DNA of 59,720 nt from a virus (Duplodnaviria > Caudoviricetes): positions 1 through 59,720 of the IMG/VR virus record IMGVR_UViG_3300045996_001340. One strand, 5' to 3'. A program made the translations under genes and the position numbers. Shown one piece after another: positions 1-59,720 of this stretch. The notes beneath the pieces were generated by a model. The model was given only the letters and a program-made list of their open reading frames with translations, was not told the DNA's origin and made no database searches. The first letter of the stretch is position 1, and each line of letters starts with the position of its first letter.

Positions 1-143
1 TTCGTTTCCTTCACAGCTACGGTCACGGTGTGAGTCTCAGGCGTACGGTCGTAGACCTCGCACCATCCGCGCACAAAGTGAATCTTCAGGCCGATCAGGT
101 CGAAGTCTTTTTCACCGCAGAACTGGCAGATAACGTCACTCAC
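1..143 (-). CDS. Truncated small CxxC protein (MSDVICQFCGEKDFDLIG...)
   Basis: GTG start after GGAGAG RBS, overlapping the upstream stop; open to the window edge. Confidence 0.55.
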   Translation of the reverse strand, partial: MSDVICQFCGEKDFDLIGLKIHFVRGWCEVYDRTPETHTVTVAVKET

Positions 144-333
144 TAGGAATCTCTCCCATACCTAGCCTGAGCGGTGAGTCTTCCGATGCCTCCGAAAGCA
201 GGCGCAGGCAGTCCATACATGTCACTGCCGGCACTTCTTGAGTCTTGTGCGGCCACGTCGTGAGTGCGCCGCATATCACTCTGCTCTCGGTGATGTCCGC
301 GCTCGGGATCAGCTTGTGCATTTGATTACTCAT
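136..333 (-). CDS. Hypothetical Cys-containing early protein
   Basis: Coupled to neighbouring genes; CxxC; ends GEIPSE. Confidence 0.6.
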   Translation of the reverse strand: MSNQMHKLIPSADITESRVICGALTTWPHKTQEVPAVTCMDCLRLLSEASEDSPLRLGMGEIPSE

Positions 334-841
334 GGCTAGGAATCTTCGTTGGAGCGTTCACATACGGTTGCAACTCCGAGCGCAGCCACGCGAGAAAGCT
401 GTCGAGTGTCACGGCTGGCTCAGGATCTGCCCACGCTGCGACGGCGATGTCATCCAGAATCGCGCGCATCTGCGCGACTTCCGGCGGTTGTCCTGCTCTC
501 GCGTAGAGCGGGATGACTGTCCAGCGTTCGCTGTCGTGGTGATCGGATTCGCGCCATTTGCCGTGCGACACTTCGTGGCGTCCGTCAGGAAACACGCGAG
601 CCCAGCCCATCGGCTCTGTAGCCGCGGGCGGTTCGATAACGGGCATGGAGCGCAAGGTGTCGTCGACAGCGTGCAGTCGATCGCGCAGGCACTTGAGCCA
701 CGTGTGCAGGTAGAACTTGCCCGCACCGGTTTTCACGGCCAGCGGCACGCGCTTGTTTACGTCCAGCTCAAGGTGCAGCGCATACAGGATGCTTTTCATC
801 TCTTCCTGTAGCCGCTCTTTCGATGGCAATAGCTCAGACAT
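326..841 (-). CDS. Mosaic early protein, allelic variant of 58759-59619
   Basis: Same first 8 aa (MSELLPSK) and C-terminal module, different middle. Confidence 0.75.
   Translation of the reverse strand: MSELLPSKERLQEEMKSILYALHLELDVNKRVPLAVKTGAGKFYLHTWLKCLRDRLHAVDDTLRSMPVIEPPAATEPMGWARVFPDGRHEVSHGKWRESDHHDSERWTVIPLYARAGQPPEVAQMRAILDDIAVAAWADPEPAVTLDSFLAWLRSELQPYVNAPTKIPSHE
344..633 (+). repeat. About 290-bp diverged copy of 58825-59114 (shared protein module)
   Basis: Ungapped alignment at offset 58481 with about 20 mostly synonymous substitutions; encodes PPAATEPMGW...YVNAPTK in both copies. Confidence 0.92.
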
Positions 842-1103
842 GAAGGCTCTCCATTCGCGGCATCTCGCTCTCTTTATCGGGCAGGTGACGCTTGCGCAGG
901 AACCACGGCTCGACGATCAATTCGTCACCATCGAGGGCGCAACGCACGACGTAGCCGTAGATCCGGGTCTTGCCGTATTTGTCGTCGATGTCGTACCGGT
1001 CGGCACGATGCGTGATCGTGCATTCGGTGTTGTCGTACTCTCCCCACTTGCCGCAAGGAAGAATGATTGCGATCTCGCCAACGCTGAACAGGTCCTTTGT
1101 CAT
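834..1103 (-). CDS. Hypothetical protein (SH3/KOW-like beta pattern)
   Basis: FSVGEIAI...YVVRC...EPWFLRK; coupled to neighbours. Confidence 0.65.
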   Translation of the reverse strand: MTKDLFSVGEIAIILPCGKWGEYDNTECTITHRADRYDIDDKYGKTRIYGYVVRCALDGDELIVEPWFLRKRHLPDKESEMPRMESLHV

Positions 1104-1191
1104 GACCGCTTGCTCCGTTTCTTGCGCCCAATGCGCAGCGCTGGCGGCATGCCAGGCATCACGCGATCGAACGCCGTTCTCGCGCGAGGAT

Positions 1192-1425
1192 TCATGCGCG
1201 CACCGTCAGGTACTCGTTGGCGATCTGGTGCAGCTTCTCAGCGAGCACTCGGGGGCCAAGCGTCTTGTGCAGCACCTCAGCAACGCGCAACGCCTCGCCC
1301 TGGCTGATGCCCGTCAGGAACAGGAGCCCTGCGAGCTGCAGCTCGAGTTTCTTCTCGGTGCGCGTCTCTTCCGGCTCGCGTTCGAGTCGGGCGGTCAGCA
1401 TCTTGATGTTGTCGGGGCGTGGCAT
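1192..1425 (-). CDS. Hypothetical protein
   Basis: AGGAG RBS upstream of ATG. Confidence 0.65.
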   Translation of the reverse strand: MPRPDNIKMLTARLEREPEETRTEKKLELQLAGLLFLTGISQGEALRVAEVLHKTLGPRVLAEKLHQIANEYLTVRA

Positions 1426-1541
1426 ATTGATTTCTCCTGTCCTAGTCTCGATCCATCAGCCACAGCACCACTGCTGCAGCGATCAGCCAGACCATCAATA
1501 CAATTGCTTCGGTAGTAGACATAGGCAGTTCGTGAGAGCTG

Positions 1542-1730
1542 TTACAGGTAGTCCGGTTCTGGCGCTTCGACGTTGAGTAGGTCGCGAAATTCCTGTTGCA
1601 GCTCTTTGCGACCTGCGTCCAGACCGTCTCGGTAGCCCTTGTCGAACCCAACGCGATAGCCCTTCATGTACTCCGCGTGGAGTCGGTCCTTCTCGCGCTG
1701 CTTCTTTGTCGTCTTGATCGCCACAGTCAC
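1542..1730 (-). CDS. Hypothetical protein with GxxxG repeats
   Basis: YMKGYRVGFDKGYRDGLDAG; directly downstream of a promoter. Confidence 0.65.
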   Translation of the reverse strand: MTVAIKTTKKQREKDRLHAEYMKGYRVGFDKGYRDGLDAGRKELQQEFRDLLNVEAPEPDYL

Positions 1731-1740
1731 GTTCCGTCAA

Positions 1741-1786
1741 TAGTTCCGTAGTTCCGGACGCTACGCGCATTTAGTTCCGGTGTCAA
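1741..1786 (-). promoter_or_regulatory. Sigma70-type promoter with three CGGAACTA operator-like sites
   Basis: TTGACA-17 nt-TAGCGT on the minus strand; TAGTTCCG at 1741, 1749 and 1772. Confidence 0.7.
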
Positions 1787-1800
1787 GCGGTCGGGGATGA

Positions 1801-2034
1801 CTAGAGTCGAATGGCGAGCCACTGCTCGACGGTGTCGTTACAGGCGTCGAGCTCGGCCAGCAGGTAGGACCAATCCTCGAGCGCCCACACGATGCGCTCG
1901 CCCATGGCAACGCGCAGCAATGCGTCGGCGCCTGGCCCTTCAGATTGAGCCAGGCGCCGAACCTTTACGCGGGAGTAGGTAGCGAGAACGGTCGCGGGGT
2001 CGGGGATGACAGATCTTGGTGACGTACGATCCAT
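1801..2034 (-). CDS. Hypothetical protein
   Basis: GAGG RBS; co-oriented with the early genes. Confidence 0.55.
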   Translation of the reverse strand: MDRTSPRSVIPDPATVLATYSRVKVRRLAQSEGPGADALLRVAMGERIVWALEDWSYLLAELDACNDTVEQWLAIRL

Positions 2035-2143
2035 GCGCCCCTCGCGATTAACGTTAACAAGGCGGCCCGCTGGCGGGCGGCGAGGCTTTCGCCCCTCGCA
2101 CGTTCCAGCGGGCCGCGCACGTCAACGGTTGCAGGTAGATTGC

Positions 2144-2347
2144 TCATACCTGTTTTGAGCCGGTGAGGCCGGGATTTGTTACGTCGGCGATGAACCGTTC
2201 GCGGTCGAAGCCGCGCGACTGCGCTTCCAGCGCGCTTGCCACGTAGCTGGCCGCCAGGATCACGCCCGCACGTTCTAACGGCCCCTTGGCTTCTGAATAC
2301 GCCTGCGCAAGGGCTGTCGATAGAGTGATGTAGTCGTGACGCGTCAT
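2144..2347 (-). CDS. Hypothetical phage protein (MTRHDY...FDRERF)
   Basis: GGAG RBS; motif typical of small phage early proteins. Confidence 0.65.
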   Translation of the reverse strand: MTRHDYITLSTALAQAYSEAKGPLERAGVILAASYVASALEAQSRGFDRERFIADVTNPGLTGSKQV

Positions 2348-2501
2348 GACTCCACCCCCGTGACTGTGAGCAACGTGTACAGGCAATGATGGCGGACCCA
2401 TGCGAGCGTTCCGACCTTGCGCGCCTTGTACCGGTAGGGCGCGACGTCGCGCGCCACCTCATAGCCTGCCGACTCGAACCGTCGCTTAGCGTTTTGAAGT
2501 G

Positions 2502-2819
2502 TCATGAGTAGTAGGTCCCCATAACGACACCTTGCCCTTCATTCATATCTACGAATCGGCAAAGCACTCCAGAGAAATGGCTGTCACCCTGATAGCCATC
2601 CCATTTGCGGAAACCCGCTTCTTCCATTTGCGGAGTCACGCCACTGTCCCAGTGCATGAAGTCTGAAAGATCATATGTGCACCCACAGAAGCGAACGAAC
2701 ATTGCACCATCGTCCGCGGTTCGGTAGGCGAAGTCTTCGCGTTCCTTGTCGGTCAGGTCGTCCCAATAAATCACGAGCCGGGGAACGTTGTTCGTGCGGA
2801 TTTTGTAGTGGTCGCTCAT
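2502..2819 (-). CDS. Hypothetical early protein
   Basis: AGGAG RBS; WDGYQGDSHFSG motif. Confidence 0.75.
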   Translation of the reverse strand: MSDHYKIRTNNVPRLVIYWDDLTDKEREDFAYRTADDGAMFVRFCGCTYDLSDFMHWDSGVTPQMEEAGFRKWDGYQGDSHFSGVLCRFVDMNEGQGVVMGTYYS

Positions 2820-2836
2820 GGCTCTTAACTCCTATG
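2815..2836 (+). repeat. 22-bp RBS/start repeat, identical to 3573-3594
   Basis: CTCATGGCTCTTAACTCCTATG at both sites; related copy near 4684. Confidence 0.85.
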
Positions 2837-2893
2837 ACGTTGTGGTGAGGATTCCCGGAACCGCACGCGTGAGCATGCGGAACCGCGGAAGCC

Positions 2894-3577
2894 TCACTCC
2901 CCGAAATAGAACTCTCGGCAGTACGCCAACAGCACGTCGCTATCTGCGGCCGTGTAGTCGGTCCAAGGTGTGCCCCAGTCCTGTACTTGCAGATACGCGC
3001 GAGTCACTTCACCGTCGTCCAATTCGCCCATGATGCGGACGGCAGGTCCGCCAGTGGACAGCAGGATCTTGAATTCTTCCGCGCCCGATCCGCTCGCATC
3101 GCCAAGCGAGCGCCATCCGTTGCGAACTTCGACGGACAACGGATCTTCCTGGATGCGTTGACGCGCATCGTCTTGTGACTCGCAGTCACCTGCCGCATCG
3201 GTGAGTTCTTTCAATTCCTCGCCGTTCTCTTCGTCCCACTCGGCCAGCGCTTTGCGTGCGTCGTCTAGATCGGTAGCGGAATCGCTAAGCACGACGCAGT
3301 TATCGCGCGCGTCCTGCGCTTCTTTCAATTCACCGGCAAGCGCTTGGCGTTCGTCCTTCAGTTCTTCGAGTCGGTCAAAGTCGCAGTTCAATGCCGCAAC
3401 CATTTCGGCCAGCGCAGCATACGCGCCGCGACCAATCTCCATCAGCGCATCATGCTTGTCCGAGTCGCGCTTCTCGTCGGCTTCGAATTCTTCCAACGCT
3501 TCCGCCGCGGCGATAGATGGCGCCGGCGCGGCTTTGTTGGCGATCTTTCGCAAAGCTTCTTTCAGTACGTAACTCAT
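2894..3577 (-). CDS. Acidic coiled-coil early protein
   Basis: AGGAG RBS; C-terminal ILLSTGGPAVRI...QDWGTPW domain. Confidence 0.8.
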   Translation of the reverse strand: MSYVLKEALRKIANKAAPAPSIAAAEALEEFEADEKRDSDKHDALMEIGRGAYAALAEMVAALNCDFDRLEELKDERQALAGELKEAQDARDNCVVLSDSATDLDDARKALAEWDEENGEELKELTDAAGDCESQDDARQRIQEDPLSVEVRNGWRSLGDASGSGAEEFKILLSTGGPAVRIMGELDDGEVTRAYLQVQDWGTPWTDYTAADSDVLLAYCREFYFGE

Positions 3578-3658
3578 GGCTCTTAACTCCTATGTTCGGG
3601 CACGCGGGATTGCGCTCCAGCATGCGCCGTACGTTGTGCACGGCGCATGGTGCAACGA

Positions 3659-3946
3659 TCAATCGGCGTTGTCGGGGTACTCCGAGCGTGCGTCCGGTCC
3701 TGCGTTTTGACCGGTATACGTCGCGCCGCGATTCTCAGACCATCGAAAAATGATCGTCGACCCGTCGTAGTACGTGCCGACAAGCTTTGTGCACCGGCCT
3801 GCATCGTTGCGCTTCATTTCGCGCACCCGGCAAGGGCCGAAGATGTAGCGCGTTCCGTCGCGACGCACGGCATAGCCTCCGGCCAATGTCACAGCAACAA
3901 AGTCGCCGGACGTGAGATTCGTTGCAATTTCAACTGCGGTTTGCAT
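3659..3946 (-). CDS. Hypothetical protein
   Basis: GGAGG RBS. Confidence 0.65.
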   Translation of the reverse strand: MQTAVEIATNLTSGDFVAVTLAGGYAVRRDGTRYIFGPCRVREMKRNDAGRCTKLVGTYYDGSTIIFRWSENRGATYTGQNAGPDARSEYPDNAD

Positions 3947-4086
3947 GGTTCAGCCCTCCAGAACAACAGTCATTGCGATGCCCAGCGACGCCATGCAGTC
4001 GAGCGTCCACTGTGACGGCGGCCAAAGACCTTCGTACTGTGCCAGTACGCGGCCCGATGCGATATCGGTGAGGGTGATGAAGTGCA

Positions 4087-4305
4087 TCACAGCGCCCCCG
4101 GATCGGGGCGGAGGTTCTTGTATTCCTCCGACTCAAGGACCGCATCACCAACGGATGCAGCCATCTGTTCCCAGTCTTCGGCCGCTTTCTCATCGCCGCG
4201 GTCATGCGCGGCAGTCGAGTGAAAAAGACAAGCTTCTGTCACGAGTTGCAGCATCGCATCAACGCCATGCTCGGCAACGTATCGGTTAACGTCATCTTGC
4301 ATCAT
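4087..4305 (-). CDS. Hypothetical protein
   Basis: GGAGG RBS. Confidence 0.65.
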   Translation of the reverse strand: MMQDDVNRYVAEHGVDAMLQLVTEACLFHSTAAHDRGDEKAAEDWEQMAASVGDAVLESEEYKNLRPDPGAL

Positions 4306-4308
4306 GAC

Positions 4309-4686
4309 TCAGCCCCTCCGATTAGCAGCACGGAACGCGGCAACGCTGGCATAACCCTGCGTCTTAGCGATGCGTGCGTCGCTGGGGGCGTCGATCACTC
4401 GCGCGCCTAGTTCCGTCGCTTCGTTCGCCCAACGCAGATCATTGGCGAGCATATCGAGTGCACGGCTGTCGGTGAGATTGAACCCGTCTTCGACCCACAG
4501 TTCCGCAACGGTGAACTCCACCGTCCAGCGAAACGCCTTGTCTTTGCGCTTCAAAGACTCTGCGTCCTGTGCTGCCTTGATGGCGTCGATACCCGCGCGC
4601 CGGTCTGCTTCGTGCAGCTTGCTGGCCGGGTTTTCGAGGATGGCGCTCAACGCGTCCCAGAGAATGGATTGAATCGTCTTTTGCAT
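4309..4686 (-). CDS. Hypothetical protein
   Basis: AGGAG RBS. Confidence 0.7.
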   Translation of the reverse strand: MQKTIQSILWDALSAILENPASKLHEADRRAGIDAIKAAQDAESLKRKDKAFRWTVEFTVAELWVEDGFNLTDSRALDMLANDLRWANEATELGARVIDAPSDARIAKTQGYASVAAFRAANRRG

Positions 4687-4759
4687 GGCTCATTGCTCCT
4701 ATGCTTGGTTTGATGGATCAACTAACTAACTTGTGACGTCTCCACGTCGGATCTGTGAA

Positions 4760-4966
4760 CTACTGCGCGCACGTGCGGCCGCAGGTAACGCTTGGCGTCG
4801 CTACGTGACCTGCATCACGTTGCGCGCCGCCGTGGTCCAGTTCATGCGCAGCCACTGCGCCAGCAACCAACACTCCGCCCGCGATCCACGCGACGCGCTT
4901 CTGTGTGGGCGTCATGCTGCAGGCACTCGCCAGCATCGCGGCCAGAACAATCAGTGCGCGCATCAT
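4760..4966 (-). CDS. Small lipoprotein (possible superinfection-exclusion factor)
   Basis: MMRALIVLAAMLASAC lipobox followed by a second hydrophobic helix; function is inferred. Confidence 0.65.
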   Translation of the reverse strand: MMRALIVLAAMLASACSMTPTQKRVAWIAGGVLVAGAVAAHELDHGGAQRDAGHVATPSVTCGRTCAQ

Positions 4967-5106
4967 TTGCACTCCAGGGCTGTGCCCTTCAGGTAGAACG
5001 CAGCGCGACTCGGCTCGCACGTGCGCGGCGTGAATGCCGCAATCGATAGCGCCACGTAGGCGAGGAGTGCGAGGGCGGCCAAAACGATTAGTGAGCGAGT
5101 GTTCAT
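4963..5106 (-). CDS. 47-aa membrane-anchored protein (MNTRSLIVLAALALLAYVALSIAAF...ALECK)
   Basis: Manual translation; stop overlaps the lipoprotein start; appears leaderless. Confidence 0.55.
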   Translation of the reverse strand: MNTRSLIVLAALALLAYVALSIAAFTPRTCEPSRAAFYLKGTALECK

Positions 5107-5114
5107 GTGGCGAT

Positions 5115-5142
5115 ACGATACCTGTGTTTTAGTTCCGGTCAA
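5115..5142 (-). promoter_or_regulatory. Promoter-like TTGACC-16 nt-TATCGT with overlapping CCGGAACTA site
   Basis: Read on the minus strand, 8 nt upstream of ATG 5106. Confidence 0.5.
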
Positions 5143-5425
5143 TAGGCGTTGACACTTCTCGACAAAGATATCTGTACGCTTTCAGAAACCACTCGGGCCG
5201 CCGGTCGCGCTTGCGGCCAATCAGCACGTTGCACGGCTGACAGATCAAGCCACGCACTACGCTAGTTTTGTGACAGTGGTCGACGATCAACCGCGCACTT
5301 TGGCCACAGATATCGCAGCAGCCGTCACGGATAGCTTCCATCGCGGCCAGCTCTCGTTCGGTCAGCCCGTACTTGCACAGCTTGTTCTTGCGCCGCTGCA
5401 AGGGCGCATTTAGGTAGTCTTTCAT
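5129..5425 (-). CDS. Recombination endonuclease VII family nuclease
   Basis: KYGL...CDIC...VDHCH...VRGLICQPCN. Confidence 0.88.
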   Translation of the reverse strand: MKDYLNAPLQRRKNKLCKYGLTERELAAMEAIRDGCCDICGQSARLIVDHCHKTSVVRGLICQPCNVLIGRKRDRRPEWFLKAYRYLCREVSTPIDRN

Positions 5426-5778
5426 TCGAGCCACTCGGCCGCCTTCGGTACACGGTAGTTCCGGACCGCGCTAGACAGCTGGCGGTTGATCCCTCGTGCT
5501 TTGAGCGCCGCACGCCATTCGCCGCGCAACGCCAGCGCCTTCGCTTCCTTCATGAGCTTGGCCGCGTGCAACAGGGCCTCGGAGACATTCGTAAGCAATT
5601 GATCGAAGTGCTTGCGCTCCTGTTCGAACGCGCCGCGGTCCATCTTACGACGGATCGAGCGCAGCTCGACAGCACGGGCTGCACTCTTTACAGCGGAACA
5701 TTCAACGCAGTTGCCGTTGGATCGGTAGCGCTTGGTATGGCCTGCGACGCACGGTTGACCGTCATAGAAACCCTTCAT
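5422..5778 (-). CDS. Hypothetical protein with N-terminal Zn-knuckle
   Basis: FYDGQPCVAGH..RY.SNGNCVEC; GAGG RBS; ends EWLE. Confidence 0.7.
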   Translation of the reverse strand: MKGFYDGQPCVAGHTKRYRSNGNCVECSAVKSAARAVELRSIRRKMDRGAFEQERKHFDQLLTNVSEALLHAAKLMKEAKALALRGEWRAALKARGINRQLSSAVRNYRVPKAAEWLE

Positions 5779-5931
5779 TTGTGACCTCGGGGTGAGTGTG
5801 TGGCATGACCATTATACTCGCACATAGATGGATTGTGTAAGTAAGTAAGCCGTTTAGTGGGTCTGTGGAGTAAAACGGTTGAAATCAACCGAATTCCTCC
5901 ATCACGTACACGACTGCTTAACCGGGTCTGT

Positions 5932-5961
5932 GGATTAAGGTGTATTTAAACACCTTAATCC
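5932..5961. repeat. Perfect 12-bp inverted repeat in the divergent intergenic region
   Basis: GGATTAAGGTGT-ATTTAA-ACACCTTAATCC. Confidence 0.85.
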
Positions 5962-6089
5962 CGACGGTTGAGCCTGTACCAAGGGAGGGGGAGAGAGTGT
6001 GCAACTCACACAGCGCCAATACGGCCGGCGAGCATGCAACTGGGCTCACGATCCACGCCTATCGAGCCAGTGCCCGGCCACTTGCACGC

Positions 6090-6102
6090 TAAGTCATTGA
6101 TT
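6090..6102 (-). promoter_or_regulatory. IHF consensus site
   Basis: Reverse complement AATCAATGACTTA matches WATCAANNNNTTR. Confidence 0.6.
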
Positions 6103-6293
6103 TGTATAGCATGACGCCACCCTGTCGTAGGGTGTTCGCCGGCCAATAGGCGCGTTAACGTGCTGATAACAAAGGGCTTTTGGGGTTTCGGGGATGATGG
6201 GACGTCATCCCTCTCATGCAAATTTTTCCAGCTTCAGCCCATTACCCTTTCACAGATCCCATAAGTCCGACGTTTCACCTCTGTGTCAGTCAA

Positions 6294-6311
6294 AGTTCCG
6301 ACCGGAACATG
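6294..6311. promoter_or_regulatory. Operator-like palindrome AGTTCCGACCGGAAC
   Basis: Exact copies at 23494, and reverse-complemented at 35491 and 53629. Confidence 0.75.
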
Positions 6312-6339
6312 TTGCCGCCTCACCCGCTCTAGTTCCGGT

Positions 6340-6546
6340 ATGAAGACTCCACCTCGCCCTGATAAGCCGCTTGTCCCTCCTGTGGCCAAGCCGAAGACCT
6401 ACCGGATCATCAAGTCGTTCAGCTTGCTGTGGTTCACCGAGAACGTGAACGACGCCCTCGCCCCCGGCACGCAGCTCGTTGGCGGCCCGTTCATCGTGAT
6501 GACCGGCAACCTGCAGCTCGAATACTGTCAAGCCGTGCTCGAGTGA
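6340..6546 (+). CDS. DUF1737-like small protein
   Basis: YRII...VNDAL..G.QLVGGP...YCQAV pattern. Confidence 0.65.
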   Translation: MKTPPRPDKPLVPPVAKPKTYRIIKSFSLLWFTENVNDALAPGTQLVGGPFIVMTGNLQLEYCQAVLE

Positions 6547-6825
6547 AGAGGCGAAGGAAGCAGCCGGCGCCGCCGGCAACACGTGACGTGCGCCGATTGA
6601 AGTTGCCCGTGCGCTGTCCGTACGACTTGCCGATGTTCTCGATCGGCGTCGGCTGCTTCCGTGCGCCAAGAATGCGAGGAGCGAGCGAATGATCTCGAAG
6701 GTCAAGTTCCGCTGGAGCTACACGTACAGCAAGTGGCTGCTGAATCCGTTGAATCAGTGGCTCGTCAACCCGCATCTGCCGCAGGTGGCGTGGTGAACTC
6801 TCGGCGGCACGCATTCTCGCCGAGC

Positions 6826-6854
6826 TTGACTTAGTTCCGTAGTTCCGGGATAAT
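6826..6854 (+). promoter_or_regulatory. Sigma70-type promoter for the tRNA/late operon
   Basis: TTGACT-17 nt-GATAAT; the spacer TAGTTCCGTAGTTCCGG is identical to 1741-1757. Confidence 0.75.
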
Positions 6855-6976
6855 GTCTTTGCTGATACTCCCACCTGAGCTCCGGCACCGCGTCGGATAT
6901 CCCCACCAGTCCCCCGCCAGCGCATTTCGGAATTGGGCGGTCTTGGACTGATCCGGCGCGGTTTTGCCGCTCAGGG

Positions 6977-7060
6977 CGTTTATCGAGAGGCATCGGTTAC
7001 GGCCCTAGCGATCCCTGTACAGAGATTGCGAAGGACGTGGCTGGTGCCTCATGATAAACG
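6977..7060 (+). ncRNA. About 84-nt rod-like hairpin RNA of unknown function
   Basis: CGTTTATC/GATAAACG, GAGGCATC/GGTGCCTC, GGTTACG/CGTGGCT and GCGATC/GATTGC pair, with several G-U wobbles. Confidence 0.55.
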
Positions 7061-7061
7061 T

Positions 7062-7145
7062 GTAACGGTTGGTACATTGGAAGGTCCCGGCGGTTGTAAC
7101 CCGCCCGCTTCGGCCTTGGCGGTTCGACTCCGTCCCGTTTCACCA
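7062..7145 (+). tRNA. tRNA-Tyr(GTA)
   Basis: GGCGG-TTGTAAC-CCGCC anticodon arm, long variable arm, GGTTCGACTCC T-arm, CCA end; one acceptor mismatch. Confidence 0.8.
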
Positions 7146-7202
7146 CAAGTAGCGGCCCTTCCCCGAGGCGAGCGCCAATAAATTTCGGGGGAGCGATTCT
7201 GC

Positions 7203-7279
7203 GCACGAGTGGTCCAGCGGCCACGATGCTGAGCTCCAAACTCATGAGACGGGGGTTCGAGTCCCTCCTCGTTGCGCCA
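7203..7279 (+). tRNA. tRNA-Trp(CCA)
   Basis: TGAG-CTCCAAA-CTCA anticodon arm, GGTTCGAGTCC T-arm, G-CCA end; bulged acceptor stem. Confidence 0.8.
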
Positions 7280-7410
7280 AACGAAAATGCGGACACAAGA
7301 GCGACAGCAAGTCGCCACCCGCATAGCCGGCCCGGTTAGGGCCACACCACTTCCGGTCTTTACCGGGCCGCGCCGTACCCCGGCGCGATTTACACCCCCA
7401 GGAATCCTAC

Positions 7411-8019
7411 GTGTCCGAAGACCTTTCGTGGTTGGACATCGAGCCCGCGGCTGCACCGCGCGTCGAGTCTGCCAACAAGCTGACGAACGAGCGCAAGCGC
7501 GCGAAGTCGATGCACAAGGGCGTGCTGAAGAAAGGGCAGACGTGGGGATCAGACGGCGAGTTCGTCTACTTCCGCAGGAAGCAGGCGAACCCCGCCACGC
7601 TCGAGCGCCACAACCGCTTCATGGCGAATGGCGACTACAAGCACATCGACACGCAAGACGACGTCGAGATTTACAAGCTACAGGAATCCAGCCCCTTCAA
7701 ACGGGACCAGGCCGACCTGAGTTCGCTACCGCTCAACGTGGTACGTCGCACAGCGATTCTAGCGGCCTGCGCGCGCGACTGGGTTCTGTTCACCGATGCG
7801 CTCGAAGACTTGGCCTTCAAGATCAAGAACGCGCGCTACACCGACGGCCAGACCGCTGACGCGAATTTCGCGAAGCAGCTCTGGCAACAGCAGCTCGACT
7901 ACGTCTTTCGACTCATCGAGCTGCGTCGCGGCCCCGGTCAGTTCGACATCGATCGCGGCATGCAAGAGGTCCGCGCGCGTCGCGGGCACAACAGCCGGAC
8001 GCTGTACCTGCCGCAATGA
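7411..8019 (+). CDS. Hypothetical protein upstream of terminase
   Basis: AGGA RBS and GTG start; strong codon bias; coupled to the next gene. Confidence 0.8.
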   Translation: MSEDLSWLDIEPAAAPRVESANKLTNERKRAKSMHKGVLKKGQTWGSDGEFVYFRRKQANPATLERHNRFMANGDYKHIDTQDDVEIYKLQESSPFKRDQADLSSLPLNVVRRTAILAACARDWVLFTDALEDLAFKIKNARYTDGQTADANFAKQLWQQQLDYVFRLIELRRGPGQFDIDRGMQEVRARRGHNSRTLYLPQ

Positions 8020-8741
8020 TCGAGCGCGAGGACGACGAAGACACCTCGTGGCTCGATGACGTCGACGAGGACGTAGAGGAGTGGCTGCGCGATCAGCCGC
8101 CGGCAGAGGGCGACCCCTTGTCGCCGAATGGTCCGGTGAAGCTCGAGCCCGTTGCAGGGCCGACGCCCGGCGAGAACGCATTCCTCGATCTGCTGCAGGA
8201 CGACACGACCCCGAGTACGCGGTACCCGACCGTGCCGATGGACGTCGAGACGAAGTACGTCCAGGCGGTCCGTCAGCTGCAGATGATCCGCCCGAGCCAG
8301 CGCACGTTCATTCGCGCGCTCGTGCAAGAGGCGGGCGATGTGCCTTCCGCGCTGCGCGTCTACAACGCTCGCTTCTCGAAGAAGCTGAGCTACAACCAGG
8401 TCCAGCGCTGGAACCACAACGAGAACTATCGCGGCGCGCTGCAGACCGCACTGAACTACTACCTCGACCTGCACGGCATCAACCCGACGAACGTCCTGTT
8501 GAAGTCGCAACGAGTGTATAGCGCGGCGATGGAGCCGGCGCCGATCCTGCACAAGGGTCGCGCGACGGGTCACTTTGAGCGGCAGCTCGGCGTCGCGGCC
8601 CGCATGGTCGAGACGCAGGGCAAATGGGTTGGGCTCGAGAAGCCCGAGAACAATGGCGGACGCGCTCGCGTACGCATCATCCGCCTGAGCTCGCGAGGGC
8701 AGGGCGACGAAGCGATCGACGTCGAGGTTGGCGGTGGCTGA
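8016..8741 (+). CDS. Probable terminase small subunit
   Basis: Overlaps terL start; helical core (VQRWNHNENY) and GKWVGL motif. Confidence 0.65.
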   Translation: MIEREDDEDTSWLDDVDEDVEEWLRDQPPAEGDPLSPNGPVKLEPVAGPTPGENAFLDLLQDDTTPSTRYPTVPMDVETKYVQAVRQLQMIRPSQRTFIRALVQEAGDVPSALRVYNARFSKKLSYNQVQRWNHNENYRGALQTALNYYLDLHGINPTNVLLKSQRVYSAAMEPAPILHKGRATGHFERQLGVAARMVETQGKWVGLEKPENNGGRARVRIIRLSSRGQGDEAIDVEVGGG

Positions 8742-10209
8742 CACTTTCAATTTCGAGTACGAGTCGCAGGGCGAGGTGTTGGAGGCGTGGGGCTTGTCCC
8801 GCGCGCCGGTGCACCTGATCCGCGGCCCGATCGGCTCCGGTAAGACCTGGCGCGCGATCTTCAAGATGATCGAGCTGTGTTGCGACCAACGTCCGAACCA
8901 GGACGGCGTGCGCAAGACGATGGCCGCGGTGGTTCGCAAGACCTACCCGGAAATCAAGAGCTCGATCCTGAAGGACGTGCAGCAGCTGATCCCGCCGGAG
9001 CTCGGCAAGCTCACGCTCGGCCACCCGCCGCAGCTCGAGCTCGACTTCGATCTCGACGACGGCACGCGCGTTCAGGCGACGATTCAGTTCCTCGCGCTCG
9101 ATGTGCCGGCGGATGCGAACAAAGTCCGCGGCATGAACATCTCGTGGGCGTGGATCAACGAAGCGAACCTGCTCTCGCGCGATGTCTTCGACATGGTCGC
9201 GGCCCGCACGGGACGCTATAAGCCCGGCACGAATACATGGGCGGGCGTCTTCGCCGACTGCAACCCCTGGAACCAGGATCACTGGATGCAGGAGGTCGTC
9301 GAAGACAAGAAGAAAAACCCGCAAAAGTGGGAAGGTTGGGAGGTGTTCGTACAGCCCCCGGCCGTCATTCGAACCGAGACCGGTTGGCGAGTCAACGAGG
9401 CGGCCGAGAACCAGGCGCTGCTCAAGACTGGCTACATCGAACGCATCCTCACGGGTAAGCGCGAGGACTGGATCCGGGTCAACCTCGGTAACGAGATCGG
9501 ATTCAGCTTCGACGGCAAACCTGTGCATCCGGACTATTCGGACGCATACCACGTCGCGAAGGAGCCGCTTATCCCCAGCGCCGGTGTCTGTTACATCGGT
9601 CTGGACTTCGGGCTCACGCCCGCCGCCGTTTTCTGGCAACGCCAGGGCAGCGGCTGCTGGTGGGGGTTCGACGAGCTGGTCGAGATGGACATGCACAACG
9701 AGGCGTTCGCGCGGCTGCTGAAGGCGCGCATCGCCGACTGGCGCACGCGCGTCCCGGGCTTGATGTTCAAGCTCGTGGGCGACCCGAGCGGCGACAATCG
9801 CTCGATGACCGATGGACGCACGACGCTGCAGATGTATCGGCTGCACGGACTGAACGTGCTGCCGGCTTCGTCGAACGACCCGCAGGTCCGGCGCGATGCG
9901 CTGATCCGCCCGCTGACGCGCAGCGTCGGGCAGGGCAAACCCGGACTGCTGTTGTCGCCGCACATGACGCACCTGCGCAAATCTCTGGCTGGCGCATGGA
10001 GCTACAAGAAAGTCGAAACTACCGGGCCTGAACGATTCAAGGACGAGCCCGATAAGTCGCAGCACTCGCACGTCGGCGAAGCCGCTGAGTACGGACTCAT
10101 GGACGCCGGCGAGCATGCGATCCGCAACGCCGATGCCTTGAAGCAGCAGCAAGTCGCAGGACCTGTCATGCCGCAGAAACCGATGGCTTGGGATCCCTTT
10201 AGGTGCTGA
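8734..10209 (+). CDS. terL: Terminase large subunit
   Basis: Walker A GPIGSGKT, Walker B WINEA, coupling motif DCNP, nuclease GLDFG..GDPSG..HVGEA. Confidence 0.95.
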   Translation: MADTFNFEYESQGEVLEAWGLSRAPVHLIRGPIGSGKTWRAIFKMIELCCDQRPNQDGVRKTMAAVVRKTYPEIKSSILKDVQQLIPPELGKLTLGHPPQLELDFDLDDGTRVQATIQFLALDVPADANKVRGMNISWAWINEANLLSRDVFDMVAARTGRYKPGTNTWAGVFADCNPWNQDHWMQEVVEDKKKNPQKWEGWEVFVQPPAVIRTETGWRVNEAAENQALLKTGYIERILTGKREDWIRVNLGNEIGFSFDGKPVHPDYSDAYHVAKEPLIPSAGVCYIGLDFGLTPAAVFWQRQGSGCWWGFDELVEMDMHNEAFARLLKARIADWRTRVPGLMFKLVGDPSGDNRSMTDGRTTLQMYRLHGLNVLPASSNDPQVRRDALIRPLTRSVGQGKPGLLLSPHMTHLRKSLAGAWSYKKVETTGPERFKDEPDKSQHSHVGEAAEYGLMDAGEHAIRNADALKQQQVAGPVMPQKPMAWDPFRC

Positions 10210-10589
10210 GCCTTCTCGATCTGGCGGACTGCAATCCGTGCGAGTTCGTTTTGGTCTACACCCGGCGCGAGCCGGACGCGGCGTTCTGGACGAGGTGGCT
10301 GCACCCCGACTTCGCACACGTCGAGATCTGGCGGTCGATCGGCGAGGACATGTACCTCACGCTCGAGCCGTTTCACGACTACCTCGCGATCGGGCTTGCG
10401 GAAGGACTGCCGGCGGATGCGATCTGTCAGCGCGTCACGGCACGGCGCCGTCGCGGCACACCGCTCGTACCGGTCGGCGTGAAGACCTGCGTCTCCGTCG
10501 TCAAGGCTGCGCTCGGGCTGCGCGCCGCGTGGATCCTCACGCCGAAGCAGCTGTACGAATACATCAAGAACAAAAAGGGCGTCGTCTAA
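10203..10589 (+). CDS. Putative permuted papain-like (His-before-Cys) protein
   Basis: FAHV...TCVSVVKAALG...TPKQLY. Confidence 0.55.
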   Translation: MLSLLDLADCNPCEFVLVYTRREPDAAFWTRWLHPDFAHVEIWRSIGEDMYLTLEPFHDYLAIGLAEGLPADAICQRVTARRRRGTPLVPVGVKTCVSVVKAALGLRAAWILTPKQLYEYIKNKKGVV

Positions 10590-10976
10590 GTGGGCAAGAA
10601 AACAAGCGAGGCGGCGAAGTTCAACGCTGACGACTTCAAGTACGGGCTCGGCGCCGCGGGCGTGACGCGCATCTACAAGAAGGGCAAGGCGTCGGGCGAC
10701 GACATGAGCCCGGAGATGCCCGGCGAAACGCCGGAAGAGCGCTCGATGCGCAACCGCCAAGCAGAGACGCTCGCGAAGCTCGACGAAGATGAGAACCGTC
10801 GCATCAAGGGAATCATGCAAGGCACCCTCGGCACGCGTCTGCTGCGCAATGCGCGCTCGACGGCGAAGAGCTCTGGCGTGTCTGGTGCTGCAGCCAGCGC
10901 GAGCTCGGGCTCGTCCGGCGGCGCAGTCACCCGCGCTACTGGCGGCGGTGCTCGCAGCAAATCGTTGATCGACTGA
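10590..10976 (+). CDS. Virion-associated low-complexity protein (T7 gp7.3-like position)
   Basis: Directly before the portal gene; Gly/Ser/Ala-rich tail. Confidence 0.6.
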   Translation: MGKKTSEAAKFNADDFKYGLGAAGVTRIYKKGKASGDDMSPEMPGETPEERSMRNRQAETLAKLDEDENRRIKGIMQGTLGTRLLRNARSTAKSSGVSGAAASASSGSSGGAVTRATGGGARSKSLID

Positions 10977-12538
10977 TGGGTCACATCTCCTCCCTTCCGT
11001 TCTATCTCGAAGACGTCGACACGCTGCTCAAGCGGCAGGCGGCTGCCGCCAGGCGCAAGGAGCTTTGGCGCTCGACGTACACCGAAGCCTATCGCTACGC
11101 GATGCCTGCGCGCGAGAACTTCAACTGGTCGACCGAAGGCTCCGAGAAGCAGCAACAGCTGTTCGACTCGACGCTCCAGGAGCTGACGTACGAAGCGGCG
11201 AACACGTTGTGCGCGCTGCTGTTCCCCTCGTGGAAACGCTGGGCGAACCTCGGCCCCGGCGGCGCGATCCCGAAGGACGCCCCGCAATACGCTGAAGTCG
11301 AGAAGGGCCTGCAGAAGGCGACCGACGTGTTCTTCGAGTTCCTGAACGACTCGAACTTCGCGACTGTCATCAACGAGACCGCGCTCGACCTCATGGTCGG
11401 CACCGGCGCGCTGATGTTCGACGAAGGCGACATGACGAAGCCGTTCGTCTTCACCTCGGTGCCGCTGGCGGCGCTCGAGCTCGAGGAAGGCCCCGACGGC
11501 TCGATCGAGACCGAGTTCATGTGTCGCAAGCCGGCCGCGCGGAACATCACGCGCATGTACCCCGGCACGGAGAGCTTCGATCTTTCCGCGGCGATTCAAA
11601 CCGCGATCGTGACGTCACCGGACACCGAATTCGAAATCGTCCAGTGTCACGTCTACGATCCGCAGACGAAGAAGTATTTCGGCATCGCGCTCGAGAAGGC
11701 GACGAAGAATATCTTCTGGCGTTGGGACTACGACAAGAGTTGCCCGATGATCGTTGCCCGCGCAACGAAGACCGCGGGCGAGCTCTACGGTCGCGGTCGC
11801 GTGCTGCAGGCTCTGCCGGATGCGCGCACGCTGAACAAGATGCAGGAGTTCGTCCTGCGCCAAGCCGCGCTTGCCGTGGCGCCGCCGATGACCGGCGTGA
11901 GCGACGGCGTGCTGAACCCGTACACCGCGACGGTTCAGCCGAACACGATCATTCCGGTCTCTTCGAACGCCACCGACAACCCGTCGCTGCGCGTGATGGA
12001 GAACCGCGCGAACTTCAGCATCACCGAGAAGCTGATGGACGATCTGCGCGAGCGCCTGCGCCGCGCGATGCTCGGCCCCGAGGGCAGCACCGGTCAGCCG
12101 CTGTCGGCGTCCGAGATCAACATCGCCGATCGCAACCGCCTGTGGGCGATGAACGGCGAGTTCAACCGCATCCAGTCTGAGCTGTTGACGAAGATCGTCG
12201 CGCGCGGCGTGTTCATTCTCCAGCGCAAGGGAATCATTCCTCGTTTCGAGATCGACGGCCGCGAAGTGAACATCCGCTACGACTCGCCGTTCGCGCGCTC
12301 ACAGAACAGCGAGGACGTGCTGGCGCTGCAGTCGACGCTCAACACGCTGCTGCCTCTCGGCCCCGAGCTCATCTCGCTCGGCATCAAGGTGGAGAACCTG
12401 CCCGAGTGGGTGTCGCGTAAATCGGGCGTCGATATGTCGCTCGTGCGTGACGAAGACGAACGTAAACAGAAGGGCGAAGAACTCGCCCAGGCTGCGGCGG
12501 TGGCCGCGGCCGCAGAGGCTGAAGGAGCTGCTGCGTGA
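10976..12538 (+). CDS. Portal (head-tail connector, T7 gp8-like)
   Basis: YAMP.R...FDST...LFP...DLMVGTG...GELYGRG...PP...SASEI; 520 aa. Confidence 0.92.
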   Translation: MGHISSLPFYLEDVDTLLKRQAAAARRKELWRSTYTEAYRYAMPARENFNWSTEGSEKQQQLFDSTLQELTYEAANTLCALLFPSWKRWANLGPGGAIPKDAPQYAEVEKGLQKATDVFFEFLNDSNFATVINETALDLMVGTGALMFDEGDMTKPFVFTSVPLAALELEEGPDGSIETEFMCRKPAARNITRMYPGTESFDLSAAIQTAIVTSPDTEFEIVQCHVYDPQTKKYFGIALEKATKNIFWRWDYDKSCPMIVARATKTAGELYGRGRVLQALPDARTLNKMQEFVLRQAALAVAPPMTGVSDGVLNPYTATVQPNTIIPVSSNATDNPSLRVMENRANFSITEKLMDDLRERLRRAMLGPEGSTGQPLSASEINIADRNRLWAMNGEFNRIQSELLTKIVARGVFILQRKGIIPRFEIDGREVNIRYDSPFARSQNSEDVLALQSTLNTLLPLGPELISLGIKVENLPEWVSRKSGVDMSLVRDEDERKQKGEELAQAAAVAAAAEAEGAAA

Positions 12539-12795
12539 CCGATTGGTTGGACGACGGCGCCGATGCACGCATCGAGCAGCACAACAAGGCGCTCGACTTC
12601 GCGAAGCTCTACGTGGCCGTGTTCGTGAACAACGAAGCGGGCCGCGAGCTCTTGCAGCACTGGTCGCAGCACTACGCGCGCAAGCGCACGCCGATGAACG
12701 CACCGCATACCGAGTATGCCGCGAACGAGGCGCTGCGCGCTTTCGTTCAAGGCATCGAAGACCAGATTCGATTTGCCTCATCCCGAGGCGGCTAA
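12535..12795 (+). CDS. Bbp19-like phage protein
   Basis: VF...AGRELL...NEALRAFV; lies between portal and scaffold. Confidence 0.7.
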   Translation: MTDWLDDGADARIEQHNKALDFAKLYVAVFVNNEAGRELLQHWSQHYARKRTPMNAPHTEYAANEALRAFVQGIEDQIRFASSRGG

Positions 12796-12807
12796 CGAGA
12801 GTACGTA

Positions 12808-13695
12808 ATGACAGAAGCGACGGCCACACCTGCGGCGGCTGCACCAGCAGCTACACCCGCGGCGGCAACCCCTGCGATCGACTCACTGATTCCCGCCGAA
12901 GCAGCCGCACCAGCGGCAGCCGCGGCACCTGCGGCGGCAACGCCTGTTGCGCAACCGGCCGCAGCTGCTCCTGCAGCGACGCCGGCGGCGACCCCTCCTG
13001 TCGAGACGCCGGCTCAGCCGACGTGGTTCTACAGCGACGGCACGCCCGGTAAGGGCGAAGCCCCTGCCTGGTTCAAGAAGGACAAGTACCAGAACGTCGA
13101 GGCGCAAGCGATTGCGTACGGCGAGCTGGAGAAACGCTTCGGCTCGTTCGTCGGTGCTCCGAAGGACGGCAAGTACGAAGCCAAGGTGCCCGACGGCGTG
13201 ACGGGCGAATTCGATACCAAGCATCCGCTCTACGGCGAGTTCTCGAAGTGGGCGGCCGGCGCTCAGCTCAGCCAGGACGGGTTCACGCAGGTGCTCGGCA
13301 TGCTGGCGCGATACGAAGCGTCGCAGGTCGTGAACTTCGAACAGGTCAAGAAGGACGTCGGTCCGAACGCAGACGTGCGTCTCACCCAGCTCGCACAGTG
13401 GGGCAAGACCAACCTGCCCGGCGAACTCTACAACGACTTCCGCCAGACGATGTCCGAGAAGAACGCCGCGACGGTGTTCAAGGTGCTCGAGCACATCGTG
13501 TCGAAGACCGGCCAGGCGCGAGTGCCTGCACCAGGCGGCGAGACGATCGGTGCAGTACCAACCGGTGTTGCGGCAATCGTCGCGCGCATGCGCTCCGAGA
13601 AGGACGCGAACGGCGGACAGAAGTACTTCACGGACGCGAAGTTCCGAGCGGAGATGGATGCCGCGCTCACCAACGCTCAAGGACAAGCCGCATGA
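12808..13695 (+). CDS. Capsid scaffolding protein
   Basis: Ala/Pro-rich N-terminus, AYGELEKRFG..AP..Y, C-terminal KY..D..FR. Confidence 0.8.
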   Translation: MTEATATPAAAAPAATPAAATPAIDSLIPAEAAAPAAAAAPAAATPVAQPAAAAPAATPAATPPVETPAQPTWFYSDGTPGKGEAPAWFKKDKYQNVEAQAIAYGELEKRFGSFVGAPKDGKYEAKVPDGVTGEFDTKHPLYGEFSKWAAGAQLSQDGFTQVLGMLARYEASQVVNFEQVKKDVGPNADVRLTQLAQWGKTNLPGELYNDFRQTMSEKNAATVFKVLEHIVSKTGQARVPAPGGETIGAVPTGVAAIVARMRSEKDANGGQKYFTDAKFRAEMDAALTNAQGQAA

Positions 13696-13868
13696 AGATC
13701 CTGCTCTTGATCCTGTTGCTCAACCAGAACGGCGAAATCGAGAAGGGTTTCGCCGCTCCGCAAGCGAGCCGCGAGCAGTGCGAGAAGGCTCGCGCGGAGC
13801 TGCCTCCGGCGCCTGAAGGCTACCGGGTGCGGTCGTACTGCGTTGATCCGAAGCAAGTTGTGATCTGA
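13692..13868 (+). CDS. Small two-Cys protein with hydrophobic N-terminus
   Basis: MKILLLILLL...SREQCEKA...SYCV; ATGA coupling. Confidence 0.65.
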   Translation: MKILLLILLLNQNGEIEKGFAAPQASREQCEKARAELPPAPEGYRVRSYCVDPKQVVI

Positions 13869-13874
13869 GCTTTT

Positions 13875-14089
13875 TGACTGCCTCCTCGAAAGAGGGGGCA
13901 GCAGAAAAGAACAGATTCGGCGATCCCGCGGGGACCTCGAAAGAGCCCGCACCAGGATACGCCCGACGATCGTCACGTCACGGCGATGAGTGCAAGAGAG
14001 GGCCGGGTCACCGGGACCCCGATCACGCGCATACGGGTGCAAGCCCCGGCGATTCCAAAAATAACATCTCAACACTCTGAGGTTCACTC
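13875..14089 (+). ncRNA. Structured leader of the capsid gene
   Basis: About 215 nt non-coding, with GAAA-capped stems at 13878-13901 and about 13928-13950 and further CCGGG/CCCGG pairing. Confidence 0.5.
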
Positions 14090-14968
14090 ATGACGATTTC
14101 TCTTGGCGGCGTTCCGACCGCTACCACGAACGCTGCGATCATCGCATACGACACTGCGGTGAAGATGGCGTACCAGGGCTCCAGCCGCCTGCGCAACACG
14201 GTCAACGTGAAGACGGGCGTGACGGGCGCTTCGTACAACTTCCGCAAGTTCGGCACCGGCGTCGCGATCCAGCACACGAGCAACGAGCTCATCACCCCGG
14301 CCGACTACCAGCACAGCAAGATCGCGGCGACGCTTTCGAACTGGCGCATCGGCGATTACACGGACCTGTTCGATCAGGCCGAGACGACTGTCGACGAGCG
14401 CGCACTTCTGGCGCAGTCGAACGCGATGGCCCTCGGCCGCGCGGAAGACCAGCTCATCATCGACGCGCTCGACGCGGCGACGAGCATCGCGGGCACGGTC
14501 GACGAAGACCTCGGCGGCACGAACACGCCGATCAACAAGGAAAAGCTCCTGCGTGCGAAGCGCTATCTGACGGCGCAGCAGGCCGATGCCACCCAGCATT
14601 CGATCGTGGTCAACGCGATCGGCATGGAAGGTGCGCTGTCGGAAGTCGAAGTGACGAGCGCCGACTACCAAACGATGCGTGCGCTGGCCGAGAACGGCGG
14701 CACGATGCAGGGCAAGTCGGCCTTCGGCTTCAACTGGACCGTCCTCGAAGACCGCGCTGAAGGCGGCCTGCCGACCGGCTCCGCGAGCATCCGTCTGTGC
14801 TTCGCCTACGACAAGGCGGCCGTCGGTCTCGCAACGGCACTCGAGCCGTCCACCCGCGTCGACTTCATCCCGGAACGCTACAGCTACCTCTCGCAGGGCG
14901 TGCTGAAGGCGGGCGCCGTGGTGATCGATGCCAAGGGCGTCGTCGAAGTGCAGAGCTACGAAGCCTAA
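14090..14968 (+). CDS. Major capsid protein
   Basis: VKMAYQGSSRLRNTV...FRKFG...ALGRAEDQLII...GAVVIDAKGVV; follows the scaffold gene. Confidence 0.9.
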   Translation: MTISLGGVPTATTNAAIIAYDTAVKMAYQGSSRLRNTVNVKTGVTGASYNFRKFGTGVAIQHTSNELITPADYQHSKIAATLSNWRIGDYTDLFDQAETTVDERALLAQSNAMALGRAEDQLIIDALDAATSIAGTVDEDLGGTNTPINKEKLLRAKRYLTAQQADATQHSIVVNAIGMEGALSEVEVTSADYQTMRALAENGGTMQGKSAFGFNWTVLEDRAEGGLPTGSASIRLCFAYDKAAVGLATALEPSTRVDFIPERYSYLSQGVLKAGAVVIDAKGVVEVQSYEA

Positions 14969-14976
14969 TCGGCTGC

Positions 14977-15004
14977 GGGCGATGCGGCGTAAGTCGCGTC
15001 GCCC
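14977..15004 (+). terminator. GC-rich hairpin after the capsid gene (terminator/attenuator)
   Basis: GGGCGATGCGGC-GTAA-GTCGCGTCGCCC followed by a pyrimidine tail. Confidence 0.5.
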
Positions 15005-15043
15005 TCTCTGCTTCCAACCAACTTTCATTCGAGGACTCTTTCA

Positions 15044-15334
15044 ATGGCTTTCACTATCGATACTCTCAAGCGGCTCGGGCCGCAGAACAGCGGCGCTCCG
15101 TCGGTCTGGACGTACGCAACGGCCGACGCGCTCACGGCGACGGACGCAGCGGGCTATTTCAACAACGCAGCTGACCGTCTCCAGGTCGGCGACTGGATTC
15201 TCGTGTCCAGCACTTCGACGTACGGCATTCAGATCGTGAATGCGAACTCGCGCGACCTGACGGCTTCGCCGCCGGTCGAGGGCGTGGTCGACGTCGCGAA
15301 CGCGCTGGCCGCCGGCACGATCGACTCCGACTAA
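15044..15334 (+). CDS. Probable capsid decoration protein
   Basis: WTYATADA...AGYFN.A...LQVGDWI; directly after the capsid gene. Confidence 0.7.
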   Translation: MAFTIDTLKRLGPQNSGAPSVWTYATADALTATDAAGYFNNAADRLQVGDWILVSSTSTYGIQIVNANSRDLTASPPVEGVVDVANALAAGTIDSD

Positions 15335-15390
15335 CCAGGGCGGCCTGCAAGGGCTGGCCTTCCGGCCCTTGCTTCCGTACGGGAGCAGCA

Positions 15391-15810
15391 ATGGCAACAC
15401 GTCTCGGACAGCTCGAGAAAGATCTGAACAAGGTCTTCACCCGAGCCAACGGCCCGATTTCCAAAGTGGGTTCGTTCACAGGAACGCTCACAGGCTACGC
15501 CTCGCCGCCCACGGGCGCGGTCACGTTCATCGTCAACGGCAAGCTCGCATTGCTTCAACTGCCGGCGCTTACCGGCACGTCGAACGCGACGGGCATGACG
15601 CTCACCGGCGCTCCGGTGGAAGTTCGCCCGAAGACGGCAAAGACGGTGCTCGTGCTCATCACGAACAACGGCACTGCTGCGGTCGCGCAGGCAGTCATCG
15701 GCACGGACGGCGTCATCACCTTTTCGAACGGTATCGGCGTCGGCACTGCCTTCACCAACTCCGGCACGAAGGGCATTCAAAAACTTCAGGTCCCGTACTC
15801 GCTCGAGTAA
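15391..15810 (+). CDS. Beta-rich virion protein (fibre-like)
   Basis: Gly/Thr-rich, P.EVRP motif of fibre tip domains. Confidence 0.6.
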   Translation: MATRLGQLEKDLNKVFTRANGPISKVGSFTGTLTGYASPPTGAVTFIVNGKLALLQLPALTGTSNATGMTLTGAPVEVRPKTAKTVLVLITNNGTAAVAQAVIGTDGVITFSNGIGVGTAFTNSGTKGIQKLQVPYSLE

Positions 15811-15825
15811 CGGCAGGAACAACAC

Positions 15826-16083
15826 ATGCAGAGCAACCCAGGATTGTCGCCGGAAGTGCTGAAGGCTCGCTTCGCCGAGCTCAAAGAGTACATCGACAAG
15901 ACGAACGAATCGATCAAGCCGCTGAAGGCCAAGCTCGAAGTCGCGAACGCAGAAGCCGAGAAGGCGCGTGTCGCAGCAACGGCAATCGCCCGAGAGATCT
16001 ACGAAGCACGCGGCAGCGCCGAGTGGTTCAAGATCAAGAAGGAGTACGGCACGATCGCGAAGATTCTCAGCGGTCAGAAATGA
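15826..16083 (+). CDS. Coiled-coil protein
   Basis: AGGA RBS; heptad pattern. Confidence 0.7.
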   Translation: MQSNPGLSPEVLKARFAELKEYIDKTNESIKPLKAKLEVANAEAEKARVAATAIAREIYEARGSAEWFKIKKEYGTIAKILSGQK

Positions 16084-16409
16084 CCGTTCACGCAATCATT
16101 CACATGGTGCCGCTTGACGCTAAGCGGCAGCCATTGTGCAAACCGATCCTCGCCGGCTCGATCCCCCGAGACGGCGCCCCGCATCGAGTAGCGATCTCAC
16201 TCGAGAAGACAACGATAAAGACGTTTCCGCACTACGTGTTCGTGTATGCCGACGGCAACACAAAGCGAGGCGGCGTGTTCGAGTGCGATACCGCGGCACC
16301 GGAAAAGCTGCGGGCGCTTGAGCATCTAACGCTCTATCAGATGCTGGCAGTCAACCCCCCTTCCGCACTGAGGACGTTTCTCAATGGCAACTTTTGCTTT
16401 CTATCATGA
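16080..16409 (+). CDS. Hypothetical protein
   Basis: ATGA coupling to the previous gene; fills the gap. Confidence 0.5.
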   Translation: MTVHAIIHMVPLDAKRQPLCKPILAGSIPRDGAPHRVAISLEKTTIKTFPHYVFVYADGNTKRGGVFECDTAAPEKLRALEHLTLYQMLAVNPPSALRTFLNGNFCFLS

Positions 16410-16833
16410 CTTCGTCGAAGACCTCGGTCTCGGCGTCCACAACCTGAGCACGGGCTCGATCAAGGTTGTCCTCCACAACACCGACGCTGCAGTCGCAACG
16501 GCCGGCGTCTACGCAGACATCACGCCGATCACGGCGCAGAACGGGTACTCCGCTGGCGGCCCGACGCTCGACTCGGAAGCGTGGGCAGAGACAGCGGGCG
16601 GGTCCGGCATCTGGCAGTTCACTGCGGCCGACGAAGTGCTCACCGCATCTGGCGGCAGCTTCGGTCCGTTCCGATACGCCAGCGCGTACAACGACACTCC
16701 GACGTCTCCAGCGGACCCTCTCATCGGCAAACTCGACTACGGTTCGAGCATCACGGTGACGGACACCAACACGTTCACGCTCGACATCGGCTCGAGCGGC
16801 ATCTTCCGCGTCGGCACCGGCACGATCACCTAA
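16384..16833 (+). CDS. Small beta-sandwich fibre/structural subunit
   Basis: HNL...IKVVL...NGYSAGG...GPFRYA..YNDT...LIG.LDYG. Confidence 0.75.
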   Translation: MATFAFYHDFVEDLGLGVHNLSTGSIKVVLHNTDAAVATAGVYADITPITAQNGYSAGGPTLDSEAWAETAGGSGIWQFTAADEVLTASGGSFGPFRYASAYNDTPTSPADPLIGKLDYGSSITVTDTNTFTLDIGSSGIFRVGTGTIT

Positions 16834-16840
16834 GACCGGC

Positions 16841-18082
16841 ATGGTCACGCTGGTTCTTCGAGCAAAGAGCGCAGTCGGTCTCTTCGGCGATTCAAGCGCC
16901 GCGGAGGCCGACTGGGTCGCCCGTTCCACCGCGGCCGACGTTGTTTGGGCTCACGACTTCCGCTACGAGAACGAAGTCAAAGCGTTCCGGTATTCCGGCG
17001 GCTACGGTAACGACCCTGAGAACACGCAGAACCAGCTCTGTACCTGGAAAGGTATCGAGCCAGGGAAGAACTACGGCGTTCTTGTGATGGGGCAGGCCGG
17101 CGACGGCGTCGATCGGCAGACTCCCGGCTGGTGGCGCCCGATGTCGGCGATTCAGGCTGGCGACAACGGACTCCCCTACGATGATCTAGGTGCGAGCGGC
17201 ACACTGCCGCGCCGCGCCTGGAACTCGGCGTCCACCACGACAAACTTCACCTGGCGATACGGCTACTACGGCCACGTCGACTACCACACCGGCGGCACGT
17301 TCGGCCCGGATTGGCAGGGGCGCACGAACGTCTGGGACGGCGACGAGTTCTACGTCCAGTTCCGCGTGCGAAACACCGGCGATCGATGGTTCGGATACAA
17401 CGGCGACGCAAGCGGCGAGGAGCCAGGCAACGGCGGCTCGACGCGCAATCCGTCCGGCAAGCTGTTCTTTGTTGACACGACATCGGTCACGAGTGAGAGC
17501 GAGATCGTCGTCTACTCGGGCGGACCGGACCCCGGCTACTTCCACAGCACGTATCCGTTCCGTCAGTACACGGCGACGGGCAACCAGGCGGTGCTGCTGA
17601 CGTCGCCCCAGGGCGGCGGGGACGGCGCCTCAATGCAGGGCGGCGGTCCTTACGAAAGCACCTGCAAGATCGGCTTCGACACGAACCCGGAAAATATGTG
17701 CTGGGAGTGGCCGCGCGACGAGCAGTGGGTCACGGTACTGATGCGCGTCAAGCCAGGCCACGACAATCAGACCGAGTGGAATACGGACCCGAAGCCCCCG
17801 GTGTCGACATGGGCTAACAGGGACACGATCCTCGAAACGTGGGTCGCTCGTGAGGGCGAGACCAGCTACACGAAGGTATTCGAAAACACAGCCCTTGCGT
17901 TCGTCTTCGGCGACCGCAACGGCACCGGCGGCGTGTATGACACGCATCCACCAGGGTTCAACTCGATCTGCCCCTCGAACTACATGAACGGCTACAAGGC
18001 GATCCTCGGCCACGGCTGGGACCACGAGTACACGCAGATCATCTTCAGCAAGGGGCCGATCCCCTGTCCGCAGGCTTGGTAA
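16841..18082 (+). CDS. Putative carbohydrate-binding virion protein (LamG/lyase-like)
   Basis: Trp/Gly-rich; EFYVQFR...GKLF...QWVTVLMRV beta-sandwich pattern. Confidence 0.6.
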   Translation: MVTLVLRAKSAVGLFGDSSAAEADWVARSTAADVVWAHDFRYENEVKAFRYSGGYGNDPENTQNQLCTWKGIEPGKNYGVLVMGQAGDGVDRQTPGWWRPMSAIQAGDNGLPYDDLGASGTLPRRAWNSASTTTNFTWRYGYYGHVDYHTGGTFGPDWQGRTNVWDGDEFYVQFRVRNTGDRWFGYNGDASGEEPGNGGSTRNPSGKLFFVDTTSVTSESEIVVYSGGPDPGYFHSTYPFRQYTATGNQAVLLTSPQGGGDGASMQGGGPYESTCKIGFDTNPENMCWEWPRDEQWVTVLMRVKPGHDNQTEWNTDPKPPVSTWANRDTILETWVAREGETSYTKVFENTALAFVFGDRNGTGGVYDTHPPGFNSICPSNYMNGYKAILGHGWDHEYTQIIFSKGPIPCPQAW

Positions 18083-18089
18083 TCCCAAC

Positions 18090-19364
18090 GTGGTCAATCT
18101 AGCAATCCGCGCGAGCTCCGCTGTCGGCATCTTTCCGGAGCCATCGGCAGCTCCGTCCTGGTTCACGGCGATGGCGTATGGCGAGTGGGAAGAACTTCCG
18201 GCCACCAACACTATCTCCGACGTCGTTCCGAGCCCGGTTCCGGATTCAAACCTCGGCGGCGAGCACGTCAGCGGCATTGTCGACTCGTGGTGCTCTGGCG
18301 CCAAGTCCGAAGAGGGGCACTACATTCTCTGCGCGAACGGCGGACACGCCGACTACCCCGGCAACGAGCTATACCGCATCAAGCTGCTGGACGAGAACTT
18401 GACTTGGCAGCGCATGACAGACCCGACGCCGAATTCTGCAATGACGGACATCGTGGGCGAGGGAGGAGGCATCTACAGCGACGGTCGTCCGCGCGCGATG
18501 CACTCGACCTGGAAGTCGTACTGCGACGGTCGCGTCTGGTATCCGCGCATGAACGCGGTGACTTCTGGCGGCGGCGGCGGCGTGGATTTGGTCGTCTCGT
18601 GCGACTACGAAGGGGTCAAGGACCGCACCACACCGCTCCCCTATGACAGCGGCAGCTTGGGTCCGTGGGAGATCCACGGCGGCCCGGTCAACGCGACATA
18701 CACGAACTGGCGCTTCGGCATCTCTGTTGCCGATCCCGTCGACCACTACGTCTACGGTTTCCCTGGTCGCGGCTACACGGACAGCTACTGCAACATGTGG
18801 CGTGTCTCCACTGCCGGCGGTACTTACGGCGACATCTCGCCGCTCTCGTTCATCGACGGCGGCTCCTCTTACGCGGACTTCGGCGGATGGGGCGTCTACT
18901 GCGAAGGCATGCGGCTGATGGTGCTCGGCGACAGCCGGGAGGATCCGAATCCGAAGATTGTCTATCTGGATCTGACGCAGCCGTTCGAGGATGGCGCGAT
19001 GGTCAGCCACGCTGCCGCAACGGGGACAATCACCGGCACTGGCATCTACCGCGGCGGCTCGGGCGGTTGCTTCGACGAAGTGAACAAGCGCGTCTACGTC
19101 ATGGACCCGCGCACAAACGGCGCGGAGATAGCCGTCCTGCAGCTCCCGCTGTCAGGTGGCAACTTCAACCCTTCAGGCGTTTGGGCTTGGCACACGCACG
19201 ACGGCGTGACCGACCCGATGGTTGACGTCAACCCTCTTGCGAACAACGCCACGCACGCTCGTATGCAGTTCCAACGCATGCAGAACGGAGAAGGACTCAT
19301 CTTCTATACCCCGAACGTCACAGGCGGCCCGTGGGGCATGCGCGTGCCCGCGGCAGGACTGTAA
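18090..19364 (+). CDS. Putative beta-propeller (Kelch-like) virion protein
   Basis: W.SGA...NGGHADY.GNE.Y...DGRP.AMH. Confidence 0.62.
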   Translation: MVNLAIRASSAVGIFPEPSAAPSWFTAMAYGEWEELPATNTISDVVPSPVPDSNLGGEHVSGIVDSWCSGAKSEEGHYILCANGGHADYPGNELYRIKLLDENLTWQRMTDPTPNSAMTDIVGEGGGIYSDGRPRAMHSTWKSYCDGRVWYPRMNAVTSGGGGGVDLVVSCDYEGVKDRTTPLPYDSGSLGPWEIHGGPVNATYTNWRFGISVADPVDHYVYGFPGRGYTDSYCNMWRVSTAGGTYGDISPLSFIDGGSSYADFGGWGVYCEGMRLMVLGDSREDPNPKIVYLDLTQPFEDGAMVSHAAATGTITGTGIYRGGSGGCFDEVNKRVYVMDPRTNGAEIAVLQLPLSGGNFNPSGVWAWHTHDGVTDPMVDVNPLANNATHARMQFQRMQNGEGLIFYTPNVTGGPWGMRVPAAGL

Positions 19365-19795
19365 TGCAAAGCGATTGCTCAACTTGCCCAGCGCCTTGCG
19401 GCGGCAAGGCCCAGAAGCGCACGGTCATTGATCGTTCGAACGTTGCGCAGGCTCAGCACGGCGCGATCGGAAAGATGTACTTCCGGCGCATGTCGCTGCC
19501 GAAGGGCGGCATACACAACGGTCACGCCCATTTCATCGACCATGTGTCGATCGTCTACAGGGGTACCGTGCTGATCGAGTGGCGCAACGAGAAGACCGGC
19601 GACACCGGCGAGATGCTCGTCGACGTTCCGCCGGAGCTGATCGGCGGCGTGAAGCTAAACATCCTTGCCGACGTGTGGCACAAGTTCACCGCGCTCAGCG
19701 ATCAAGAGGTCGTGTGGGATTGCGTGTTCGCACAACCGACCGACGCCGAAGACAAACCCGTCACGTTCCATCAAGAGCGACCAATCAGTGGCTGA
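19364..19795 (+). CDS. Cupin-fold protein
   Basis: GHAHFIDHVS..Y.G.V...WHKF. Confidence 0.72.
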   Translation: MQSDCSTCPAPCGGKAQKRTVIDRSNVAQAQHGAIGKMYFRRMSLPKGGIHNGHAHFIDHVSIVYRGTVLIEWRNEKTGDTGEMLVDVPPELIGGVKLNILADVWHKFTALSDQEVVWDCVFAQPTDAEDKPVTFHQERPISG

Positions 19796-20123
19796 GCTTC
19801 TCATCTGGATCACAGACAAGCCCGGAGCGGCAGCCCTTACGAAAGGCGATGTCATCGCCGTACAGCCCGACGGTTGGAGCTGGGGACGCAAAGAGCTCGA
19901 CAACCCGGAGTGGAGAATCTGGCGTCTTGCGGGCATCCTCGCCCGCGACCTTCAACACCTGACGGACGCCGACGAAAGTAAGAACGCGAGGCATTTCGAT
20001 CTCTCAAACGCCGAGGCGTTTGTTGCTCGAGCGCATCCCGGCGTGCTTGCTCTGACCGCACAAGAATCAAAGACCGTCCTTTCATGGCTTCGCGACAAGC
20101 CAACTCTCGGGACGATAGGATAA
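19788..20123 (+). CDS. Fibre-associated protein (chaperone-like)
   Basis: MAELLI...KGDVIAV.PDGWSWG..E; GTG overlaps the upstream stop. Confidence 0.6.
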   Translation: MAELLIWITDKPGAAALTKGDVIAVQPDGWSWGRKELDNPEWRIWRLAGILARDLQHLTDADESKNARHFDLSNAEAFVARAHPGVLALTAQESKTVLSWLRDKPTLGTIG

Positions 20124-21854
20124 ATGGCAACCACAGTCACAAGCTCCATCGGCACGAGCGGGCGCGATTACTCGACGCTGGCGGCGTGGCTGGCTGCGTG
20201 CCCTGCGGACTTGGTTGCAGCAGACCAGATCTGGCGCGGAGAGTGCTACAACGACGCCGAGTTCGTCTCGAGTTCGCAGCTGCTGAATGTCAGCGGTATC
20301 ACGTCCGACGCCACGCGCTACCCCATCCTGACGGTTGCGACCGGACAAGGGTTCAAGGCAAATGGCGGCGCCGCCACGCTGCCTCTGCGCTACGACCAAT
20401 CGAAAGGCGTCGGTATTCGCTTCAACGGAGGCTACGCCAAGATCATCGAAGGCGGCGGCATCCTGATCGTCGATGGTCTTCAGATCAAGTACGATTCGAG
20501 CTCGAGCTCCAACTACTCGATCCCGATCACCGGCCTGCGCGCGATGCGCAACTGTATCTTCGAAACGATACAGACGGCCAACATCGTAGTGAACTACGTC
20601 CAGGAGATCGCCAACTCGGTCCTGGTGTACAACGGCGCGACGTTCAGCGGCACAGCCGTTCGTCCGAGCTCCGGCACTGACCGCATCATCAACTGCACGA
20701 TCGTGCGCCCCAGCGACCTCACGGCCGGAGGAACCGGCATCGCGGGCGGCTCCGACGGGTATCCGCAGGTCACGAACTGCGCAGTGTTCGGATTCACGAC
20801 GCCGTTCGACGGCACGATCGCAAGCTACGCGGCCGGCAGCGGCAACAACGCATCCGACGTCGCAACAACCGCGATGGCGGGAGGCTCGGGCGGCTCGAAC
20901 CAAGGCAGCCTCACATACGCCTCGCAGTTCGAGAGCACGACCAATGCGTCGCGCGACTGGCGGGCCGCGGTCGTCGGTGTGCTGGAAACGACCGGCGTTC
21001 GCGCGCAGACGTATACGGCCGACCTCGACATCATCGGCGCTTCGCGCTCAACGACCACGCCGAGCATTGGCGCACGCGAGTACGTCACGGCCAGCACCAA
21101 CTACACGCTGACCGTCGACCACGGCCAGCTTGCGATGACCGGCCAGGATGTGACGCTTACAGCCACTGGCAACTACGCACTTGCTGTCGATCACGCACAG
21201 CTCGCGATGCAGGGACAGGACGTCACGATGACGCCCACAGGGAACCTCTCGCTGGCCGTTGACCACGGGCAGCTCGCGCTGCAGGGGTACGACGTTCTCT
21301 TCATCCTGACAGCCACCGGCTCGCACGCCGAGCTCGCCATGCAGGGGCAAGACGTCACCTTGCAACTCGGCTCGGGGTACACCCTCGCCGTCGACCACGC
21401 ACAGCTTGCGATGCAAGGGCAGGAGGTGTTGTTCGCGCTCTCTGTCGTTGGCAGCCACGCCGAGCTCGCGCTTCAAGGACAAGACGTAGGCTTGCTCGCG
21501 GCCAACAGTTTCTCGCTTACGGTCGACCACGCACAGCTGGCGATGCAGGGGCAGGACATCGGCCTGAGCTACACCGGGAACTATGCGCTTGCGGTCGAGC
21601 ACGCGTACCTTGCTTTCGCGGGATCGAATGTTGTGCTATCATACTCTGGGCTGGTACTCGCGGTTTATCGACGCTGGTTCCCGCTTCCTCTCGCCGAAAG
21701 ACTCAGCTGGCTCCGTCGCTACTCGACGATGCACGCTGACGCAATCTCAGAAGCCGCTGGCGCATCCAACTGGGCGCGGTACACCCTGTACCGAAACGTC
21801 GAGGTGGATATTCATTCCGTTCCAGGATACCCGCGGCGCAACTACACAAACTGA
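20124..21854 (+). CDS. Fibre protein: N-terminal beta-helix plus eight C-terminal beta repeats
   Basis: RDYSTLAAW...NCT/NC beta-helix, DIIG..R....SIGA.E, then L.VDHAQLAMQGQDV repeats. Confidence 0.75.
   Translation: MATTVTSSIGTSGRDYSTLAAWLAACPADLVAADQIWRGECYNDAEFVSSSQLLNVSGITSDATRYPILTVATGQGFKANGGAATLPLRYDQSKGVGIRFNGGYAKIIEGGGILIVDGLQIKYDSSSSSNYSIPITGLRAMRNCIFETIQTANIVVNYVQEIANSVLVYNGATFSGTAVRPSSGTDRIINCTIVRPSDLTAGGTGIAGGSDGYPQVTNCAVFGFTTPFDGTIASYAAGSGNNASDVATTAMAGGSGGSNQGSLTYASQFESTTNASRDWRAAVVGVLETTGVRAQTYTADLDIIGASRSTTTPSIGAREYVTASTNYTLTVDHGQLAMTGQDVTLTATGNYALAVDHAQLAMQGQDVTMTPTGNLSLAVDHGQLALQGYDVLFILTATGSHAELAMQGQDVTLQLGSGYTLAVDHAQLAMQGQEVLFALSVVGSHAELALQGQDVGLLAANSFSLTVDHAQLAMQGQDIGLSYTGNYALAVEHAYLAFAGSNVVLSYSGLVLAVYRRWFPLPLAERLSWLRRYSTMHADAISEAAGASNWARYTLYRNVEVDIHSVPGYPRRNYTN
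21098..21650 (+). repeat. Eight tandem 18-26 aa coding repeats
   Basis: Core H[AG][QE]LA[ML]QGQDV. Confidence 0.85.
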
Positions 21855-21865
21855 AGGCCGCTTGT

Positions 21866-22492
21866 TTGAAAGCACTGCTCGTTGTTGGTAGCGCCCCTTG
21901 CGCGCTGGAAGACTTGGCTGTTGCGCGATCGTTGTACCCCGACCACGAAGTCATGCTGGTCAACGGCGCGTGCACAATGGTGGAGAAGGCGGAGCACATT
22001 CTCGCCGGGCACACCGACAAGGCGGAGCAGTTCGCCAAGGCTCGCGAAGCGAAGTTTCCGTTCGCGCAGCCAGTGCGCGTTCACGCAAGCTTTCGTGACG
22101 CGAAGAGGGGCAACCGGCGCGAGCGTGAGCTGCGCACTTTCTTCCCCGCCGTCACGGACTGGTGGGGCGCCGACAAGTCCTCCGGAGCCACCAGCGCTAG
22201 CAAGGCGGCACTGATCGGCATCGACATGGGCTTCAGCCCGATCGTGCTCTGCGGCTGTCCTATGGACGGCTCGGGCTACTCGCCGGACGAGGCGGTCGTC
22301 AAGCACGACAACTCGTGCCAGCGCGTCGGCGATCCGCGCATGCAGGATCGCGCAACGATCCGCCGCTACCGCGACAAGCTCGCGACGTATGCACAAACGA
22401 TGTTCAAGGATCGCGTCTACAGCATGTCCGGCTATACGCGCAAACAGCTCGGAGCGCCTCCCGCGCTCGCCGTCGCAGGGTGGCTGGAATGA
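21866..22492 (+). CDS. Maf/MptE-like (sialyltransferase-related) sugar-transfer protein
   Basis: VVGSAPC...LVN...SGATS...MGFSPIVLCGCPM. Confidence 0.6.
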   Translation: MKALLVVGSAPCALEDLAVARSLYPDHEVMLVNGACTMVEKAEHILAGHTDKAEQFAKAREAKFPFAQPVRVHASFRDAKRGNRRERELRTFFPAVTDWWGADKSSGATSASKAALIGIDMGFSPIVLCGCPMDGSGYSPDEAVVKHDNSCQRVGDPRMQDRATIRRYRDKLATYAQTMFKDRVYSMSGYTRKQLGAPPALAVAGWLE

Positions 22493-23124
22493 TTGTCAAC
22501 GCGCTCGGCAGAGAGTGGTCCTGGCCCGAGCAGGACGAGAAGTGCAGAGAGGTCGTCTTCGAGTGGGCGAAGGATCTCGAGATCGCCTACAAGCACTGCC
22601 GTCAGTTTCGCACATGCGTACAAGCGGGCGGGAACATGGGCGTATGGCCCTACCTGCTGTCCAAAAAGTTCGAAAAGGTATACACGTTCGAGGCAGACCC
22701 CCGGCTGTATTCGCACCTCGAAGAGAATCTCAAAGGCTGCCGTAACGTGAACATCAATCACGGGGGCCTCTGGTCCGAGCACGGGCAGTGTCACATCAAG
22801 GACGAGAAACCGAACAACCTCGGCGCGCAATTTGTCGTGCCGGACGAAGACGGCGCGGTGCCGCTCTGGCCGCTCGATGACTTCGAGCTGAAAGACGTCG
22901 ACCTGATCTACCTCGACATCGAAGGGGCCGAGTGGGCGGCTCTCCAAGGCGCGTACGAGACGATCTCCAAATGGCGGCCGACGATCGTCGTCGAAGACAA
23001 GGGGCTCAGCGAGAAGTTCGGCACCAAGAAGGGCGACATCGAGCGCTGGCTCTACAAAGAGTTCGGTTACGTCGTCTCCGCGCGCCCGCATCGCGACGTG
23101 GTGATGGTTTGCGCATCGCGCTAG
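22489..23124 (+). CDS. FkbM-family methyltransferase
   Basis: QAGGNMG...VYTFEAD...LIYLDIEGAE..ALQGA..TI...RP.IVVE. Confidence 0.9.
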   Translation: MIVNALGREWSWPEQDEKCREVVFEWAKDLEIAYKHCRQFRTCVQAGGNMGVWPYLLSKKFEKVYTFEADPRLYSHLEENLKGCRNVNINHGGLWSEHGQCHIKDEKPNNLGAQFVVPDEDGAVPLWPLDDFELKDVDLIYLDIEGAEWAALQGAYETISKWRPTIVVEDKGLSEKFGTKKGDIERWLYKEFGYVVSARPHRDVVMVCASR

Positions 23125-23795
23125 TTCTCCGCTCCGGCGGCGAGTTCAAACCCGAGCATGTTCAAGCCCTGGCCTTCCAGCTCAGCCTGTATGCACCCAA
23201 TCGGGAAGTGGTTGTGCTTTCTGATGTGGACGTGCCCGGAGTGCGGCGCATCCCGCTCAAGACTCAGTGGATGGGTTGGTGGGCGAAGATGGAATTGTTT
23301 CGGCCGGACATCGAAGGCGACCTCCTGTTCTTCGATCTCGACACCGTCATCCGTGGAGACCTCAGCGATGTCCTCGCCAACCAAGATCTGACGGTCCTCC
23401 GCGACTTCTATCGCGACGGCACGCGCAAGCCGCTCGGCTTGCAAAGCTCGATGATGTTCCTGCCCGAGGCCGACCGCGCCGGTGTCTGGGCAAAGTTCCG
23501 ACCGGAACTTATCGCCGAGTACAAGCGCAAAGGCGTCGGCGATCAAGCATTCCTCGAGTCGCTCTGGTCCGGCAAGGCGAAGCTCTGGCAAGACCTCGTG
23601 CCCGGACAGGTCGTCTCCTACAAGGTCCATTGCAAAAACAACGGCGTCCCTGAAGACGCGCGCGTCGTCACCTATCACGGCAAGCCCAGGCCGTGGGACG
23701 CGGAAGGACAGAAGTGGCTATCGAATCCCATTCAAAAATCAGCATCATCTCCAAGGCACTCATCCTGCTTGGAGAGCAACCGCTCAACTCCCTGA
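23109..23795 (+). CDS. GT-A fold glycosyltransferase (GT8-like)
   Basis: GWWAKMELF...FFDLDTVI (DxD)...SSMM...GDQAF...YHGKPRPW. Confidence 0.88.
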   Translation: MRIALVLRSGGEFKPEHVQALAFQLSLYAPNREVVVLSDVDVPGVRRIPLKTQWMGWWAKMELFRPDIEGDLLFFDLDTVIRGDLSDVLANQDLTVLRDFYRDGTRKPLGLQSSMMFLPEADRAGVWAKFRPELIAEYKRKGVGDQAFLESLWSGKAKLWQDLVPGQVVSYKVHCKNNGVPEDARVVTYHGKPRPWDAEGQKWLSNPIQKSASSPRHSSCLESNRSTP

Positions 23796-24280
23796 GTGAC
23801 GACCGCTACGGCGCGACCGTCGGCGCGAACCTGTTCGAGATCCATTTCGAGAACGAGCTGCAGGGAAACCCCTGGCGTTTCGCCTCGAAGAAGAAGGCGC
23901 TCAGCCGCCTCAACCTCGAGCCGCTGAACCAATACCGCTACGTGTTTCAGCTGCCGTCCGATTGCCTCATCGTCAGCCACGTCTACCCCCGCACCGATTA
24001 CGAGATCTTCGGCGCGCATCTGTACGCGAATCAGTCCTCGGTCGATCTCGACTATCGCTTCAAGCCGGAAGTCTCCGCGCTGCCTTCGTACTTTGCGCTC
24101 TACCTCGCGTACGCGCTCGCGAAGGACATGGTGAATCCGATCACTGAAGGCGCGGCGACGAAGGTCCAGGTCTTCACCGGCAAGTACAACCAGCAGCGTT
24201 CTGTCGCGCTCTACGCCGACGCGCAGGCTCGTCCCTCGAAGCCTATCCAGGACAATCCGTTCGTGCAGGTCCGCGGGTGA
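23714..24280 (+). CDS. Tail adaptor (tubular protein A, T7 gp11-like)
   Basis: IISKALILLGE...PWRFA...FQLPSD...F..YLAYALA. Confidence 0.85.
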   Translation: MAIESHSKISIISKALILLGEQPLNSLSDDRYGATVGANLFEIHFENELQGNPWRFASKKKALSRLNLEPLNQYRYVFQLPSDCLIVSHVYPRTDYEIFGAHLYANQSSVDLDYRFKPEVSALPSYFALYLAYALAKDMVNPITEGAATKVQVFTGKYNQQRSVALYADAQARPSKPIQDNPFVQVRG

Positions 24281-26748
24281 AGACGAAGTCGGTCCAGTCC
24301 AACTTCCTGTCCGGCGTTCTCGACGAGCGCGCCTCGGGCCGCATTGAAACAGATGCCTACAACCAAGGGTTGCTGGTCGGTCGCAACATCGAGCTGCACC
24401 ATCTCGGCGGCGCGCGACGCCGCCGTGGATTGCAGCACAAGCAGTCGCTGAACAACGTGTTGACGCGGCAGAGCGCGACCGTGACATGCCCCAATGGCGG
24501 CACGACGGCGAACGCCAACGACGACAGCACAGCCACGTCGGTCACAACTACGACGCCCGTCGGCACGACAAACGAGTTCGTTGTCGTGAGTTACGACCTC
24601 GGCTCGTTGCAGACGATCACTGCAGCAGACGTTCTCGGCATTGCGACGGTCTCCGGCTCGAGCACGGAGTTCAGGTTTCAAGTCAGTACCGACGGCGTGT
24701 CGTGGGTCAATGTCGGCACGACTGCGCAGAACTTTGAACTTGTCGACACGACACCGAGGGACTACCGGCGCACCGTGGCCGACCCCGCACGCTACATCCG
24801 CGTCTCGCGAGTCGGCGTCACGAATCTTCCGTCGAACATCACGCTGACCGGGATGAATATCTGGGTCGCATCCGCAGTCGTCTCCGACGTGCGATTGCTC
24901 CCTTTCGAGGTGTCGAACTCCCGGCGGTTCCTCGTAGCGCTCACGGACCGGTCCGCAACTATCTTGGAGAACGGCACTGTTGTCGATCGCGTGCCGATGC
25001 CGTACGCCTCGGCGGATCTGCGCGAGATCGACGCAGACGCAAGCGAAGGTGAACTCGTCCTCACGCACGAGGACTACGCCCCGCGCGCGTTGTTCGAGGA
25101 GGACGAAGGAAACTTCCAGTCGTTCGAGCTCGAGTTCTCGAACATTCCTCAGATAGATTTCAACGACACCATGAGCCCGACGCCGACGTCTTGCGTACAG
25201 ACGATCACCCTCGGGGGCACGTGGGCCGTCGGAGACACTTTGCAAGTTGACCTGGAGGGCGCGCGCTCCGGCACGATAGCGTACGCGGGCGACACAACCG
25301 CCGCGCAGCAGACGGCCACCGCGAACAACATCGCCCGTGCAATTCAGAAACTTTACACGGTCCCTGGCTTTCAAGGCGTCACGTGCACGCGCTCGGGGGC
25401 ATTGACGTACACCGTCACATTCGCCGACGGGAGTGCGAAGAACTACCAGTTGATGACTGTGCTGCCGGTGGTGAGCGCGGCGGGCACCGTGTCGGTGGCG
25501 CTGACGACTCCGGGCGTTGCGCGGACGGAGGATCTCTGGAGCGCGACGCGCGGGTGGCCGCGCACTGTGGCGTTCTACGAGAAGCGAATCTACTTAGGCG
25601 GCACGCGCGATCGTCCGCAGTCACTGCTTGGCAGCCACGTCGTCGACACGCTGAACTTTGATTTGGCCGAGGGTCTCGACGACGAGGCGATCTTCGTCTC
25701 GATCTCCGGCCAGCAGACGAATGTGATCCAAGGGATCATGTCAGGCGATGCGCTGCAGGTCTTCACGACCGGCGGCGAGTTCCGCTATCTCAAGCGTGAC
25801 GGCGAGCCGATCACACCGGCAGACGTGCCGAAGAACCAATCGAACAACGGGTCGAAGCGCATCAGACCCGTGCTCGCTGACGGTCGCACGATCTACGTGC
25901 ATCAGACCGGCAAGGCGCTGCTCGATTTCAAGTACAACCTCGACGTCGATAAGTACAGCTCGCTGTCGCTCACGTCGTTGGCGCCGCACCTGCTTGACGA
26001 CGTCGTCGACATCGCCGCGTGGAACGGCTCGCAGGAAGACGAACTGAACTTCGTCTTTGCTGTGAACAGCGACGGTACGGTTGCCGTGCTGAACCTGCGC
26101 CAGGAAGCCGAGGTGAAAGCGGTTGTGCAGTGGACAACGCAGGGCGAATTCAAAGCGGTAGCCTGTGTGCTGCAAGACATCTACTTCGCCGTCCTGCGCG
26201 ACATTGACGGTACGGATACGCTCTTCCTCGAGCAGCTCGCGTACGACTACTACACGGACTGCGCGACAAAACAGACTGGTGCTGCGACAGACACCGTTAC
26301 GGGGCTCTCGTACTTGAACGGCGTCGAGTGCCGCGTGCGCGCCGACGGTTACTCGTTGCCTCGCGAGACGCCTTCTGCCGGCGCGGTCGTTCTGGACGAC
26401 GAGTACGAAGACATCGAGGTCGGGCTGAACTTCGACCCAGAGGTCACTCCGATGCCGCTGCACACGCTCACCCCGAACGGCTCGAACTTCATGGATAAGC
26501 GACGCGTCGTTCGCGTGTCGGTGCTGGTGCGCGACTCGCTCGGCATTCTGTGCAACGGGCGTGTTCTGCCCGACCGTCAATTCGACGTCAACAATTTCGA
26601 CGAAGCCCCCGTTCCTGTCAGTCGCGTTCACCAGCTCGAAGAGTCGACGAACTGGGACTTCAAGACGGCAAAGACAGTGTCGTTCACGCAGGTCGATCCT
26701 ATGCCAATGGAAATTCTCGCGATTCAAGTTCAACTGGAGTCTGAGTAA
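24277..26748 (+). CDS. Tail nozzle (tubular protein B, T7 gp12-like) with inserted domains
   Basis: QSNF.SGVL...GGARRR.G...GWPRTVAFYEKR...FTTGGE. Confidence 0.87.
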   Translation: MKTKSVQSNFLSGVLDERASGRIETDAYNQGLLVGRNIELHHLGGARRRRGLQHKQSLNNVLTRQSATVTCPNGGTTANANDDSTATSVTTTTPVGTTNEFVVVSYDLGSLQTITAADVLGIATVSGSSTEFRFQVSTDGVSWVNVGTTAQNFELVDTTPRDYRRTVADPARYIRVSRVGVTNLPSNITLTGMNIWVASAVVSDVRLLPFEVSNSRRFLVALTDRSATILENGTVVDRVPMPYASADLREIDADASEGELVLTHEDYAPRALFEEDEGNFQSFELEFSNIPQIDFNDTMSPTPTSCVQTITLGGTWAVGDTLQVDLEGARSGTIAYAGDTTAAQQTATANNIARAIQKLYTVPGFQGVTCTRSGALTYTVTFADGSAKNYQLMTVLPVVSAAGTVSVALTTPGVARTEDLWSATRGWPRTVAFYEKRIYLGGTRDRPQSLLGSHVVDTLNFDLAEGLDDEAIFVSISGQQTNVIQGIMSGDALQVFTTGGEFRYLKRDGEPITPADVPKNQSNNGSKRIRPVLADGRTIYVHQTGKALLDFKYNLDVDKYSSLSLTSLAPHLLDDVVDIAAWNGSQEDELNFVFAVNSDGTVAVLNLRQEAEVKAVVQWTTQGEFKAVACVLQDIYFAVLRDIDGTDTLFLEQLAYDYYTDCATKQTGAATDTVTGLSYLNGVECRVRADGYSLPRETPSAGAVVLDDEYEDIEVGLNFDPEVTPMPLHTLTPNGSNFMDKRRVVRVSVLVRDSLGILCNGRVLPDRQFDVNNFDEAPVPVSRVHQLEESTNWDFKTAKTVSFTQVDPMPMEILAIQVQLESE

Positions 26749-27168
26749 ATGGGTGCGTTTGCCCCGATCCTCCTTGCCGTCACAACGGTCGCCTCCGGCG
26801 CTGCGTCCGCCGCGCTGCAACGTCGTTCCGGCAAGCTGCAAGAGATCCAGTACAAAGAGAACGCGAAGCAAGAAGGCGACGCGGCGAAGCAGCGCGAGAT
26901 CGACCGCAAGCGAAACATGCTGCGAGCCCTTGCGTCGCAGAACGCTGCGGCCGGCGCATCAGGTGCTGACTTCGCGGGCAGCCTCCAAAACATCGCTCGC
27001 GTCGACATCGAGCGCGCAGCGACCGACCTCAACACGGACCGCACCAACACATCGCGGCGCACTCGCGTCCTCAACGCCAGCGGCAAGGAAGCGGCACGCT
27101 CCGGCGACATCGCTGCAGCCGGCTCGCTGATCGACACCGCCGGCCAAGCCTACAAGAACCTCGGATAA
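26749..27168 (+). CDS. Internal virion/ejection protein (gp14-like)
   Basis: Hydrophobic N-terminus, Ala-rich, ASQ.AAAGASG; follows the nozzle gene. Confidence 0.7.
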   Translation: MGAFAPILLAVTTVASGAASAALQRRSGKLQEIQYKENAKQEGDAAKQREIDRKRNMLRALASQNAAAGASGADFAGSLQNIARVDIERAATDLNTDRTNTSRRTRVLNASGKEAARSGDIAAAGSLIDTAGQAYKNLG

Positions 27169-28760
27169 TGGCTGAACGCTACCAAGACTTGCAGCGCCCG
27201 ACGCTGCTCGAGACCGGCATTGTCCAGAACAACGCAGGCTCTGCGGCTGTACGTCTGGCTCAAACCTTCAAGGACTTCGAGGCCACCACGGGCGAATTCG
27301 CGGGTGCACTGAATGCGCAACGCGGCGCGCGAGAAGGCGACGAAGCCGGCGCGTCCGGAAAGCCCGGGCTGCGTGCGGGCGTGCGCGCCATAACGAAGTA
27401 CGGCCAGGCGTACAACAACGCCGCGATCCGCAGCTACGCCATCAAGTCGGAAGCCGATGCAGACGAGACCGCGGCACGCCTTGAAACGGAAGCGGGCACG
27501 GACCCCGAAGCGTTCCGCACCGGCTTCTCGAAAGTTCGTGACGAAGTTCTCAAAACGGCCGAGCGCGATGCCCGGCCCGTGCTCGCGGAGATCTACAACC
27601 GCCGCCTCGCGGGAGGCATTGAACGCCTGACCATCGCCCAAGCCAAGGAGATCCGCGAGGAGCAGCGCGCGACCACCTCCGAAGGGATCGGGAGGGCCGT
27701 GGACAAGATCGCCAGGCTGCGCGCCTCAGACGATCCTCGAGTGATCGAGGAGCTCGCCGAAGAGGAGGTCAAGCTCAGCCTGATGATTGACGGGGCCGTG
27801 AATGATGGTACACTATCATTGACGGAAGGTTCTGCGTTGCGTCGCGACGCCGACCGAAGCATCATCAAGCAGACCGTCACTGCCCGATTCGCCCAGGAGT
27901 TCGACAACCCCTACGGCGACCCGATCGGGTTCATCGAAGACCTCCGCGAATCCAACAAGCAATCGAACGCCCTTCCTCCCGACGAGGAAGAGAAGCTCAT
28001 GGACGGGCTCATGGCCGAGCTGCGCGAACGTAACGCGCTTCGCTCTGCCCGCAAGTCTGCGTCCGACGCCGCCCAGCAAGCCCGGTTCGATGAAGGCGAC
28101 CGCGTCGCCACCGCATCGCTCCTGTCCGGCAGCCTCACTGTGCCGGCGCTTCACCGCATGGTGGAGTCGGGCAACCTCGAACCGTCCGTCGGCCGCACGC
28201 TCTACAACGAGCTCACGGCGGGCGACACCGTCGGGGGGCGCTCTGATCCCGCCGAGCTCTTCCGCACGCGCCTGACACTCCTCGAGCTCTCCGAAGACGA
28301 CATCCGAACCAACCGCGCGCTTTCCTTCAAAGATCGCGGCGACCTTCTGCTCCAACGCCGTGAGCTGCAGAACACATGGCGCGGCACGCAGCAAGCGCGC
28401 GAAGCCATCGGCCGCATCGATCGCGCACTCGGCATCGTCGAGGGCACTAACACCAAGCTGCTCACCGAAGAGGAGCTGCGTGCGCGCGACCAAGCGCTCA
28501 CCGAGTTCTACGACAAGGTCGACGGCCTGCCGCCGGCCGAGCGCCAGCTCAAAGCGATCGAGATGTCGGACGAGATCGTCAAGCGCGTCATCGCCGGCAA
28601 CGCCAACGTCGAGATCTCCCGCTGGCGCCAACGCATCGAATTCGCTCAGCAGCAGTTCCAAAGCAAGAAGTCGCCCTCGCAGCGCGAGACCGCTGACCAC
28701 AACTCAACGATCGCGAAGTGGGAAGGCAACATCAAACAGCTCGAAGCGAAGACCAAGTAA
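27168..28760 (+). CDS. Internal virion/ejection protein (gp15-like)
   Basis: 530-aa helical protein; position in the ejection block. Confidence 0.65.
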   Translation: MAERYQDLQRPTLLETGIVQNNAGSAAVRLAQTFKDFEATTGEFAGALNAQRGAREGDEAGASGKPGLRAGVRAITKYGQAYNNAAIRSYAIKSEADADETAARLETEAGTDPEAFRTGFSKVRDEVLKTAERDARPVLAEIYNRRLAGGIERLTIAQAKEIREEQRATTSEGIGRAVDKIARLRASDDPRVIEELAEEEVKLSLMIDGAVNDGTLSLTEGSALRRDADRSIIKQTVTARFAQEFDNPYGDPIGFIEDLRESNKQSNALPPDEEEKLMDGLMAELRERNALRSARKSASDAAQQARFDEGDRVATASLLSGSLTVPALHRMVESGNLEPSVGRTLYNELTAGDTVGGRSDPAELFRTRLTLLELSEDDIRTNRALSFKDRGDLLLQRRELQNTWRGTQQAREAIGRIDRALGIVEGTNTKLLTEEELRARDQALTEFYDKVDGLPPAERQLKAIEMSDEIVKRVIAGNANVEISRWRQRIEFAQQQFQSKKSPSQRETADHNSTIAKWEGNIKQLEAKTK

Positions 28761-30361
28761 TGACGAACTGGACTGTTGAGAACGACCCCGAAGTTCAGGC
28801 GTACGTGCGAGGGCAGTCGCTCGCCGCGGACGAAGCATCGAACGAGCAACTCGTCGCCGACATCAAGCAGCGCCGCCAAGCGCGCGAACATCCGTACCTC
28901 GACTTCGTGCGCAACCTGCCGAAGAACATCGGCATCGGCGGCTACAAGGGGCTCGTCGAGACGATCGACTCCGCACCGGAAGTCGGCGCGATACTCGGCG
29001 CTGCATCGGGCAATCCGATTGCCGCGGCCTCAGCAGTTGCCGGCGCGAGCAAACCAGAAGGCGAGGAGGCCGGCTTGTGGGACGCCGTGCCTCTCTCGGA
29101 GCGCTTCCCAGAGTTCATGGGCTCCGTGTCCGGATTCACCGAGTCGTGGGAGCGCAACGACCGGATGTCCGACGACGTCGTCCAAGGCATCACGCAGTTC
29201 ACGCTGCCGTTCATGGGGTGGCTCAAGGCTGCCGGAGGCGTCTCAGGCGCCACGAAGCTGGCGAAAGTCGGCAAGGCTGCAGCAGCCGAGGCCGCGACGG
29301 CGGCGACCGCATTCGATCCGCACGACGGTCGCTTCGCTGATCTCGCCAAGCTCGGCCGCGAGAGCGACACGAACTTCGGCAACCTTCTGCGCACCGTCGC
29401 GCCGGACGACTCGCTGACGAACCAATACATCGACTACATGACGAGCCGCGAGGACGAAGGCGCGCTCGAGGGCCGCTTCAAGAATGCGGTCGACGCCACG
29501 ATCAGCAGCGCCTTTGTCGCCGGCCTCATCAAGACCGCTGCAACCACGCGCAAGGGATTGCAGTATTCGATGGACAACGCGGCCGCTAGCTCAGGAGGCA
29601 AGGGCGTTCCGAATCAGCTCGGCATGGTTGCCTTCCACGGCACGCCGCACGACTTCGACGCGTTCGACCTGAGCAAGCTCGGCACGGGTGAAGGGCACCA
29701 AGCGTTCGGCCACGGCCTGTACTTCGCGGAAGCGGAGGGCACTGCGAAGCACTATCGCGGCGCGCTCAGTCGCCGGGGCATCACGCCCGGCTCTGCGATG
29801 GACAACGCGATGACGGCGATGGAGAAAGCGAACTGGGATGCGAAGCAGGCGTACGCGTCGCTCATGCGCACGGCGAGCTCGGCTCGCGATTCCGAGTACC
29901 GCGAGACGCTCATCAAGGCGGCGGACAAGATCAAAGCCGGCAACGTGAAGCAACTCGGCAAGCTGATGACGGTCGACATCCCGGACGAAGCTGTCGCGAA
30001 GATGCTGGACTTCGATACTCCGTTGCGCAATCAACCGAACATTCTCAAGCGCATACCGGCAGAGGATCGCGCCAAGCTCGAGGCAATGCTCGAGGAGAAC
30101 GATCACGTTGGCGATCTTGAGGAGTACACAGGCAACCAGCTCCAACAGATGATCGGCCGTGCCATCAGCGAAGACCGCATCGCGTTCAATCCGAAAGACG
30201 GCAACTTCGACAACACCAAGAAACTTGCTGCCGAATATTTCTTGGCGAACGACATTCCTGGCATCCGCTTCCTCGACGGCAACTCGCGCAGCAAAAGCGC
30301 TGGCACACGCAACATCGTGCTGTTCGACGACAAGCTCGTCACGATCACGAAGAAGGAATAA
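28760..30361 (+). CDS. Ejection protein with C-terminal ART-PolyVal-like (ADP-ribosyltransferase fold) domain
   Basis: FHGTPHDFDAFD...GTGEG.QAFGHGLYFAE...GIRFLDG.SR...RNIVLFD. Confidence 0.72.
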   Translation: MTNWTVENDPEVQAYVRGQSLAADEASNEQLVADIKQRRQAREHPYLDFVRNLPKNIGIGGYKGLVETIDSAPEVGAILGAASGNPIAAASAVAGASKPEGEEAGLWDAVPLSERFPEFMGSVSGFTESWERNDRMSDDVVQGITQFTLPFMGWLKAAGGVSGATKLAKVGKAAAAEAATAATAFDPHDGRFADLAKLGRESDTNFGNLLRTVAPDDSLTNQYIDYMTSREDEGALEGRFKNAVDATISSAFVAGLIKTAATTRKGLQYSMDNAAASSGGKGVPNQLGMVAFHGTPHDFDAFDLSKLGTGEGHQAFGHGLYFAEAEGTAKHYRGALSRRGITPGSAMDNAMTAMEKANWDAKQAYASLMRTASSARDSEYRETLIKAADKIKAGNVKQLGKLMTVDIPDEAVAKMLDFDTPLRNQPNILKRIPAEDRAKLEAMLEENDHVGDLEEYTGNQLQQMIGRAISEDRIAFNPKDGNFDNTKKLAAEYFLANDIPGIRFLDGNSRSKSAGTRNIVLFDDKLVTITKKE

Positions 30362-30364
30362 TCA

Positions 30365-33064
30365 GTGGCGGATCTCGGCCTCACAAAGGCAATCAAGTCT
30401 GCAGTCAAGACCGGCCTGAAGGGTGCAGAAGTTCTGCGCCCCGAGCAGATCGAACTGCGCAACAAGATCGGTGTCGGCCAGCCCGCGAAGCTCACGCCTG
30501 ACCCAGCAGTCGCGCCGACGATCTCGCCGGCTGTCGATCCGAACCCAATCCCGCCGCCCGATCCGGCCACCGCGCCACCGATCGCAGCAACGCCCGAGCT
30601 CCCGACGGAAGCTGCGACAACGGCCGAGGCTGACCGGCTCACGAAGATCGGCTTCAGCTCGTACGACCTGGACCAGTCGTTCCAGACGAACTTCGACACG
30701 ATCAAGACGACCGACGACATCAAGGCCGTCATCGCCGATCAGGCAGTGAAGAACGCGGGCAAGATCGACGAAGCCCGGCGCGGCGTCATCACGAATCAAG
30801 AGCTGGCGGCGCTTGCTGCGGACCTGGATCTCGACAACACGACCGTGCAGTCCGTGCTCACGCGCGAGTCTGGCGGCACGCTCAACGCCGAGACGATCCT
30901 GGCATCGCGCCAGATGTTGAACTCCAGCGCCGAGCGCATCAGCACGCTCGCGAAGAAGATCTCAACTGGGCAGGCGAGCGACATCGACCGCATCATGTTC
31001 CGTCGGCAGATGCAGTTCCATTCGGAGTTCCAGACGCAGTTCATGGGCGCCCGCGCCGAAGCCGGCCGCGCGCTCAACGCATTCAGCATTCCGACGAAGA
31101 TCAATGAGGCGCAGCTCGCGCGCATGAAGGAAACGGTGGAGCGCTCGTGGGGCGACACCGACGCGATGGCGAAGGCAGTCGGCGAAATCGATTCGACGCA
31201 GGGTATCAGCAAACTCGCACGGAAGTACACGCAGTCGCGTTTTTGGGGCGCGACTGCGGAACTCTTCGTCAACAGCATCTTGTCCGGCCCGAAGACCTTC
31301 ATGGTCAACCTCGCCGGCAATGCGCTGTTCCAGTCGATGAACGTTCTCGAGACTGCCGTGGCCGCGCGTATCGGCCGCTTCCTTCCTGGCGATGAGCACG
31401 TGCTGGTGGGCGAGGCTTCAAGCCAGATCCACGGCACGCTCGCAGGTGTGCGTGACGGGCTGCGCCTCGCAGCGAAGGCGGCCAAGTCGGGCCGCACGCT
31501 GGACGACATGGTGAAGTACGACACGGGCACCAACCGCTCGATAACGGCACAGAACCTGCTGCCGAAGGGCCTGCAGGACTCTCCCCTCGCGCATTTCGTC
31601 AACGGCCTCGGCGCGGTTATCCGTGCGCCGACCGAGCGCTTCATCGCGCCGACCGACGAGTTCTTCAAGACTATCGCGTACCGAGCAGAGCTCGAGCGCC
31701 AGGCGTTCGCGCACGCGCACGACCAGGTCAGCTCCGGCGCCGTGCAGGTTGCCGACGCCGCGACCGTTGCGCGCGAGTTCGCAGAGAACACGCCGGTCAA
31801 AGCACAGGAAGCAGCGGTCGAGTATTCGCGGTACGTGACGTTCCAGAATCAGCTCGGCGAGAAAGCTCGCGCGTTCGAGTCCGCGATCCGCAAGGTGCCG
31901 GCGCTCACGATCCTTGCACCGTTTATCCGCACGCCGCTGAACATCTTCAAGGCCGGCCTGCTCGAGCGGTCGCCGGTCGCGTTGTTCAGCCGGAAGTTCC
32001 GCGAAGACGTCAAGGCCGGCGGTCGACGCCGCGACCTCGCGCTCGCGCGCGTGACGATGGGCTCGCTGACCTCGGCCTGGGTGGCCTACGAAACGATCCA
32101 GGGCAACCTCACTGGCGGCGGCCCGCAGAATGACGAAGCACGTCAGCTGCTGCAGGCGCAGGGCTGGCAGCCGTACTCGGTGCGCTGGACGGACCCGGTA
32201 ACGGGCGACGTCAAGTACACAAGCTACGCGCGCTTCGAGCCGTTGGCGTTCGTCATCGGTGCGACGGCTGACGCTGCCGAGATCTCTTCGTACGTCAACA
32301 GCGACGTCGATACGGTCGCAAGCGAAGACCAGCAGCTGAACGAAGTGGCTGCGGCGATCATCGCGGGCATCGCGAACAACACGATGAGCAAGACCTTCAT
32401 GAAGGGTCTCGCCGACTTCAGCGAGTTGCTCTCCGATCCGAAGAGGTACATGAAGCAGTGGGGCGGCCAGATGGCGACGGCGTTCATCCCGTACTCCGCG
32501 TTCCGCCGCCAGATCAACCAAATCCAAGACCCGTACATGCGCGAAGCATGGACGCTCGTGGACAAGATCAAGACGCAGTCCGGCATCCCCGGCTACTCGG
32601 AAGAAGCGCCGCCGCGTCGTGACATCTTCGGCCAGCCGCGCAAGTACTCTGCCGGCGATCTCATCGGCCCGATGTCGCCGATGCCGACGTCGACCGAGAA
32701 CCCGGACCCTCTGCTGCGCGAGCTCACAGACATCATGACACAGACGCGCGAAGTGCCTATCACCATGCCGAGCAAGAGCGTGGAGGGCATGCGCCTCACA
32801 GCGGACGAGTACGACAATCTCGTGCGCCTGTCCAGGCTCGAACCGATCGTGCGTGGCCGCACCTTCGCCGAGGAGCTCGACCGCACGATCAACAGCTCTG
32901 CCTACGATCGCGCGACTCCGACGTTCCGTGCCGAGCTCTTGAAGGACCTGCAGGAGCGGTTCGACAGCGTTGCGAAGGCGCACCTCGAACGAGACAACCC
33001 CGGCTTCGCTTACCGCATTGAGGTCTACCGCTCCAAGCGCGACCGCCTCCGATTCGATCAATAA
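30365..33064 (+). CDS. Large internal virion/ejection protein (gp16/LPD38-like)
   Basis: 899 aa; NSILSGP.T...DEFFK...PFIRTP.N...TGGGP...GWQPYS. Confidence 0.75.
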   Translation: MADLGLTKAIKSAVKTGLKGAEVLRPEQIELRNKIGVGQPAKLTPDPAVAPTISPAVDPNPIPPPDPATAPPIAATPELPTEAATTAEADRLTKIGFSSYDLDQSFQTNFDTIKTTDDIKAVIADQAVKNAGKIDEARRGVITNQELAALAADLDLDNTTVQSVLTRESGGTLNAETILASRQMLNSSAERISTLAKKISTGQASDIDRIMFRRQMQFHSEFQTQFMGARAEAGRALNAFSIPTKINEAQLARMKETVERSWGDTDAMAKAVGEIDSTQGISKLARKYTQSRFWGATAELFVNSILSGPKTFMVNLAGNALFQSMNVLETAVAARIGRFLPGDEHVLVGEASSQIHGTLAGVRDGLRLAAKAAKSGRTLDDMVKYDTGTNRSITAQNLLPKGLQDSPLAHFVNGLGAVIRAPTERFIAPTDEFFKTIAYRAELERQAFAHAHDQVSSGAVQVADAATVAREFAENTPVKAQEAAVEYSRYVTFQNQLGEKARAFESAIRKVPALTILAPFIRTPLNIFKAGLLERSPVALFSRKFREDVKAGGRRRDLALARVTMGSLTSAWVAYETIQGNLTGGGPQNDEARQLLQAQGWQPYSVRWTDPVTGDVKYTSYARFEPLAFVIGATADAAEISSYVNSDVDTVASEDQQLNEVAAAIIAGIANNTMSKTFMKGLADFSELLSDPKRYMKQWGGQMATAFIPYSAFRRQINQIQDPYMREAWTLVDKIKTQSGIPGYSEEAPPRRDIFGQPRKYSAGDLIGPMSPMPTSTENPDPLLRELTDIMTQTREVPITMPSKSVEGMRLTADEYDNLVRLSRLEPIVRGRTFAEELDRTINSSAYDRATPTFRAELLKDLQERFDSVAKAHLERDNPGFAYRIEVYRSKRDRLRFDQ

Positions 33065-33076
33065 GAGACAACACGA

Positions 33077-35356
33077 ATGTCCATCGACACAGTCAACGAT
33101 ATCGCCCCGCGCGTTCAGTACGTCGCCTCTGCAGCCCAAACGGTCTTCGACTATCCGTTCCCGATCTTCCAGGACGCGGACCTGGTCGTGGACGTTGACG
33201 GCGCAACGAAGACTCTCAACACTGACTACACGGTCTCTGGGGAAGGTGACGACACGGGAGGCGATATCACGTTCGTCTCACCTTTGGTAGGCGGCGAGAT
33301 CGTCACGATCTACCGCGAGACAGAAATATCGCGCGAGACAGACTTCCAACAGAACGGCCCGCTGACTTCTCGCAGCATCAACGACGAGTTCGACAAGGGC
33401 ACGCTGGTGATGCAAGAGCTGCGCTCGGCCGTCAAGCGTTGCTTGCGCTTGCCGGTTATCGCTGAAGTGAATGACGCTGACATCGAGCTCGGGCCGATCA
33501 GCAACTGGCTTAGCCGGTTCGTCTTCATCGGACCGACCGGCGTCCCGGAGCCTGCGGCAGGGCTGTCGACCGTCACGTTGACGCAGTCGGTTGTCGGCAG
33601 CGTGCTCAATCCGCAGACGACGGCAGAGACTATCGCTGGCGCCACTGCGAATACGAACATCCCGTCGACCGAAGTGTTCAACTTCCGTCGCGTCCGCAAC
33701 CCTTCCGTGACGGAAGGCGTGACCAACGAGAGCGTTCAACTGTCGCAAGCTGCAGCCCTAGCGGCGGGCAAGGTGATCCTACTGCCGAAAGGGACCTACC
33801 TGGTCACGGGCACATGGACTCTCACGGCCGGCACCACGATCGTCGGCGAAGGCCCGGACACGATCATCAAGATGCAGTCCTCCCAGCTCGCGGCGGCCGA
33901 TCTTGCCGGGCTCACGTTCAAAAATCTCAAGGTCACCTCCAGCGTCACCGGAGCCGGGTTGATCTTCACCCGTTGCGACAACCTGACCTTCGAGAACGTT
34001 TGGTTCGACGGCACGATCGGAGGCACCAACCCTGCGGGCACGACGGCGTTGTGGCTAAAGGGGTGCGATGAAGTGCGCGTCACAGGGTGCCGCTTCATCA
34101 ACTACGCGAACGGCGTTTACGCCGGTGACGACGCCCTCGGCGAGAAGTGCGGCACGGTCCGAGTGTCCAAGTGCCATTTCGAGCACACGCTCCTGAGTGC
34201 TGCAAGCTATCCGACGGGCGTCTATCAGTACCAGTGCGACTATATGTACGTCGACCTGTGCTCGTTCAAGAACATCTTCCCCGGCGGTGCAGATCCGAGC
34301 CCGAGGGGATACGGATTCTACGAAGGCGACGGCGCGAGCATCGTCTCTTCAGTCACCAACAGCATCGGCATCTGCACTTCAGTTGCCAGCAACACCGGGC
34401 CGTTTGTGTTCGCGCAAGCAGCAGCCACTGTCACTTTCGCCGTGAGCAATTGTTACTTCAACGGCGCGGGCGAGTCGGCAGAGTTCGTGAGCGGCTCGGG
34501 ACGCACGCTGACGCAAGTCGTCGGCAACTACGTCTTGAACAGCTACTGCTTCCTGCAGCCTGGCGACGGCGCTACGTTGTGCGAGGCTGTCATTTTCGAG
34601 CGCAACTACTTCCGGCTGGCGAACAACAGCAACGCCGCGGTCCGCGTGGGCGGTAACGGCGGAGGGTTCAACTTCCTGCACTACAACCGCAACGTCATCA
34701 ACGGCAGCACTGCAGGCGGCCTGTTCGTCAGCGACGTACGCAAGTACGCCACGGTCACGAACAACACGTTCCAGGAGTGCAACACCGCAGACGCCGCCTT
34801 CAGCGCAGGAGTCAACGACTACCAGGTGTCGTGCATCTCGTTCTTCGGTTCGCGATTCGGTCTGGTCTCCGGCAACTACTGCGAGAACGCCCGTGCCGGC
34901 ATCGGCCGAGCCGACTATGGTTTCACTTGCGACGGGACCACGCATTCGATCGACGTGCGGCCGGACAACCGGTTCATCCGTATGGGGCTTGGCGGCGTGC
35001 GCAACACGGTGAACTTCGCGACGAATCCGTGGCCGTGGTACCAGCCGGGCGCGCAGATCTGGTTCGGCGACCCGACGACCGGCAATCCTCCGGGCCGTGT
35101 CTGCACCCACCTCTTCCAGACCACCATCTCTTCGACCGAGGCAGGAGGGCAGACGGTGCTGTCGGTGACTAGCAACACGGGCATGGCGGCGGATGATTTC
35201 GTCGGCATCTTGCTCGACACCGGCGCATACCACTACACCTACATCTCGAGCACCGGCGTTGGCACTATCACAGTCAACGTAGCCTTGCCGTCGCAAGCGG
35301 CAGCCGGCAACGAGGTGATCGTCAACCGGTTCAAAGCGATGGCGAACCTCGCGTGA
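33077..35356 (+). CDS. Tailspike: T7 gp17-like N-terminal anchor plus pectate-lyase-like beta-helix
   Basis: TVFDYPFPIF...DYTV.G...R.T...DFQ...N.EFD, then LPKGTY...IVGEG. Confidence 0.85.
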   Translation: MSIDTVNDIAPRVQYVASAAQTVFDYPFPIFQDADLVVDVDGATKTLNTDYTVSGEGDDTGGDITFVSPLVGGEIVTIYRETEISRETDFQQNGPLTSRSINDEFDKGTLVMQELRSAVKRCLRLPVIAEVNDADIELGPISNWLSRFVFIGPTGVPEPAAGLSTVTLTQSVVGSVLNPQTTAETIAGATANTNIPSTEVFNFRRVRNPSVTEGVTNESVQLSQAAALAAGKVILLPKGTYLVTGTWTLTAGTTIVGEGPDTIIKMQSSQLAAADLAGLTFKNLKVTSSVTGAGLIFTRCDNLTFENVWFDGTIGGTNPAGTTALWLKGCDEVRVTGCRFINYANGVYAGDDALGEKCGTVRVSKCHFEHTLLSAASYPTGVYQYQCDYMYVDLCSFKNIFPGGADPSPRGYGFYEGDGASIVSSVTNSIGICTSVASNTGPFVFAQAAATVTFAVSNCYFNGAGESAEFVSGSGRTLTQVVGNYVLNSYCFLQPGDGATLCEAVIFERNYFRLANNSNAAVRVGGNGGGFNFLHYNRNVINGSTAGGLFVSDVRKYATVTNNTFQECNTADAAFSAGVNDYQVSCISFFGSRFGLVSGNYCENARAGIGRADYGFTCDGTTHSIDVRPDNRFIRMGLGGVRNTVNFATNPWPWYQPGAQIWFGDPTTGNPPGRVCTHLFQTTISSTEAGGQTVLSVTSNTGMAADDFVGILLDTGAYHYTYISSTGVGTITVNVALPSQAAAGNEVIVNRFKAMANLA

Positions 35357-35781
35357 TCCTCACCCGGCACTACGACGACGGCCTGCTTACGCGCGGCGTC
35401 CTGCAGCTCCAAGGACTCACACTTCAAACGATCGAGCGGCCGTGGATTCCGAACCCGGAGGGGCCGGGCGGTCTGCCGAAGAAGTCCTGTGTTCCGGTCG
35501 GAACTTACACGCTCGAGCACCACAACGGCACGGACTTCAAGGACGTCTGGGCGCTCGTCAACCACGAGCTCGGCGTCTACCACTGGACGAAGCCTGAAGG
35601 GCAAACGTGGGGGCGCACGGCGATTCTGATCCATGCCGGCAACTACGTCGAGAACGTGATCGGCTGCATCGCGCCGGGCATGACCGGCGGCGACACATAC
35701 GTCTCCGAGTCGCGTGACGCCGTCCAGCTCATTCGCTCCATCCTCGACCGCCGACAGAAGCACACGCTGGTGATCCAATGA
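35353..35781 (+). CDS. DUF5675-family putative endolysin
   Basis: TIERPW...SCVPVGTY...R.AILIHAGN...GCIAPG; lies next to holin and spanin genes. Confidence 0.78.
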   Translation: MILTRHYDDGLLTRGVLQLQGLTLQTIERPWIPNPEGPGGLPKKSCVPVGTYTLEHHNGTDFKDVWALVNHELGVYHWTKPEGQTWGRTAILIHAGNYVENVIGCIAPGMTGGDTYVSESRDAVQLIRSILDRRQKHTLVIQ

Positions 35782-35993
35782 CCCCCGAGAGAGTTCGAAC
35801 GTGGATGTCGGCCCTCGGCGGCCGGCGCTTTCTGCTGACGATCGGCGCCAACACGGTGAACACGATCCTGTTCTGGCCGGTCGGCGCACTGAGCGAGCAG
35901 GGCTACCTGACGACCTTCGCCGCCACCGTGGCTGCGTATCTGGCCTCCGCAGGCTGGCAGAAGCACGTCGAAGCCAAGGCGTCCTCGCCATGA
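35778..35993 (+). CDS. Putative holin
   Basis: GRRFLL plus two hydrophobic segments. Confidence 0.65.
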   Translation: MTPERVRTWMSALGGRRFLLTIGANTVNTILFWPVGALSEQGYLTTFAATVAAYLASAGWQKHVEAKASSP

Positions 35994-36349
35994 TCCCGCT
36001 TCCTTACGTGGCCCTGGCGGGCCTGCTGATGGCTGTCGGCTCGTTCTTCTACGGCATCAGCGTCGGCAAGGACAGTGAGAAGGCGAACCGGGCCGAGGCG
36101 ATCGAGCTGGCCCGCGAGACGCGCAAGCTCGCGCTAGACGGCGCGCTCGAGGCGATCGGCAAGCAGCGACCCATCCACAAGACCATTCAGACCGAGACGA
36201 AAGAGGTGATTCGTGAAGTCCCTGTGTATCGCGATTGCAAGCACGATCCTGCTGTTGAGCGGCTGCTCGACTCAGCCCGTGCTAACGGAGCCGGATTCAA
36301 GCCTGAAGCTGGCGTGCCCTCTGGATCTGGGCAAGGGGAATCACCGTGA
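35990..36349 (+). CDS. i-spanin (Rz-like)
   Basis: N-terminal TM, coiled coil, PVYRDC. Confidence 0.75.
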   Translation: MIPLPYVALAGLLMAVGSFFYGISVGKDSEKANRAEAIELARETRKLALDGALEAIGKQRPIHKTIQTETKEVIREVPVYRDCKHDPAVERLLDSARANGAGFKPEAGVPSGSGQGESP

Positions 36350-36452
36350 TTTTGGTGGAACGACCGAAGAGCTGCTCGCAATGTACGAGCGCTATTTTGA
36401 ATGTGCGAAGGTTTGCAGGGCAGGAGACGGCAGTGATTCGACAGACAGGTGA
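36213..36452 (+). CDS. o-spanin lipoprotein (Rz1-like), overlapping
   Basis: LLLSGC lipobox; overlaps the Rz-like gene in another frame. Confidence 0.75.
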   Translation: MKSLCIAIASTILLLSGCSTQPVLTEPDSSLKLACPLDLGKGNHRDFGGTTEELLAMYERYFECAKVCRAGDGSDSTDR

Positions 36453-36633
36453 GGCGAAGGTGGGGACGGTTCTGATGTTGGCAGGGACGAGCGGCGCGAG
36501 TACAGCCACCAGCTTCTATGTCGAGACGCTGCCGATGCTGCAGTGGTTCTCGGTGCTGCTCGCCATTCTGTCGGGCCTCGTCGCGCTGGCGCTGGGCATC
36601 ATCAAGCTGATCGAGTATCTGCGTAAACGCTAG
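36433..36633 (+). CDS. Second holin/antiholin-like membrane protein
   Basis: AGGAG RBS and GTG start; TM helix with basic C-terminus. Confidence 0.6.
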   Translation: MIRQTGEAKVGTVLMLAGTSGASTATSFYVETLPMLQWFSVLLAILSGLVALALGIIKLIEYLRKR

Positions 36634-36902
36634 CACGTCTTGTATAGTTGTAGCAAACGCTCACCGGCATCTCGATCAGCGTTCACAAGAGTAAGGAGGC
36701 TGTCCGGATACCAGGAGACTCGGTTGAACGGGCGTTCGCCATCCAGCAACAGCAAAGCGAACTCCCCGTCCTGCCCTTGACCGTACATGTCGGAATAACT
36801 GTGGCTGACGATCGCTTCGAGCCCGGCGTCGAAATGCGACATGTACGGAGGGACGACGTCCGCAATCTTGACCCGCTGGCCTCGAAAGAACTTCTGACTC
36901 AT
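36630..36902 (-). CDS. Hypothetical protein
   Basis: QKFFRGQRVKIA...MSHF...SWY; coupled start. Confidence 0.7.
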   Translation of the reverse strand: MSQKFFRGQRVKIADVVPPYMSHFDAGLEAIVSHSYSDMYGQGQDGEFALLLLDGERPFNRVSWYPDSLLTLVNADRDAGERLLQLYKTC

Positions 36903-37324
36903 GTGAGCCGGTCCAGATAGATGTAAGTGCCCGGACCGCGCACCTTCGTCGTGTATGGCTTCAAGCCGCAGGCGATCAGGTTGCGCAGCGAGCTGATGTT
37001 CGTCGACAGCACGTACGTCCACACGCGCTGCAACGCTTCCTTGCGGACGTGCCGAATCACGGCACGAGTTAACCGCCTCTGCAGGCCGATCCCTCGCGCC
37101 TGTTCTACGACACCCGTCCGGGTGATGTAGCCTCCCTTCCACGTCGCTTTCATGCCGATATAGCCGACTGCCTCTGGCTCCTCGCCGGCGTACACTTCCT
37201 CGGCAACCCACCACGTGCACTTCGTCATCTGCTTGTCGGTCAGCTTGTACGCGTCATCCTTGAAACACTCCTTGTCCAAGCGCGCGATGAGCTCGTAGTC
37301 GTCGGTCTGGCGGATGCGAATCAT
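36899..37324 (-). CDS. GNAT acetyltransferase
   Basis: GVVEQARGIGLQRRL...N..S..NL..CG. Confidence 0.85.
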   Translation of the reverse strand: MIRIRQTDDYELIARLDKECFKDDAYKLTDKQMTKCTWWVAEEVYAGEEPEAVGYIGMKATWKGGYITRTGVVEQARGIGLQRRLTRAVIRHVRKEALQRVWTYVLSTNISSLRNLIACGLKPYTTKVRGPGTYIYLDRLT

Positions 37325-38727
37325 GCTTGGAGTCTCGTGAGCGACAGCTTCAAATCGTCCTGCGTTACTCCTTTGAGCCGGAGAAGGTCCATCATGTTCC
37401 GGTCGTACGTTTCCTCGGCGATCAGATGATGTATCGCGAGGTTCTTGCCGAGAGCTCGATGGCCGCCACCAAGACGCGCGTTCAGCTGCTGATACCACTC
37501 GAGGTTGTTGGTCAGGCCGAACCACACGATGTTCTCTGAGCCGCTGTACTGCAGGTTCAGCCCATGTCCTGCGCCGGCCGGGTGGAGCAGCAGGTAATCG
37601 ATCTTCCCCGCGTTCCAATCGTCTTCGTCCTGCTCGGTGTCGAGCACCCGCCACGTCCTCACCTTGCCGCAGTACTTCGTCAGCGCCTCGCTGATGCGCG
37701 CCTTGTCGTGCTGGTAGCCGTAGGCGATCAGCACCGGCCCGAAGCAGCCCTCCAACGTCTCGAGCAGCGCATCGATCTTCGCGTCGTGGAAGTGAACCCA
37801 CTCGCGGTTCAAGTGGTAGGCCGCGCCGTTCGCCAGCTGCAGCAGCTTGCCTGCGCACACGCCCGCGTTGACGGCCGTGAGCTTGACGCCGGAGATCTCT
37901 GCAAGATATTCGCGCGCGAACTTCTTATAGGTCTGCAGCGCCTGCGGTGGCAGGTCGACTCGGATCTCGTTGTAGTGGACAGGCGGCAGGTCGAGGTAGT
38001 CCTCTGCCCGCAGCGTCAGCACGATGTCGGAGATGAAGCGTTGGATCTCCGCGGCCGAGTGGTCCTTGATCTTGTAGCTGGTGTACGACTCCATGTTCAC
38101 GCGATCGAACCAGCGATCGACGTACGCGTCCTCGCTGAAGCCCAGGCGTCTGCCCTGATCGAGGAGCTGGATCTGTCCCCAGATGTCGATGTAGCCGTTT
38201 GGTGTTGGCGTGCCGGTGAGCTGCCACATGCGCTCGATCTCGTGCAGCCGACGGATGCGCCGCATCGACTGCCAGCGAGAAGCTGACTGCGACTTGTACG
38301 ACTGAGCCTCGTCGAGCACGACGGTGTCCCACGGCCAGGGACGGATCTGCTTGAACTTCTTGCCGGTGCCTTCGATGAACTGCGCCTCGATCCAGCCGGT
38401 CTGTTCGCGGTTGGTCAGGTAGACGTCGGCGTCACGCCACATCGCCTCCCAGCGTTGCTTCGGCGTGCCGATGATCTTGCTGACGCGCAAGCCGTTGAGG
38501 TGGAACCAGCGGTCGATCTCGTCAGACCAGACTTTCCTGGCAACGCGTAGCGGGGCGAACACCAGCATTTTGTGCGCGTTGAACGCGTCGAGCTCGTCTC
38601 GGAACGAAGTAAGGGTCGACACGGTCTTCCCTAGACCCATGTCGACCCAGCCTGCATTGAACGGGGTGTTCCTCTGGAACGTACTCAGCCGCTGCTGGTA
38701 CGCCCAGAGGTTTTCACGATGAAGCAT
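37321..38727 (-). CDS. SNF2-family helicase
   Basis: DMGLGKT, DEAQ, LTGTP.PN, HPAGAGHGLNLQ, Q.NAR. Confidence 0.93.
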   Translation of the reverse strand: MLHRENLWAYQQRLSTFQRNTPFNAGWVDMGLGKTVSTLTSFRDELDAFNAHKMLVFAPLRVARKVWSDEIDRWFHLNGLRVSKIIGTPKQRWEAMWRDADVYLTNREQTGWIEAQFIEGTGKKFKQIRPWPWDTVVLDEAQSYKSQSASRWQSMRRIRRLHEIERMWQLTGTPTPNGYIDIWGQIQLLDQGRRLGFSEDAYVDRWFDRVNMESYTSYKIKDHSAAEIQRFISDIVLTLRAEDYLDLPPVHYNEIRVDLPPQALQTYKKFAREYLAEISGVKLTAVNAGVCAGKLLQLANGAAYHLNREWVHFHDAKIDALLETLEGCFGPVLIAYGYQHDKARISEALTKYCGKVRTWRVLDTEQDEDDWNAGKIDYLLLHPAGAGHGLNLQYSGSENIVWFGLTNNLEWYQQLNARLGGGHRALGKNLAIHHLIAEETYDRNMMDLLRLKGVTQDDLKLSLTRLQA

Positions 38728-38939
38728 CAGTCGAAGCTGAGTTTGTCAGCGTCATCGGGCGCCTCGGCAATCAGCTGCTCCATGCGGCCCTCGATCGCAA
38801 TCTCGCCGATCTTGATCTGAGCGAACGCCGCTTGCAGAATCGGGTCCTTCTTTAGCGCTTCCGGAAACCGACACTCCAGCGCATCGCTGATGTGCGAGTA
38901 CGTGCCTTTGGCGTTACGCCACTGCCAGCCGACGCTCAC
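38727..38939 (-). CDS. Hypothetical protein
   Basis: GTGA coupling. Confidence 0.55.
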   Translation of the reverse strand: MSVGWQWRNAKGTYSHISDALECRFPEALKKDPILQAAFAQIKIGEIAIEGRMEQLIAEAPDDADKLSFD

Positions 38940-39517
38940 GCAGCCACCTGGCTCTTCGGCACTTCGTCCTTCTCGAGCGTCACCTTGAACATGGCGCTGT
39001 TGTGCGTGTGGAACGCGACGATGCCTTCCGGCCGCATGAACCCTGGCGCCGCGATCGACCCCTCGGTCCGCAGGATCTCGAGCGCCTCGGCAACAGGGCC
39101 GAACCCGGTGCCGCGCGCGAGCACGGGAACAACGTGGCAGCACGACGGGCGGACGCCTTCGTCTTCCCAACGGTGAGTGTTGAACAGCGAGAACCGCTTC
39201 ACGGTCAGTCCGTAGTTGCGGCGGCCGACGCCGGCACCCCACCACTCGCCGAAATGCTGACCCGGGCCGAGTCGCTGCAGATCGTACGCGTTCTTGTACA
39301 TCCACGCCCAGAAGCCGAAGTGGTCGTTGTCGATCGACAAGAACCGGTTGCGGCTGCCGCAGCGCATGAACACGCCGTCGAGTTGAACATCGATGCCCGG
39401 CTCGAACCTGTCGTCGTAAGGACGGATGTGGATCTGCGCGTTCGTGCCGTCGATCTTCTCGGTCACGATGACCTCACGGTTGAGCCGCGAGATCTTTGGA
39501 AATTCCTCGAAGTTCAT
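38936..39517 (-). CDS. RNA ligase (Rnl2-like adenylation domain)
   Basis: TEKIDGTNA (KxDG), GSRNR, FGEWWG, EGIV..., FK. Confidence 0.85.
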   Translation of the reverse strand: MNFEEFPKISRLNREVIVTEKIDGTNAQIHIRPYDDRFEPGIDVQLDGVFMRCGSRNRFLSIDNDHFGFWAWMYKNAYDLQRLGPGQHFGEWWGAGVGRRNYGLTVKRFSLFNTHRWEDEGVRPSCCHVVPVLARGTGFGPVAEALEILRTEGSIAAPGFMRPEGIVAFHTHNSAMFKVTLEKDEVPKSQVAA

Positions 39518-39714
39518 TCAAGCCACTCCTCTGTTGGTTTCAACACAGTGATGCCTGCCGCCACCTTCTGCAGCCGGGCATCGATTTCGTTTGCGAGGTT
39601 CTTCAGCTCGGTGTCGATGACGAAGTCTTGGTGATCGCCCCCGGCGCGGATACGGCGCGCGAGCTCGTCCATCGACTTCGTCTCCATCACGACAGGGAAG
39701 GACTCGTACTTCAC
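39514..39714 (-). CDS. Hypothetical protein
   Basis: GTG coupling; ends EEWLE. Confidence 0.6.
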   Translation of the reverse strand: MKYESFPVVMETKSMDELARRIRAGGDHQDFVIDTELKNLANEIDARLQKVAAGITVLKPTEEWLE

Positions 39715-39872
39715 TGGGAGAAGAGTTCTATGAGCGCCCAAACCAAAGCAGCCGCTACGGCAATGCACGCATACAGCGGCCAGAACTCCGGGATGCTGGC
39801 GATGAACAGCACAACCGCCATGGCACAGAACGTGCCGACAATCGCCCAGGCAATTCCCCGCTTGATGCTCAT
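39711..39872 (-). CDS. Small two-TM membrane protein (MSIKRGIAWAIV...)
   Basis: Manual translation; coupled at both ends. Confidence 0.55.
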   Translation of the reverse strand: MSIKRGIAWAIVGTFCAMAVVLFIASIPEFWPLYACIAVAAALVWALIELFSQ

Positions 39873-40051
39873 GCGCCGAACTCATTGCAGGTTGCGTTGA
39901 ACACGCGCTCGATGATCTCGATCGCGCGATCCTCGGACAGACCTTCCTCAACCATCTCCTTCGCGAGCGCGAGGAGTTCGTCGAGCGTGTCGGAAATCCA
40001 TACCTCGCCGGCAATCGCGGCGATTCGTTGTTCGAGCGTCAACTCAGCCAT
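39869..40051 (-). CDS. Hypothetical acidic protein
   Basis: Coupled ORF. Confidence 0.6.
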   Translation of the reverse strand: MAELTLEQRIAAIAGEVWISDTLDELLALAKEMVEEGLSEDRAIEIIERVFNATCNEFGA

Positions 40052-40374
40052 GACACTTCCCTCTCCAGTCGTTCGAAAATCACCAGGAACTTCTCTTTCG
40101 AGTCGACGTCGGCATAGACCTCAAGGCCGACGGCGCGCATCGCGTTCTGCTCTTCGACCTGCAGCGGCGTCGAGACCTCGCCGGGCTTCTTGAACTCAAC
40201 CCAGACAGCTCGCCCGTTCTTCGCGAAAACGTCGTCGGGTACCGAGCGGTTGCCGGGGCTTTTGAACTTGCGAACCCACCAGTCGCGGGATCGAGCCCAG
40301 TCCTTGCAGGACTTCTCGACATCCTTCTCGCGCAGCCGCTTCTTGGGGGTGCGCCAGGGCTTCTCTTTCGCCAC
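40039..40374 (-). CDS. VRR-NUC nuclease
   Basis: EKDVE...KF.SPG..SVPD...VEFKKPG...TPLQ. Confidence 0.88.
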   Translation of the reverse strand: MAKEKPWRTPKKRLREKDVEKSCKDWARSRDWWVRKFKSPGNRSVPDDVFAKNGRAVWVEFKKPGEVSTPLQVEEQNAMRAVGLEVYADVDSKEKFLVIFERLEREVSWLS

Positions 40375-40487
40375 GCGTCACGACAGCAGGCCGATGATCG
40401 CGGCGAGCATCTCGCGCATCGACCAAGCGACGACGCCGACGAGGAGCCAGGACAAGAAGAGGAGGGAGAGGAGCAGGCGGAACCAGT

Positions 40488-40967
40488 TCATGCTGCAACC
40501 CTCTCGTTGAGGGCGGCGCGGATGCGCGCGGTGCGGGTGCGGATTGTGACGTGCGACACACCGGTCGCTGCGTGGATCTCGTCACCGGAGTCGCCAAGGA
40601 CCGTCGAGGTGAAGATCTGGCGGTGCAGCGGGTCCTTAAGCATCCGGTCCAGTCTTGCCAAAACTTGTATAGCGTCGACTTGCAATTCGACGTTTGATGC
40701 GGCAATCTGATCCGGCATTTCATCCGGGGCGACATAATCAGTCATCAGGTTGCAGTGCTTCTGCTTCTGCTTGAAACAGAGCGAGCGCATGATGTGCTGG
40801 AGCCACGTGGGCAGGGAACATTCACCGCGGAACTTGCATTTGAAGCGAGCCGCGGTCACGAACGTGTCTTGCAGAAGGTCTTGTGTAGCGTCTTCGTCGC
40901 GGGTGAGACGCTTGGCGCTCGCGCGCAGGTTGGGCAGGGCGTCCGCGATCATCTGATCGGTCAGCAT
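40488..40967 (-). CDS. ECF-type sigma-70 factor
   Basis: A.RLTRD...QDLLQDTF...F.G..SLPTWL..I, plus region-4 HTH (EI...TG....TIRTR..R). Confidence 0.85.
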   Translation of the reverse strand: MLTDQMIADALPNLRASAKRLTRDEDATQDLLQDTFVTAARFKCKFRGECSLPTWLQHIMRSLCFKQKQKHCNLMTDYVAPDEMPDQIAASNVELQVDAIQVLARLDRMLKDPLHRQIFTSTVLGDSGDEIHAATGVSHVTIRTRTARIRAALNERVAA

Positions 40968-41052
40968 AAGGGCTCCGAGCGTTCCTGCTGACTGCCTGGT
41001 AAGTTGGCAGCAGGGACACCAGTTGGTTTAACGACTCTCTGGCTCTTCAGAC

Positions 41053-41082
41053 CGCCCCGGTGAGTGTCAGCTCACCGGGGCG
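41053..41082. other. Perfect 12-bp hairpin in the leader of the sigma gene
   Basis: CGCCCCGGTGAG-TGTCAG-CTCACCGGGGCG. Confidence 0.7.
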
Positions 41083-41122
41083 CTCTCTTTTCACTTCTTC
41101 ATGTCTGCTTCGATCCTGTGAC

Positions 41123-41177
41123 CGGAACTAATGTTCCGTTGAAGTGCACTCTACGTTAGTTCCGGAAAATATTACAA
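41123..41177 (-). promoter_or_regulatory. Promoter-like TTGTAA-18 nt-TAGAGT with operator sites
   Basis: CGGAAC-TAAT-GTTCCG at 41123-41138 and TAGTTCCGG at 41157. Confidence 0.55.
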
Positions 41178-41190
41178 CTCGGGGAAAACC

Positions 41191-43341
41191 TTATTTGCGA
41201 TACCGCTTTGCCCTGTGCCCTTCGACCGCAACCGGCAAACCGCGAGCCCACCCAGGAATGTCGCACATGATCTGCGCCGCTTCTTCGAGCGAGCCGAAGC
41301 CCTCGGCCGGCTCTAAGATCGGCTCGTCGTGGGCGCTGCCGATCGGCGGGTAGCCCCTTCGCTCAAACTTGTGCTTCGCATATACCAGCAGGTCCCTGCT
41401 GATTGCCTGCACAGCGTTCTCATCCAATTTGCCGCCGTAAGTACTCGTCTTCATGTAGCGGCGACTGTACGTATCGACGCCCCAGTAACGAACAACATAA
41501 TTCACAGTCTCCAGGTCCTCATTGACCTCCTGATCGAGACTGGGACGGAAGTACCACAACCGTCTTCCAGAAGGCAGACGCATGCACAGCCATTCGTTGG
41601 CCTTGTACCTCACGACCCGAAACATTATTTTTCCGCCTGCGCACTGGTACACATCGCCGCTGTGACGCACTGCCATTACGGCGGCCTCACGTAGGTCTTT
41701 CCACCCCTGCACGATGCGGGGGTGCTGCTCGCGCCACAGCTGCTTCAGGCCGTCGCAAGCGAGGTAGATGTGCTGCGGGAGTTTGGAGCGCGAGCCGAAG
41801 TTGCTCCACATCCAGGCTGACTTCTCGCAGACCCAATCCGGGAACGTGCCGTCGACCTGCTTCGCGAGGTCTTCGAGGTTGATGCCGTAGTTCGGCACCA
41901 TCGTTGCGAACGCGGAAGCGCCGCCCTCGTAGCCGAGCGCGAGCTCCATGACCTTGCCGATCTGGCGCTGCGACTTGATGACGTCTTCGATCGGGATACC
42001 GAACGCACGGGCGTAGGCGATCTTGTAGTTGTCCGGGCCGGTGCCGGCGTCCTGCTTGCGGAACCCTTCGAGCTTCCACTCTTCATCCCACAGCCACGCG
42101 TTGACGCGCGACTCGATGCCGGCGAAGTCGGGGAAGAGCAGGTCGCGTCCAGGCGAGGCGATCAGCATGCCGCGCAGGCAGCTGGCGAATACCTTCATCG
42201 GGTCGACGTCGTAGAGCGTGCGGATGAAGCTGAGCGACTTGAGCTTCATCGCCTCGATCGCCGCGTTCGCGTCGTCGATCACCGGGCGGAAGAGGTTCTG
42301 CAGTTGCACGCCGAGCGACGACCACCGGCCCGTTGCGGCGCCGTGGTACATGAACATGCCGCGCAGCTTCCCGTCGGCGCACGCCATGTCCTGGAGCGTC
42401 TCGAGCTTCGCGACTGCTTTCATCCCGTACGTGCTGTAGATGCGCAGCACGACCTTGCAGTTGTCCGGGCAACTGTCTGCCGCGACGATCTGCTTGACCG
42501 TCTCGGCCTGCATGTCGGTGAGCTGCGGGTAGCCGTTCGCGCGAACCCAGTCGGCGACCTTCGCGCGCTGCGTCGGCTCAAGGCCGTCCGTCAGGATGCG
42601 GAAGCGCTCAGCGAGCTCGCTCTTGTACTCGTCGACCAGCGCTCGCGCGATGGCGACCATCTCAAGGTCGACCTGCCAGCCGCGGTCATTCATCCGCTGG
42701 TCGAGCTCGTAGACGAGCTGCTCGGACGGCTTGAGGTCCGGCACGGCGTCGTCCACTTCGCGCTCTGCCTCGACGTCATCGACGTTGTAGCAGAGCATGT
42801 TCTCCCAGCGCTCAGGCGCATTCTCCGGCGTCCAGCGCTTCTCTTTGCCAGTGCGTGGCTTGGACAGGGCGAGCATATCCATGCGCCCAGCTTCGTCCTT
42901 AGCGTGCGTGCCGAGGGCTTTGGCCGAGTCGCCGAGGGCGCGCGGCAAGCCGTGCACCGCCATCTTCGCGGCGGTGCAGACCATCTGCCCGATCTTGGGG
43001 CGAGGGAAGTTGAGCTTCCGCCCTGCAGTCCCGTTGAGGACGACGCGCTCGAACTGGGCGTGGTGCGCCCGGAACTCGCCACCAGACTCGATATGAGCCC
43101 GCAGGTCGTCCGGCACTTCCAGACCGACAACAATGCGAACGCCCGGCTTGCGCAGCCGTACGGCCTCCAGAATCGGCTCAGGGAACGATTCGAAGGGAAG
43201 CCACAAAGTCACCGGGCCGTGGTCGAAAGCGTAGCCCAGGACGTTCAGCTCGGTGGTGGGGTGCTCGGCGTACTTGAACGCGCCTGCCGTTTTGAGGTCG
43301 CACTCGCTGTACGTTTCCAAATCTCCATGCATGCGCGTCAT
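41191..43341 (-). CDS. polA: Family A DNA polymerase with 3'-5' exonuclease
   Basis: DLETYS exo I, ATGRWS..GVQLQN, DFAGIE, RQIGKVMELALGY, HDE. Confidence 0.93.
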   Translation of the reverse strand: MTRMHGDLETYSECDLKTAGAFKYAEHPTTELNVLGYAFDHGPVTLWLPFESFPEPILEAVRLRKPGVRIVVGLEVPDDLRAHIESGGEFRAHHAQFERVVLNGTAGRKLNFPRPKIGQMVCTAAKMAVHGLPRALGDSAKALGTHAKDEAGRMDMLALSKPRTGKEKRWTPENAPERWENMLCYNVDDVEAEREVDDAVPDLKPSEQLVYELDQRMNDRGWQVDLEMVAIARALVDEYKSELAERFRILTDGLEPTQRAKVADWVRANGYPQLTDMQAETVKQIVAADSCPDNCKVVLRIYSTYGMKAVAKLETLQDMACADGKLRGMFMYHGAATGRWSSLGVQLQNLFRPVIDDANAAIEAMKLKSLSFIRTLYDVDPMKVFASCLRGMLIASPGRDLLFPDFAGIESRVNAWLWDEEWKLEGFRKQDAGTGPDNYKIAYARAFGIPIEDVIKSQRQIGKVMELALGYEGGASAFATMVPNYGINLEDLAKQVDGTFPDWVCEKSAWMWSNFGSRSKLPQHIYLACDGLKQLWREQHPRIVQGWKDLREAAVMAVRHSGDVYQCAGGKIMFRVVRYKANEWLCMRLPSGRRLWYFRPSLDQEVNEDLETVNYVVRYWGVDTYSRRYMKTSTYGGKLDENAVQAISRDLLVYAKHKFERRGYPPIGSAHDEPILEPAEGFGSLEEAAQIMCDIPGWARGLPVAVEGHRAKRYRK

Positions 43342-43904
43342 GCATGGCTCCAGCAAGAGTGGTTGCAAAGTACCCGACTTACGTACTTCCAGGAGATATC
43401 GAAGTACGAAGCTATCTCTTTCAGCTTCACGCCGGCAGCCCGCAGATCGAACATTCTCTCGACTGTTCCTTCAGTCAGCTTCGAATGAGGATTGGCTTCG
43501 CGGCGCAGGCGAAGCTCAGGTCGGCGCCGCAGGTAGTGCTTGTCGCCCGAAATGTCCGTTCCGTGCAGGTAACGGTCGTTTAGGTTGTCTGACTGAGTCG
43601 TCCATCTCAGATTGACGGCCCTGTTGTCGGCGTGCACGCCGTTCCCGTGCGCCGCCACCAGCCCTGGAGGTCTCGGACCCGTGAACGCGGTGAGCACAAG
43701 GTCGTGGACAGAGACATCCTTGCGGATGCTGTCCCGGAATAGGGCTACGATGCGGTAACCTTTTGGGGTGGTGCCGCCTCGAAGAATTTTTCCTTTACGT
43801 CGGTATCCAGAGGCATCGATCCGATCAACGCCGCGCACTCGGCCGAGATCGCTGACCTCGTACAAGCCTTCATACCCGACGATCGGCTTCCACGTTTCGC
43901 TCAA
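43338..43904 (-). CDS. NUMOD4-HNH homing endonuclease
   Basis: WKPIVGYEGLYEVSDLGRVR...VHDLV..AF...H.NG..ADN...NL.W. Confidence 0.9.
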   Translation of the reverse strand: MSETWKPIVGYEGLYEVSDLGRVRGVDRIDASGYRRKGKILRGGTTPKGYRIVALFRDSIRKDVSVHDLVLTAFTGPRPPGLVAAHGNGVHADNRAVNLRWTTQSDNLNDRYLHGTDISGDKHYLRRRPELRLRREANPHSKLTEGTVERMFDLRAAGVKLKEIASYFDISWKYVSRVLCNHSCWSHA

Positions 43905-44051
43905 TTCGGTATACCTCTCTGACTGCCACGATCCATGTGCACGCCGGCGAGTGTCCGTTCTCGCCGAGAGCGAGCCTCGGCCCCAGATCGCACTGACAAG
44001 CAGGGCCATCTGGGGCGCGAAGCAGGGTCCGCAGATGTGCGGACTCAGCCG

Positions 44052-44345
44052 TCACAACACTTCGAAGCGAGCGACCGCGTTCTGCAACGCGTCGACCCTT
44101 TCGTTTGCCGATCGCAGCAGGTAGTCGATCTGCCACACGAAGCCCGATGGAGCAGGCGGCTCCGGCGTAGCCGCCCCTGCAGCTGGGCTCGCACCGAAGA
44201 CCCGGTCCGCTTTCTCGTTCAGCACCTCCGTGATTCCAGAGATGCGACGTCGCAGCGTGTCGAGATGGTAGGTAAGCCGTTCGAGCTCGCCTTCCTTCAC
44301 CGGAGTCACGGGATTGGGAGGCATTTGGCCTGTTGTGTAGTTCAC
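44052..44345 (-). CDS. Hypothetical protein
   Basis: GTGA coupling. Confidence 0.6.
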   Translation of the reverse strand: MNYTTGQMPPNPVTPVKEGELERLTYHLDTLRRRISGITEVLNEKADRVFGASPAAGAATPEPPAPSGFVWQIDYLLRSANERVDALQNAVARFEVL

Positions 44346-44563
44346 GACAGCAACGCCTCGAGCTTCGTGGCGACGGCCCCGGCTCGAGAAGACTCGATCC
44401 AGACCCGCTGCTGCTCATTGCGCAGCGCGTGGACTTCGTCTTCGATGTCGTTGCTGCGCGCGATTGCGACGTGTTGCAGACGGCGCAGGCGATGGACTTG
44501 CCGATTGAACCCGGCGAGGATTCGATCGGTGGACAGGAACATGAGAATGATTCGTTCGATCAT
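44342..44563 (-). CDS. Hypothetical coiled-coil protein
   Basis: Coupled ORF. Confidence 0.6.
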   Translation of the reverse strand: MIERIILMFLSTDRILAGFNRQVHRLRRLQHVAIARSNDIEDEVHALRNEQQRVWIESSRAGAVATKLEALLS

Positions 44564-44566
44564 TGG

Positions 44567-45160
44567 TCAGTCATCCCATGAGTTGGAGGACTTCGAGCTG
44601 CCGCCGGCCTTGTCGCCGATCGCCTCGAACTCTTCCTCTGCGTTGACGGGAGCAACACCGAACGCCTGGCCCGGCTTGACGAACTGCAGGGCGCGCAGGT
44701 TGCCGTTGATCTTCTTGCCGAAGCTGTTGTTCTGCAGCCAGAGCGTGACGGTCATGACCCCGTACGCGCCGCTGTACGGCCACTCCTTGTCGCCCGGCAC
44801 GACTGTGTTGAGCTCGCGACCGACGACGGTCGGACGTGTGTCGTTCGACGCCTGGATGAAGAACATCCCTTTCCAGCCGTCGTACTTCTTCTTGTCGCCG
44901 CTGCCGAAGCAACGCCCGCTCAGCTCTTCCGAGTCGATGCCGCCTTCCTTCAGAAGACGATCAGCCTCAGACTTGATCTTCGCGATTGCCGCGGCGTGAG
45001 CCTTGTTGGAGGGATCGAGCAACGCCGTCGCGCCGAACTTCGCAGATTCGGGCTTCTTCGGGTCGAAGGCTTTCGCCTTCTCGATGCTCAAGAAACTGAA
45101 GCGAATCGGATCTGCGCCGGAGCCCAGCGTGATCTTCTCGCTCGTGATTGCCTTTGCCAT
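44567..45160 (-). CDS. ssDNA-binding protein (DUF2815/gp2.5-like)
   Basis: RFSF...KFGAT...PTVV...YSGAY...NLRALQFV..G..FG; acidic tail. Confidence 0.85.
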   Translation of the reverse strand: MAKAITSEKITLGSGADPIRFSFLSIEKAKAFDPKKPESAKFGATALLDPSNKAHAAAIAKIKSEADRLLKEGGIDSEELSGRCFGSGDKKKYDGWKGMFFIQASNDTRPTVVGRELNTVVPGDKEWPYSGAYGVMTVTLWLQNNSFGKKINGNLRALQFVKPGQAFGVAPVNAEEEFEAIGDKAGGSSKSSNSWDD

Positions 45161-45190
45161 GTGTATCAAGTACCTTCGTTAACCAATGTG

Positions 45191-46426
45191 TCAGTCGGCA
45201 TCGGCTTGCGGGCCGAGATCTTCGAACTCCTGAAGTGCGTCGACGGTGAGGGCGGGCCGTTTGTCATCGTGGGTAGCGATGGTTGGACGGCCCGGTGTTT
45301 TGGAAACGAGGTGGGCGAGGGCGCCTGCCGGCTTCTTCTCGGTCGCCGCGCGAAAGTGCTTCGCGCCGACGAGCTCCTCGACCTTCGCGACCGACTTGAG
45401 CTCGGGCTCGGTCAGCAGGTCTTTCTCTTCGATATCGAGATCGACGTCCTTCACGGCCTCGATCACGGCCGCCGCGGGCTTGGTGAAGCTGCGACTGCTC
45501 TTGCCGCCGACAAGCTTCAGACCGCCAACCGGCCTGCCGTGTTGGAGCTCGGCGTAGATGTGCGACTTGATCTCGCCCATCCATTTCGTCAGCTCGCTGA
45601 ACCGCAGATAGATCTTCTCGATCGTCGAGTTGTCGAGCGTCGGCAGCGCCTTCATCGGCGCGTTGAGGTTCTCGAAGTCGCCGATCGCCTGCTCCATCAA
45701 GTCCTTCGCGCGGTGCTTACACGTCTTGCGGATGCGGCAGAAGTTCTGCGAGCACCACGGCCCGGCTTTGAACGGCGCGTCCTCTGCTTCCGTCGCTAGA
45801 GCTGCCGGCGCCAAGACCTCGTCTGCCCACTTGAGCAGGTCGGCGAGTGAGATGCTCCACTTGTCGAAGTGGCCGATACGCGGCTGCACGATATGGAGCA
45901 CGAAGTCGGTGATGTCCGGATAGAGCCACCCGTAGTCGTGCCACCAGCCGAGCCCGTAGAGCATCAACTGTTCGCAATTCTCCGCGAACACTTGCACACC
46001 TTCGCCTAGCTTTAGGTCGATGATGTGCGCCACCGTCTTGTCGATGTTGACGCGGTCAGACGTGCCGAAGCCGTTCTTCACCCACCGGGTGTAGCGGACT
46101 CGCAGCTCGGAGTGCGACTCGCCCGGAATGTCGGCGCAGTAGTCGAGGAATTGGTTTACGCCATCGACCATCGCGCGGTCGACTGTGACGTCCGCTGCAC
46201 CTTTGACGTGGATAACCGTATCGAGAAAGGACTCTGCGCGCACACCGCGGTCGTGGCACCACTCCGCAACGGTGTGCCCCGCAGTCCCGTACAGCGCGTA
46301 GCTGCTCTGCTCGTCGGGTACGCCTTTGGATGCGCGCACACTTCCCGCGCAGTGCATCCACCTTTTCGCGCCGGACGGGCCGAGATCGGAGTGCGGGTTG
46401 TCGACAATCTCTACAGGTGCGCCCAT
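45191..46426 (-). CDS. DUF2800 PD-(D/E)XK nuclease
   Basis: HS.LGPS.A.RW..C...GFGTSD...IDLK.G.GVQV.A.N..QL.LY...IVQPR...G.WC..FC. Confidence 0.9.
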   Translation of the reverse strand: MGAPVEIVDNPHSDLGPSGAKRWMHCAGSVRASKGVPDEQSSYALYGTAGHTVAEWCHDRGVRAESFLDTVIHVKGAADVTVDRAMVDGVNQFLDYCADIPGESHSELRVRYTRWVKNGFGTSDRVNIDKTVAHIIDLKLGEGVQVFAENCEQLMLYGLGWWHDYGWLYPDITDFVLHIVQPRIGHFDKWSISLADLLKWADEVLAPAALATEAEDAPFKAGPWCSQNFCRIRKTCKHRAKDLMEQAIGDFENLNAPMKALPTLDNSTIEKIYLRFSELTKWMGEIKSHIYAELQHGRPVGGLKLVGGKSSRSFTKPAAAVIEAVKDVDLDIEEKDLLTEPELKSVAKVEELVGAKHFRAATEKKPAGALAHLVSKTPGRPTIATHDDKRPALTVDALQEFEDLGPQADAD

Positions 46427-46923
46427 CGAACCCCTCGAATAACTCGACTAACCTGCGTTTGAGAAACACCAAATGCCGCAGCGAGCTCGCGCTGCGGGCG
46501 CTTCGAAGCCCTGATGGCCTTCACATCGCTCTCGGTAAGCTTTGCCAGGGTGTGCGCCTCGCCGCGCAGCACTTGACCGTGGAGGTCTTTGTCCGCGGTG
46601 TTTTCTTCGACTGTGCCCCAAGCTAGGTTTGAGGACCTGTTGTCGAAACGGACGCCGTTGAGGTGCCTCGCTTCATGTTCGGGAGAAGGACGTTCACCTT
46701 GAAAGGCGGTAAGAACAAGAACGTGAACATCCCTGCACTTCTGCACGTTGGCGTTCGACAGCATCACTTGCAGATATCGAACCTTGTAGCTTAGGAAACG
46801 CAGTAGCTTTCCCTTGCGGCGGTGTCCGGAACTGATGATGCGGTCGAGCGATCGAACACGGCCGAGGTCACTGACCTCGTACACGCCCTCGTACCCAACA
46901 ACTGCAGCCCACATCTCGCGCAT
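46411..46923 (-). CDS. NUMOD4-HNH homing endonuclease
   Basis: WAAVVGYEGVYEVSDLGRVRS...VHVLV...RHLNG...DN...NLAWG; C-terminal HTH. Confidence 0.9.
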   Translation of the reverse strand: MREMWAAVVGYEGVYEVSDLGRVRSLDRIISSGHRRKGKLLRFLSYKVRYLQVMLSNANVQKCRDVHVLVLTAFQGERPSPEHEARHLNGVRFDNRSSNLAWGTVEENTADKDLHGQVLRGEAHTLAKLTESDVKAIRASKRPQRELAAAFGVSQTQVSRVIRGVRWAHL

Positions 46924-47192
46924 CAAGCGACTCGTTTGGCGTACTTGTTGCGCTCGATGAGGCGCATCCGCTGGCCGTGCACCGGCGGCGTGCAACCCGT
47001 CTCCGCCTTCGCGATAAACGGGTAGTTGTGGTTCTTGCCGCGGCCCTTGTACGGTTTGATGCGCGAGAGGATCAGCTCACGTTCACCGGCCGGACGCGAC
47101 TCTGCGAACGCGAGCTCGCGGAACTTCATGATGGCGCGGCGGAACGGCGTGCCGGCCTTCACGTTGAGATCGGGACCTTGGACGTTGTTCAT
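46923..47192 (-). CDS. Basic hypothetical protein
   Basis: GAGG RBS; coupled. Confidence 0.6.
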   Translation of the reverse strand: MNNVQGPDLNVKAGTPFRRAIMKFRELAFAESRPAGERELILSRIKPYKGRGKNHNYPFIAKAETGCTPPVHGQRMRLIERNKYAKRVA

Positions 47193-47494
47193 CGCTCGAT
47201 GCCTCGCTTCGCTTCAGCTTTCATGAGATACCACTGGCTCGCGACCGAGCCGAATGCAGTCAGCACGACGTAGAACAGCAGCGTCGTCGCAAACGCTACT
47301 GGTTTGTCTTTCACGCCGATCAACATGTTCACGATGAAAAACTGGGAGGCGAACCACACGCCATTCGAAAAGACGCTGGAAACCCCGTTGTACCAAAGGC
47401 CCTTCGACCCTTTCGAATTGCGAGCACGCGAAGTTGCCGTGTGCGCTGCGTTCTGCAGCACCAACAACACTCCCCAGATAATCCACTCAGTCAC
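47189..47494 (-). CDS. Small multi-TM membrane protein
   Basis: Three hydrophobic segments. Confidence 0.7.
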   Translation of the reverse strand: MTEWIIWGVLLVLQNAAHTATSRARNSKGSKGLWYNGVSSVFSNGVWFASQFFIVNMLIGVKDKPVAFATTLLFYVVLTAFGSVASQWYLMKAEAKRGIER

Positions 47495-47576
47495 GGATCA
47501 CTCCCGATGCGGGAGCAATCGCTCCCAAAAGAGGAGGGCCGACGGCCAGCCCTCCAGGCAACAACAGCGCGAACAG

Positions 47577-47972
47577 TTACTCGGCCTTCGCTTCCTTCGC
47601 AGCCTTGATGACGGCGGCGAACTTCGACTTGTCCAGACCGCCGAGCGTCTCGGCTCCGCCGACCTTCTTCAGAATCGCCTGCGCCTTGTCCGAAGCGCCG
47701 AGCCGCTTGCCGGCTTCGATCAGCGCATTGCGCACGTCGTCCTTCGTGTACTCGACGACCGACTCTTCATCCGCGTCGAGGAACGAGGTGTCGTCCTTCG
47801 GCTTCTCGGGCTCTTTCGGTGTCTCCTTCGGCTTCGAGGACTTGGCAGGCTTCGATGTTCCGGCGTTTTCCTGCGGTGTTGCGGCGCCCGCAGGCACTGC
47901 AACCGGCGCGCTCGCCAACTTTTCGAGCGCCGCAACGGCACGCTCCAACAAACTCACGAACTTCTCGAGCAT
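47577..47972 (-). CDS. Phage protein typical of DUF2800/SSB replication modules
   Basis: AGGAG RBS; LERAVAALE, linker, then T.DDVR.AL...ILKK.GG...L. Confidence 0.75.
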   Translation of the reverse strand: MLEKFVSLLERAVAALEKLASAPVAVPAGAATPQENAGTSKPAKSSKPKETPKEPEKPKDDTSFLDADEESVVEYTKDDVRNALIEAGKRLGASDKAQAILKKVGGAETLGGLDKSKFAAVIKAAKEAKAE

Positions 47973-47992
47973 CAACTTCTCCTTCAGGGTGG

Positions 47993-48517
47993 TTACAACT
48001 TTGCGCCGGGAGCCAGCGGCGCGAGGCCGTGCTTCTCTCGGAACTCTTGGGACGCAGCGAGCGCACGCCACGCGCGAGCGTCGTATTCGTCGAGCATCTG
48101 CACGACCAGGCGTTCCTGCTCGACGAAGTCAGCAGCGCGGTCGTGCGCTGCTTGCAGATCGGCGAGGTCCGTACCGTGGCGCTCGATGCACTCTTCATGG
48201 TCCATCGACTTGCCGCGGGCGTGATGCAGCGGCTGGCCGGGGTTGTGCTTGTCGTTGCCTTGCTTCGACCAACGCGCAACGCCCGCGAGCGCGGCAGGAA
48301 AGTAGTTGTAGCAACCGGCTCGCAGGGGGATTTCTTTGCGCGCGTCCGAATCGGTTGGTAGCGTCAGCTTCGGTACGCCGACGAGCTCCGGCATCATGCC
48401 GACCTGCCTCGGCAAGACCGCGCCGCCATCGTTGTCGACTCTTGCCGGGTAGCCCTTGTCCCTCAACAGCGATTCGCTGTACGAGCTGTACCCGAAGTCG
48501 TCGTTGCTTGATGTCAT
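47993..48517 (-). CDS. DUF5664-like dATP/dGTP diphosphohydrolase domain protein
   Basis: RK..P...FP.AL..VA..S..GN.KH...RH...AWRALA. Confidence 0.65.
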   Translation of the reverse strand: MTSSNDDFGYSSYSESLLRDKGYPARVDNDGGAVLPRQVGMMPELVGVPKLTLPTDSDARKEIPLRAGCYNYFPAALAGVARWSKQGNDKHNPGQPLHHARGKSMDHEECIERHGTDLADLQAAHDRAADFVEQERLVVQMLDEYDARAWRALAASQEFREKHGLAPLAPGAKL

Positions 48518-50055
48518 TACAGCCTCCACTCCCCGTCGATGATGTTGATGAGCGACCGCTTGCCGTTCGGGTAGACGATGCAGTGCGTGTTGAGCCACGA
48601 GCTCGGTCCGCCGGTGTACTCGAGGCGCAGACGCGTAGAGGTGCCCGTCTGGTAGCAGCCCTCCTCGATGCCCGGCGAGTGCGAGTGCCCGATGATCGAC
48701 TTCACGCCGATGCGCCGCAGATTCTTGCGGCTGCCACGCGCGCCGTTCGGCCCACGGTCGCCGTGCATGCCGAGCTCTATGCCCGCAACCTGGCAGCTCT
48801 CATCGCCGTCGAGCACCTTGACGCCCGGCAAGCGAGAGCGCGCGATCAGTGCGAACGGCGAGGGGTACTCCGTGCCGCCAGGACCCATGCGCGTCGCCTG
48901 CACCATCGCAAGCGCCGTGCGCAGGTAGAACGCCGCGTTCACTGGGTCGGTGCGCCAGTCGTTCGACACGATCCAGCGACGCAGGAAGTCATCGTGGTTG
49001 GAAGAGACGATGTGGTCTTCGCAGAACGGCAACGCCTCGTCGCGAACGAACTCGATAGCCGAATGAACTTCGCGCTCCACGTCATCGAGCGACGACATGC
49101 GCTTCGCGATACGGTTGAACGGATTGCCGAGGTGGTGAGGGTTCGCGCTGTATCCGTCGAGCAGGTCGTGATAGAAGCGGCGCTTCGGTCGCAACACCGC
49201 CATGATCTCGCGCGTCGCGGCGAGCACGCCCGGATCAGCGAAGCCAACGTGCATGTCCCCGAGCGCGATTGCCTCGACTTCGCTCGCCGAGGCGCTTCCC
49301 GGCGCATAGAGTTTGTCGAGGTCGTAGAAGTGACCTGTCGTCTTCTCCGCATTCAGTTGGCGCAAGTGGAATTTGCCGGCGCGCATCTCGACATACGCCG
49401 CGCCAAGGGTGTGGTGGAAGTCGCCAAGCTTGCCGGCCTTCGAGTCGACGTAGTTGCGCACGGTGCACGCGCCGGTTGTCGTCAGGATCTTCGGCAGTCG
49501 TGACTGCGGTGTCGGCACCGTCGTCAGCTGGAGCTTCGGATGCGGCAGGATGCCACTCTCGCCGTGCGTCAACGCCTCGAACCCGGTGAGCGGCGAAGTT
49601 GCCGTCGGCTGCACACGCACGTCGCCAAGGACGACGAGGTTCCTGTTCATCTTGCGACGCGAGTTGAATAGGAACGGCGTGACGCGGTCGTCCCAGACGT
49701 CGTGTAGCTTCGCGAGCTTCGACCAGCGCGATGTCGGATTGCGATAGCGCCCCGGTACGACCAGCAACTCCGCCGAGTTCACGTGGCAGAAGTACTCGAG
49801 AGAATCGAGAAACCCCTTGTGAATTGGCGTTGCGTTCTGCGCGTACGTGACGACGAATCGCTCGACCTTGCCGAGGTCGCGCTTGAAGATCGGCATCTTC
49901 GTCGAGCGCTTGCGTGCTGCCGCCTCAGGCGTAGTGGTGGAGTAGCAGTAGGGCCGCCCGCCGGGCGAGCCGCCGCACTTCCAGCGCAAGGCGCCCGAGG
50001 GCGTGCGAGCGCCGCGGTGCATCAGGCTGCCGCACTTGGGGCAGGTTGGGTTCAT
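48517..50055 (-). CDS. Metallophosphoesterase with N-terminal Zn finger
   Basis: GDMH, HDLLD, SNHD, HGD, GHSH motifs; CPKC...C...C. Confidence 0.85.
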   Translation of the reverse strand: MNPTCPKCGSLMHRGARTPSGALRWKCGGSPGGRPYCYSTTTPEAAARKRSTKMPIFKRDLGKVERFVVTYAQNATPIHKGFLDSLEYFCHVNSAELLVVPGRYRNPTSRWSKLAKLHDVWDDRVTPFLFNSRRKMNRNLVVLGDVRVQPTATSPLTGFEALTHGESGILPHPKLQLTTVPTPQSRLPKILTTTGACTVRNYVDSKAGKLGDFHHTLGAAYVEMRAGKFHLRQLNAEKTTGHFYDLDKLYAPGSASASEVEAIALGDMHVGFADPGVLAATREIMAVLRPKRRFYHDLLDGYSANPHHLGNPFNRIAKRMSSLDDVEREVHSAIEFVRDEALPFCEDHIVSSNHDDFLRRWIVSNDWRTDPVNAAFYLRTALAMVQATRMGPGGTEYPSPFALIARSRLPGVKVLDGDESCQVAGIELGMHGDRGPNGARGSRKNLRRIGVKSIIGHSHSPGIEEGCYQTGTSTRLRLEYTGGPSSWLNTHCIVYPNGKRSLINIIDGEWRL

Positions 50056-50480
50056 TCGTCGAACCGACCTTCTTCGATCTCGAGGCGGATGCATGCGATC
50101 CGCGTGCTGCTTCTCGAGTTGAAACGGACATCGTTTGCCGTGTCCGCAGCAGCGCGCGTGTTGTAAATTCCTCCCGTGTAGTGGTCGCCGATCTTGATCC
50201 GGCGGTTGTAAGGCCCGACTTTAGTGACGCGATACACGTTCACGTAGCCGGCGACCTTCTCCGGAAGGTTCTCGACGTCGAACAAGGGCTCCGGCCCGTA
50301 CATCCCGAACGCTTGACCCTGCTGGTTGAAGCGCATCAGCACGTCATCGCTGTAGACGCTGCACTTGCCGAGGGCATGTGCGCCTTGCCAGGCGCTATTG
50401 TTGAAGTCGCGGTCGAGAACAACAACAGGGCTCTTGTCGCTCTTGCGGCGTATCGGTTTGTCGAAATCGATCGTCTTCAC
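50052..50480 (-). CDS. Hypothetical protein
   Basis: Coupled ORF. Confidence 0.65.
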   Translation of the reverse strand: MKTIDFDKPIRRKSDKSPVVVLDRDFNNSAWQGAHALGKCSVYSDDVLMRFNQQGQAFGMYGPEPLFDVENLPEKVAGYVNVYRVTKVGPYNRRIKIGDHYTGGIYNTRAAADTANDVRFNSRSSTRIACIRLEIEEGRFDE

Positions 50481-50653
50481 TTGCTCTTCCTCGCTACTGC
50501 TGGATTCTTGACGATGCCCGGCGTCGCACTCATCTGCGGATGCATCGGGGCCTTACAGCTTGGACACGCCAAGGGCTCGTTACGTTCCGGAACTTTCCGG
50601 AACTCTTCGACCACGTGACCGTTGGCGCAGGCGTACTCGTAGAAGGGAGGCAT
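50477..50653 (-). CDS. FmdB-family zinc-ribbon protein (58 aa, absent from the ORF track)
   Basis: MPPFYEYACANGH..E...CPSC. Confidence 0.8.
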   Translation of the reverse strand: MPPFYEYACANGHVVEEFRKVPERNEPLACPSCKAPMHPQMSATPGIVKNPAVARKSK

Positions 50654-50994
50654 CAGCTTTCGGCACGAGCCGCTGCGAACAAGCGCGCGCAGTTTCCGAG
50701 AAGTTCTTCGCTCATCCGAGCTGCAAGTGCGTCGAGCGTTTCGCCGTCGCCGCTGAGCTCAAGGCTGTCGAGCGGCCCGTAACAGGAGCAATGCCCCAGC
50801 GACTCGTAAAACCACCTGCCGTTCTTGCGCAGCAGTGCTTCTCCCGCGCCTTCGTAGCCGCCGTTTCCGTAGCAATAGACGATGACGTCTACTCCGGCAT
50901 CTTCCACTTTCTCCAGCTCGTAACTTTGAAGCGCTTCGTTGTCGAAGTATCCGCTGTCTGTCATTTCGATCTGAACTGCTTTCATTTCACGCAT
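50653..50994 (-). CDS. Hypothetical protein
   Basis: Y..GGYEG.G...GHCSCYGP motif. Confidence 0.7.
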   Translation of the reverse strand: MREMKAVQIEMTDSGYFDNEALQSYELEKVEDAGVDVIVYCYGNGGYEGAGEALLRKNGRWFYESLGHCSCYGPLDSLELSGDGETLDALAARMSEELLGNCARLFAAARAES

Positions 50995-51292
50995 CCCTCA
51001 AGTGTTTGCCTTTGATGAACTTCGGCCCGGTGATGTACCAGACCTCCCACTCGCGCCGGCTCAGCGCGACGATGTCGCAGCAGGCGGCCCACCACTGCGC
51101 GACCGACTGTCGCGCCGGGTTGAACAGCTTGCGTCGCTCCCACGCCTTCTCTAGAACCTTCTCGAGGAAGTAGTCGCGCCACCGCGGCCCGTACATGCGC
51201 CGCGTGTACTCGGCCGTTACCGTGGCGAGCTGCGCGAAGTGGTCGCGGATCATCTCTTCGAACGCGGCGTATTCCTTCGGGTCTTTCGTCAT
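50987..51292 (-). CDS. Hypothetical protein (weak sigma region-2-like pattern)
   Basis: D...KVLEKAWE....FNP.R.S...W. Confidence 0.6.
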   Translation of the reverse strand: MTKDPKEYAAFEEMIRDHFAQLATVTAEYTRRMYGPRWRDYFLEKVLEKAWERRKLFNPARQSVAQWWAACCDIVALSRREWEVWYITGPKFIKGKHLRDA

Positions 51293-53394
51293 TCGAGCCA
51301 AGCCTCTTCGGTGGCAACCTGGACGTCATGAAGCGCGACGTGGTTGTTCGGGTGTAGGAAGATGAGTTTCTTGCTGATGAGCTGCTCGATCGCACTCTTC
51401 ATGTTCTTGCGCCGGTTGTCGGCTTTCTCGTTGTCTTCGGGCAGCTTCGCCATCGAGCACTGAAGCAACGTGTGCTGCGGCACGAGGCCGTTACCAACGT
51501 CGTGCGCGAGGTCGCGCAGCGTGTCGAACACGATGACTTGGTTCGCACCTTGCGGCGCCTGCTTGCGGCTCTTCGCCTTCGGCGGTTCGATCGGCTCCAT
51601 GACGAGCGAGGTCAGCGCGTGGCCATCGTCATCGGAGTAGCCGAGATCGATTGAAGTCGCTTGGTAGGCGAGCGGCGGCTGGTCGGGCGACGCCTTGAAG
51701 CGTGCACGGCTTACCGTGACGATCGGCTTGGTTGCATCGCGCGTGACGATGTTCTCGCCCTCGGCGTCGGCTTTGAACGTGGAGGCGCCGCGGCCGCGGC
51801 TCTGATCGCCGTGGCCTGTGTGATGGACAAGGATCACCGTCGCGTCGAACGCGGTGTCGGCACGCTTCAGGCCGCTCTCGATCTTGCCGAGGAACGCCTT
51901 GACGTCAGCGTTGTCGTTCTCATCGATCCCGCCCGACAGCTTGCTGAACGTGTCGAGCACGAAGAGCACGGGGCGAATGTTCAACGCCACGCAGTCGGCA
52001 CGGATCAGGTCGATACCTTCCTTCTCGGCAAGGTTCAGCCGGCGCTCGAGCACGAAGAGAGGCACCTCATCGGGGCTGCGCTCGGGGCAGAAGCGGATGA
52101 ACCACGCGCGCACGCGCCGGTCCAGGTCGCCGCCTTCTGCGCTGACTACGCACACCGGCTCGTTCAACGTCGTCGCCACACGCAGCGCCCAGTCGAGCGC
52201 GATGAAGCTCTTGAACGAGCCCGGCGGCCCGATCATCAGCGTCGTGACGGCGCGCTCGAGGACGTCGCGGATCAGCCAGCGCGGTCGAGTCGGGTTCTTG
52301 AGGAGGTCGGATACGTGCCGGAAGAGGGTGGCGCTGCGCTCGTGCGCCTGCGTCTCCTGTTGAGGAGTCAGCGGCTCGAAGTCCGCCGGGATCGGGCCGA
52401 GGGCTTGGAAGTCTTCCTTTGCGGTCGCTTGCTGGAGCTCGGGCTGCTCTTGGGCGAGCTTGCACATAGCCCGGTAGCTGGGGCGCTCCGTAACAGGAAG
52501 CGCAAGAGCTTGCGAATCATCAAGGGTGTGGAATCGGTGAGCACGGACCAGGTCGAAGGCGTTACTTTGCCCCCTGGCAGGGTCGGTGTCGTGATGACTG
52601 TGAAGCTTGGTGTCGTCGTCATAGACGATCGCGCCTTCTGGGCGAGAGCCTGCCGTATATGTCCATCTTCCTTCGACTGCTGTCGGGACGTAAGGCAAAC
52701 CGAAGTGTTCGATGGCTTTGCTGATTGAGAATGCACGGCAGAACGCTCCTACGATTCCGGGTTTGTCGAGCGGAGAGACTTTGTTCTCGAGGTCGCTCGG
52801 ACGATCGTGCTCCTGGCGACGCGGCCAACTGTCACGGTTCGTCCAGTCCGCGTACGTGGCGAGCGTCGCATCGACGTCGACCCACATGCCTTCGAGGTTC
52901 CAGTGACTGCGCCAATTGTCGCTGCCGACCGGACGACACGGCGCGAACATAAACTGGCAAGGCGTGAAGCTCTCGCGGGCGACGAGCTCGATGCCGATCA
53001 TCTCGCCGACGCGGCGCACGACGGCCTGGAACTCGTCGTAGCCAGCAGGGCGGGACAGCGGCATCACGACGCGGAAGCGGGGCTTCTCGTCGGTGTGCGA
53101 GAAGGTGGTGTACTGGGCGAACGCGAAATCTTTCAGGAGTTCCGCGACTGCATCGAAGGCCCACGGATCGACGTGGTCGAAGTCGAGCGTGATAGCGTGC
53201 CGGGCGACATAGTTGTCGCTGTGGCGGTAGTCGTCCGAAAACTCCGCGGTGCAATACCATCCCTTGTCTTCTTTCGTCGCGGTCTCGGGAGGCTCGGCAG
53301 TGAGCCAGCCGACGAGCTGCGGCCATTCGACTTGACGCGTCTTCGTCACCTCGGCGTGGTGTCGTCCGCCGAACGAAATGGTCAGTGTTCTCAT
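51289..53394 (-). CDS. Primase-helicase (AEP-type primase plus RepA/AAA_25 helicase)
   Basis: LDFD...YTTFSH...PRFRVV; GPPGSFKS, LDT, DENDN, VHHTGH...RGAS. Confidence 0.9.
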   Translation of the reverse strand: MRTLTISFGGRHHAEVTKTRQVEWPQLVGWLTAEPPETATKEDKGWYCTAEFSDDYRHSDNYVARHAITLDFDHVDPWAFDAVAELLKDFAFAQYTTFSHTDEKPRFRVVMPLSRPAGYDEFQAVVRRVGEMIGIELVARESFTPCQFMFAPCRPVGSDNWRSHWNLEGMWVDVDATLATYADWTNRDSWPRRQEHDRPSDLENKVSPLDKPGIVGAFCRAFSISKAIEHFGLPYVPTAVEGRWTYTAGSRPEGAIVYDDDTKLHSHHDTDPARGQSNAFDLVRAHRFHTLDDSQALALPVTERPSYRAMCKLAQEQPELQQATAKEDFQALGPIPADFEPLTPQQETQAHERSATLFRHVSDLLKNPTRPRWLIRDVLERAVTTLMIGPPGSFKSFIALDWALRVATTLNEPVCVVSAEGGDLDRRVRAWFIRFCPERSPDEVPLFVLERRLNLAEKEGIDLIRADCVALNIRPVLFVLDTFSKLSGGIDENDNADVKAFLGKIESGLKRADTAFDATVILVHHTGHGDQSRGRGASTFKADAEGENIVTRDATKPIVTVSRARFKASPDQPPLAYQATSIDLGYSDDDGHALTSLVMEPIEPPKAKSRKQAPQGANQVIVFDTLRDLAHDVGNGLVPQHTLLQCSMAKLPEDNEKADNRRKNMKSAIEQLISKKLIFLHPNNHVALHDVQVATEEAWLE

Positions 53395-53403
53395 GCAGCC
53401 TTT

Positions 53404-53598
53404 CTATGCGGGGAGGCAGTCATCGAACTCGGCGCGCAACATGTCGCAGGCGCTGTTCATAGACAGGTCGCCGCAGAGGAACTGCTCGTAGAGCTCTTCG
53501 TATTTGCGACGGATGCTGCGAACGGCAGCCGAGTCGTCTTTCAGCTCGCCGACGTAGAAGCCGCAAGCCAGTTCGAGGGGGTTTTCTTCATCGATCAT
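53404..53598 (-). CDS. Hypothetical protein
   Basis: ORF just downstream of an operator palindrome. Confidence 0.5.
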   Translation of the reverse strand: MIDEENPLELACGFYVGELKDDSAAVRSIRRKYEELYEQFLCGDLSMNSACDMLRAEFDDCLPA

Positions 53599-53625
53599 GC
53601 AAGCTCTGAGCCTGCAAGATCAGGT

Positions 53626-53643
53626 CATGTTCCGGTCGGAACT
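53626..53643. promoter_or_regulatory. Operator-like palindrome (18-bp reverse complement of 6294-6311)
   Basis: CATGTTCCGGTCGGAACT upstream of the replication operon. Confidence 0.75.
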
Positions 53644-53680
53644 AAAAGAAAAAGGCCGCGATCTCTCGATCAGCGGCCTT
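53644..53680 (-). terminator. Rho-independent terminator
   Basis: AAGGCCGCTGATC-GAGA-GATCGCGGCC followed by TTTTTCTTTT on the minus strand. Confidence 0.75.
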
Positions 53681-53702
53681 GTATTCTATCACACGTCCGG
53701 AA

Positions 53703-53864
53703 CTATCCGGTCTTAACGCACGAATACTCGATTCGTCTCCTGGTCTGCTTGACGGTGTCTTTGCCAGCCTGCTCGCACAGCTCCTGCGTGGCGAACCCCG
53801 GCACGGAGGTGACGGCGACGACGCTTGCGTCCATCGTCAACACCACCAGGATCAGCGTGAACAT
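53703..53864 (-). CDS. Small two-Cys protein with hydrophobic N-terminus
   Basis: MFTLILVVL...FATQELCEQA...YSCV. Confidence 0.65.
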   Translation of the reverse strand: MFTLILVVLTMDASVVAVTSVPGFATQELCEQAGKDTVKQTRRRIEYSCVKTG

Positions 53865-54511
53865 CAGTGCGCCCGAATCTCCGCGCCGTTCGGGCGCCGC
53901 ACCGACCGGCGTGGCCGGATGGCGGTGAGGCGGGCCTGCACCTTCTCGAGGAACGCCTGCGCTGCCACAGGGTCCTCGTCGATCATTCGTCTGACGAGTG
54001 ATTCGAGTTTTTTCTCCACCCGTGTCGCGCGTTCTTTGATCGTGGCGTTGCGCCGGATCTGCGCCGGCTGGTAGAGCTTCTGCAGCTCGTCCTTGCGCAC
54101 GTCCTTCGGCACGAGCTTCTCGATCTTGCCGCCCGCCCGGACCCACGAGGTCAGCACTGACTTCGCAGTGCGGGCGAACGTCGTGCGCCGGTTGCGCTCG
54201 AGCGCCCGGCGAGTACGCTCCGATGCTTCGAGATCCTCGGCGGGGGCGATGTCTTTCGTGGTGATCGCCTGCAGGACAACGTCATATAGATGTTGGTGCA
54301 CCGTCTCGATCGCGAGCAGCACGTCGTCCGTGCCGCGTTTGCGCCCGAGCTCGCGCTGTGCGTGTGCGACCAGGATCTTCAGGTACGTGCCGCGAACGCC
54401 CTCGGCCCGACCCTTGATGTCAACGTATTCGCGCGCGATCTGTGCGAGCGTTGTATCGGATACGACATAGCCAGACTTCGCCAGGCTGTCGGTCGTTCGG
54501 TGCTTCGCCAT
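53864..54511 (-). CDS. Basic helical hypothetical protein (candidate DNA-binding regulator)
   Basis: GAGG RBS; upstream TTGACG-17 nt-CAAAGT overlapping a GGAAC site. Confidence 0.7.
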   Translation of the reverse strand: MAKHRTTDSLAKSGYVVSDTTLAQIAREYVDIKGRAEGVRGTYLKILVAHAQRELGRKRGTDDVLLAIETVHQHLYDVVLQAITTKDIAPAEDLEASERTRRALERNRRTTFARTAKSVLTSWVRAGGKIEKLVPKDVRKDELQKLYQPAQIRRNATIKERATRVEKKLESLVRRMIDEDPVAAQAFLEKVQARLTAIRPRRSVRRPNGAEIRAH

Positions 54512-54572
54512 CGTTTGTTGCCTCGGTGTGGAATTCGCAGACAGCAAACTTTGCAGCGCAAGAATTGTTCCG

Positions 54573-54746
54573 TCAAGTGCCCGTAGGGGAATTCCTGACG
54601 GGAATACACCAGCACTGCGTATGAGGCCGATCCTTAGTCTCGACGATGCAGGCAGCCACGCACTGCTTGTCGGTGTAGGGTTTCGGATGACGGTCTTCTA
54701 CCTGCATACCGTTGGGCAAGGTCGTGATAAGGATTAGCCACCACAT
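54573..54746 (-). CDS. 57-aa Cys protein with hydrophobic N-terminus (absent from the ORF track)
   Basis: MWWLILITTL...YTDKQCVAAC...QCWCIP. Confidence 0.6.
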   Translation of the reverse strand: MWWLILITTLPNGMQVEDRHPKPYTDKQCVAACIVETKDRPHTQCWCIPVRNSPTGT

Positions 54747-54752
54747 ACGCTG

Positions 54753-54959
54753 TCAGTTGCCCGCCACCCAGACTTGCCGGGGCTCTTGTCTGAGTGACGA
54801 TCGTAATTCGTCCTCGGTCAGGCAAATCCCAATCACCTCACCGTCCATCACAGCTAGCTTCGACTGGGGGCACCACACACCGCGGGCTACCTCACTGCCG
54901 GCGCGGCTCACGACGAACAATTTGCAGCACTCATCCATCGCTGAAATTTCGATATTCAC
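54753..54959 (-). CDS. Hypothetical protein
   Basis: AGGAG RBS and GTG start. Confidence 0.6.
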   Translation of the reverse strand: MNIEISAMDECCKLFVVSRAGSEVARGVWCPQSKLAVMDGEVIGICLTEDELRSSLRQEPRQVWVAGN

Positions 54960-54977
54960 GTGCCTACTCCTGCGCTG

Positions 54978-55187
54978 CTACCGCTTCTGCTTCTTGACGA
55001 TCACGTTGCATCGAATGCTTCGAAGCCGGATGTCGGCCGCCTGATCGACGGTGAACGACCGGCCCAACACTTCGTACGTGACCTTCTCGATGTTGATGAG
55101 ATCGCCCTCCGTCGGCGCGAACGACGAGTCGAGCGACAGAAACGGCTGTTGCTTGCCTTCCAGATAGAACTCGATTCGATCGCTCAC
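54978..55187 (-). CDS. Hypothetical protein
   Basis: GTGA coupling; P.EGDLI...YEV. Confidence 0.6.
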   Translation of the reverse strand: MSDRIEFYLEGKQQPFLSLDSSFAPTEGDLINIEKVTYEVLGRSFTVDQAADIRLRSIRCNVIVKKQKR

Positions 55188-55444
55188 GTACCCACTCCCG
55201 TCGGTTGTCCCGCCGCCTTCTCGCATTCGGTCAGTGCATACTTCTGCGGACACGGACGCGGCGGATTGTCGTCCGGATGGCAGGTGCATGCTCTCGGTTC
55301 TGGAGTGCTTCGCGCTGCGCGGACAACGTATTCATGCGCGGCTTGCATGTCTTCCAGCGACGCGAAGCCGAGGAGCAGTCGGTATCGACTAACGCTGCCG
55401 TCAGACTCAGCGGCTGCGTACGTGTGCTTGTCCAGTGGTGTCAT
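55184..55444 (-). CDS. Mosaic Cys-containing early protein
   Basis: CTCHPDDNPPRPC module; ATGA coupling. Confidence 0.6.
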   Translation of the reverse strand: MTPLDKHTYAAAESDGSVSRYRLLLGFASLEDMQAAHEYVVRAARSTPEPRACTCHPDDNPPRPCPQKYALTECEKAAGQPTGVGT

Positions 55445-55656
55445 TTCGGCCCCGCTTCTGTGTTGGGAGTCGTCGTCAGCACGAGATCGCCGCGCGCGTA
55501 CTCGCACGAAGAGCATCGGCAATCCCGGTAAGGGATCAGCGGATCTTTGCTCCAGTGCGTGAACGGAATGACCGGGCCTTGCACGCCTTTGCGTGGATCA
55601 CCCAAGAACTTCTGCGCTTGGCAGATCGGGCACGGACCGTGGATAGCGCAACTCAT
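55441..55656 (-). CDS. Small Zn-binding hypothetical protein
   Basis: CAIHGPCPIC...CRCSSC. Confidence 0.55.
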   Translation of the reverse strand: MSCAIHGPCPICQAQKFLGDPRKGVQGPVIPFTHWSKDPLIPYRDCRCSSCEYARGDLVLTTTPNTEAGPK

Positions 55657-55820
55657 GGACTAGGAATCTCCTGATGTGCGATGCGAACGCCGTCGAGCCA
55701 TTTACGGCGCGCTCGGCGAAGCTCTGTTCTGATCTCTATCGGATAGTCATGCGCAGCCAGAATCGCCTCGTGGTTCCTCACGAAGGCATCGACATCGGCT
55801 TGCGTCCAAGGTGTTCTCAT
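55653..55820 (-). CDS. 55-aa hypothetical protein (MRTPWTQAD...QEIPSP)
   Basis: Manual translation; ATGA coupling. Confidence 0.55.
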   Translation of the reverse strand: MRTPWTQADVDAFVRNHEAILAAHDYPIEIRTELRRARRKWLDGVRIAHQEIPSP

Positions 55821-55879
55821 GGAGTCACTTCGGGTTGATGTTCGCTTTAATAAGGTCGATCGCTATTAAAGGTTCAGGC

Positions 55880-56072
55880 CATTGGCCTAAAACTGGCAAG
55901 TAGCCATTGCTAAGTCATTGATGTACAGTGTAGCCCAAAGTAGGCCAAAGTCACCGTAACTCGTTGATTTCGTTGAGCTCCCGTACCCTTGACATGGGCA
56001 GGTTTGTGGCACGTAACTCATTGAATTCATTAGCGATCGCACTGGTCACTGTACAAAAGACTGGCCTAAAGC
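55880..56072. other. Probable attP
   Basis: IHF-like sites at 55911, 55957 and 56014; arm-like repeats TGGCCTAAA (x2) and GTAG[CG]CCAAAG (x2); central CCC-TTGACAT-GGG; near the integrase. Confidence 0.7.
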
Positions 56073-56199
56073 TCGACGCTGCACCCGGCACGGCAGGCGC
56101 GGTGGCCGGAATAGAGATCAATCCAGTCGACACCGTGCGGGCAGTGGCCCGTCGGTAACACCTGTGCGCGCGTGATCCAGGTTATCTCCTTCTGAACTG

Positions 56200-56274
56200 G
56201 GGCGGTTAGCTCAGCGGTAGAGCACGTCGTTGACATCGACGGGGTCACAGGTTCAATCCCTGTACCGCCCACCA
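56200..56274 (+). tRNA. tRNA-Val(GAC), full length
   Basis: GGGCGGT/ACCGCCC acceptor, AGCTCAG.GGTAGAGC D-arm, CGTCG-TTGACAT-CGACG anticodon arm, GGTTCAATCC T-arm, ACCA end. Confidence 0.95.
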
Positions 56275-56403
56275 TTCCGAGTGCTTGCTTCGCGGTCAGG
56301 GACAGATCATCGTGGTACTTGCCTTGCGCATCCCAGCCGTACGCTTGGACGCCTGCGTAGAACTGCAACGCTCGTTTGAGTGCGATGATCTTGCCGTGCT
56401 TCG

Positions 56404-56649
56404 TCATACGACCAAGTCCTCGTCCGAAGCAAACGCATGCTCCAAGCCGAACCGTTCGTAGAGCTCGCCGCCGTTGTAAGAGGCGATGCGCAGCAGGTTC
56501 ACTGCGATCTTCTCGAGCTGTTCAACGGTCAGGTCGTCAGCCGCGAGAGTATTGAAAGAGCCGTCGACTGCAACCGAGATGTCGAACTTGCTGCTGTGCT
56601 CGTCCACGTACATAAAATCGCGGATGATCGGGTACTCGGTGCTCATCAC
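56404..56649 (-). CDS. Hypothetical protein
   Basis: Coupled to the integrase stop. Confidence 0.6.
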   Translation of the reverse strand: MMSTEYPIIRDFMYVDEHSSKFDISVAVDGSFNTLAADDLTVEQLEKIAVNLLRIASYNGGELYERFGLEHAFASDEDLVV

Positions 56650-57746
56650 ATGCTCCCGTCGTTCGCCGCCGCGCCGAAGAAAATGTTCGCGTTAGCGGAC
56701 ATCGGTGCGTTGTTCGCCAAAAGGTACTTCGCCATCCAGCTCGGGTTCACGGCGCGCAGCAGGCGCTCTGCTGAGTCAGCGGCGGCGCGCATGTAGTCGG
56801 GGCGGTAGTGCGCGTAGCGCTCCGTCTCGCCGCCCACAGCGTGGCCCAGCGCACCCTTGACGTCCCACTCCGGCACGTTCTCCTTGCGCATCCAGATCGC
56901 GACTGCCTTGCGGATGCCGTAGGCCGTGCCGTTGACGGCCGCGCGCTTGGCGAGGCGTCGGAACGTCATCTTGAACCCCTTCAAAGGGCGGCCGTTCCAC
57001 TGCACGATCGGGCCGAGCGATCGACGCTCGTTCAGGTACGCAAGCGCGGGCGCGCAGACAGGCGCCTTGGCGCGTCGCTTCTTCGTGAGTCGTCGCCCCG
57101 GCACCACATAGTCGGCAACGCCGGTCTGCGCGTTGAGCCGATCCCAGGTCAAGTCCAGTGTGGCACCGGGGCGCGGTGCGGTTGCAAGACAGAGGAGGAA
57201 GAAGAGGCGCTCGTGCTCCGACTGACATGCTTCGGCCAGGCGCTGGAGTTCGGGCAGTTCGAACGGGCGCACGCCATCGCCATCAGTCGCGTTGATCTTG
57301 AGGACCGTCGGCATCGTGGGCAGGTCGCCGTTGTCGACGCACCACTGGATCGCGGCGCGGATGATGCCCATGTTGCGGCGCTGTGTGCCGGCGCTCGGGC
57401 CGAGGAGCTTCGCGAACTGCTTCTGTCGGCCGATCGGCCAGTCGTAGACTCGAGTGTTCGGCTCGTGCTCGACGACGCGCTTCATCGTCGTGCGGATCGA
57501 GTCGGTCTGGAACAGGTGCTGGCCGTGATGCTCCCAGTACAGCAGCATCGCGCCGACCAATGTCATCTGGTCGTTCTGTTCTCGGTTCGGCTTCTTGAGG
57601 ATGAACTGCGCGAGCTTCTGATCGGCGAGCTTGCGATCTGTTGTGCGAGTGCTAGTTCGCTGCCACTGTCCGGTCTTTGGGTCGTAGTCGTGGTAGATGT
57701 ACCAGTTCGGCGAACCGTGACGCTTGTCGATGTAGCTGCGGGACAT
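56646..57746 (-). CDS. int: Tyrosine integrase
   Basis: TAPR (R), K, YGIR (HxxR variant), LGH, catalytic RYAH. Confidence 0.88.
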   Translation of the reverse strand: MSRSYIDKRHGSPNWYIYHDYDPKTGQWQRTSTRTTDRKLADQKLAQFILKKPNREQNDQMTLVGAMLLYWEHHGQHLFQTDSIRTTMKRVVEHEPNTRVYDWPIGRQKQFAKLLGPSAGTQRRNMGIIRAAIQWCVDNGDLPTMPTVLKINATDGDGVRPFELPELQRLAEACQSEHERLFFLLCLATAPRPGATLDLTWDRLNAQTGVADYVVPGRRLTKKRRAKAPVCAPALAYLNERRSLGPIVQWNGRPLKGFKMTFRRLAKRAAVNGTAYGIRKAVAIWMRKENVPEWDVKGALGHAVGGETERYAHYRPDYMRAAADSAERLLRAVNPSWMAKYLLANNAPMSANANIFFGAAANDGSM

Positions 57747-57922
57747 TCTCGTGCCTTCAGGTATTGGCTGACATGCTCTTCAGTGAACCGGATCTTCTTG
57801 CCGGCGAAAGTGTACGACAGCCGGCCGCGGCGCCGTTCGCGCGCAACCGTCTCCTCGTCCACTCCCAGGTAGGCGGCCAGGTCTCTTTCCGTGTACAGCT
57901 TCGGCAATTGCACGACAGTCAT
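57563..57922 (-). CDS. xis: Excisionase-like HTH protein overlapping the int 5' end
   Basis: LYTERDLAAYLGV...TV...RRRGRL...GKKIRF. Confidence 0.78.
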   Translation of the reverse strand: MTVVQLPKLYTERDLAAYLGVDEETVARERRRGRLSYTFAGKKIRFTEEHVSQYLKARECPAATSTSVTVRRTGTSTTTTTQRPDSGSELALAQQIASSPIRSSRSSSSRSRTENRTTR

Positions 57923-58009
57923 AGCTTCTTTGAGCCGGCGAGTCGTGCATATGTTTCGCCACTGATAGGAGAAGTGCGACGGCGATCACGTGCGTTATGA
58001 CCGAGCTGT

Positions 58010-58276
58010 TCATCGACGCGAAGCGATTCGGCCAGACGGCAAGCACGCCAGCATGTATGTCTCGCTGACGACGATTTCGGCCGGACACTTCGTGCAGTTG
58101 CATCGAATGCGATGCCAACGAGAGCCACGGTGGTTCGCTGTAAGCCGACCGATCTTGTCGCGGTATTCGACCTTTGCGGGATCGATGTACGACCACGGCG
58201 TAGGCCATACGCAATCGATCACCTGTCTGAGTGCGTAGCAGTCAGCAACGTGATGCTTGAGAATTTTGTAATTCAC
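58010..58276 (-). CDS. Hypothetical protein
   Basis: GTGA coupling; CN..KCPAE. Confidence 0.55.
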   Translation of the reverse strand: MNYKILKHHVADCYALRQVIDCVWPTPWSYIDPAKVEYRDKIGRLTANHRGSRWHRIRCNCTKCPAEIVVSETYMLACLPSGRIASRR

Positions 58277-58521
58277 GTACTCGGACTCCGGTTCGTCTCA
58301 GGTGGGCACCAATCGCATTTGGTCTGCCCTGGGAAGTGTTTGCACGCTCTCGTTTCCTGTCCTGGCCGCTCACGGGCAATGATCTCGATCACGTCACGTG
58401 CGTCGAGCAGGATCGCTTGCACGGCCTTGTGATCCATCAACTCGGGATTGAACAGCCCGCCAGCCGATAAGTACTCGGTGACGCGCTTCGGCACGTCTCG
58501 ATGCCACGGTTTATCGCTCAC
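58273..58521 (-). CDS. Hypothetical mosaic protein
   Basis: YLSAGGLFNPELMDH module plus Cys tail. Confidence 0.65.
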   Translation of the reverse strand: MSDKPWHRDVPKRVTEYLSAGGLFNPELMDHKAVQAILLDARDVIEIIARERPGQETRACKHFPGQTKCDWCPPETNRSPST

Positions 58522-58762
58522 TAGGAATCTCTCCCAACCTAGCTACAAGCGCTTCGACGCCTTCGTTCAGGTGACCGATGACGCGCTCGTTGGTCAGCTC
58601 CGCATTGCTAGCGTCGTACTCGACGAGCGCGGCGTCGTGCCCCTTCCAGAAGTTGAGCGATTCCCGTAGTTCCTTGGGAGTCGCGGGAATGCACGCCTCA
58701 AGGACTGCTGCGTCCTCGGTGTCGGTCATCGCGCGACCGTCGTAAATGATGTAGCCCTTCAC
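58511..58762 (-). CDS. Hypothetical protein
   Basis: YIIYDGRA..D..DA.V; ends GEIPSER. Confidence 0.65.
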   Translation of the reverse strand: MKGYIIYDGRAMTDTEDAAVLEACIPATPKELRESLNFWKGHDAALVEYDASNAELTNERVIGHLNEGVEALVARLGEIPSER

Positions 58763-59619
58763 GTGGCGGCCCCCATGTGCGGGCAGTGCATATCGTGCTC
58801 GTCGCAGTTACAGCGAGACGGTTCCTTCGTTGGAGCGTTCACATACGGCTGAAGCTCTGAGCGTAGCCACGCCAAGAAGCTGTCGAGCGTGACGCTCGGT
58901 TCGGGTTCGGCCCACGCGGCGACGGCGATGTCATCCAGAATCGCGCGCATCTGCGCGACTTCCGGCGGTTGTCCTGCTCTCGCGTAGAGCGGGATGACCG
59001 TCCAGCGTTCGCTGTCGTGGTGGTCGGATTCGCGCCATTTGCCGTGCGACACTTCGTGGCGTCCGTCAGGAAACACGCGGGCCCAGCCCATCGGCTCTGT
59101 AGCCGCGGGCGGTTGAGCGGGTTCAGCAATGACCGCGTGCGCTTCAGACTTCCCAAGCGCGCCGCAGGGCTCCCAGCACTGCGACTCATCGTGAGCCGGC
59201 GGTTGTCCGGCTCTGGCAGTGCATTGGAGCGCGTGAACGACGTGACACCCCGGCAGGCATTGCACTGGCTTCGGTTCGTGTCCGGTTACACGGTTCTCAG
59301 CGAAGACTCTCGCCGCCCATCGAACCAGCGCGTCCGGATGGTCTGGCTTTAGATAGGTTCCGAAATGCAGCAAGACTTTCCGCGCCTCGCGCAAGTGATC
59401 TGTGACGCTGCGCCGCGCCCATCCGTCTGACCACGGTCCGTCTTCTTCGCCTGGGCCGTCATCGTCCGCAAGCAGTGCCGTTTCGCGGATGATCGTCCGC
59501 AAGCGCTCGATCTCGTCGGCGGCACGATGGCAAAGCAGGTCGCCTAGTTCCGCCGTACCGCGCCCGTGTCTCTTACGAAGCTCGCTGCACAGGTCTTTCG
59601 ATGGCAATAGCTCAGACAT
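58759..59619 (-). CDS. Mosaic multi-module early protein (Ea22/Ead-like organisation)
   Basis: AADEIERLR plus modules separated by RAGQPP/PAQPP linkers. Confidence 0.72.
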   Translation of the reverse strand: MSELLPSKDLCSELRKRHGRGTAELGDLLCHRAADEIERLRTIIRETALLADDDGPGEEDGPWSDGWARRSVTDHLREARKVLLHFGTYLKPDHPDALVRWAARVFAENRVTGHEPKPVQCLPGCHVVHALQCTARAGQPPAHDESQCWEPCGALGKSEAHAVIAEPAQPPAATEPMGWARVFPDGRHEVSHGKWRESDHHDSERWTVIPLYARAGQPPEVAQMRAILDDIAVAAWAEPEPSVTLDSFLAWLRSELQPYVNAPTKEPSRCNCDEHDMHCPHMGAAT

Positions 59620-59720
59620 GAAGGCTCTCCATTCGCGGCATCTCGCTCTCTTTATCGGGCAGGTGACGCTTGCGCAGGAACCACGGCTCGACGATCAATT
59701 CGTCACCATCGAGGGCGCAA
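59594..59720 (+). repeat. Exact 127-bp copy of 816-942 (probable k=127 assembly overlap closing the circle)
   Basis: Base-by-base identity from TCTTTCGATGGC to GAGGGCGCAA; the bases immediately upstream differ (C815 vs G59593). Confidence 0.93.

What the first reader, a model, noticed from the sequence alone, without database searches (positions are those of the whole stretch)
55880..56274. attP core mimics the tRNA-Val anticodon loop, and a complete recoded tRNA-Val sits beside it
Seen: CCC-TTGACAT-GGG (55986-55998) lies between IHF-like sites and arm-like repeats. TTGACAT is the anticodon loop of the intact tRNA-Val(GAC) about 200 bp downstream, whose stem is different (CGTCG/CGACG). The core is not followed by a tRNA 3' half. 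Known: many tyrosine integrases cross over in the 7-nt anticodon loop and normally restore the gene with a 3' fragment, and E. coli tRNA-Val(GAC) has CCTTGACATGG. Inference: this phage destroys the host tRNA-Val on integration and complements it with a full copy that its own integrase cannot target, so lysogens may depend on the phage tRNA.
Basis: partly seen in the sequence, partly recalled or inferred. Interest (0 to 1): 0.8.

Follow-up and report, generated by a model that had tools for sequence, protein, structure and literature searches.

The report
Phage attP that breaks tRNA-Val
This soil phage seems to insert into its host's valine tRNA gene without repairing it and to bring its own complete copy of that tRNA instead, a lysogeny strategy first described in 2024 in mycobacteriophages and seen here in an unrelated phage group.

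Summary
CCCTTGACATGGG (55986-55998) occurs once (0.01 expected) and is the positional homologue of the crossover core in a family of xis-int-attP modules. In 10 of 17 distinct modules, a tRNA-Val(GAC) 3' fragment starting at CC-TTGACAT-GG sits at that core, opposite to int. One such fragment is 47/47 identical to the Methylobacterium bullatum tRNA-Val(GAC).

The window keeps the core, the P arm and a P' arm repeat. It has no tRNA 3' half at the core, and a complete tRNA-Val(GAC) lies between attP and int. Three other contigs (L011, L093, L096), in a different well-supported integrase clade, show the same layout. Their tRNA is 100% conserved while the flanks are 62-86% identical.

The best reading is tRNA-dependent lysogeny (Guerrero-Bustamante and Hatfull 2024). 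That makes this a new member of a known kind: a new integrase family, a new target tRNA, a probable alphaproteobacterial soil host, and at least two origins.

No attL/attR junction was found, so integration at the core is inferred, not shown. "Recoded so that its own integrase cannot target it" is compatible with the data but unproven. The CG|loop|CG stem type is common in Alphaproteobacteria. The window's exact stem was found in 0 of 401 genomes searched.

The parts
57563..57922 (-). Excisionase-like gene (119 aa). Its 3' part overlaps the start of int.
   Evidence: phrog_66 'excisionase and transcriptional regulator', E 2.8e-9. Homologues lie upstream of int in L005-L013.
56646..57746 (-). 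Tyrosine integrase (366 aa), the only one in the window.
   Evidence: PF00589, 39.3 bits against a cut-off of 27.1. It is the single PF00589 match in a six-frame search of the window. It is 63-66% identical to the integrases of L004-L007. Its tail ...WMAKYLLANN...GAAANDGSM lacks the part that is encoded by the tRNA fragment and core in 53 of 85 family proteins.
56404..56649 (-). ORF of 81 aa of unknown function. Its start overlaps the int stop.
   Evidence: No Pfam or PHROG hit. No homologue in the relatives' loci.
56066..56407 (-). Open frame of 113 aa that runs antisense through the tRNA gene. Only its first 44 codons lie outside the tRNA. Its status as a gene is uncertain.
   Evidence: No family hit.
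56200..56274 (+). Complete tRNA-Val(GAC) with encoded CCA and anticodon stem CGTCG/CGACG. Proposed replacement for the disrupted host tRNA. It has the same orientation as the core and lies on the P' side of attP.
   Evidence: ARAGORN. Rfam 67.7 bits. The nearest natural alleles collected are 70/75 identical; 4 of the 5 differences are two compensated pairs in the anticodon stem. The arm was found in 0 of 401 genomes and the whole tRNA (up to 3 mismatches) in 0 of 331 genomes.
56062..56073 (-). P' arm repeat AGCTTTAGGCCA, a putative arm-type integrase site. The overlapping motif TTAGGCCAGT (56060-56069) lies 64 nt from the loop.
   Evidence: It is one of only two matches to AGYTTTAGGCCA in the window, 0.00 expected. 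MAFFT aligns it with the relatives' P' CTTGCCAGT site. I counted the same 64-nt spacing by eye in L093 and L096 (sequences).
56012..56031 (+). Core-proximal direct repeat, P' side copy.
   Evidence: family D2, 85% identical; score 15, reached by 0 of 500 shuffles. Its function is unknown.
55986..55998 (+). attP core CCC-TTGACAT-GGG. The probable overlap region is TTGACAT (55989-55995), equal to the anticodon loop of tRNA-Val(GAC). 11 bp (CCTTGACATGG) are shared with CC/GG-type host tRNAs.
   Evidence: It is the positional homologue of the ATGTCAAGG core of L004-L011. CC/GG-type tRNA-Val(GAC) is present in M. bullatum and in 55 of 401 genomes.
55955..55974 (+). Core-proximal direct repeat, P side copy.
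55880..55985 (-). P arm. It holds the conserved block ATCAATGACTT (55912-55922 on the - strand), the arm motif CTTGCCAGT (55892-55900) and the repeat AGTTTTAGGCCA (55883-55894).
   Evidence: MAFFT alignment with the P arms of L004, L006, L007, L008, L010 and L011, which keep the same distance from the core..

Best explanation
Window 55880-56075 is a self-contained attP of a lambda-type tyrosine integrase whose family targets the anticodon loop of tRNA-Val(GAC).

In most relatives, attP carries the tRNA from CC-TTGACAT-GG to the CCA end, so integration rebuilds the gene. In this phage only the 11-13 bp stem-loop mimic is left. Integration would therefore split the host tRNA-Val(GAC) and leave no functional copy at either junction.

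The complete tRNA-Val(GAC) at 56200-56274 lies on the P' side of attP in the same orientation as the core. It would supply the lost function. This is 'tRNA-dependent lysogeny'.

Shown:
- The core and arms are homologous to the attPs of the family.
- There is no tRNA 3' half at the core.
- A complete cognate tRNA is present.
- The layout recurs in a second integrase clade.
- The phage tRNA is under strong conservation in that clade.
- Natural CC/GG-type target tRNAs exist.

Inferred:
- Crossover happens in TTGACAT.
- The host tRNA is disrupted.
- The phage tRNA complements it.
- The host is probably a soil alphaproteobacterium.
For: 1. Core and P arm align with the attPs of L004, L006, L007, L008, L010 and L011 at a fixed distance to ATCAATGACTT and CTTGCCAGT.

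2. Standard relatives carry a tRNA-Val 3' fragment exactly at that core. L004's 47-nt fragment is 47/47 identical to the M. bullatum tRNA-Val(GAC).

3. Of 17 distinct readable modules:
- 10 have the fragment opposite to int;
- 2 have it inverted;
- 1 has a tRNA-Lys(TTT)-like fragment;
- 4 (the window, L011, L093, L096) have a complete tRNA-Val(GAC) between int and a fragment-less core.

4. In the integrase tree, the window sits in a 100/100 clade with standard L004, L006 and L007. L011, L093 and L096 sit in another 100/100 clade with standard L008 and L010. This means at least two origins.

5. Among L011, L093 and L096 the tRNA is 100% identical, while the int 3' end is 83-86%, the spacer 62-75% and the P arm 78-85% identical. 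The exact core survives although the neighbouring sequence is unrecognisable as tRNA.

6. The arm repeat AGYTTTAGGCCA occurs only twice in the window, one copy on each side of the core.

7. There is only one integrase in the window. Phage genes lie on both sides. Independent soil-run contigs span 55923-56073 and 56064-56236 without a difference, although run X1 may be the source sample.

8. The same mechanism is proven in mycobacteriophages, with cores of 8-17 bp and relatives that rebuild the tRNA with 43-45 bp cores (PMC10865867: abstract and sections 5, 6, 10, 11 read).

9. It is also described bioinformatically for S. meliloti prophages that disrupt tRNA-Leu(UAG) (PMC11476347: passages read).

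10. The target-type pattern is single-copy in 54 of the 55 genomes that hold it.
Against: - No attL or attR was found. There were no close integrase relatives in 401 alphaproteobacterial genomes (10 distant hits, none beside a tRNA-Val target), nor in the family and order of G018 (11 genomes), the order of G320 (2) or the order of G230 (130).
- Nothing but tRNA matches turned up in the plasmid and phage collections.
- The soil runs show no loose end at the core, but the phage is there at only 2-4x and as contigs.
- No host with a xxCCC/GGGxx stem was seen among the 56 matches, so the shared core may be 11 bp, not 13.
- My idea that the P' spacer is a decayed tRNA fragment failed its control.
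- The host is not identified.
- Whether tRNA-Val(GAC) is essential in that host is unknown.
Confidence: 0.62

Rival explanations
1. The complete tRNA at 56200-56274 is itself the attP core. The phage crosses over in the anticodon loop of its own tRNA copy and rebuilds the host gene. The 55880-56075 region is then only a distant P arm or a fossil.
For: The tRNA lies between int and the AT-richer region, in the same orientation relative to int as the fragments of the standard relatives. It contains TTGACAT. Its body is 70/75 identical to natural CC-type tRNAs, so it could recombine with a host gene.
Against: - The bases next to the loop are CG|CG. All nine distinct standard cores in the two clades concerned, and all four fragment-less cores, have CC|GG.
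- In L011 and L096 the int frame runs straight into the CCA end of the tRNA, and the P' arm sites are deleted there. A tRNA-centred attP would have no P' arm.
- In the window, no arm repeat lies between the tRNA and int.
- The exact core, the P arm and a P' site at the same 64-nt spacing are kept in four diverged contigs. A fossil would not be expected to keep them.
Confidence: 0.15
2. The 55880-56075 attP is a dead relic, or the module no longer integrates. The tRNA is ordinary phage cargo for translation or for countering defence, like the tRNA-Tyr and tRNA-Trp at 7062-7275.
For: The window carries two other tRNAs. Phage tRNAs are common. The int 3' end of the window, of L093 and of P0061, P0062, P0079 and P0100 already holds what looks like a decayed attP remnant (AAND tails), so attP decay does happen in this family. 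No junction was found.
Against: - The tRNA isotype equals the family's target in all four fragment-less modules.
- The tRNA lies directly beside attP, co-oriented with the core, in all four.
- The core and arm repeats are intact.
- xis and int are intact open frames.
Confidence: 0.13
3. The contig is an integrated prophage, a tandem array or an assembly chimera. The complete tRNA is the host's gene at a junction.
For: A complete tRNA next to int, 3' end towards int, is what the int-proximal junction of a standard relative would look like. The record is linear and estimated 84% complete. The identical tRNA in L011, L093 and L096 could suggest a host gene.
Against: - Phage genes (primase-helicase, DNA polymerase, structural genes) fill the 56 kb on the 5' side of the tRNA, and there is no second integrase.
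- An uninterrupted P arm, core and P' site follows the tRNA.
- Short contigs from other soil runs bridge 55923-56073 and 56064-56236.
- The 75-nt tRNA (up to 3 mismatches) was found in 0 of 331 genomes searched.
Confidence: 0.05
4. TTGACAT at 55989 is a chance match or the -35 box of a promoter, with no link to recombination.
For: TTGACA is the sigma-70 -35 consensus. TTGACAT itself is not enriched in the window (3 matches against 3.98 expected).
Against: No promoter-like site was found in 55600-56700. The 13-mer is expected 0.01 times. The motif is at the homologous position of the attP core in the relatives.
Confidence: 0.03

Closest known systems
tRNA-dependent lysogeny of actinobacteriophages (Fionnbharth K4, Cluster L, Cain, Gaia, BrutonGaster, OneUp, Mollymur). 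Guerrero-Bustamante and Hatfull, mBio 2024, PMC10865867 (abstract and sections 5, 6, 10, 11 read).
   Same: - A tyrosine integrase with arm-type sites.
- attB in a tRNA gene, and a common core of only 8-17 bp (here 11-13 bp), so the tRNA is not rebuilt.
[quoted passage not shown]
- Close relatives with related integrases rebuild the tRNA with a core of about 43-45 bp (here 47 nt).
- The trait arose more than once.
- In Fionnbharth the phage tRNA overlaps a protein frame on the opposite strand. The window tRNA does the same with the frame 56066-56407.
   Different: - The phages are unrelated. The window is a podovirus-like genome whose DNA polymerase is about 36% identical to those of BPP-1 and BcepC6B-type phages.
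- The host is probably alphaproteobacterial.
- The target is tRNA-Val(GAC), which is not among the targets in the paper's Table 2.
- Here the tRNA lies directly beside attP on the P' side and co-oriented with the core. Fionnbharth's tRNA is reported at gene 37, with a promoter of its own.
- In this family the standard attP lies inside the int reading frame.
- Nothing here is tested experimentally.
[quoted passage not shown]
   Same: The host is an alphaproteobacterium. Integration is into the central part of a tRNA gene, which is inactivated. The prophage carries a tRNA of the same isoacceptor that resembles alleles of unrelated Alphaproteobacteria. The L011-type tRNA behaves the same way: its nearest natural allele is CG-type, with 4 differences.
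   Different: The target is tRNA-Leu(UAG), not tRNA-Val(GAC). Those cases are integrated prophages with mapped ends; here only the free attP form is seen. No Mesorhizobium phage was named among the hits to the window integrase at E<=1e-5 in the phage collection, but whether that phage's record is in the collection was not checked.
Canonical tRNA-targeting attP sites with crossover in the anticodon loop (integrase sublocation classes of Williams 2002, recalled and cited in PMC11476347). The standard relatives L004-L010, L088-L092 and L095 belong here.
   Same: The same integrase family. The core is at the anticodon loop. Arm-type repeats flank it on both sides, and xis-int lies next to attP.
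   Different: The defining 3' tRNA fragment that restores the gene is missing in the window. It is tested and not met.
Lj965 prophage of Lactobacillus johnsonii (mentioned in the Discussion of PMC10865867; the original papers were not read).
   Same: It is reported there as a prophage that fails to rebuild the tRNA at a junction and encodes a cognate tRNA.
   Different: The host is a Firmicute. No comparison of sequences was made here.

Membership tests
tRNA-dependent lysogeny (as defined in PMC10865867) | A phage-encoded tyrosine integrase with an attP site. | tested here: met
   PF00589. attP core and arms are homologous to the family attPs. Arm repeats flank the core.
tRNA-dependent lysogeny (as defined in PMC10865867) | attB overlaps a host tRNA gene. 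| tested here: inconclusive
   Inferred from the family. The relatives' attPs carry tRNA-Val(GAC) 3' fragments, one of them 47/47 identical to the M. bullatum tRNA. The core equals the anticodon stem-loop. No attL, attR or attB of this phage was found.
tRNA-dependent lysogeny (as defined in PMC10865867) | The common core is too short (about 8-17 bp) to rebuild the tRNA at a junction. | tested here: met
   11 bp (CCTTGACATGG) are shared with natural CC/GG-type tRNAs. No tRNA 3' half lies beside the core. This holds on the attP side only.
tRNA-dependent lysogeny (as defined in PMC10865867) | [quoted passage not shown] | tested here: met
   tRNA-Val(GAC) at 56200-56274. The same is true in L011, L093 and L096.
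tRNA-dependent lysogeny (as defined in PMC10865867) | The phage tRNA is required for viable lysogens (clear plaques without it). | not testable with these tools
   This needs the phage and its host. Indirect evidence only: the tRNA is 100% conserved among L011, L093 and L096 while their flanks are 62-86% identical.
Canonical tRNA-restoring attP | attP carries the 3' part of the target tRNA, so that an intact gene is regenerated. | tested here: not met
   There is no similarity to the relatives' fragments above shuffles (478 of 500 shuffles reach the score). There is no Rfam tRNA hit at the core.
Heterobivalent (lambda-type) tyrosine integrase system | Arm-type sites on both sides of a core with inverted core-type sites, and an excisionase. 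| tested here: met
   Two copies of the arm repeat. CCC/GGG flanks the 7-nt loop. An xis-like gene is present. The N-terminal arm-binding domain of Int was not tested separately.
int genes that contain attP (Mx8 intP type, recalled from memory) | attP lies inside the int reading frame, so integration changes the Int C-terminus. | tested here: not met
   It is met in the relatives: 53 of 85 family proteins read through the Val core and 12 through a Lys-type core. It is not met in the window, where int stops at 56646, about 650 nt from the core.

The most novel reading that the evidence does not exclude
The module is a cis 'whole-gene replacement cassette'.

In all four fragment-less modules the phage tRNA lies just beyond the P' arm and is co-oriented with the core. 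Its 5' end is about 75 nt (L011, L093, L096) to 204 nt (window) from the loop.

After integration, the host's own tRNA-Val promoter and truncated 5' half would lie directly upstream. They could then drive the phage tRNA as a processed co-transcript. No sigma-70-like promoter was seen upstream of the window tRNA.

In the window lineage, the tRNA looks like a copy of a target-type host allele whose anticodon stem was changed by two compensated pairs, including the loop-closing pair. This would remove the CC|GG core-type sites and protect the phage tRNA from its own integrase.
Probability: 0.3. Interest if true: 0.6.

Novelty: new member of a known kind. Interest (0 to 1): 0.5.

Why it matters
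tRNA-dependent lysogeny has been proven only in actinobacteriophages, and its authors asked how common it is elsewhere.

This window and three metagenome contigs indicate it in an unrelated integrase family of soil phages with probable alphaproteobacterial hosts. The target tRNA is new, and tRNA-restoring and tRNA-replacing attPs occur side by side within single integrase clades.

Such a family is a natural series for asking how the switch evolves. It is also a warning for prophage-boundary tools that rely on a long attP/attB identity, and for annotation that treats phage tRNAs only as translation aids.

If the cassette reading holds, it also gives a simple design rule for integration vectors in Alphaproteobacteria: int, attP and the tRNA must travel together.

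Tried and rejected
- **Near and distant DNA searches** of the region against the phage collection found only tRNA matches.
- **Integrase search by single protein** found only 24-29% relatives in genome contigs and none in viral contigs. The alignment A1 was needed.
- **Promoter reading of TTGACA**: no promoter-like or terminator-like site in 55600-56700.
- **'The P' spacer is a decayed tRNA 3' fragment'**: rejected. For the window, L011, L093 and L096, the scores were reached by 478, 228, 300 and 245 of 500 shuffles.
- **'A core-flanking direct repeat is a class feature'**: rejected. It is significant only in the window (0 of 500 shuffles). It is marginal in L096 (42 of 500) and absent in L011, L093 and the nine standard attPs tested.
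- **More fragment-less members**: exact scans of viral contigs with the L011 tRNA and with a gapped arm-core-arm pattern returned only contigs already known, plus L212, which I did not inspect.
- **Integrated forms**: none found.
  - 10 of 401 genomes had only distant integrases.
  - orders and families around G018, G320 and G230.
  - plasmid and phage collections.
- **Sequencing runs**: three soil metagenome runs hold the phage at 2-4x as short contigs. There is no loose end or joint at the core, and parts of the region have no cover. This says nothing either way about integration.
- **Host naming**: Only M. bullatum (from the plasmid collection) could be named as an organism with a target-type tRNA identical to L004's fragment. 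It is not shown to be a host.
- **Supplements**: Fig. S1 and S2 of PMC10865867 (arm-type sites) and Table S2 of PMC11476347 (att sequences) were not seen and may bear on the comparison.

Full report
**What the window is**

The window is a linear IMG/VR virus record of 59,720 bp, estimated 84% complete. It is a podovirus-like genome.
- Terminase, portal-like adaptor, major head and tail genes lie on the + strand at about 8.7-36 kb.
- DNA polymerase, primase-helicase and many small genes lie on the - strand.
- The DNA polymerase is about 36% identical to those of the BPP-1, BcepC6B and Ralstonia RpY1-type phages.
- No close DNA relative is in the phage collection.

On the - strand, in order, lie:
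- an excisionase-like gene (57563-57922, phrog_66);
- the only tyrosine integrase of the window (56646-57746; PF00589; single six-frame match);
- an 81-aa ORF;
- a frame that runs antisense through the tRNA.

Then follow the + strand tRNA-Val(GAC) (56200-56274) and a repeat-rich stretch at 55860-56075.

**The observation**

- CCCTTGACATGGG is at 55986-55998. It is the only match in the window, with 0.01 expected.
- TTGACAT alone is not enriched (3 matches against 3.98 expected).
- No tRNA 3' half follows the motif.
- AGYTTTAGGCCA occurs exactly twice in the window, at 55883-55894 and 56062-56073, both on the - strand, with 0.00 expected. One copy lies on each side of the motif.
- A 20-24 nt imperfect direct repeat also brackets the motif.
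- No sigma-70-like promoter or terminator is predicted in 55600-56700, so the '-35 box' reading has no support.

**Relatives**

The integrase has many metagenomic relatives at 40-70% identity. An alignment of 39 of them (A1) brought in loci from viral contigs and metagenome contigs.

In the close relatives, the DNA just after int holds, on the opposite strand, the 3' part of a tRNA-Val(GAC). It runs from CC-TTGACAT-GG to the CCA end. It is followed by a conserved arm that ends in paired CTTGCCAG(T) repeats, and the same repeats lie on the other side within the last codons of int.

L004's 47-nt fragment is 47/47 identical to the tRNA-Val(GAC) of Methylobacterium bullatum, whose anticodon stem is CTACC/GGTAG. 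This is a classical attP whose crossover lies at the anticodon loop.

MAFFT aligns window 55880-55998 with that arm and core. The core ATGTCAAGG, the block ATCAA-GACTT and the CTTGCCAGT site keep the same distances.

**A second class of attP**

Of 17 distinct modules whose downstream region can be read:
- 10 have the Val fragment opposite to int: L004/L005, L006, L007, L008/L009, L010, L088, L089, L091, L092, L095;
- 2 have it in the other orientation: L012, L013;
- 1 has a tRNA-Lys(TTT)-like fragment: L086;
- 4 have no fragment at the core but a complete tRNA-Val(GAC) between int and the core: the window, L011, L093, L096.

L087, L094 and L097 end inside int and were left out.

In L093 and L096 a CTTGCCAG site follows the tRNA's 5' end. 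By my count on the sequences, it lies 64 nt from the loop. That is the same spacing as the window's TTAGGCCAGT site at 56060-56069.

L011, L093 and L096 are different phages.
- Their int 3' ends are 83-86% identical, the spacer 62-75%, the P arm 78-85%, and the DNA further on about 62-65%.
- Yet the tRNA is 100% identical in all three.
- This points to strong purifying selection on the tRNA.

In the integrase tree:
- the window falls in a 100/100 clade with the standard L004, L006 and L007 (and L086);
- L011, L093 and L096 fall in another 100/100 clade with the standard L008 and L010.

The fragment-less, tRNA-carrying design therefore arose, or was transferred, at least twice.

**Mechanism**

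Only identity in the overlap region and recognisable core-type sites are needed for a tyrosine integrase to recombine (general knowledge of lambda-type systems). An attP reduced to CC(C)-TTGACAT-GG(G) can still pair with a tRNA-Val(GAC) gene. But the products would be a 5' half fused to phage DNA and phage DNA fused to a 3' half, which means no functional tRNA. The complete phage tRNA of the same anticodon then has an obvious role.

This is the published 'tRNA-dependent lysogeny'. In Fionnbharth and other actinobacteriophages:
- attP and attB share 8-17 bp;
- the host tRNA is not rebuilt;
- the phage tRNA is required for viable lysogens;
- related phages with related integrases rebuild the tRNA with 43-45 bp cores;
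- the trait evolved more than once.

(PMC10865867: abstract and sections 5, 6, 10 and 11 read.)

A bioinformatic counterpart exists in an alphaproteobacterium. S. meliloti prophages like Mesorhizobium phage vB_MloP_Lo5R7ANS disrupt tRNA-Leu(UAG) and carry a replacement that resembles alleles of unrelated Alphaproteobacteria (PMC11476347 and PMC12429752: passages read).

My two literature searches listed no paper, by title or abstract, that describes a tRNA-Val(GAC) case. Most of the listed papers were not opened, and the library does not hold most subscription journals.

**Is the phage tRNA 'recoded'?**

Target-type tRNA-Val(GAC), with CC|loop|GG, is present in 55 of 401 sampled alphaproteobacterial genomes. 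It is single-copy in 54 of them. The stems are CTACC, CTTCC, TTGCC/CTGCC, CATCC and TCACC, and none is xxCCC (the count includes one unpublished genome, G242).

The 30 alphaproteobacterial tRNA-Val(GAC) genes most like L011's tRNA all have CG|loop|CG. The stem type of the phage tRNAs is therefore an ordinary natural type. The L011-type tRNA looks like a foreign CG-type allele (nearest natural allele: 4 differences).

For the window tRNA the picture is more suggestive.
- Among 61 natural alleles collected, the nearest are CC/GG-type alleles (L220 and L221, from G018 and G331).
- They differ at 5 of 75 positions. Four of these are two compensated pairs in the anticodon stem, one of them the loop-closing pair.
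- L226 and L227 show the same four differences.
- The 61 are a biased set, chosen by likeness to L011's tRNA or by the CC/GG pattern.
- The window's anticodon arm was found in 0 of 401 genomes (up to 1 mismatch). The whole tRNA was found in 0 of 331 genomes (up to 3 mismatches).

This fits a host-derived tRNA whose stem was changed so that it no longer offers CC|GG core sites. However, natural alleles with the same body also differ in that stem (L220 against L230). Drift is therefore not excluded, and nothing shows that the integrase discriminates between the two stem types.

**What is missing**

No junction was found.
- Integrase relatives in 401 sampled alphaproteobacterial genomes are all distant, and none lies beside a tRNA-Val target.
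- Searches in the family and order of G018 (11 genomes), the order of G320 (2) and the order of G230 (130) gave one distant hit beside tRNA-Ala genes.
- The plasmid and phage collections gave only tRNA matches.
- Three soil metagenome runs hold the phage at 2-4x as short contigs. One contig spans 55923-56073 and another 56064-56236 without a difference, which shows the uninterrupted attP form. At this depth, nothing can be said about integrated forms.

The habitat label of the runs is soil.

**Verdict**

The finding is therefore a new member of a known kind, not a new mechanism.

What is new here:
- the target, tRNA-Val(GAC);
- the phage and integrase lineage;
- the repeated switch between restoring and replacing designs within one integrase family, whose standard attP lies inside the int reading frame;
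- the constant placement of the tRNA directly beside attP, co-oriented with the core. After integration this would put the tRNA just downstream of the host tRNA promoter. That last step is an inference.

I put the probability that the phage integrates at 55989-55995 and relies on its own tRNA-Val at about 0.6.

Noticed in passing
L004-L010, L088-L092 (int 3' ends); proteins P0003-P0084: In the standard relatives, the int reading frame runs through the whole attP. The P' arm sites are read as WLASYLPV, the tRNA fragment as GGRDRDRTCDP, the core as YHVKD, and the stop lies in the P arm (ANDD*). Integration would therefore replace the last 30 or so residues of Int. Of 85 family proteins, 53 read through a Val-type core and 12 through a Lys-type core. 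This resembles what I recall of Mx8 intP.
   Followed up: partly
L086:2061-2200; proteins with QFLKR tails (for example P0019, P0026, P0037): A subgroup of the same integrase clade carries a tRNA-Lys(TTT)-like 3' fragment at the core instead of tRNA-Val. The target tRNA has therefore switched within the family.
   Followed up: partly
window 56646-56730; L093:600-690; P0061, P0062, P0079, P0100: Integrases of the window and L093, and four further proteins, end in ...AAND(G). This looks like the P-arm-encoded end of the standard tail without the tRNA and core part. It may be a decayed first copy of attP inside int.
   Followed up: partly
L093:671-1230: Between int and the tRNA, L093 has an ORF of about 190 aa. 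By eye its C-terminal part looks HNH-endonuclease-like. It was not tested against any library.
   Followed up: no
L245:2628-3055 (genome G509): A distant integrase relative (213 bits to A1) lies beside two identical complete tRNA-Ala(GGC) genes 352 nt apart. A P-arm-like GGTTAATGATGAC motif lies between them. This may be another tRNA-carrying integration module.
   Followed up: no
L012:3996-4160, L013:5984-6125: In these relatives (42% identical integrases), the tRNA-Val fragment and arm sites lie in the same orientation as int. The attP is inverted relative to int.
   Followed up: no
window 7062-7275: Two further phage tRNA genes, tRNA-Tyr(GTA) and tRNA-Trp(CCA), lie just before the packaging and structural genes.
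   Followed up: no
window 56066-56407 (- strand): A 113-codon open frame starts 133 nt beyond the tRNA's 3' end and reads antisense through the whole tRNA. The Fionnbharth tRNA is reported to overlap gene 37 in the same way (PMC10865867, section 6).
   Followed up: no
L011:5112-5125 against L096:472-485: The arm site next to the tRNA reads CTGGCAAG in L011 and CTTGCCAG in L096 and L093. It is an 8-nt site in the opposite orientation within otherwise alignable sequence.
   Followed up: no
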